Notes: generated by a model not told the origin, from the letters alone. A stretch of DNA of 32,000 bases from Mycoplasma mobile 163K (GCF_000008365.1 NC_006908.1:90001-122000); one strand, 5' to 3'; counted from the stretch's first letter, positions 1 to 32,000 are shown. Numbers and translations: made by a program.

Positions 1-375
1 TTGATTTAATTGAGAGATAGTTGCTAATTTAACATTCTGGTCTTTGTCATATTTTGTTGAAACATTAATTTTATTTTCTTTATCAAAACTAGCTGATGAA
101 GCATGATTTAATTGAAGCCCAATCAAGGCATTTTTCACTTTTGCAAGTCTTACAAGATGTTTGTATCCTTCGATATGTTCATCACTTCATATACCTAAAT
201 CATCATGTTCAATTCTTCCTTCAGGTGAAACGGCAACAGATTCAACAATGATTGTTCCAACTTCTCCTCAAATTCTTGCTCCATAATGTTGGACATGAAA
301 ATCATTTACAAATCCATTTTTTGCCATTTTTGTGTCCATTGGCAACATTGCAATTCTATTTTTGGGTTTAAGCAT
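1..375 (-). CDS. NADH:flavin oxidoreductase (Old Yellow Enzyme family), N-terminal 125 codons; 3' end lies outside the window
   Basis: Manual minus-strand translation from ATG at 375-373, with an AAGGAG SD (ctcctt) at 381-386. It reads MLKPKNRIAMLPMDTKMAKNGFVNDFHVQHYGARIWGEVGTIIVESVAVSPEGRIEHDDLGIWSDEHIEGYKHLVRLAKVKNALIGLQLNHAS. Two in-frame TGA codons are read as Trp. The pattern is typical of OYE-family N-termini. The gene is absent from the ORF track because TGA splits it. Confidence 0.7.
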
Positions 376-461
376 TTTTTCTCCTTAATTGATTTAGTAA
401 ATTTTACTTACTAGCAGCATATATAGATTATATCTTATGTTTAATAAAATTCAATTTAAAT

Positions 462-488
462 AAAAAAATGCTTTAAAAGCACTTTTTT
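462..488. terminator. Weak AT-rich hairpin flanked by A7/T6 runs just after the rpsD stop
   Basis: The sequence aaaaaaa-tgctttaaaagca-ctttttt forms a short stem (tgct/agca) with U-runs on both strands. It lies directly downstream of the rpsD stop at 487-489. Confidence 0.3.
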
Positions 489-1086
489 ATTTATTGTAAA
501 ATTCAACAATTAGAGCTTCATTAATTTCTTGATTTAATTCTTTTCTTTCAGGAACACGAATTAATTTTCCTTTGAATTTATCTTTTTCAATTCAAGGAGC
601 AACAACTCTTGTTTCAATTGAAGCTAAAATAGTTGGTACATTTTGAGATTTTGCTCTCAATTCAATAGTGTCACCAACATTAATTCTTTGTGAAGGAATA
701 TCAGCTTTTTTACCATTTAACAAAAAATGACCATGATTTACAAGTTGTCTTGCTTGTCTTCTAGTTTGAGCAAATCCCATTCTGTAAACAATATTATCTA
801 AACGACTTTCAAGTAATTGTAAAAAAGCTGTTCCAGTAACACCTTTTGCCTTATTAGCAATTGCAAAAGTGTTTCTAAATTGTCTTTCATTAATTCCATA
901 CATGAATCTTACTTTTTGTTTTTCAAGTTGGTGAATACCAAAATCACTTAATTTTCCTCTTCTTTGACCATGTTGACCAGGTGCATATTGTCTTTGTTTC
1001 CCTTTAACAAATTCTTTTCCAGTTTCTAAAATTGAAAAACCAAAACGACGCGATCTTTTAAATACAGGACCTACATATCTAGACAT
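487..1086 (-). CDS. rpsD: 30S ribosomal protein S4
   Basis: Track ORF 592-1098 reads [17 protein letters not shown]...; MSRY at 1086 is the likely start. Reading the TGA at 592-594 as Trp extends the ORF with [35 protein letters not shown] to a TAA at 487-489. That extension is the conserved S4 C-terminus. The CDS is 199 aa. Confidence 0.95.
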
Positions 1087-1255
1087 AATTTTCTCCATTC
1101 TGCAAAACGAGAAATAAATAATTCTTTCAAACTTTTTATAATTTAGTGGTTTCGGTGAGCAGCACTCCTTACTTCCAGATTTAAAACAAATTAAAAAAAC
1201 AAATTAAAATATTACTTTGCTGCGTTTGCATTTATAATTTTACACGTTTTAAATA
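1087..1255 (-). promoter_or_regulatory. Long 5' leader of monocistronic rpsD, a candidate S4 autoregulatory RNA
   Basis: The distance from the best promoter (1262-1290) to the ATG is about 170 nt. The leader contains the locally G+C-rich segment ctggaagtaaggagtgctgctcaccgaaaccac. TGCAAACG near the 5' end can pair with CGTTTTGCA just upstream of the SD. Confidence 0.35.
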
Positions 1256-1261
1256 ATTTAA

Positions 1262-1290
1262 ATTATATTTTTTCAAATTTTAGCAAGCAA
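1262..1290 (-). promoter_or_regulatory. Sigma-70 type promoter for rpsD
   Basis: On the minus strand this reads TTGCTT, a 17-nt spacer, then TATAAT. In plus coordinates aagcaa is at 1285-1290 and attata at 1262-1267. A second candidate, TGTAAAAT, lies at 1237-1244 on the minus strand. Confidence 0.5.
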
Positions 1291-1347
1291 ATAATTTTAA
1301 ATAAACTTTTAATATGATTATATTTAGATTAATATAAAATAAATATT

Positions 1348-3072
1348 ATGTTTGTAGAAATTATTTTAACCAGCTTGACAGCGTCTTTATTATTGATTTT
1401 GTTAATTTATATCTTAGCTAATTATATTTATTATAAAAATTTAGCTAAAAATCTTGAAAATTTGATGCTTAAACTAGATAGTGTAAATTTTGACAAAATT
1501 GAAAGCGATGCAGCTAGAATTTATCGCATTTCAGAAAAAAATTTAGACTATCAAAATTTATTTTGAGAAATAGATGAAATAAGATTGAAAATTTATAAAT
1601 TTCATGGTGATTTAACAGGAAAAAATTATGATTATAGAGAAGATACAAAGAAAAAAAATATTAAAAGAATAAAGCAAGAAATTAAAAGAGCAAAAGAAGA
1701 TGAATTTAAATTAAATGAATTAATAAATGAATTCGAAGAAAAAAGCAAAAATGTTGTAACAAATGTTAGGACTCTTTGAAATGAATTTGATATTTATCAT
1801 AAAGAACTTAGATATTTGCACAAATATTATTATGATTCCCCAGAAAATACTGAAATTTTCAAAAATTATTCAAATGAAATTGAAAAACTTTTTGATGAAT
1901 CTTTCAATCACAAAACTCATTTTTCTGAATTTGTAAAACAAATGGATAGAAAAAAAGCATTGGAAGAAATGTTTTACTTTAAAGAAAAAATTATCAAACT
2001 TGCTAATATTTTTAGATACATTTTTAATTTCAAAGACTTTGCAGATGTAAATTTTCATCAAGCAATGAAAAAACATAAAACTAACATTGAAAAAAGTATT
2101 GAAAAAGGTATTTTTCTTAGAAATATTTCAACAGAGGATTCTATTAGCAAAATAGAATCTCTTCACCAATCTTTAAATGAATCTTTAAAAATATTAGATA
2201 TGAAAAAATCTAAAGAATCAATTAAAAATATAGCATCGTTATTTGATATGACTCTTTTTGAAATTTTAAAAGAAAAAACTTCATCAGCCATGTTTTTGCA
2301 AAAATATCCTGAGTTTGAAAAAATTTTAGTGAACATGAAATCTAAATATAAAAAAGTATTATTTGAAACTGAAAAAATCGAAGTAGAAAGATCAAGAGAT
2401 CCTATTGAAAATAAAAGTGAAAAAAAATTGTCAATGAATGAATTAACTTCATCTCACAGAAATGATGTTGATAATAATTTTAATGAAATAGAAACAATAA
2501 TTTCCGAAACTCAGACAGAAGGAATTACAAATTTAAGAAAAGCTCATCTCCTAAAAAATGCTTTTTTACTTTTAAAATCAATTAATTCAAGCATCAATTT
2601 AATTACTAAAATAAATTTTCAAAATAGTAATCTTTCAATTTCGAACCAAAAATACTTTCAAAATTTAGAAAGAATTTATTTAGAAAATATTTATGAATTG
2701 AAAATTAAAAAAGTGATTTTAGATGAAAATGAAAAAAACTTAAAACTTTTAATTGAACAACAAAAAAGTTTATTCTTTGATACTTTAAACATTTTAAATG
2801 AAAGCATTGATCCAGAAAATATTGCTACAAAAGTTGATAATTTATTTATGCATATAAAAAAATTTACTAAATCAGTAAATTTAAAATTAGTTAAAATATT
2901 TGTCATTGATGATTTTTTAAAAGAAAATGCACATAAAAGAAGTGGAAATTATAGATGAAATGATTTAGCCATAAGTTTGGAAAGACACCGTTTAGAAGGA
3001 AATTACGATGAGGGAATTGAACTTATAACTTCTTTTTTGGATGACAAAAACTCTAAAAGAAAGGTTAGTTAG
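1348..3072 (+). CDS. Membrane-anchored coiled-coil protein, EzrA-like (septation ring formation regulator candidate), 574 aa
   Basis: Track ORFs 1348-1566, 1585-1779 and 1816-2958 share one frame and are separated only by TGA. The frame runs on to a TAG at 3070-3072. The protein has an N-terminal TM helix (MFVEIILTSLTASLLLILLIYILANYIYY) followed by about 540 aa of K/E/N-rich helical sequence. Its size, topology and position (rpsD, this gene, thiI) mirror Bacillus ezrA. Confidence 0.5.
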
Positions 3073-3073
3073 T

Positions 3074-4240
3074 ATGCAAAATGTTGATAAAATGCTTCTT
3101 GTAAGATATGGTGAGTTAACATTAAAAGGAAATAATAAGCAAACTTTTATTAAAAAACTTGAACAAAATATGAAAAAAATTGGTTTGTATCCTCAAGTAG
3201 AATATGACTATATGCTTCTAAATTATTCAGAGGAAAATATAAACAAACTCCAAACTGTTTTTGGTTTGAGTTCTTTTTCAATAATATATTTTACAAAACC
3301 TGAATTAGAGATTTTATCAAAGAGTATTTTAAATCATGTTAGACAAACATATTTAAATGAAAATCTTAGTTTTAAAGTAGAGGCAAAAAGAAAAGATAAA
3401 TCATTTGGAAATACTTCAGATGAAATAAAAAGATATGTTGCAAATGAAATTTTAGATAATACTAAATTCAAAGTAGATGTAAAAAACTTTGATTTTAAAA
3501 TAGATATTAGAATTGAAAAAAATAGATTTTATTTTTTTACTAACAAAGTAGAACTTTTAAAAGGATTACCTTTAGGTATTTCAGGTAAAGCAATTCATTT
3601 AATTTCAGGTGGTTTTGATTCTCCTGTCGCATCTTTTTTAATGATGAAAAGAGGTTTTGAAGTAGAATTTGTTAATTTTATAACCCCGCCTCATACAGAT
3701 GATTTAACAGTTAAAAAAACAAAAATGATTCTTCAAGAATTGACAAAATATCAAAGTAAAATAAAATTACACTTAATAAAATTTACAGATTTAATGAATT
3801 ATTTAGGACTAAGTCCTAAGCAAAACTATAAAGTTGTTTTAATGAGAAGAAGTTTTTATCGAATAAGTCAAAAAATTGCAGAGAAAAATAACTCAATCAT
3901 TATAAGCAATGGGGAAAATATAGGTCAAGTTGCTTCGCAAACTGCAGAGGCTATTTATGTAATTCAATCAGGAATAAAAATTCCAATTATTAGACCACTT
4001 GCTACTTTTGATAAAAATGAAATAATAAAAATTTCTAAAGAAATAAAAACTCATGATATTTCTGTTATCCAATCAAATGAAGCATGTGAATTATTTGCCC
4101 CTAAAAATCCAATAATCAAGCCATCACTTGAAGTAACTGAATTTTTGGAAAATGAATTAGATCAAATAGAATTTCTTGAAAATAAAGCATTGAATGATTA
4201 TGATGAAATATTTTACTTCAATTATGAATTCAGATCGTAG
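3074..4240 (+). CDS. thiI: tRNA 4-thiouridine(8) synthase ThiI
   Basis: Track ORF 3041-4240 contains LLVRYGELTLKGNNK (N-terminal ferredoxin-like/THUMP region) and the SGGFDSPVA PP-loop. The ATG at 3074 immediately follows the upstream stop; 3041 is an alternative start. Confidence 0.9.
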   Translation: MQNVDKMLLVRYGELTLKGNNKQTFIKKLEQNMKKIGLYPQVEYDYMLLNYSEENINKLQTVFGLSSFSIIYFTKPELEILSKSILNHVRQTYLNENLSFKVEAKRKDKSFGNTSDEIKRYVANEILDNTKFKVDVKNFDFKIDIRIEKNRFYFFTNKVELLKGLPLGISGKAIHLISGGFDSPVASFLMMKRGFEVEFVNFITPPHTDDLTVKKTKMILQELTKYQSKIKLHLIKFTDLMNYLGLSPKQNYKVVLMRRSFYRISQKIAEKNNSIIISNGENIGQVASQTAEAIYVIQSGIKIPIIRPLATFDKNEIIKISKEIKTHDISVIQSNEACELFAPKNPIIKPSLEVTEFLENELDQIEFLENKALNDYDEIFYFNYEFRS

Positions 4241-4895
4241 AGAACACCCTTCTTTTATATCTTTTTTAGAAAAAGAAAGAAAAAAAATTTATTTTAAAGA
4301 AATAATTGGTTTTTTATTTAAAACTAATAAAGAAATTATTTGCCCCAATCTTGAAGATATTTTTAGATCTTTTTCTTTTTTTGATTTTCAAGATTTAAGA
4401 ATAGTGATTTTAGGTCAAGATCCTTATCATCAAAAAGATGTCGCAGATGGCTTAGCTTTTTCTACAAAACATCAAAAAACACCTGCTTCATTAAAAAACA
4501 TTTTCAAAGAATTGATATATGAATTTCCAGAAATAAAAATTAAAAGTAATGATTTATCTTGTTGAGCTAAACAAGGAATTTTGCTTCAAAATACTTTTTT
4601 AACAACAGAATTGGAAAAAGCAAGAGCTCATAGTTTTTTACCTTGAAAAATTTTTACTATGAATTTAATTGAATATATAAATACAAATTTAAGTAATGTC
4701 ATTTTTCTTTTATGAGGAAATGATGCAAAAGAAATGAAATGTTTGATTGATTCAACAAAACACTTTATATTAGAATCATCTCATCCAAGCCCTTTGAGTT
4801 TTTATAAAGGATTTTTTAAAAATAATCACTTTGTGAAAGTAAATGAAATATTAAAAGCAAACAATTTAAAGCAAATTGATTGAAATATTTTTTAG
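4224..4895 (+). CDS. ung: Uracil-DNA glycosylase
   Basis: Track ORF 4194-4565 carries the GQDPYH motif. Reading through four TGA codons adds WAKQGILLQNTFLT, LLWGNDAK and HPSPLS, ending at a TAG at 4893-4895. The start is uncertain (4194-4224), and the gene overlaps the thiI 3' end. Confidence 0.9.
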
Positions 4896-4930
4896 GCTAA
4901 ATTTTTTCATTAAAGTGATAAAATAAATTC

Positions 4931-7093
4931 ATGGATTATAAAGCTTTATATAGAAAATATCGTCCAAAAAATTTTGACGAAATAAAAGGCCAAGATCATA
5001 TTGTCACAACATTAAAAAACATTTTGAATTTTGATAAATTATCACATGCCTATTTATTTTCAGGACCAAGAGGAACAGGTAAAACTTCTGTAGCAAAAAT
5101 TTTTGCTGCTGCTTTAAATTGTGAACATGAAATCCAAAAAGAAAAAATTTGCAACCTTTGTGTTGAAAATTTAGATAATAATCTGGACATAATAGAAATA
5201 GATGCAGCTTCAAATAATGGAGTAGATGAAATAAGAGAATTAAGAGAAAAAGTTAAATATAGCCCTTCACAATACAAATACAAAGTTTATATAATCGATG
5301 AAGCACATATGTTAACAAAATCTGCGTTTAATGCTTTATTAAAAACTTTGGAAGAGCCACCAAAACATGCTATTTTTATTTTGGCAACAACAGATCCTCA
5401 AAAAATTCCTTTAACAGTTATTTCGAGAGTACAAAGATTTAACTTTAAAAGAATCACTCTACCTATTTTAGAAAAACAATTGCAAGAAGTTTTGACAAAA
5501 GAAAACATTAGAATCAATAAAAATGCTTTAACTTTAATTGCAAAAATGGCTGAAGGTGGCCTTAGAGATGCTCTTTCTATTGCGGACCAAATTTCTATTT
5601 TTTCAAACAACAATATTACAGAAAAAGAAGTTGATGAAGTTTTTTCATTAGTTTCCATTGAAGATCAAATTTATTTTTTAAATTTGATTTATAAAAAAGA
5701 CACAACTACAGTTTTAAGAACTATCAATAATTATATTGAATCTGGAATAAACATTGAAAAATTAGTTATTAATTTGATAGATATTATTAGAGATTTTATT
5801 GTTTTTAATAAAACACATGCATCTAATTTATTGGAATATTTAAACGAAGAAGATTTAAAAGAATTGGAAATTGACATCCATTTTGCTTATCAAACTAAAG
5901 ATGCTTTAATGCCTCTCTTAAGTGATTTGAAACATAGTGAAATTCCTACAAGAAATTTTGAGATAATAATTTTACAATTATTACACGAAAGCAAGAGAGA
6001 TGAAATTTTGGAGCAAAACAAAAAAAACAGTTTAAGTGAATTTTTCAAAAATGAAGACACCCAACCAATTCATTTAGCAGATTCAAAAGTGAAACAAAAA
6101 AATGAAAATGCTATTAAATTTACAGCTCCCACAGAAACATTTGAAACAGAATTTTCCTCAAATGATAAAAAAAATAGCAACAAAAGTTTTTTAAAAAATG
6201 AAATGAACTCTATTACAAACACAGATAAATTATTAGAAGAAACAACTCAAAGTATTAACTTGGAAAATGAAAATTTAAATGAGTACAAACAAATAAATGA
6301 ACATATTTTAAGTACAGATATTTTAGATTTAGAAAATATAATAATTGATACAGGAGAAATAGATCTTAATGACAAGATTTTAAATCAATCCAAAATCGAT
6401 TTTTTTGAAAATCAAGACGAAGAATTTTTTTCATTTGATAATTCAAAAAACGAAACATTTGAAAATGAAGAATACTCAAATGAACAAATTTCGGAAAATT
6501 CCACTATTAAAAAAATATTAAATCAAAAAGAGAATAAAGAAATTGCTTCAAATGACCCAAGCAATCTTCAAGAACTAGATATAACAGATTTAGTAAAGGA
6601 AAAAAACTCTTTTCAAAATCAATTTTTTAACGATTTAAATGAAGTCAAAATTGTAAATCTACTGATGCAAACAGATCCTTTATTTTTAAAAGAATGTAAG
6701 GATATTTGAAAAAATTTATTTTCATATAAAACAGATCAAAAATTCAATAAAGAAATTTTATATTTAGAAAATACTAAATTGATTGCTGCAAGTGAAAAAT
6801 TTATAATGGTTTCTGCTGATGATGATAATTTAATTACAAAACTAATAGAAAAATCGAAGGAAAATAATTTCAATATGTTTATTGAAAAAATAACAAAAGG
6901 TCCAAAACACTTTTTTGCGATTACTAAAAAAGAATTTAAAGAATCTAGAAAAATGTGAAATGAAATAAATGAGCAAAAAAGAAGTTTCAAAATTGAAAAA
7001 TTATCAAAACCAAAGTCATTTGATAATTCAAAAGAAAAAACAGAAGAATTTGCAAGAAATATTTTCGGTGACACTTTGGAAATAAAAAAATAA
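4931..7093 (+). CDS. dnaX: DNA polymerase III subunit gamma/tau
   Basis: Track ORF 4931-6709 contains YRPKNFDEIKGQ, GPRGTGKTS (Walker A), DEAHML and SRVQRF. Two TGA read-throughs extend it to a TAA at 7091-7093, giving 720 aa. The middle region is long, N/E/K-rich and of low complexity. Confidence 0.9.
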
Positions 7094-7105
7094 AGAGGTA
7101 AATTT

Positions 7106-7393
7106 ATGGATATGAAAGCAATGCTTAAACAAGCACAAAAAATGCAAGCTGATTTAGAAAAAAAACAATCTGAACTTGCAAAAAAAGAATTCAATATTTC
7201 TAAGCAAGGTGTTGAGATTGTAATTAATGGAGCAAAAGAAATTACAAAATTAGTTATTCATCCTGCTTTAATCGATGAAGATGATAAAGAAACTTTGGAA
7301 GACTTACTAATTTTAGCTTTTAATGAAGCAATAAGTTTGATTTCTGAAGAAGAAGCTAAAATAGCTCCTAAAGCAAATTCTCTTGGATTCTAA
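7106..7393 (+). CDS. ybaB: Nucleoid-associated protein YbaB/EbfC
   Basis: The 95-aa product begins MDMKAMLKQAQKMQADLEKKQSEL. It sits in the canonical dnaX-ybaB-recR position, with an SD (agaggt) upstream. Confidence 0.85.
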   Translation: MDMKAMLKQAQKMQADLEKKQSELAKKEFNISKQGVEIVINGAKEITKLVIHPALIDEDDKETLEDLLILAFNEAISLISEEEAKIAPKANSLGF

Positions 7394-7983
7394 TGAATAA
7401 TAAAACTTTTGAGAATTTGGTTTTATCTTTAAAAGAATTACCAGGAATAAGCAAAAAACAAGCAGAAAAAATATCATTTTATATTATTCAATCAAAAAAA
7501 GATGTTTTGAATAATTTAATAGATGCTTTTCAAAAGGCAAAATCTAATTTAGTAAAATGTAATAATTGTAATTTAATTTCAGAACATCAATTGTGCAGTA
7601 TTTGCATAGATAAGTCCAGAGATAATAAGCTAATGGTTGTTGAATCAAGTTTAGAAGTTAATAAATTTGAAGATCTTCAAATTTATAGTGGGAAATATTT
7701 TGTTGTTGATTCTTTAATTAAAAATTTCGATGATAAAAGTACTTATTTTGAAACATATAATAAAATTTTTAAAATATTACCTAATGCAGATGAAGTTATT
7801 TTAGCTCTAAGTCCCACATTAGAAGGTGAAGTAAGCGCAATTTACATTAAAAATTTAATAAATGAAAAATTTCCAAACTTAAAAATTTCCCAGCTTGCAA
7901 ATGGCTTACCAGTAGGTTCTCAAGTAGAATACATTGATAGTTTAACTTTAAATTTTGCATTTAAAAATAGAAAGGACAAATAA
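7393..7983 (+). CDS. recR: Recombination protein RecR
   Basis: The product has a HhH-like N-terminus (LKELPGISKKQAEKISFY), a C4 zinc finger (CNNCNLISEHQLCSIC) and a Toprim-like region. Its ATG overlaps the ybaB stop (taATGa). Confidence 0.9.
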   Translation: MNNKTFENLVLSLKELPGISKKQAEKISFYIIQSKKDVLNNLIDAFQKAKSNLVKCNNCNLISEHQLCSICIDKSRDNKLMVVESSLEVNKFEDLQIYSGKYFVVDSLIKNFDDKSTYFETYNKIFKILPNADEVILALSPTLEGEVSAIYIKNLINEKFPNLKISQLANGLPVGSQVEYIDSLTLNFAFKNRKDK

Positions 7984-8612
7984 TGTTCATTAGTTTTGAA
8001 GGAATCGATGGTGCTGGAAAAAGCACAATAATAAAAAAACTTAAAAGAAAATTACCAAAATTGTATCCAGATAAGAAATTCGTTTTTACAAGAGAACCAG
8101 GTGGTAAAAAATTAAAAGAAGCAGAAAAAATAAGAAAAATTTTATTAGATAAAAAAACTAATATCGATCCAATGACAGAAACTCTTCTATATGCAGCATC
8201 TAGAAGAGTTCATTTAGATAGTTTAATTTGACCTGCTTTGAAAAAAGGTCACATTGTTATAAGTGATAGATATGTGGATTCATCATATGTTTATCAAGGT
8301 ATTGCAAGAGGTTTGGGAGTAAAAGTAGTTAAAGAGATAAATGATATCGCTACAAGCAATTTCATGCCAGATTATACTTTTTTTCTTTCTATTTCAGAAG
8401 AAGAATCAATTATAAGAAGACATAAACGTGGAAAGCCAGATCGTCTAGAAATGAGTTCCAAAGATTTTTTTTCTAGAGCATATGAAGGATATTTTAAAAT
8501 AATTAATTCACCAACAATGGCTGATAGATTTATTTTAGTAAATGCTGAAGAAAATGTAGGAACTATTTTAAAAAATATACTGAATGAATTTGACAAAATT
8601 TTGAAAAAATAA
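7983..8612 (+). CDS. tmk: Thymidylate kinase
   Basis: Track ORFs 7983-8231 and 8238-8612 share a frame and are joined by one TGA. The product contains FISFEGIDGAGKST (P-loop) and DRYVDSS. Its ATG overlaps the recR stop. Confidence 0.9.
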
Positions 8613-8671
8613 ATATAATTTCATTTAATGCTATTTTTGTTAATGCTCACTTCAAGAAAGGAGGTGAACAA

Positions 8672-9757
8672 ATGAACATAGAAAACATTAACTTTAGTAG
8701 CACAACATCCACAACTGGAATATTTGGACCAACTTCAGCAGGAATCGGAATTATAGCAACAATAATTTCTGTAATAGTTGTGGGATTCCCGCTTTTATTA
8801 GGATTTTTACTTCCAATTATAAAACCAAAACTTAAAAAAACTACAATGACTTATATGTATGCACTTACAGCAGGTTACTTTGTAATACTAGGACTTTTTA
8901 TCTTGTTTATTGAATCAAGTCATTTTTTAAATTTATTTACAGCAACTAAAACTGAAACAGTTACAAATCCAAACACCGGAGCAGTTACAACAACAACATT
9001 TTCTTTTAGTCAAGGTGAAATTTTTGGAATAAGATTTGGAATTATTGGCATGTCATTTATTTTAGTGCTTACAATTGGTTTAATTATAAAATATTTTATT
9101 TCTAAAAAATTAGTTAAAAAAGAATCAGATAATCATAAAAATGGAATACATGAAATTTCTCATGGACATAATCATGGTGATGGAATTTTTAATTTAAATG
9201 ATGTCAATCCAAAAGCGAAAATGTATGCTCTTATTTTAATTGTAATGCATAAAATTCCAGCAGCCTTAACAGTTGGTTTCTTTGTTTCTCAATATGCAAA
9301 TAATGACACAAATAGCTTGAATTTGATTTTTTTAATTACATTCTTATTACATATAATTCCAGAAGAGCTTATTTTTTATTATAGACAAATTGACATGGGT
9401 GTTTCAAAATGAAAAGCAGCCAGTGTATCAGCACTTTTTTCTTTAATTTTTGTCCCATTCTTATTTATTGGAGCTTATTCAGCAAACCAAATTAAAGATA
9501 GTTTAGCCATTCCGTTTATCTTGGCAGCTATTGGTGCACTTTTAGTTTTTACAGCTTTAGTTGAATTTATTCCAGAATTATTGCATGAAAAATTGACAAT
9601 AAAAATGTGATATAGAACTATCATAGCATTATTGATTGGTATGGCATTTGGCGTTGTTATTTTATTAGCACATGAATTAGAACCAGAAGTAGCTCATAAT
9701 CACTCGTTAATTTTGGAACCATTAGAAACAATAAAATCAGCAGTTATGCTTAAATAG
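8672..9757 (+). CDS. ZIP-family-like metal (zinc) transporter, polytopic membrane protein, 361 aa
   Basis: Track ORF 8672-9412 extends through two TGA codons to a TAG at 9755-9757. The protein has multiple TM helices, a His-rich loop (HEISHGHNHGDG), and HKIPAAL, HIIPEEL and EFIPELLHE motifs resembling ZIP/ZupT signatures. A strong SD (aaaggaggtg) lies at 8657-8666. Confidence 0.55.
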
Positions 9758-9760
9758 CCC

Positions 9761-9789
9761 AAAAAAAATTCAGGAAACTGAATTTTTTT
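9761..9789. terminator. Bidirectional intrinsic terminator between convergent genes
   Basis: The sequence is aaaaaaaattcag-gaaa-ctgaattttttt. The core stem is attcag/ctgaat with a GAAA loop, flanked by A8 and T8 runs. Confidence 0.6.
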
Positions 9790-10216
9790 ATTTGTGCTTC
9801 TCTAAAAAATCATTATAAGCTTGGTAAATTAAAGAAGCACATTCTAATCTATTTAAATGGATTTTAACATTTTCGAAAATTGCAAGTTTTCCAATTTTTA
9901 AATTATTTGATTCTTTTTTATTTATCAAATCAAAATAAGCATTTGCAATTTCGTTTACTTTACTCAAAGGTTTATTTTTTATCTCTTCTAAAAAAATGTC
10001 TGCAGAAGATAAAAATACTGCACACCCCACTCCTTGAAATTTTGCATCAACTAAAAAGTCATTTTCTATTTTTAAATTTAAATTAATTTCATCTACACAA
10101 CTTGCACTATGTCTATATATACTTTTAGAATTAGTTTCAATTTCTTCTACTTTATTAATAGGCGATGAATAATGTTTCATGATAATGTCAGTTTTTTCTT
10201 TGTTAGAGAAATTCAT
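9788..10216 (-). CDS. sufU: Fe-S cluster assembly scaffold / sulfur acceptor, SufU (NifU/IscU-like)
   Basis: Track ORF 9788-10243 contains SASCVDEINL, GVGCAVF and ECASL, the three conserved Cys regions. The likely start is MNFSNKEK at 10216, overlapping the upstream desulfurase stop by 14 nt. Confidence 0.8.
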   Translation of the reverse strand: MNFSNKEKTDIIMKHYSSPINKVEEIETNSKSIYRHSASCVDEINLNLKIENDFLVDAKFQGVGCAVFLSSADIFLEEIKNKPLSKVNEIANAYFDLINKKESNNLKIGKLAIFENVKIHLNRLECASLIYQAYNDFLEKHK

Positions 10217-11372
10217 AAAACGCCTCTTTTTGGATTTTTTCAATCAAATTATCTATATCATTTTTGTTGTTGTAATAAGTCAATGAAACTCTAATATATC
10301 CGTTATTTTCTTTTAAAAATTTAAGATTCTTTACGCAAAAATCTCCAGCTCTTACATAAATATTATTGTGTCCCAAATAAGAAACAACATCTTGAGAGGG
10401 ATATTTTTTTAATCTAAAAATTGCAATAAAATCAGAATCTTGAGAAATAATTTCAATATCTTTTAATAGTTTCAATTGTTGATGTAAATAAATAGATAAA
10501 TTTAATAAATACTTTTTAGATTCATCATTTAAAACATATTTTTGAACAAAATCTATTGCCTTGCTAAACTGATAAATTCCAGCTAAATTAGGAGTCCCTG
10601 CTTCAAAAGCTTTTATTGATTTACTAGATTCTCATTTTTCTCCATTCATTGAAACTGTTGATCCACCACCATAATAAGCAGGTTTTAACTTTACAAGTAA
10701 TTCTTTTTTAACTGCAAGAACACCAATACCAGTTGGACCAAACATTTTATTAGAGCTAAATACCACTACATCAGATTCATTTTTTAAATCAATTTTTTCA
10801 GAAATAACAGCTTGTGCAGCATCATTAATTAAAATGATATTCTTATCCTTACAAATTTCATATAATGACTTCAAATTTTTCTTTTTCAACAGTGCATTAT
10901 TAACTTGAGAAATTGCAATCAATTTTGTTTTTTTTGTAATTCTATTTATTATCGAATCATTTTCACTTTCTTCTGAAAAAATGATTTTGGCATTTACTTC
11001 TTTTGCTATCTCAATTCAAGGCACCATATTAGATGAATGATTGAAAGTTGATAAAATAATTTCATCATTTTCTTTTAATAATCTTTTTAACATAAGAGCT
11101 ACCATGTTTAAACTTTGAGTTGTTCCTGAAGTGATAATGATTTCATTACTATTTCCATTAATTAAATTCGCTACTTTTTCTCTAGTATCTTCAATATTTT
11201 TCAAAGCTTTTATTCCTAATAAAGAGTCTGAACTGTGCGAATTCACTGAAAAATTTGAGTAATACTCTTCATTTGCTTTAATTACACTCAAGGGTTTTTG
11301 TACTAGTGCTGCACTATCTAAATAAATTATTTTTTTTAAAATAGGAAACTGATTTCTAAATTCCTCATTCAT
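10203..11372 (-). CDS. sufS: Cysteine desulfurase (class V aminotransferase; SufS/Csd-like), 389 aa
   Basis: Track ORFs 11016-11372, 10632-10922 and 10203-10475 share one frame and are joined by TGA only. The product contains TSGTTQSLN, SSNKMFGPTGIGVL (PLP-lysine region) and RAGDFC (catalytic Cys region). Confidence 0.85.
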
Positions 11373-11374
11373 TA

Positions 11375-12100
11375 TTATTTCCTTTCAAACAAACTAATAT
11401 ATTCAGTATTCTTACTTTTTTTCCCTTTAATTTTGCATTCTTTTATAGATTTAAGTAAAAAACTTTCACTTCCATAATTAATCACTTTATTAATTATATC
11501 ATTATGAATTTCTTTGTTTACGATACCACCTGTTAAAACATCACTAGAATTTGCTTCAAATTGTGGTTTAATTAGTAAAATTAAGTTCACTCCTTTGTCT
11601 AAAAAATTTAAAACTTTAAAAACTTCTTTTGAACTAATAAAAGAAACATCACATGTAACAAGTTCAATTTTTTCGCTAAATAAGTTCTTTGAAATTTGCT
11701 TCAAATTTGTATTTTCTTTTGAAATAACTTTTGGATTTATTCTAAGAGAATAATCTAATTGATTAGTTCCTACATCTAAAGCAAATACTTTTTCAGCACC
11801 ATACTTTAATAATACTTCAATAAATCCTCCAGTAGAACTACCAATATCTAAAACAATCTTATTTTTAATTTCTTTTTTTAAATTAAATTCCTCAATTGCA
11901 TCTAAAAGTTTATACGCCCCTCTTGACACATATTCTTTTTTGTTATTTAATAAAATTTCATCATCTTTAATAGTTAAAAAATTAGGGTCAGCAATAATTT
12001 TTTTATTAACAATTATTTGTTTATTTCTAATTAATAAGCTAGCTTTTGAATTAGTAAAGTCAAATTTTTCTATCACTCTATCTATTAATTTAATTTTCAT
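11375..12100 (-). CDS. tlyA: TlyA-family rRNA 2'-O-methyltransferase (hemolysin A-like)
   Basis: The 241-aa product has an S4-like N-terminus. It contains VSRGAYKLLDAIEEF and VLDIGSSTGGF, the SAM-binding motif. Confidence 0.85.
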   Translation of the reverse strand: MKIKLIDRVIEKFDFTNSKASLLIRNKQIIVNKKIIADPNFLTIKDDEILLNNKKEYVSRGAYKLLDAIEEFNLKKEIKNKIVLDIGSSTGGFIEVLLKYGAEKVFALDVGTNQLDYSLRINPKVISKENTNLKQISKNLFSEKIELVTCDVSFISSKEVFKVLNFLDKGVNLILLIKPQFEANSSDVLTGGIVNKEIHNDIINKVINYGSESFLLKSIKECKIKGKKSKNTEYISLFERK

Positions 12101-12130
12101 TTAAATATAATAACATCAATAATATTAAAT

Positions 12131-12637
12131 CTACAAAACCCAAATCAAGATCTGCTTGTATCATAAGTTAAAATTTGGATTTAGTTTCTTCAAATCGTTA
12201 ACAAAGTTAGTTAATTCGTCTCTTTTTTTTGAATTTAATTCAGTAAAATTTTCTTTTGTATAAATATTTTTTATTTTATATTTTTCATCATAATAAAAAG
12301 ATGATATTTGGTAAATGTAAAATAAAAATTTACTTAAATAAATTCAATTTGCATCTTTGAAATTTCATTCTGCATTTTTTCCAATATATTCTACAAATTC
12401 ATCAAATAAATGGAACTGTTTTTCTTTTTTTATCAAATTAATTTCTAAATTTATTAAATATTCTACATTTGCTTTTTCGTTAAATATTAGTGCAATTTTT
12501 GAAAGTAAAAATCTCATTTGTTTATGTTGAAATTTTAATTTGTAATTTTTTAATTTTTTCTTTGACTTTAATTTTCTTTTAATTATTTTAATTTTCTTTT
12601 TTACTATTCTTAAGTTCAGCATATATTTTTGATACAT
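12131..12637 (-). CDS. Hypothetical protein with a highly basic N-terminus; start uncertain
   Basis: Track ORF 12365-12637 extends through three TGA codons to a TAG at 12131-12133. The N-terminus is KKKIKIIKRKLKSKKKLKNYKLK. If 12637 is the start, the gene overlaps the nusB 3' end by 50 nt. Alternative ATG starts lie at 12622 and 12517. I recognise no motif. Confidence 0.45.
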
Positions 12638-12992
12638 TATCTAAAACTCCATTGACAAATTTAAATTTGTCATACTCACAATATTCTTTTGTAATTTCAA
12701 TCATTTCATTAATAACAATTTTTTTATCTAAAAAAGCAAGTTCAAAAGTGCCTACTAACAAAATTGATCTTATCAAAGGATTAATTCTAAATCATTCTCA
12801 ATCTTTAGTAAAAGTTGAAAGAATCATTTTTTTTATTGAATCATATTTTTTTTCAATTCATTCAACAATTTTTAAATTATGTTTTGATACTTCTTCTTCT
12901 ATAAAAATTTTTTGGGAATCAATTTTTCATTCCATTAGTTCATATTTGTATAGAATGTTTATTAAAGAAATTCTTTCTTCTCGCTTAGTCAT
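12588..12992 (-). CDS. nusB: Transcription antitermination factor NusB
   Basis: Codon-by-codon manual translation from ATG at 12992 gives MTKREERISLINILYKYELMEWKIDSQKIF...DWEWFRINPLIRSILLVGTFELAFLD...FVNGVLDNV. There are five in-frame TGA codons. The track shows only the last 62 aa (12588-12776). Confidence 0.8.
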
Positions 12993-13011
12993 AATTTAAT
13001 TTTATATTAAA

Positions 13012-13920
13012 TTAAATATAACTATTAGAATAGTCATATTTGTAAAAATATTTTTTTTGTAATAATTTTGTAACATCTACTAAAGGTATAATAAGTAAAG
13101 TAAAAAGAGGAATAACTAAAGCAGATTTTAAAATAATTCTCAAAGAAATAATAGGAAAATTTCTTTGCAAAGTAAATGGTACCCTTCCTTTTGCTAAAAA
13201 AACATTATAATATTCAATAAAAGCAATTGGCCCTCATAGTCATCTAGCAAATATTTTGATGAAAATTATTAATGCTAATATATAAATAATTCTTTTATAA
13301 ATGTTTTTCCCCGTTCTAATGTATTTTAAAAAACAAAAAATATTTATAAAAATAACAGTAACAGAAATTAGCGAAATTGCTAGAATAGCAAAAAAAGTCA
13401 CTTGACCATTTAATCCATCTATTTTTAAATTGTTTCTGATTCAACCTAAAGAAAACACTGCAAAAACACTCGCTAAAGATACAATTGATAAACTAAAAGG
13501 AATTACAAATAGTTTGTCATTTTTATTCCTATATAAAAGAAAGAAAAAATATGAAATAATTGCAATTAAAGGTGGAGTTATTGCATAATGAATTAGTCAA
13601 AAAGCAATTCTTCCAGTTAATAACAAAGAAAATGTGTCTGCAAAAATAGCTCAAAAAGCTCCTTTAAAAGGACCAAAAATTATACCAATAAGAATAAAAA
13701 ATAAGTAATCAAAATTAATTCTAGTAACACCAATTAAAGTGTAATTAACTAGAGCTGCAACAATTAGATATAATCCCATTAAAATTCCCATCAAAGCAAT
13801 ATCTTTAATCGATAGATAAAAATTTGTTTTTAAAAAATTTGAAACATTCGCTTTATTTCATTTTCATTTTTCAACATTGCTATGTAATTGTTCATTTGTC
13901 AATAATTTTATTTTATTCAT
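13012..13920 (-). CDS. Polytopic membrane protein, ECF-transporter S-component-like, 302 aa
   Basis: This gene is absent from the track because it contains many TGA codons. Manual translation from ATG at 13920 to a TAA at 13012-13014 gives 302 codons in one frame. It reads MNKIKLLTNEQLHSNVEKWKWNKAN...IGIIFGPFKGAFWAIFADTFSLLLTG..., with about 6 TM helices. The FGPxxGA segment is typical of ECF S components. An SD (taaggag) lies upstream. Confidence 0.5.
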
Positions 13921-14075
13921 TAGATAACTCCTTATAAATAAAATAAAAAAGCTTTTAATTCAAAAGTAATTATGGATTAAAAAGTGGATGAAGTACTTTG
14001 CTTGTAAATTTTATTTTACTAGTAATAAGTTCTACTCCCATCTTATTACCTAAACAAAGTACCGGCTCTTTTATT
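13921..14075 (-). promoter_or_regulatory. Structured 5' leader (riboswitch-like, unclassified) upstream of the ECF S-component operon
   Basis: A minus-strand TATAAT (plus 14082-14087) is followed by nested helices. P1 is GGTACTTTG/CAAAGTACT (plus 14055-14063 and 13992-14000). P2 is GTAATAAG/CTTATTAC (plus 14042-14049 and 14022-14029), closing the 12-nt loop AUGGGAGUAGAA. Next come a weak CUUUU/AAAAG hairpin with a U-run and then the SD. The segment is G+C-enriched relative to its flanks. Confidence 0.35.
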
Positions 14076-14140
14076 TTAGCTATTATATAAATACAATAGA
14101 TGTTTTAATTATATATATTAAAATTTTATTTATGTTTCTT

Positions 14141-15982
14141 TTAATTGATTTCTTCAGTAGATTTTTTCTTATTAAATCATTTTTTCTTAGCAATGCTTCT
14201 TGTAAATGTACATTCAGGCCAGTTAGCACAAGCTATAAAACGATCTCCGCGACGCGAATTTTTATAAATTAAAACTCCTCCATCATCTGGACACTCTTCT
14301 CCAACTTGCTCTGGAATAAGAATCGTTCTTTCTAAAGTTAAATATGCAGTATCAAGAGTTTCACTAAATAAGTCTCAAAAATCTTGCAAAACTTTTTTAT
14401 AATCAATTTTATTTTCTGCAATTAAATCTAAATCAGCTTCAACTTTAGCTGTATATTCTTCATTAATTGTTCCAGGGAAGCTAATTAAAAGTTTTTCCAG
14501 AACTTGGAAACCAAAATCAGAAGGTTCCAAATTAGTAGCTTCAGCTTTAACATAAAGTCTTTCTTTAAGTTTGCTTACTGTTGCTGCAAAAGTAGAAGGA
14601 CGCCCAATTTTTAAATCATCTAGCATTTGAATTAAAGTACCATCATTATATCTAGCAGGAGGTTTTGTTTCATGATCAGAATAAACATATTGTTTAACTT
14701 CAATTTTTTGACCTTCAGTGTAAATAGGCAATTCTTTATCTCTATCGTATCCATCAATTACATAATATCCATCAAAAATTACTTTACTACTTGATAATTT
14801 AAATTTATGAGAATTATTTTCTAATTCATACCTTAAAGTAGAACGAATAGGTGATTTCATTAATGCTTGTAAAGTTGTATTGTAAATGAAAGTATAAACT
14901 CTAAGTTCAGCTCCTTCAATACCATATTTAGCAACAGCCATTTCTGGTGTTAAACTAACATCTGTTGGTCTAATTGCTTCATGGGCATCTTGGTCACCTG
15001 CAACACCTTTAATAGATTCTGAAAAATATTGCTTTCCAAATTTTTTTTCAATATATTTTTTAGATTCATTAATGAAAGTTTGGCTTAGTCTTGTGGAATC
15101 AGTTCTTGGATAGGAAATTAAGCCACCTTCATCATAACCTTCATAAAGCCTTTGCATTGCACTTTGGATAACATTTGAACTTCCTTGAACTTTACGAAAT
15201 ACAACAGATTGCTTCAACGGAGTAATTTGAGCTTCTGTTCTTTGTCCTGTTTTAATACTTTTTACTTCCAAAGGTCCTTTGATTTCTTTTTTAATTTTTT
15301 CAATATCTTTTGGATAAATTCAACTACGATGATCTCCATCATGATTAGAGTTAAAATATTCGGCAACTACATCTTCACTTATTTTTGCCTCCAAAGTATG
15401 ATATTTTTCAGGTTCAAATGCTTTAATTTCATTTTCACGATCAATAATTAGTTTTAAACCAATTGATTGAACTCTTCCTGCAGTAGGTTTTGTTGGATAA
15501 TTTGATAATTTTGAAGCCATCAATTTACTTAATCTAAAACCTATAATTCTATCTAACATTCTTCTTGCTTTTTGAGCATTGACTAAATTTAAATCAAGTT
15601 TTGTTGGATTTTCCATTGCTGTTAAAATTGCATTTTTTGTAATCTCTCCATACCTAATTCTTGAATATTTATCCTCTAAATTTAAAAAATGAACAAGATT
15701 TTCACCAATTGCTTCTCCTTCACGATCTAAATCAGTTGCAATGAAAACTTCTTTTGCATTTTTAACAGCTTTTTTTAGTTCAGAAACAACTTTTTTCTTT
15801 GTTGGATCTAGAACATATTGTGGCTCTCAATTTTCTAAGTCAATTCCTAATTGAAATTTTCCTGAAGCAGGTAATTTTACAATATGCCCTACAGAAGCAA
15901 GAACTTCATAATCTTTTCCTAAATATTTTGAAATTGTTTTTACTTTATTTGGAGACTCAACAATTACTACTTTTTCTGCCAT
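14141..15982 (-). CDS. topA: DNA topoisomerase I, 613 aa
   Basis: Manual translation from ATG at 15982 (SD taaggag) begins [22 protein letters not shown]...[11 protein letters not shown] (Toprim). It is in frame with track ORFs 15320-15616 and 14375-15271. TGA read-through adds a C-terminal zinc ribbon (CPDDGG...[10 protein letters not shown]), ending at a TAA at 14141-14143. Confidence 0.95.
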
Positions 15983-16110
15983 ATTACTCCTTAAAATAAT
16001 TTATTAATTAACTTAATTTTATATTTTTATTTTAATTTTCTTAATTTTCAATTTTATTTTTCAATTTTTAAAAAAACATACTACCTCAAAAACACATTTT
16101 CAAATAAAAT

Positions 16111-16139
16111 TTAGCAAAATCTAAAACAAAGTATATAAT
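16111..16139 (+). promoter_or_regulatory. Promoter of the SRP RNA gene
   Basis: TTAGCA at 16111-16116 is followed by a 17-nt spacer and TATAAT at 16134-16139. The predicted start is about 16145. Confidence 0.55.
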
Positions 16140-16143
16140 AAAA

Positions 16144-16227
16144 GAGCCATTAGAATAGCAACCTTGTAACTTGGTCAGGACAGAAATGAAGCAGCCACAT
16201 CGAGAAGTGTTATGTCTAATGGTTTTT
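16144..16227 (+). ncRNA. ffs: Signal recognition particle RNA (small 4.5S-type SRP RNA)
   Basis: The gene contains the conserved domain IV core GGTCAGGACAGAAATGAAGCAGCCA with a GAAA apical loop. The terminal helix pairs agccattaga with tctaatggtt and is followed by a T-run. Confidence 0.85.
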
Positions 16228-16270
16228 GTTTAAAATTAAACAAAAACAATTATTATAAATTTGGAGATAT

Positions 16271-16789
16271 ATGAAAATAAAATCAAACAATGTTAAAAAT
16301 TCAATTTTGCATCCTGATTTTGGAGGATATGGTAATAAAATGGACAAAAATCAGGCGCCTTCACATTCTTTACACCTAGAATGAGAAGAAGTTTCAGGAG
16401 CAAAATCATATGCACTAGAAATGATTGATTATGAAGCAAGTGGAGTAGTTGGATTTCCATTTATTCACTGAGTAGTTGCAAATATAAAAACAAACTCTTT
16501 AGAAGAAGGTGCTAGCTTAAAAAATCAAAGCATTTTACAAGGTGTAAATTCAAGAACTCCAAAAGGAATTGTTCCAGAAGCTTTTAGAGCTCCAACAATC
16601 GAACTTGCTTCACAGTATTTTGGTCCTTATCCACCTGATCAAAGTCATGACTATGTTATAAGAATTTACGCTTTAAATGTAGAAAAGTTGAATTTGGCTA
16701 AGAATTTTAATTTAGCAGATTTACATAGAGCAATCAAAGGCCATGTTATTGATAAAGGAAAATTCGTCTTCACATATTTAAAAAAATAA
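16271..16789 (+). CDS. YbhB/YbcL-family (PEBP, Raf-kinase-inhibitor-like) protein, 172 aa
   Basis: This gene is absent from the track. Manual translation from ATG at 16271 (SD ggaga) has two in-frame TGA codons and ends at a TAA at 16787-16789. It contains FPFIHWVVANI and YFGPYPPDQSHDYVIRIYAL, which are PEBP hallmarks. Confidence 0.85.
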
Positions 16790-16818
16790 AAATTTTTATA
16801 TTATAATAAAATTTGTGT

Positions 16819-16895
16819 GGTCTCGTAGCTCAGTCGGATAGAGCACAAGCCTTCTAAGCTTGTTGTCACAGGTTCGATTCCTGTCGAGATCGCCA
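16819..16895 (+). tRNA. tRNA-Arg (anticodon UCU), CCA encoded
   Basis: The full cloverleaf was traced by hand. The acceptor stem is ggtctcg/cgagatc, the D arm gctc-agtcggata-gagc, and the anticodon arm caagc-cTTCTAa-gcttg. The T arm is acagg-ttcgatt-cctgt, followed by discriminator g and cca. The total is 77 nt. Confidence 0.95.
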
Positions 16896-17001
16896 TTTTT
16901 TTATGCTTTTTTGCATTTTTTGCGAAATTATATATTTTATTTTTTATTAAATTTTGCTTTCAAAATATTAGTTTAAAAATTATAAAAAAATGGTTAAAAA
17001 A

Positions 17002-17009
17002 TGTAAAAT
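17002..17009 (+). promoter_or_regulatory. Extended -10 box TGTAAAAT, 7 nt upstream of the ATG at 17016 (leaderless transcript predicted)
   Basis: TGTAAAAT is at 17002-17009. No SD lies between it and the ATG. The same box and spacing occur at secA. Confidence 0.4.
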
Positions 17010-17015
17010 GATATT

Positions 17016-17747
17016 ATGCCTGATTCTAATGAACAAAGAAGTTCAAATAGTCCAAAAAATTACTATGATGTAATAGTGGAAAAAATCAAGACTAAAATAT
17101 TGGAAAATTCTAAAGAAGCCTTATTTTTAGTCGAAAAAGAACTAAATGCTCCATACATTCCAAAAGAATATGAAAATATTTTTAGGGAACTTTTACTTAA
17201 AGCAATTCAAAATTACGAAAATAATCGTGCTCAAATAAAATTAAGTCCAAGTGAATGTTTAGAGATTTTGATTTCAAAAAATAGAAGACTAAAACCCCTT
17301 GCTTTAGCTGAATTGAGAAACTATGCTTTAAGACCTTTTATTAATGAAATTAACCAGCTATTTCAAAAAGAAGAAATCGAAATTCAAATAAAGGCCTCTA
17401 TCTATGAATTCTTATGTGAACAAGATATAAATTTTGAATTCAAAATTGGTAAAGAATCACTCAATCCAGTCAAAAACAAATCATTAGTAAATAACTCATT
17501 TTATTTATTAAATAGGAATAAAATTAATGAAAAAACATTTAAGGATGTTTCTATAACTAATGTGGCTCTAGAAATTTTAAATTCATATTGTGCAACTGTT
17601 TTTCCAGAGGCAATTCTTATTGGAGAAAAAGACTATAGCACTGAATTTATTTACATTGCTAAAAAATTATTGGGTATCGAAAAGGATGAGGAAAAAACTC
17701 CTTTATGTGATATTATATATAGTAGGATTTTTTCAAACAATTCTTAA
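17016..17747 (+). CDS. Conserved hypothetical protein upstream of tig (possibly DUF3196 / MPN330-like)
   Basis: The 243-aa ORF has no TGA. It is helical and K/E-rich, and I recognise no catalytic motif. The family guess rests only on its position immediately upstream of trigger factor, as recalled for M. pneumoniae MPN330/MPN331. Confidence 0.35.
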   Translation: MPDSNEQRSSNSPKNYYDVIVEKIKTKILENSKEALFLVEKELNAPYIPKEYENIFRELLLKAIQNYENNRAQIKLSPSECLEILISKNRRLKPLALAELRNYALRPFINEINQLFQKEEIEIQIKASIYEFLCEQDINFEFKIGKESLNPVKNKSLVNNSFYLLNRNKINEKTFKDVSITNVALEILNSYCATVFPEAILIGEKDYSTEFIYIAKKLLGIEKDEEKTPLCDIIYSRIFSNNS

Positions 17748-17770
17748 AAGAAAAAAACATAGGAGACTTT

Positions 17771-19222
17771 ATGACAAAAACAGAAATTAACAAAAAAGAT
17801 TGAGAAATAAATGTAGTTGTTTCTTCAGAAAAAAAATTATGAAAAGCAAAACAAGATTTAGCTCTTTCAAATTTAGCGAAAACTTTAAAAATCAAAGGTT
17901 TTAGACCAGGAAAAGCAAGTGTGGAAGCTGCTAAAAAACACTTAAATCCAGAACAAATTCAAGAAGAAGCAGTTAAACTAATTGCAAATGATTTAGTAAA
18001 AATTGCATCTGAATCAATAGATGAGAGTTATATTGTTCTTGATTCACCAATTTATGAAGTTGAAAAAATGTCAGATGCAGAACTTGATTTGAAATTTTCA
18101 TATCCAATTTATCCTGAATTTAAAATAAAAAATTATAAATCTTTAAAAGTAACTTTAAGTAGAGCAAAAGTTTCGAAGGAAGATGTCGATTCAGAAATTG
18201 AAAAAATAAGAGAAAAAAATGCATTATTAATTAAGAAAACTAAAGATCAAGGAAAAGTAGCAAAAACAGACACTGTTAATATTGATTATGTTGGAAAAAT
18301 TGATGGAGAAGAATTTGATGGCGGAAAAGCATCTTCACATGAATTAGTAATTGGTTCAAAATCTTTTATTGATAATTTTGAAGACCAACTTATTGGTTTT
18401 AAATCAGGAGATAAAGTAGAAGTTAAGGTGTCATTTCCAGATGATTATCATTCAAGTAAATTTGCTGGAAAAAAAGCAATTTTTGATGTAAAAATCAATG
18501 ATGTTTTTACAAAGGAAAAACCTGTTAAAAACGATGATCTAGTTAAGTTTCTTAATAATCCAAAATTAAAAACTTTAGCAGAAATGGAAAATTATTTCAA
18601 AGATCTTATTAAAAATGAAAAAGATGAAAAATCAAAGGCAAGTTTTAAAAAAGATATTTTTGAAAAAATAATGAATGAAAATGAAATTCCAGTTCCTAGA
18701 TTAATCTTAATGAAAGAAACTACTAATGCCATTAGAGAATTTGAAAAAGATGTTAAAAAATATGGATTCACAGTAGAAAAATATTTAAAAATGCTTAATA
18801 TGAACTCAAAAGATTTTGTAACTAATTTAAATAAAGAATCAGAATTGAAATTGAAAGAAGCTTTAATTTACACAGAAATTTCTAAACTAGAAAAAATTGA
18901 AGCTCAACCTGAAGATTATGATGTTAAATATAAAAAGTTTGCAAAACTATATAATGTAAGTTTAGATTCAGTAAAATCAATGATTACACAACAACAAGCT
19001 CAAGTAGCGATCGTAAACGAAAAAATTTTAGAATTTTTAATCAAACATAATGCAATTGAAAAAAATTCTGTTGGAGAAGAACCCAAATTGTCAACTACAA
19101 AAAAAGTAGTTGAACCAACAGAAGAAAAAACAAGAAAGGATTCTAAAATGTCAACAAAAAAACCAGCTGCAAAACCAGCTGCAAAACCTGCAGCAGCAAC
19201 AAAAAAACCAGTTAAAAAATAA
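17771..19222 (+). CDS. tig: Trigger factor, 483 aa, with a Lys/Pro/Ala-rich C-terminal extension
   Basis: The ATG at 17771 is preceded by an SD (taggaga). The product begins MTKTEINKKDWEINVVVSSEKKLWKAKQDLALSNLAKTLKIKGFRPGKAS, the ribosome-binding signature GFRPGK. It is in frame with track ORF 17921-19222, which contains the FKBP-type PPIase region DYVGKIDGEEFDGG. Confidence 0.9.
19160..19195 (+). repeat. Three tandem 12-nt units encoding (KPAA)3 inside the tig 3' end
   Basis: The sequence reads aaaccagctgca aaaccagctgca aaacctgcagca. Confidence 0.8.
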
Positions 19223-19239
19223 TTTAAAACTAAATTTTT

Positions 19240-19275
19240 ACCCAAACCTATTTTACGGTTTGGGTTTATTTTTAA
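19240..19275 (+). terminator. Intrinsic terminator of tig
   Basis: A 9-bp stem acccaaacc/ggtttgggt closes the loop tattttac. The T-rich tail ttattttt follows. Confidence 0.75.
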
Positions 19276-19305
19276 AATTTTGCTTTTTTAAAAAGGTTTT
19301 TTTGT

Positions 19306-19313
19306 TGTAAAAT
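19306..19313 (+). promoter_or_regulatory. Extended -10 box TGTAAAAT, 7 nt upstream of the secA ATG (leaderless transcript predicted)
   Basis: TGTAAAAT is at 19306-19313 and the ATG at 19320. There is no SD. Confidence 0.4.
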
Positions 19314-19319
19314 TACAAT

Positions 19320-21884
19320 ATGAAATTTTTAAAAAACATTAAATCACTTGAATTTAGATTAGCAGAATCAATGTTAAAGTCAATTAATGATTTAAAAGAA
19401 AAATATCTTGCCTTTAGTGATGAAGAATTAAAAAACATGACAAATGTTTTTAAAGAGAAGTTGAAAAAAAATGTTTCTTTAGAATCAATTAGAATTGATG
19501 CTTTTGCAGTTGCAAGAGAAGCTACTTTTAGAGTTTTAAAAAAACGCCCCTATGATGTTCAAATGATTGGTGGATTAATTTTAGATTTTGGTTCAGTTGC
19601 AGAGATGAAAACAGGAGAAGGAAAAACAATTACTTCAATTGCTCCTGTTTATTTAAATGCTTTAAAAGGTAGTGGAGTAATTGTAAGCACTGTAAATGAA
19701 TATTTAGCAGAACGTGATGCTGCTGAGATGGGCGAGGTTTTTAAATGACTAGGTTTAAGTGTTGGATTAAACAAAGCGAACATGCCATCAAATTTAAAAA
19801 GAGCAGCATATAAATGTGATATCACTTATTCTGTTCATTCAGAGTTAGGATTCGATTATCTTAGAGATAATATGGTTAATTCTTTTGAAGAAAAAGTTCA
19901 AAGAGACTTGAACTTTGCTTTAATTGATGAAGTTGATTCAATTTTGATAGATGAAGCAAAAACTCCTCTTATTATTTCTGGTGGAAAAAGTGATGAAGTT
20001 TCTCTTTATGCAGTTACTGATCAATTTGTAAGAACTTTAGATCACGTTGATTATGCAATTGATGAGGAAACAAAAGCAATAAATTTAACAGCTCAAGGAA
20101 TTGAAAAAACTAAAAAATTTTTCAATTTTAATTCATTATACAATTTAGAAAATAGCGAATTAATACATAGATTACAAAATGCTTTAAGAGCTCATAAAGT
20201 TATGAAAAAAGATGTTGAGTATGTTGTTCTAAATGGGAAAATTGAATTAGTAGATACTTTCACTGGAAGAATAATGGAAGGAAGAAGTTATTCTGAGGGT
20301 TTACAACAAGCAATTCAAGCAAAAGAGCTAGTTGAAATTGATCCTGAAACTAAAACTTTAGCTACAATTACTTACCAAAATTTTTTTCGTCTATTTAAAA
20401 AATTATCAGGAATGACAGGAACGGGTAAAACAGAAGAACAAGAATTCATAGATATTTACAATATGAGAGTTACAGAAATTCCTACTAATGTTCCAATTGC
20501 AAGAATTGATCACCCTGAAAAAGTTTATGTTACATTTCAAGCAAAATATAAAGCAGTTGTTGAAGAGATAAAAAGATTACATGCTAAAAAGCAACCTATT
20601 TTAGTAGGTACTTCTCAAGTTGAAGAATCAGAATACTTGCATCAGCTATTACTTAAAGAGAATTTACCTCATACTGTTTTAAATGCTAAACAAAATAAAA
20701 ATGAAGCGGATATTATTGCTAAAGCAGGAATTGCAGGAGCAATTACAATTGCAACAAATATGGCAGGTCGTGGAACCGATATTAAACCTGATGCAGAATC
20801 TTTAAAGCAAGGTGGTTTATTTGTTTTAGGTACAGATAAATCTGAGGCAAGAAGAATTGATAATCAACTTAAAGGAAGAAGTGGAAGACAAGGTGATGTT
20901 GGTGAAAGTAGATTTTTTATCTCAATTGATGATCAATTGATAAGACGTTTTTCATTACAAGATAAGTGAAAAGAAATTTTTGCTGAGTATAAAGATAATG
21001 AAATTATTGATAAACAAATAAAAAAGGCATTTGATAAAGCTCAGAGAAAAATTGAAGGTTTTAACTATGATAATCGAAAAAATGTTTTAAATTATGATGA
21101 TGTAATAAGACAACAAAGAGATATTATTTATTCTCAAAGAGATTCAATTTTACTTCAGGATGACTTATCACTTGTTGTTGAAAAAATGATTCAAAGAAAT
21201 TCAAAACAAATTATTAAATATGGGGAACTATATACAAGAACAGGTGCTTTAGACCATAAAGCATTAGTAAATTTTGTAAATAAAGAATATATGAATATTT
21301 GTGATTTTAAATTCACTTTGGAAGATTTTAATAATTACATTAATGAAGAAATTCCTCAGCATTTATCTAATATTTTGATTAGAGAGTATAGGAAAATGAG
21401 AGAATTTTTAGTAGAAAAATCTGGTAAATTACCAACTAATCTCTTTGAAAGAAGAGCAATTATTTCAGCTCTTGATGAAAAGTGACAAAATCATATTAAT
21501 TTAATGGATAAATTAAGGCAAAGTGTAAATCTTGTTCAATACTCACAAAAAAATCCTTTTCAAACTTATACGGAAATTGGAACAAAACATTTTGAACAAC
21601 TTGTCGAAGACATTGCAACTAATTCCTTAAAAATAATTATGAATAATCCTTCAGCAAAATTCCAAAATTTAGATGGTGATTTTAAAAATGAGCAAATTAA
21701 ATTAGAAGATGGCTCAATTATTACTATTCCAGCAAACATTCCCTTTGATATTAAAGAGCAAATTATTTCAAAAGCAAAAGAATTATTAAAAGAAAGTGGA
21801 GAGAAGAGAAAAGTTTTTGAAAAAAACATCTTGAGCGATTTAAATTTAGTAGATGAGAAATTTAGAGATTCATCAAAATGATAA
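19320..21884 (+). CDS. secA: Preprotein translocase ATPase SecA, 854 aa
   Basis: Track ORFs 19320-19748, 19782-20969, 21186-21485 and 21504-21881 all share one frame and are joined only by TGA. The product contains MKTGEGKT (Walker A), [13 protein letters not shown] (DEAD-like), [10 protein letters not shown] and GRSGRQGD. The final codons are TGA then TAA, at 21879-21884. Confidence 0.95.
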
Positions 21885-21885
21885 T

Positions 21886-22281
21886 ATGAAAAAATTTAAG
21901 ATAATAGAAATTTTGAATGATTTCAAAGAATTTGAAATTCAAGCAAAATCATGATTTGATAGTTTACCAAAAAAATATAAAACCCAAGATTTAGGACTAC
22001 TTCTATATGATCTTGAAATTTTTAATATTGAACTTTCACAAGGTCATTTCAAATTTGAATTGACACTTGAAAATTTTTCAGAACACCAAAAAACTTATTG
22101 TGATATTTCTTGTAAAAATTCTTATGAAGAATTACTTAAAACAAGTACAAAAAAAGATCATTTTCTTTTTGAAACTCTTCATATTCTCAAATCCCATTGA
22201 AATGAACATGTTGTTTGGGTATCAAAAAAAATTAATAAAAATTTTAATGACAAAAATATCACAAGTGATTTTGTAAGTTAA
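21886..22281 (+). CDS. Hypothetical protein, 131 aa, start-coupled to the secA stop
   Basis: The ATG at 21886 lies 1 nt after the secA TAA. Manual translation gives MKKFKIIEILNDFKEFEIQAKSWFDSLPKKYKTQ...HILKSHWNEHVVWVSKK... with two in-frame TGA codons, ending at a TAA at 22279-22281. Track ORF 22067-22276 is in a different frame. Confidence 0.5.
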
Positions 22282-22337
22282 CTAATTTTAAATTCACTTT
22301 TTCAAGGCCATAAGTTACTTAATATGTTTTATAATGG

Positions 22338-22371
22338 TGTAAAATTATTATATGAACTAAGTTTGTAAAAT
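22338..22371 (+). promoter_or_regulatory. Two TGTAAAAT extended -10 boxes upstream of the 697-aa gene
   Basis: TGTAAAAT occurs at 22338-22345 and 22364-22371. A strong SD (aaaggagg) follows at 22380-22387, and the ATG is at 22395. Confidence 0.4.
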
Positions 22372-22394
22372 TTTTGTTAAAAGGAGGTTGAATT

Positions 22395-24488
22395 ATGGAG
22401 TTCAACACATTTGAGAAGGAAACTTTTATTAAAAGTTTGAAAACAAGAACAATATTTCCTTTTTACATTAAAAATGTTAATGAAAAATTTTTTTCTAATT
22501 TAAATAATCATCAAAACAAAATATTTTTGAAAAAAATTCTTCCTAGAATTGAAAATGAATTAGAAAATGAAGAGCTTCAAGCAATAAAGACAATTGAAAA
22601 TTTAGCTAAACCTGAAAAGATTTTAAGAATGATTAATTTAGCTTTAAAAAAAGTTGCTGCTCTAACAGGTACTCGTAACACAGAACTTTTTCAAAAAATT
22701 GGTAAAGATGAATTTAACGAACCTTTATTTATAAGAATTAAAGCCAATCATAATGATCTTGAAATCTTAGGAGATAAACACGAAGATTCTCGTTTTTCTT
22801 ACGCAATAAATATTAATCGAGACAATTATTTATTTCCATTTATAGAACAAATTCAGCTAGCTTTTTATTTAGATCATGAAACTAATAGAATTTCAGGTGG
22901 ATTTTCTTTAAATGTCGGAAATGATGAAACTGATTTGGATTTTAAAGAAAGTGTTGATAAAGTCTATTTTTATTCAATTATGAAAAAGTTTTGAACTGCT
23001 CAACTTTATCCTTTAACTTTAGATAATATCTTAAATATTGTTTATGACATTAATGGAACTAAATCAACAAATAAATCAAATTCAAAATTTAGTAATACAA
23101 ATACAAAAAAATCTTCTCAAGGATATAGCAAAGATTGAGCTAAAGTTATCAATTTTGAACAAGTTTCCCTTGAAGAATTGCAAGATAACTGAAGAAAATT
23201 TATTGATAAAAAGTTTTTGAAATATAAATCATTTTCAAATGAAGAAAGAAAATTTTATGAAGACCAAGCTTTTTACATGATGATGATTACTAGTTTAGTA
23301 ATGCTATATTTATTACAAGAAATTAACACTTATTTTACTTCTGAAAAACCTGAATTAATTTTAGGGCTTTTAAATAAACCAGCTAGATTGACAGATAATA
23401 AGGACCAAAATTATCAAGAAGATTTTAATGCTTTAACTTCTTATATTTATAAAAATTTTTATCTAAATGAAAAAAACTCAAAAAATATTAGAATTAAGAA
23501 AATTGATAGAGCCAAAGAATTAGTAGACTTTTTAACAGATTATTCTCAAGCAAATACTTCAGATATTTCTTTAAGTGATTTGGTTTCTTCTTTTGAAATT
23601 CTACCAAATACAAAAATTCAAATGCTTGATAGAAAATCTATACTAGAAGATTTGAATTTCAAGGCATTCTTTTTATTAATTGCCTTCCCAGAACTTTATA
23701 GTATCAGCCCTAATAATTCAACTTTAATTGAATATAGGCAACTTTTAAATTCATTAGATTCAAGTCAAAATATGTCCTTTTCAAACTCTATTATTGAAAA
23801 TTTAGATGATTACATTACAGAAATAAATTATGATTATGCTTCATTTGTAACAACAAATTCAATTGTTATTTTGAAAAATAATGATCCAGTAAGTGTTGAT
23901 GTTCAAAACAATAAAATTCTTGTTGTTAAAGACGAAAATAGAAGAGTTTACAATAATTATTTTTGGTCTGTGATTTATTTGCAATCCAAAATTTCAGAAA
24001 AAAATCATATTGAATTTGAAATTAATAGAATTTTGAATTCAGACATAAAATACAAATCATTTATCTTTAAAGAAGCAATCCAAAATTTAGATGATTTGCA
24101 ATTTGACTGATATGACCATTTTTATGGATTACCCATTAAAAATATTATTCAAAAAATGGATAATGAAAATAACCTAAAAAACTCAATAGATATTTTGAGC
24201 TCTAAAATCAAAAAAGAAAATGAGGAAATCAAGCGCACAACTGAAAGAAATTATATTACTTTAGCTTTTGTTATTGCTGTTTTGATAGGTTTTTTTGATT
24301 TTATATCAATGGTATTTACAATTTTACCAAATACTTTAAAGTCTGTTTCTGATCCTTATATTTATACTTTTATTGGAATTGGAACATTTATTTTTTCTAT
24401 TTTGATTTCAATTTTTGCTTTAACAATGGGCAAAAGATTAACAAACAAAAGAAAAGCAATTGAGTATGAGAAAAAGCAAAATCTTTAA
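22395..24488 (+). CDS. Orphan 697-aa protein: large soluble N-terminal region, coiled coil, and a C-terminal two-helix membrane hairpin with a basic tail
   Basis: Track ORFs 22395-22994, 23217-24110 and 24156-24488 share one frame. I translated the gaps and they contain only TGA codons. The C-terminus reads ...KKENEEIKRTTERNYITLAFVIAVLIGFFDFISMVFTILPNTLKSVSDPYIYTFIGIGTFIFSILISIFALTMGKRLTNKRKAIEYEKKQNL. I recognise no enzymatic motif. Confidence 0.8.
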
Positions 24489-24517
24489 AAAAACATCTAT
24501 TACTAGATGTTTTTTTT
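24487..24517. terminator. Bidirectional intrinsic terminator shared by convergent genes
   Basis: The sequence is aaaaaa-acatcta-ttac-tagatgt-ttttttt. The 7-bp stem is flanked by A and T runs. Confidence 0.7.
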
Positions 24518-24884
24518 AACCATTAAAATGATGTTCTTGGTCACTTAATAATTCATTAGGATATGAAAAAATAATATGAACATGAGTATGAAAAACAACT
24601 TGCCTTGCATCAGATTCATTATTTACATGCAATTGATATCCACTAGCCTTATTTTCTTTCATAAATTTTTTTGCTAATTTATTAGCAACCATCATTAAAT
24701 TAATTAAATCTTCATCATCAATTGAAATTAAGTTTCTGCTAAAATTTTTAGGTACAACTAAAAAATGCCCTTTAGAAATTGGTTTAATATCTAAAAAAGC
24801 AATAGTCTTGCTGTCTTCATAAATAATTTTTGCTGGTACTTCCTTATTAATGATTTTTTGAAAAATTGTTTCTTGTTGCAACAT
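24516..24884 (-). CDS. HIT-family (histidine triad) nucleotide hydrolase, HinT-like
   Basis: The 122-aa product begins IFQKIINKEVPAKIIYEDSKTIAFLDIKPISKGHFLVVPK and contains the histidine triad HTHVHII. Its SD (aaaggata) lies 13 nt after the upstream stop. Confidence 0.9.
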   Translation of the reverse strand: MLQQETIFQKIINKEVPAKIIYEDSKTIAFLDIKPISKGHFLVVPKNFSRNLISIDDEDLINLMMVANKLAKKFMKENKASGYQLHVNNESDARQVVFHTHVHIIFSYPNELLSDQEHHFNG

Positions 24885-24897
24885 AGTTATCCTTTTG

Positions 24898-26790
24898 TTA
24901 AAGTTTTAAAATACCTTCAGTTCTTGCTGCATCTAGTAAAGCTTGATTATTGTTTATTTCCAAAACATTTCCAAGTTTTACATAAAATGTTTTCATTTGA
25001 TTGAAAATAGAAGTTCTATTTTGAGTAAAAAGCGAATAGTACAAATTTTCTTTTACAATTGCTCTATTATTATCTATTGTTTCTGCTCAAGGAGTATTAA
25101 TAAAAGTAAATCTTGAAGAATTAACATTAAATAATGGTACCACTTTATTAAAATATGTAAGTGTAGCTGAAGAAGCTGTAACATTTATAGGAACAGAAGT
25201 AACTAGGTCGTCATTTATTAGAGATAAAATATTAGTTTCAGATAATAACCCTCCATATTTTAGATTTAAATTATCAGAAAAGACACTATTATCCAAACTT
25301 ATTTGATTTATTATAGAATTTGTTTCAGAAGATTTTGTGTTTAATCTTATATTGAAATTCAGTTCTCTTAATGAATTTAAAATGCTTGAATTTTCTAAAA
25401 TTCTTCTTACATCATTACTTAAATTTGCTCTAGCTAAATTTAAGTCTAATTTAACATTTAAATCAATTGAACTAGTGTTTACAATTCTAGATACTCTATT
25501 CAATTTAAAATTAAATACACTTCCTGCATTTTCACTTAAAGTAAAATTATCTTCTTTTAACAATGAGACATCAGTTATTTGATTATTATTTAAACTTATA
25601 TTTAAATTTTGAACTTGAGTAGCAGCCTCTTCAAGATAAAATTTAACAATATTATTTCTCATTAATTCATTCAAGCTATAAATATTATTTGTTTTTGTAA
25701 TATGAACAAAACCACTTTCAATTCTTGTAGCAGCTCTTAAAGTTGCGATATCATAATTGATTATTGGAGCTCCTGTATTTTGAAATGAAAATCCTCTATA
25801 ATTTACAATGTTTGAACTACTATTTGATGATGTTGTAATATTAGGTAAATTATTTGCTGAAATATTTCAATTGATATTATCGTTTAAACCAATTAAAGAT
25901 TCTAATTTTTGTTTTGTATTTAATGCTATATTATTATTTCTAAACAAAGCATTAAAGCCATTTTCACCTTCAATTGTATTAATATTAGTATTCAAAAAAT
26001 TATTTGTATTTTGAGTTTGGTTAAATTCTCATCTTTCAGAAACTTGATTTTCTAATAAATATTTAATTAACAAAAAATTTGGATTTGAAACATCAATTGA
26101 TTCTAAAATGGTTTTTGCATTTGATGTTCCCGAAGCTCCAATTACAGTATTATAATCTGTTCCGTTTTTTATATTATTTTCAGTTTGCTTTGAAAAATAA
26201 TGCTTAGCCAAAATCATTTGATTGATTGTGTTAGAAATTGTACTTTGATTAATATTATACATTTGTACAAAAATGTTTGTTCCTAAAAAATTTAAATCAC
26301 TTTTTGAGTAAGAATTATTATTTATAAATCCTGCTAAAGGTAAAGTTTTATCTCTTTCAGGGTTAAAATCAATAATTGAAATCCCATTTCTTTCTAAAGT
26401 ATTACTTTTAAACTCAATTCAAAAACTTTTATTTTGCTGAATTTGAATTGCTTGATAAAAATTTCAAGCACTTACAGCATCATTTCTAAAGTTTATAAAT
26501 GCAGAAGAATTATTAGAAAAAGTAAAAACTGTTTCGGCATCATTTCATGTTCCTTTAAATGCATTTTGTACATCGATTGAGGGCTCATTTGTAGTTTTTG
26601 GAAATTCAACATTTAAGTTTGCATTTAATATTCCATTAACTCATGTTTGCAAAACAGCAGCTCTAGCTTGCTCTGTTGTTAATGAAGCACTAACATTAAT
26701 GTCTTGTACATTTGTGCTACATGCAACAACAACTAATGAAGTTGATAAAATTGCTGGAGTTGCAATTGAAAGTAAAAGTCTTTTTTTCAT
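24898..26790 (-). CDS. Surface lipoprotein, 630 aa (P60-like candidate)
   Basis: ATG is at 26790 (SD taagga). The signal peptide MKKRLLLSIATPAILSTSLVVVAC places the lipobox Cys at residue 24. The frame matches track ORFs 26029-26262 and 25087-25674. I checked the junctions codon by codon and found only TGA. The ORF ends at a TAA at 24898-24900. The sequence is N/S/T-rich. Confidence 0.85.
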
Positions 26791-26798
26791 TTTTTTCC

Positions 26799-29450
26799 TT
26801 AATTTATTATAACTTTGAATTCAAAACTCTTAGTTATACTTGATTCTTTATTTGTAGAATTTATATTATTTGAAAAATCATTTGTTGCAATATTTGCTTC
26901 AATAACAATTTTATATTCTCCTCTTTGTAAAGTAGATCCATTTACTAAAGAAAGTTCAAATTGTGTTTTTTGTTTTCCAATTTCATTTGTTCTGGAATTT
27001 GCAACAATAAGCAAATTAAATAGATTTGACAAATTATTTGGATTGTTTTCAACAAAAACACTTTTTATATCCAATAAATTAGGGTCATAAAAATTAAGAT
27101 TTGAATTCGAATCTAAATTTATATTGTAAATATTTTGTTCTAAAATTATTGATGTAAAATTAACTAAATTACCTTCAAATAAAATATCTGATCCATTTAA
27201 TGAATTTAAAGTAATAACATTTGTTGCATGTTGTGTAATTGTATTGATTGTTGTTGTTATAGCATCTAACGGAGAATTATTATTTTGAATTATTCATTGA
27301 TTATTTTTAAAAATATAGTTTTCTTTCAAATTACTATTTATTTGAGAATTAATATAATCATTAATTTTAGTTTGTACATTAATTGATCTATTTGTTTCTG
27401 CACTATTTATAAAACTTCTTAGAGTTTCAATTGCATTGTTAATATCTTTATCTAAGAATTTTGTTGGGCTAGAAGTTGTTAATGAAGTGTTATTTTGTAA
27501 TAATAAAAATTTTCTAAACTCAACTGTTTCTTCGGTATTTGAACTTAAAAAATTAAATAGAATTCTTTGATCAGAATTTGCTGTATTAATATTAGCTATT
27601 GAGTTTTGAGTAGCAAAAATATTATCAGAATTAAAAGTTATATTTTGATTTGTTGCAAAAGTAGTATTTGCACTTAATTGCAAGTCATCTTTAATTGCAC
27701 TTAAATATGAATCTATAGAATTAAAATTTTTAACTGAATTAATATTTATACCTGTAGAAGAAAGCGTAATTATATTTCCGTCTGGTAACAAGTAAGATTC
27801 TGCAAGTTTTCCTTGATTACCAACAGCAAATGATTGCTGAAGTGCTCTACCAGCTAAAGATGTCACCTCACTAGCATTCAATCCAGAAACACCAGAATTT
27901 CCATTTAAAATATTTGAAATTCTAGTGTTAGCTTGTATTATTTGCTGTGTTGCATTTGTAGAATTTGCAAAAGTTGTAATTTGATTAATATCAATTCCTG
28001 CCTTTGCGAATATATTTGAATTTATATTATTAATAATATCTGTTAAGATGTCTTTTTCGACTTTTGTGAAAGTATTTTCTATTAAAGGTAAAATTGAACC
28101 TGCATCTTGAGCATTTAATAAAGCAAGAGTGTCTTGAATTCCTCTAGAACCTAAATTATTTTTAGTCCCATTATCACTAACTGTATTCAATAACTGAGAG
28201 TCAAGTCTTCTTCTTGCAAGGTCAGTTGAACTAGAATTAATACCTTTTCAATTTCTTATTAAATCAATATTTAAACTTGGTTTATTTGTTAATGGATTCA
28301 TTGTGTAAGAAAATAATTTTACTAAAACATTTGCACTTATAGTTCATGGTAAAAGAGGGTCACTTGTATTTGGGGTGGCATTAATGTTAAAAGTAGCAAT
28401 ATTTTGGGAATTTAAACTTTTAAAATAATTTTTAATATTATCTAAAGGATTTTTTTTAGAAATATCAAAAGTGTTGCTTGTAAAAAGAGCAATCTGAGAA
28501 GAAAGACTATTTTGATTAAATGATGAATCATTTGGTCTTATATTTTGCATTGCAAAAAATCTTTGTTCTAAAAAAGATGCAAAAGGATTTTCTCCATTTT
28601 TTAAAATTGTAGTTCCATCAACAAATTTCAATGTTCCATTAGGTTCTACAACAATTTTATTTCTTAAAGTAACATCTTGATTTAATTTTCTTGAGCTTAT
28701 ATCATATTGACTAAAACTATTAAATCCATCTGAAGTTACTTGGCCACTTGTGGAAGGTGTAAGAGATGCTATTTGAGAAACATTGAATCTTCTCAAAGCA
28801 TTTGCTTTAATAACATTTGTTATTGAATTTTGTAGAGCTTGTTCGCTAGTAATAGCTCCATTAAATGAAGTACTTCATAAATTTAATAATGCTGTTGTTC
28901 TTGCAGTCCCTGCAGGATTGTTATCGATGATATTTTTTTCTCTAGCTTCTAAGGTATTTCTTTGTTCAGCAATAATTCTACTCAAAGGTTTTAAGGCAAT
29001 ATTATTAACAACAGCATTAGTTGGATTAGTTAGATTTAATATTTCTTGATACTGAACTGATGCATTTTGTTCAATTTGATATAAATATTGATAAAAATAA
29101 TTTTGAATAGCTTGAACATTTCCACTTTGTGTTTCTGAATTTAGTAATTGAAATAAATTTTGAAATTCTCCAACAGTTAGAGTAACTTTTTCCCCAGACG
29201 AATTAGTAAATGTTATTAAATTGTCATTAAGTCTTGGAGGATTTGTAGGTGAAATTTGTTGTGCAGCTAATCCAACAGGAACACCAACACCTACTGCTAC
29301 AAAAGTAATAAGTGAAGCCCCAATTATATAGGCGAATTTATTATTTTTAGGAGGCGTATTATCAATATTGTTTTTTGATAATTTTTCAACAAAACTTTCG
29401 CTTTCTTTAGTTGTTTTTAAAACTTTTTTTGCATTATCTTTTTTTGCCAT
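26799..29450 (-). CDS. Single-pass surface protein, 883 aa (P80-like candidate)
   Basis: Track ORFs 28875-29450, 28344-28796, 27294-28190 and 26799-27074 share one frame. I translated all three gaps and they contain only TGA. The N-terminus MAKKDNAKKVLKTTKESESFVEKLSKNNIDNTPPKNNK is followed by the TM helix FAYIIGASLITFVAVGVGVPVGLAA and then QQ. An ectodomain of about 820 aa, N/S/T/Q-rich, follows. Confidence 0.85.
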
Positions 29451-29470
29451 AATAACTCCTTTAAATTAAT

Positions 29471-29506
29471 AGTAAAACTATATATAAATATAATTATTAT
29501 TTTACT
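29471..29506 (-). promoter_or_regulatory. Inverted repeat overlapping the putative -10 of the surface-protein/HIT operon
   Basis: On the minus strand, AGTAAAA (which contains the TAAAAT -10 candidate) pairs with TTTTACT across a 22-nt AT spacer. The SD aaaggag and the ATG at 29450 lie downstream. Confidence 0.3.
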
Positions 29507-29576
29507 CTATATTTTATTTAAAATAAGTTATTTTTTTAATCTTATATTTTAAATTTAAACTAAATTTTTCAAACAT

Positions 29577-30842
29577 TTAAATCTTTTCAACATTTAAATA
29601 AGGAATTAATACTTTAGGAACACTAATAGAACCATCATCATTTTGATATTGTTCTAAAATAGCAGCAAGAACTCTATCAATTGCTAAGCCAGATCCATTA
29701 ATAGTGTGAACATATTGAGTATTTTTGTTTTCATCACGGTATCTTATCATAGATCTTCTTGATTGAAAATCGCCAAAATATGAAACACTTGACACTTCAC
29801 GATATCTTTGTTCACTTGGTAACCATAATTCTAAATCAATTGTCTTTCTTGAAGAAAAACCTAAATCACCTGTACATAACAGAACTTCTCGATAAGGTAT
29901 TTCTAAAAGTTCTAATAGATATTTTGCATTTTTTAAAACAGAATTAAAAGCCCTTAGAGATTTTTGTTCGGATGCAAATTCTACAAGCTCAACCTTATTA
30001 AATTGATGTAATCTAATAATGCCTTTTGTATCTCTTCCTGCACTACCAGCTTCTGAACGAAAGCAATTTGTGAATGAACTAAATTTTGAGTTTTTTTCCA
30101 AATCGATTATTTCATTATTAAATAAATTAGTAACTGGCACTTCTGCTGTTGGAATTAAATATAAATCATGACCCTCTATTTTGAAAAGGTCCTCTTTAAA
30201 TTTTGGTAATTGACCTGTTCCATACATCATTTTAGAATTAACTAAAAAAGGAGGCATTATTTCACTATAACCATTTTTTTCATGAGTATCAAGCATAAAT
30301 GATTCAAGAGCTCTAATTAATTTTGCTCCAGCATTTTTGTAGACAATAAATCTTGAACCACTCAATTTCGCCCCTCTAGAAAAATCAATCAAATCTTTTT
30401 CTACACCAATTTCATAATGTGGTTTTTTAGCTTTAACAAGTCCTCTACCAATTTTTGGAAATTCTTTTAGAATGACATTATCAGTATCATCTTTTCCAAA
30501 AGGAACATCATCTAAAGGTATGTTAGGAATAAAAGAGATCAGTTCTTGTATTTTGTTTTCAATTTTAGTTGATTTTTCTTCCAAAATACTTAGTTCTTTC
30601 TTAATGTTCTCAACTTCATCCATAAAAAATAAAGCATCTGTTTTATTTCTCTTTGCTTCTCCAATTTTTGAAGAAATTTCATTTCTTTTAGATTGTAATT
30701 CACTTAAAGAAATCAATATATTTGCTCTTTCAGTTCCTAATGTATATAATTTTTCAATTTCTGAGACATTAAAATTAGATCTTTGTTTTAATTTTGAAAT
30801 TACAAAATCCTTATTTTTTAAAATTAATTTAATATCTAACAT
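29577..30842 (-). CDS. serS: Seryl-tRNA synthetase
   Basis: The 421-aa ORF is intact. It has an N-terminal coiled-coil arm and class II motifs (FRSEAGSAGRDTKGIIRLHQFNKVE, GSGLAIDRVLAAILE). Confidence 0.95.
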   Translation of the reverse strand: MLDIKLILKNKDFVISKLKQRSNFNVSEIEKLYTLGTERANILISLSELQSKRNEISSKIGEAKRNKTDALFFMDEVENIKKELSILEEKSTKIENKIQELISFIPNIPLDDVPFGKDDTDNVILKEFPKIGRGLVKAKKPHYEIGVEKDLIDFSRGAKLSGSRFIVYKNAGAKLIRALESFMLDTHEKNGYSEIMPPFLVNSKMMYGTGQLPKFKEDLFKIEGHDLYLIPTAEVPVTNLFNNEIIDLEKNSKFSSFTNCFRSEAGSAGRDTKGIIRLHQFNKVELVEFASEQKSLRAFNSVLKNAKYLLELLEIPYREVLLCTGDLGFSSRKTIDLELWLPSEQRYREVSSVSYFGDFQSRRSMIRYRDENKNTQYVHTINGSGLAIDRVLAAILEQYQNDDGSISVPKVLIPYLNVEKI

Positions 30843-30909
30843 AGCATTTTCATTTTACTACATTTTTAATGTTTAAAAATTTTTTGATTCTTAAAAGAAA
30901 AATCTTTAA

Positions 30910-30917
30910 TGTAAAAT
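30910..30917 (+). promoter_or_regulatory. TGTAAAAT extended -10 box upstream of the RecD2-like gene
   Basis: TGTAAAAT is at 30910-30917 and the ATG at 30929. The region is a divergent promoter shared with serS. Confidence 0.35.
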
Positions 30918-30928
30918 AAAAACATATA

Positions 30929-32000
30929 ATGAATAAAAATACTTCTTTTAAAATAAAAGCAAAAATTAAAAATGTTATTTGGAAAAATCCAAATAATTTA
31001 GGCATAAAAATTGTTAATTTAGCAATTCTTGAAGACGAATTTAATTATTTGAAAGAAAAAGAATTCCCAGCTAAAGATTATAAATCTATGTTAGTTGAAG
31101 AATTAGAATATGAATTAGATGTAAGTTTTAGTGATGATTCTAAAAAAACACTTTATATTAACAATGCATCAATAACGTTTCCAAATACAGCAAAAAAATT
31201 GATAAATTTTTTTTCATCTTCTCTATTTCCAGGTATCGGAAAAACCTCAGCAACTTTAATTGTTGAAAAATTAAAAATTGATTCTATAGAAAAAATAGTG
31301 GATCATATTGAAGACATTTCAATTTTAATTGGGCAATCAAAAGCTAAAGTAATTCAAGAAGTAATTGAAAATAATTATAATAATTATGAAGCTCATCAAT
31401 TTTTTATAATTAATTCTTTACCCATTTCTTTGTTAGAAAAATTTAGCTTTTATTATGGCAAGAAAAATCTATTAAATAAATTAAAAGAAAATTTATATAA
31501 GATTGTTTATTTTGATCCCTCTGTAAAATTAGAACTTTTAACAAAAATTCACAAACTTTTAAATTTGAAAATTGATGAATTAGAATTTTTAAAAGCTAGT
31601 ATTTACAAAATTCTTTTCCTTTATACCAATAATTCAAATAACACCTACATGAGTTTAGATTTTTTGTTCAAATCTTTTTCTGAAAAATTTAGTTATATTA
31701 GCCTAGATAAAGTTAAATTTTCTGATTTAATAACTTTTTTAAAAAATGAAAAGCATCTAGATTTTTTTAAAATAAAAAATAAAATTTTTGTTATTAGTGA
31801 ATTTTTCAAAGATCACGAAAAATTTATTTTTGAATACATTAGTAGTCTTGAAAAAAAAATTAGTCAGCACACTTTTAATTTAGAAAAAATTATCAATTCT
31901 AAAACTTTAGATTCAATTCAAAAAGAAGCAATAATTTATTCTTTAAATAACTCTTTTAATATTATTAGTGGAATTCCAGGTAGTGGTAAAAGCGCAATTA
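30929..32000 (+). CDS. RecD2-like (RecD/TraA family) ATP-dependent DNA helicase, N-terminal about 357 codons; continues beyond the window
   Basis: The frame is open from ATG at 30929 to the window end and is not listed in the track. It contains the HhH-like LFPGIGKTSATLIVEKL. It ends with QKEAIIYSLNNSFNIISGIPGSGKS, the Walker A motif. Confidence 0.7.
   Translation, partial: MNKNTSFKIKAKIKNVIWKNPNNLGIKIVNLAILEDEFNYLKEKEFPAKDYKSMLVEELEYELDVSFSDDSKKTLYINNASITFPNTAKKLINFFSSSLFPGIGKTSATLIVEKLKIDSIEKIVDHIEDISILIGQSKAKVIQEVIENNYNNYEAHQFFIINSLPISLLEKFSFYYGKKNLLNKLKENLYKIVYFDPSVKLELLTKIHKLLNLKIDELEFLKASIYKILFLYTNNSNNTYMSLDFLFKSFSEKFSYISLDKVKFSDLITFLKNEKHLDFFKIKNKIFVISEFFKDHEKFIFEYISSLEKKISQHTFNLEKIINSKTLDSIQKEAIIYSLNNSFNIISGIPGSGKSAI

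What the first reader, a model, noticed from the sequence alone, without database searches (positions are those of the whole stretch)
24516..29450. Two large surface proteins are operon-linked to a cytosolic HIT hydrolase (P80/P60/HinT-like module of unknown function)
Three minus-strand genes are separated by only 8 nt and 13 nt.
1. The first encodes an 883-aa protein. It has a Lys-rich cytoplasmic N-terminus, a single TM helix ending in an AxA-like LAA/QQ site, and a featureless N/S/T/Q-rich ectodomain of about 820 aa.
2. The second encodes a 630-aa lipoprotein with the lipobox VVAC.
3. The third encodes a 122-aa histidine-triad protein (HTHVHII).

It is odd for a cytoplasmic nucleotide hydrolase to be translationally chained to two exported proteins. 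The only parallel I know is the M. hominis P60/P80/HinT (hitABL) locus. There, HinT was reported to bind the membrane complex and P80 to be released after cleavage, and the biological role remains unknown. I recall the M. hominis gene order as lipoprotein first; here the TM protein comes first. This may therefore be a variant arrangement, or my recollection of the order may be wrong.

I could not assign either large protein to any enzymatic or structural family from sequence.
Basis: partly seen in the sequence, partly recalled or inferred. Interest (0 to 1): 0.7.

Follow-up and report, generated by a model that had tools for sequence, protein, structure and literature searches.

The report
Known mycoplasma P80/P60/HinT (hitABL) operon

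Summary
Read with TGA as Trp, three minus-strand genes lie at 26799-29450 (883 aa), 24898-26790 (630 aa) and 24516-24884 (122 aa), separated by 8 and 13 nt.

All three proteins score above the curated NCBIfam cut-offs for "HinT-interacting membrane complex protein P80", "lipoprotein P60" and "histidine triad protein HinT".

The window comes from Mycoplasma mobile. This exact locus (MMOB_910/900/890) was described by Hopfe et al. 2005.

The order P80, then P60, then HinT is the canonical one, so this is not a variant arrangement.

In a survey anchored on HinT, 27 of 29 Mollicutes loci carried the same trio, and 0 of 51 non-Mollicutes loci did. Most gene junctions there overlap by 1 nt.

Small additions from this work:
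- The cytoplasmic tail of P80 carries a conserved motif (SFFEKL..N; SFVEKLSKNN here).
- M. mobile P80 has a C-terminal extension of about 140 aa, found otherwise only in its closest relative.
- Some lineages have lipoprotein-type P80 with no tail.
- One genome has P80-P60 with no adjacent hinT.
- P80 has no detectable relative among solved structures or Pfam families.

Verdict: real, correctly interpreted and already known. Interest is low.

The parts
26799..29450 (-). hitA: P80, the HinT-interacting membrane complex protein (883 aa; MMOB_910). It has an N-in signal anchor and a large ectodomain.
   Evidence: Table-4 ORF. NF045833 scores 274.9 bits against a cut-off of 150. 100% identical to the NCBI M. 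mobile P80. AF2 model has pLDDT 70.9.
29367..29396 (-). Codons for P80 residues 19-28 (SFVEKLSKNN), the conserved motif in the cytoplasmic tail. It is a candidate HinT-docking peptide; that role is an inference.
   Evidence: Alignment A1: N28 is invariant and the consensus is SFFEKL..N. A strict regular expression finds the motif in 20 of 27 TM-anchored P80s, with looser variants in the other 7 and none elsewhere in the P80 sequences.
29262..29336 (-). Codons for the P80 transmembrane signal anchor (about residues 39-63), ending in VGLAA/QQ, an SPase I-like site.
   Evidence: Hydropathy segment 38-66. P58 is invariant in A1. Hopfe 2005 also reports an SPase I site in MMOB_910.
26802..27218 (-). 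Codons for P80 residues 745-883, a C-terminal extension predicted to be mostly beta-strand. It was found only in M. mobile and in its closest known relative.
   Evidence: Absent from 15 of 17 sequences in A1. BLASTP against 30 other P80s finds nothing at E < 0.7. AF2 predicts beta strands at low confidence, pLDDT 43-66. Foldseek gives only weak Ig-like hits, E >= 0.9.
24898..26790 (-). hitB: P60 lipoprotein (630 aa; MMOB_900), with lipobox VVAC and Cys24.
   Evidence: NF045835 scores 148.2 bits against a cut-off of 140. Precomputed Pfam PF28251 (P60-like), and 100% identical to the NCBI M. mobile P60. Alignment A2 has invariant C24, Y198, L241 and W254.
24516..24884 (-). hitL: HinT, a histidine-triad nucleoside phosphoramidase (122 aa; MMOB_890), with HTHVHII at residues 99-105.
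   Evidence: PF01230 at E = 2.4e-24. NF045834 scores 147.8 bits against a cut-off of 130. The best solved relatives are human HINT1 (E = 1.8e-21) and E. coli hinT.
24487..24516 (.). AT-rich hairpin followed by a T-run. It is the probable bidirectional terminator shared by hinT and the convergent MPN337/338-family gene.
   Evidence: RNA fold of -12.7 kcal/mol, z = -3.9; 1 of 200 shuffles folds as well. The sequence was read.
29451..29576 (-). 126-nt AT-rich spacer between serS and P80, with a Shine-Dalgarno sequence (AAAGGAG at 29456-29462). It probably holds the promoter, but none could be assigned.
   Evidence: Sequence read. Promoter-like hexamers are no more frequent than in shuffled sequence, 50 against 51.7.

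Best explanation
This is the hitABL operon of Mycoplasma mobile.

**What the three genes encode**
- hitA encodes P80. It inserts with its Lys-rich N-terminus in the cytoplasm, spans the membrane once through an uncleaved signal anchor, and exposes a folded alpha/beta ectodomain of about 820 aa.
- hitB encodes P60, a lipoprotein anchored through acylated Cys24. It pairs with P80 on the cell surface.
- hitL encodes a cytoplasmic Hint-type nucleoside phosphoramidase.

**How it most likely works**
The three genes are translated from one transcript that ends at the hairpin after hinT. By homology with M. hominis, the HinT dimer is recruited to the inner face of the membrane by the cytoplasmic tail of P80. 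I propose that the conserved SFFEKL..N motif is the docking site. The P80 ectodomain can be released by cleavage at the SPase I-like site.

The net effect is a transmembrane assembly that holds an AMP-phosphoramidate / aminoacyl-adenylate hydrolase next to a surface complex. The physiological substrate and the purpose remain unknown.

**Shown here:** the identity of the three proteins, their topology features, and the conserved order and tight spacing.

**Inferred from M. hominis work or from sequence:** the polycistronic transcript, P60-P80 pairing, HinT-tail binding and P80 release.
For: - All three proteins pass the curated NCBIfam cut-offs.
- P80 and P60 are 100% identical to proteins already named P80 and P60 in M. 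mobile.
- Hopfe 2005 describes this locus and gives the order hitA = P80, hitB = P60, hitL = HinT. RT-PCR shows a polycistronic transcript in M. pulmonis and M. hominis.
- Hopfe 2004 reports, for M. hominis, HinT-P80 binding by immunoprecipitation and BIAcore, tight P60-P80 association, and release of P80 shortened by about 10 kDa.
- The trio recurs in 4 of 5 complete loci anchored on P80. It recurs in 27 of 29 Mollicutes loci anchored on HinT and in 0 of 51 non-Mollicutes loci.
- Junctions are usually a 1-nt overlap, although flanking genes differ and P80 identity is only about 20-25%.
- The cytoplasmic-tail motif is conserved in all 27 TM-anchored P80s.
- A hairpin follows hinT, and Shine-Dalgarno-like sequences precede each gene.
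Against: - Nothing was measured in M. mobile: no transcript data, no binding data.
- Four lineages (L011, L014, L018 M. todarodis, L030 M. marinum) have a lipoprotein-type P80 with no cytoplasmic tail, yet keep hinT adjacent. Tail docking therefore cannot be the universal reason for the linkage.
- One genome (L007) has P80-P60 followed by a terminator and recO, with no HIT gene within 4 kb.
- The tail is modelled at pLDDT ~30.
- The M. mobile junctions (8 and 13 nt) are looser than the 1-nt overlaps usual elsewhere.
Confidence: 0.85

Rival explanations
1. The genes are co-transcribed but the proteins are not physically coupled in M. mobile. HinT would be a housekeeping hydrolase, for example clearing lysyl-AMP or other aminoacyl-adenylates and phosphoramidates. 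It would simply share a promoter with an abundant surface antigen/adhesin pair, and the linkage would persist because the genes are so tightly packed.
For: - P80 variants with no cytoplasmic tail still have hinT adjacent.
- L007 has P80-P60 without hinT.
- HinT occurs without P80/P60 in every non-Mollicutes locus.
- lysS lies within ~3 kb of hinT in 10 of 30 loci, and directly after it in L005.
- E. coli HinT hydrolyses lysyl-AMP generated by LysU (PMC3130732).
- P60/P80 are described as cytoadhesive antigens (PMC5533444).
Against: - The order and the overlapping junctions are kept across proteins that are only ~20-25% identical, with reshuffled flanks. That is more than passive hitch-hiking would predict.
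- The cytoplasmic tail motif is conserved.
- Direct HinT-P80 binding was measured in M. hominis.
- In L040 and L067 hinT is also chained to membrane or lipoprotein genes of other families.
Confidence: 0.25
2. P80/P60 form the extracellular part of a membrane transport system, with an ABC-type permease encoded nearby or elsewhere. HinT acts on its cytoplasmic side.
For: - In the closest relative of M. mobile (L088), an ABC ATPase and a 7-TM ABC-2 permease sit directly upstream of P80 on the same strand.
- Hopfe 2005 notes permease or ATPase genes next to hitL in M. pneumoniae, M. genitalium, M. penetrans and U. parvum.
- L040 has an ABC ATPase and a 3-TM protein overlapping hinT.
- ABC ATPase genes lie near the trio in 8 of 30 loci.
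Against: - M. mobile itself has no ABC genes between serS and P80.
- ABC genes are very common in mycoplasma genomes, so chance proximity is likely.
- P60 and P80 match no substrate-binding protein family.
Confidence: 0.12
3. P80 is a membrane-anchored extracytoplasmic chaperone of the SurA/PrsA/PpiD/trigger-factor type that assists exported proteins.
For: This rests only on impressions:
- An N-terminal anchor is followed by a beta-hairpin and long helices.
- tig and secA lie 3-7 kb away in the window.
- yidC or tig lie near the trio in a few other loci.
Against: - Foldseek against the PDB gives no hit at E < 0.9 and no chaperone among the listed matches.
- No SurA_N, Rotamase or Trigger_C Pfam hit in any of 17 P80s at E <= 1.
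- hhalign of a 31-sequence P80 profile against trigger factor gives probability 0.2%.
Confidence: 0.03
4. A rearranged variant of the hit locus, with the TM protein first instead of the lipoprotein first. The reader raised this as an alternative.
Against: - hitA = P80 is first in M. hominis and M. pulmonis.
- Every trio locus examined has the order P80-P60-HinT.
Confidence: 0.01

Closest known systems
M. hominis hitABL operon (P80/P60/HinT; Kitzerow & Henrich 2001; Hopfe et al. 2004, 2005)
   Same: - The same three protein families, by curated HMMs.
- The same order, P80-P60-HinT, on one strand.
- P80 with a cytoplasmic basic tail, an uncleaved-type signal anchor and an SPase I-like site.
- P60 with a lipobox.
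- A Hint-branch HIT protein with the HxHxHxx motif.
   Different: - M. mobile P80 is larger (883 aa against ~720 aa) because of a ~140-aa C-terminal extension.
- It is reported as mainly beta rather than helical, and is a mixed alpha/beta fold in my model.
- P60 carries a central insert (630 aa against 412-547 aa in the shorter homologues).
- HinT ends HIIF plus a 17-aa tail, instead of HIIP plus 2-10 aa.
- Junctions are 8 and 13 nt rather than overlapping.
Lipoprotein-type hit loci (M. mycoides MSC_0500, Mesoplasma florum MF_235 in Hopfe 2005; here L011, L014, L018, L030, L067)
   Same: Two exported proteins are encoded immediately upstream of hinT on the same strand.
   Different: In those loci the P80-like protein is a lipoprotein with no cytoplasmic tail. 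M. mobile has the tail-bearing signal-anchor type.
E. coli HinT (ycfF) and human HINT1
   Same: Homologous catalytic domain (E = 4.5e-15 and 1.8e-21). E. coli HinT supports the activity of a membrane-bound enzyme, DadA, and hydrolyses lysyl-AMP (PMC3130732).
   Different: Neither is encoded with P80/P60-like proteins: 0 of 51 non-Mollicutes hinT loci have them.
'P80 family lipoprotein' of M. agalactiae / M. synoviae (Lipoprotein X / Lipoprotein 10 domains)
   Same: Only the name and the approximate size.
   Different: It is a different family (PMC9769879). The M. mobile protein has no such Pfam domains and is not a lipoprotein.

Membership tests
HinT-interacting membrane complex protein P80 (NF045833) | Sequence match to the curated family model above its cut-off | tested here: met
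   274.9 bits against a cut-off of 150, covering residues 35-740. 100% identical to the NCBI protein of that name.
HinT-interacting membrane complex protein P80 (NF045833) | N-terminal basic cytoplasmic tail, a single signal-anchor helix and an SPase I-like site; not a lipoprotein | tested here: met
   The tail (residues 1-38) has 10 Lys. The hydrophobic segment is 38-66 and ends LAA/QQ. There is no lipobox. Hopfe 2005 agrees.
HinT-interacting membrane complex protein P80 (NF045833) | Physical binding of HinT, and release of the ectodomain into the medium | not testable with these tools
   Shown only for M. hominis (PMC539234). A conserved tail motif is compatible with binding.
P60 lipoprotein (NF045835 / PF28251 P60-like) | Sequence match above the cut-off | tested here: met
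   148.2 bits against a cut-off of 140. PF28251 is precomputed for the identical protein.
P60 lipoprotein (NF045835 / PF28251 P60-like) | Lipobox with an acylatable Cys after the signal peptide | tested here: met
   LVVVAC, with Cys24. C24 is invariant in A2.
P60 lipoprotein (NF045835 / PF28251 P60-like) | CS1 and CS2 conserved segments of Hopfe 2005 | tested here: met
   TINQMILAKHYFSK and FLLIKYLLE align with conserved columns of A2, where Y198, L241 and W254 are invariant. Hopfe reports 43% and 70% identity for MMOB_900.
Mycoplasma HinT (NF045834; HIT superfamily, Hint branch) | Family HMM above its cut-off, plus the histidine triad HxHxHxx | tested here: met
   147.8 bits against a cut-off of 130. 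PF01230 at E = 2.4e-24. H99, H101 and H103 are invariant in A4.
Mycoplasma HinT (NF045834; HIT superfamily, Hint branch) | Nucleoside phosphoramidase activity | not testable with these tools
   Inferred from homology to HINT1 and E. coli hinT.
hitABL operon | Order P80-P60-HinT on one strand with minimal spacing, conserved across species | tested here: met
   Gaps of 8 and 13 nt. 27 of 29 Mollicutes hinT loci carry the trio in this order.
hitABL operon | A single polycistronic transcript | not testable with these tools
   No terminator was predicted inside the operon, and a hairpin follows hinT. RT-PCR evidence exists only for M. hominis and M. pulmonis.
   No Pfam hit. No PDB sequence hit. 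No Foldseek hit for P80. The P60 fold could not be modelled.
SurA/PrsA/PpiD/trigger-factor chaperones | Chaperone-domain sequence or fold similarity | tested here: not met
   (hhalign probability 0.2%).

The most novel reading that the evidence does not exclude
The conserved cytoplasmic motif in the P80 tail (Phi-F-x-E-[KR]-L-x2-3-N) would be a dedicated docking peptide for the HinT dimer. The module would then be a transmembrane device that couples the state of a surface P80/P60 complex to hydrolysis of an adenylylated or aminoacyl-adenylate substrate at the membrane. Its recurrent neighbours would point to the pathway it serves: a divergent LicD/Mf1-like phosphocholine-transferase gene, lysS, HAD phosphatases and ABC components. 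M. mobile would be a stripped-down version that has lost the neighbouring ABC genes and gained an Ig-like C-terminal domain.
Probability: 0.15. Interest if true: 0.5.

Novelty: already known. Interest (0 to 1): 0.15.

Why it matters
The locus is a correct rediscovery of a published module that already carries curated annotation, so it adds no new biology.

Its remaining value is that the function of P80/P60/HinT is still open after about 25 years. HinT is nearly universal, yet its physiological role in bacteria is poorly defined.

The comparative details gathered here give concrete handles for anyone who wants to test the HinT-P80 docking model:
- the conserved tail motif
- natural tail-less P80 variants
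- a genome with P80-P60 but no adjacent hinT
- recurrent LicD-like and lysS neighbours

Tried and rejected
1. The word-indexed homologue searches with P80, with P60 and with the P60 alignment each returned only the query and one relative. The candidate list was swamped by low-complexity words. The exhaustive search rescued P80.
2. The search for related loci with the P80 alignment failed because no stretch was conserved enough. I anchored on a HinT alignment instead.
3. The P60 structure prediction failed. The 2-sequence alignment gave pLDDT 29.8, which is unusable, so no fold search was run on it.
5. PDB sequence searches with the P80 and P60 profiles found nothing significant.
6. A Pfam scan of all 17 P80 family members gave only scattered chance hits.
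7. The SurA/PrsA/trigger-factor-like chaperone idea for P80 was rejected.
8. The 'variant gene order' idea was rejected.
9. The promoter scan was uninformative: 50 sites against 51.7 in shuffles. The terminator scan missed the AT-rich hairpin after hinT, which folding then confirmed.


Full report
**Observation**

The window is AT-rich (GC about 0.19-0.30). Under table 11 the two large genes break into many short ORFs.
- 26799-29450, 883 aa
- 24898-26790, 630 aa
- 24516-24884, 122 aa

They are separated by 8 nt and 13 nt. P80 and P60 use 4 and 7 TGA codons and no TGG.

- a 38-residue N-terminal tail with 10 Lys
- one hydrophobic segment (about residues 38-66) ending VGLAA/QQ
- an ectodomain with 41% N+S+T+Q, against 25% for all proteins in the window
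- the P60 lipobox VVAC, with Cys24
- HTHVHII at HinT residues 99-105

Each gene is preceded by a Shine-Dalgarno-like sequence (AAAGGAG, AAGGA, AAGGA). A 13-bp AT-rich hairpin followed by a T-run lies at 24487-24516 (-12.7 kcal/mol, z = -3.9), directly after the hinT stop codon. It abuts the stop of the convergent gene.

**Identity**

All three proteins pass the curated NCBIfam cut-offs:

| Protein | Model | Score (bits) | Cut-off |
|---|---|---|---|
| P80 | NF045833, HinT-interacting membrane complex protein P80 | 274.9 | 150 |
| P60 | NF045835, HinT-interacting membrane complex lipoprotein P60 | 148.2 | 140 |
| HinT | NF045834, histidine triad protein HinT | 147.8 | 130 |

In the Pfam copy available here, only the HIT domain is recognised. 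The identical database P60 protein carries a precomputed PF28251 'P60-like' assignment.

The protein database holds 100%-identical P80 and P60 entries from a 777,079-bp contig, named as [Mycoplasma] mobile. The window is therefore M. mobile.

**Literature**

- Hopfe, Hegemann & Henrich 2005 (PMC1173108) describe this locus explicitly. MMOB_910 is P80-like, with an SPase I site, and larger than M. hominis P80. MMOB_900 is P60-like, with conserved segments CS1 and CS2. MMOB_890 is HinT, 55.7% identical to M. hominis HinT.
- The same paper makes clear that hitA encodes P80, hitB encodes P60 and hitL encodes HinT ('MYPU_0060/hitA'; P80 and P60 'encoded by hitAB').
- Hopfe et al. 2004 (PMC539234) give the functional model for M. 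hominis. P60 is tightly bound to P80. P80 is anchored by an uncleaved type I signal peptide whose N-terminus is proposed to reach the cytoplasm and bind HinT (immunoprecipitation and BIAcore). P80 is released into the medium about 10 kDa smaller.
- No paper in the searchable library assigns a function, and none mentions the M. mobile genes apart from Hopfe 2005.

**Conservation of the linkage**

An exhaustive HMMER search of 1.84 billion representative proteins found only 16 P80 relatives at E <= 0.001. The family is small and fast-evolving, with 19-23% identity to the M. mobile protein outside its one close relative.

Looking up contigs for six of these relatives gave:
- P80, then P60-like (PF28251), then HIT in all four loci that were complete on the downstream side and had a HIT gene
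- one truncated contig
- one exception, L007 (GCA_053851775.1), where P80-P60 is followed by a hairpin and recO, with no HIT gene within 4 kb

I then anchored a scan of one genome per species on a HinT alignment and classified every ORF with HMMs built from my P80, P60 and HinT alignments.

Results for the 29 loci whose records are Mollicutes:
- 25 have the complete trio.
- 2 (L013, L015) have P60-HinT preceded by a P80 gene that is cut off by the contig end.
- 1 (L067) has two very divergent lipoprotein genes directly before hinT.
- 1 (L040) has an ABC ATPase and a 3-TM protein whose gene overlaps the hinT start.

None of the 51 loci from candidate-phyla-radiation bacteria, Alphaproteobacteria, Actinobacteria or archaea has P80 or P60.

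The order is always P80-P60-HinT on one strand. The P80/P60 junction is a 1-nt overlap in most loci, and the P60/HinT junction is usually between -1 and +5 nt. Flanking genes differ widely. The linkage is therefore real and under selection, as Hopfe et al. argued from five genomes.

**New details**

1. *Tail motif.* The cytoplasmic tail of P80 carries a conserved motif, with consensus (S/T)FFE(K/R)L..N and SFVEKLSKNN in M. mobile at residues 19-28. N28 is one of only eight invariant columns in the 17-sequence alignment. A strict regular expression finds the motif in 20 of 27 TM-anchored P80s, and nowhere else in 18,817 residues of P80 sequence. The other seven show close variants such as SFFSNLNT, HFFKKVAKLN and SISQKISSIN. 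Conservation of an n-region is unusual for a signal peptide. It fits a cytoplasmic binding function, and HinT docking is the obvious candidate, but that is an inference.
2. *Tail-less variants.* Four loci (L011, L014, L018 Mycoplasma todarodis, L030 M. marinum) have P80 with a lipobox and no tail, yet hinT is still adjacent. Their HinT proteins share a distinctive C-terminal extension of about 14-17 aa. This matches the pro-lipoprotein P80-like genes that Hopfe 2005 noted in M. mycoides and Mesoplasma florum. It argues that tail docking cannot be the only basis of the linkage.
3. *C-terminal extension.* M. mobile P80 has about 140 extra C-terminal residues (745-883). Only its closest relative shares them (P0002, 56% identity). 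No similarity was detectable in 30 other P80s.
4. *HinT terminus.* M. mobile HinT ends HIIF followed by a 17-residue tail, rather than the usual HIIP followed by a few residues.

**Structure**

AlphaFold2 with the 17-sequence alignment gave a usable P80 model (mean pLDDT 70.9, pTM 0.65):
- a disordered tail and a low-confidence TM region
- a well-predicted mixed alpha/beta core from about residue 110 to 743
- a low-confidence beta-rich C-terminal extension

The ectodomain is thus compositionally biased but not featureless.

P60 could only be modelled with two sequences, and that failed (pLDDT 29.8).

HinT is a standard Hint-branch protein. Its best solved relatives are human HINT1 at E = 1.8e-21 and E. 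coli hinT at 4.5e-15.

**Mechanism**

The best-supported account is the M. hominis model transferred by homology. It is a transmembrane assembly of P80 (N-in signal anchor) and P60 (lipoprotein), with the HinT dimer recruited to the cytoplasmic tail and an ectodomain that can be shed.

- Shown here: family membership, topology features, operon-like packing and conserved synteny.
- Inferred: co-transcription, the P60-P80 and HinT-P80 contacts, and cleavage.
- Still unknown: what the assembly is for.

Bacterial HinT is a purine nucleoside phosphoramidase. In E. coli it hydrolyses LysU-generated lysyl-AMP and is required for the activity of the membrane-bound enzyme DadA (PMC3130732). A role in removing an adenylyl or aminoacyl-adenylate species at the membrane is therefore a reasonable guess.

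Rival readings, with their evidence, are given in the rival explanations. They are co-transcription without physical coupling, an accessory role for an ABC transporter, a chaperone role, and a rearranged variant. The last two are essentially excluded.

**Verdict**

The locus is already known, in this organism, and is already annotated with curated family names. Interest is low. The only open question is the long-standing one about the module's function.

Noticed in passing
L003:4155-4886(-), L007:3041-3847(-), L008:784-1500(-) and 13 further loci: A LicD-family gene lies divergently 72-154 nt upstream of P80 in at least 16 of 30 trio loci. It matches PF04991 at 23.5 bits and has a sub-threshold match (61-69 bits) to NF045866, 'diacylglycerol cholinephosphotransferase Mf1'. 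It is absent at that position in M. mobile, where serS sits instead.
   Followed up: partly
L005:7700-9169(+), and 9 further loci (cluster 5): lysS (lysine--tRNA ligase; NF001756, 637 bits) lies within about 3 kb downstream of hinT in 10 of 30 trio loci, and directly after hinT on the same strand in L005. Lysyl-AMP is a known HinT substrate in E. coli, so this may be meaningful, or it may be inherited synteny.
   Followed up: partly
L007:4001-8558 (GCA_053851775.1): The P80-P60 pair is followed by a terminator-like hairpin and recO, with no HIT gene within 4 kb. This is a natural case of the surface pair without an adjacent hinT.
   Followed up: partly
L011, L014, L018 (Mycoplasma todarodis), L030 (M. 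marinum): The P80 homologues have a lipobox N-terminus and no cytoplasmic tail. The adjacent HinT proteins share a C-terminal extension of about 14-17 aa (...T(E/Q)T.K.I...(I/L)K(I/F)SL).
   Followed up: partly
L088:3043-5953(+) (Logan SRR26596586, closest relative of M. mobile): An ABC ATPase and a 7-TM ABC-2 permease lie between serS and P80 on the same strand. Both genes are missing from the corresponding 126-nt spacer in the window (29451-29576).
   Followed up: partly
L067:2902-6381 and L040:2678-5782: In two Mycoplasmatales MAGs, hinT is chained to other exported or membrane proteins: two divergent lipoproteins in L067, and an ABC ATPase plus a 3-TM protein in L040. My P80 and P60 HMMs do not recognise these proteins.
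   Followed up: no
window 22395-24488 (+): A 697-aa protein of the MPN337/MPN338 family (NF045750, 748 bits) with C-terminal TM segments. It is convergent with hinT and shares the hairpin at 24487-24516. Its function is unknown.
   Followed up: partly
window 17771-19222 (+), 19320-21884 (+), 29577-30842 (-), 30920-32000 (+): Trigger factor (tig), secA, serS and a RecD2-like helicase fragment flank the locus. tig or yidC also lie near the trio in a few other genomes (L035, L054; L005, L025, L045). This is probably coincidental.
   Followed up: partly
window 17016-17747 (+) and 21853-22281 (+): Two small proteins with no confident family assignment. The first has a sub-threshold DUF3196 match (26.9 bits against a cut-off of 28.2). 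The second has no match.
   Followed up: no
window 1348-3072 (+): A 574-aa protein with an N-terminal TM segment, rich in Lys, Glu and Asn, with no NCBIfam match at E <= 1e-5. Its 3' end overlaps the start of the next gene (3041) by 32 nt.
   Followed up: no
literature (PMC9769879): Name collision. The 'P80 family lipoprotein' of M. agalactiae and M. synoviae (Lipoprotein X / Lipoprotein 10 domains) is a different family from the HinT-interacting P80, and annotation searches by name can confuse the two.
   Followed up: yes
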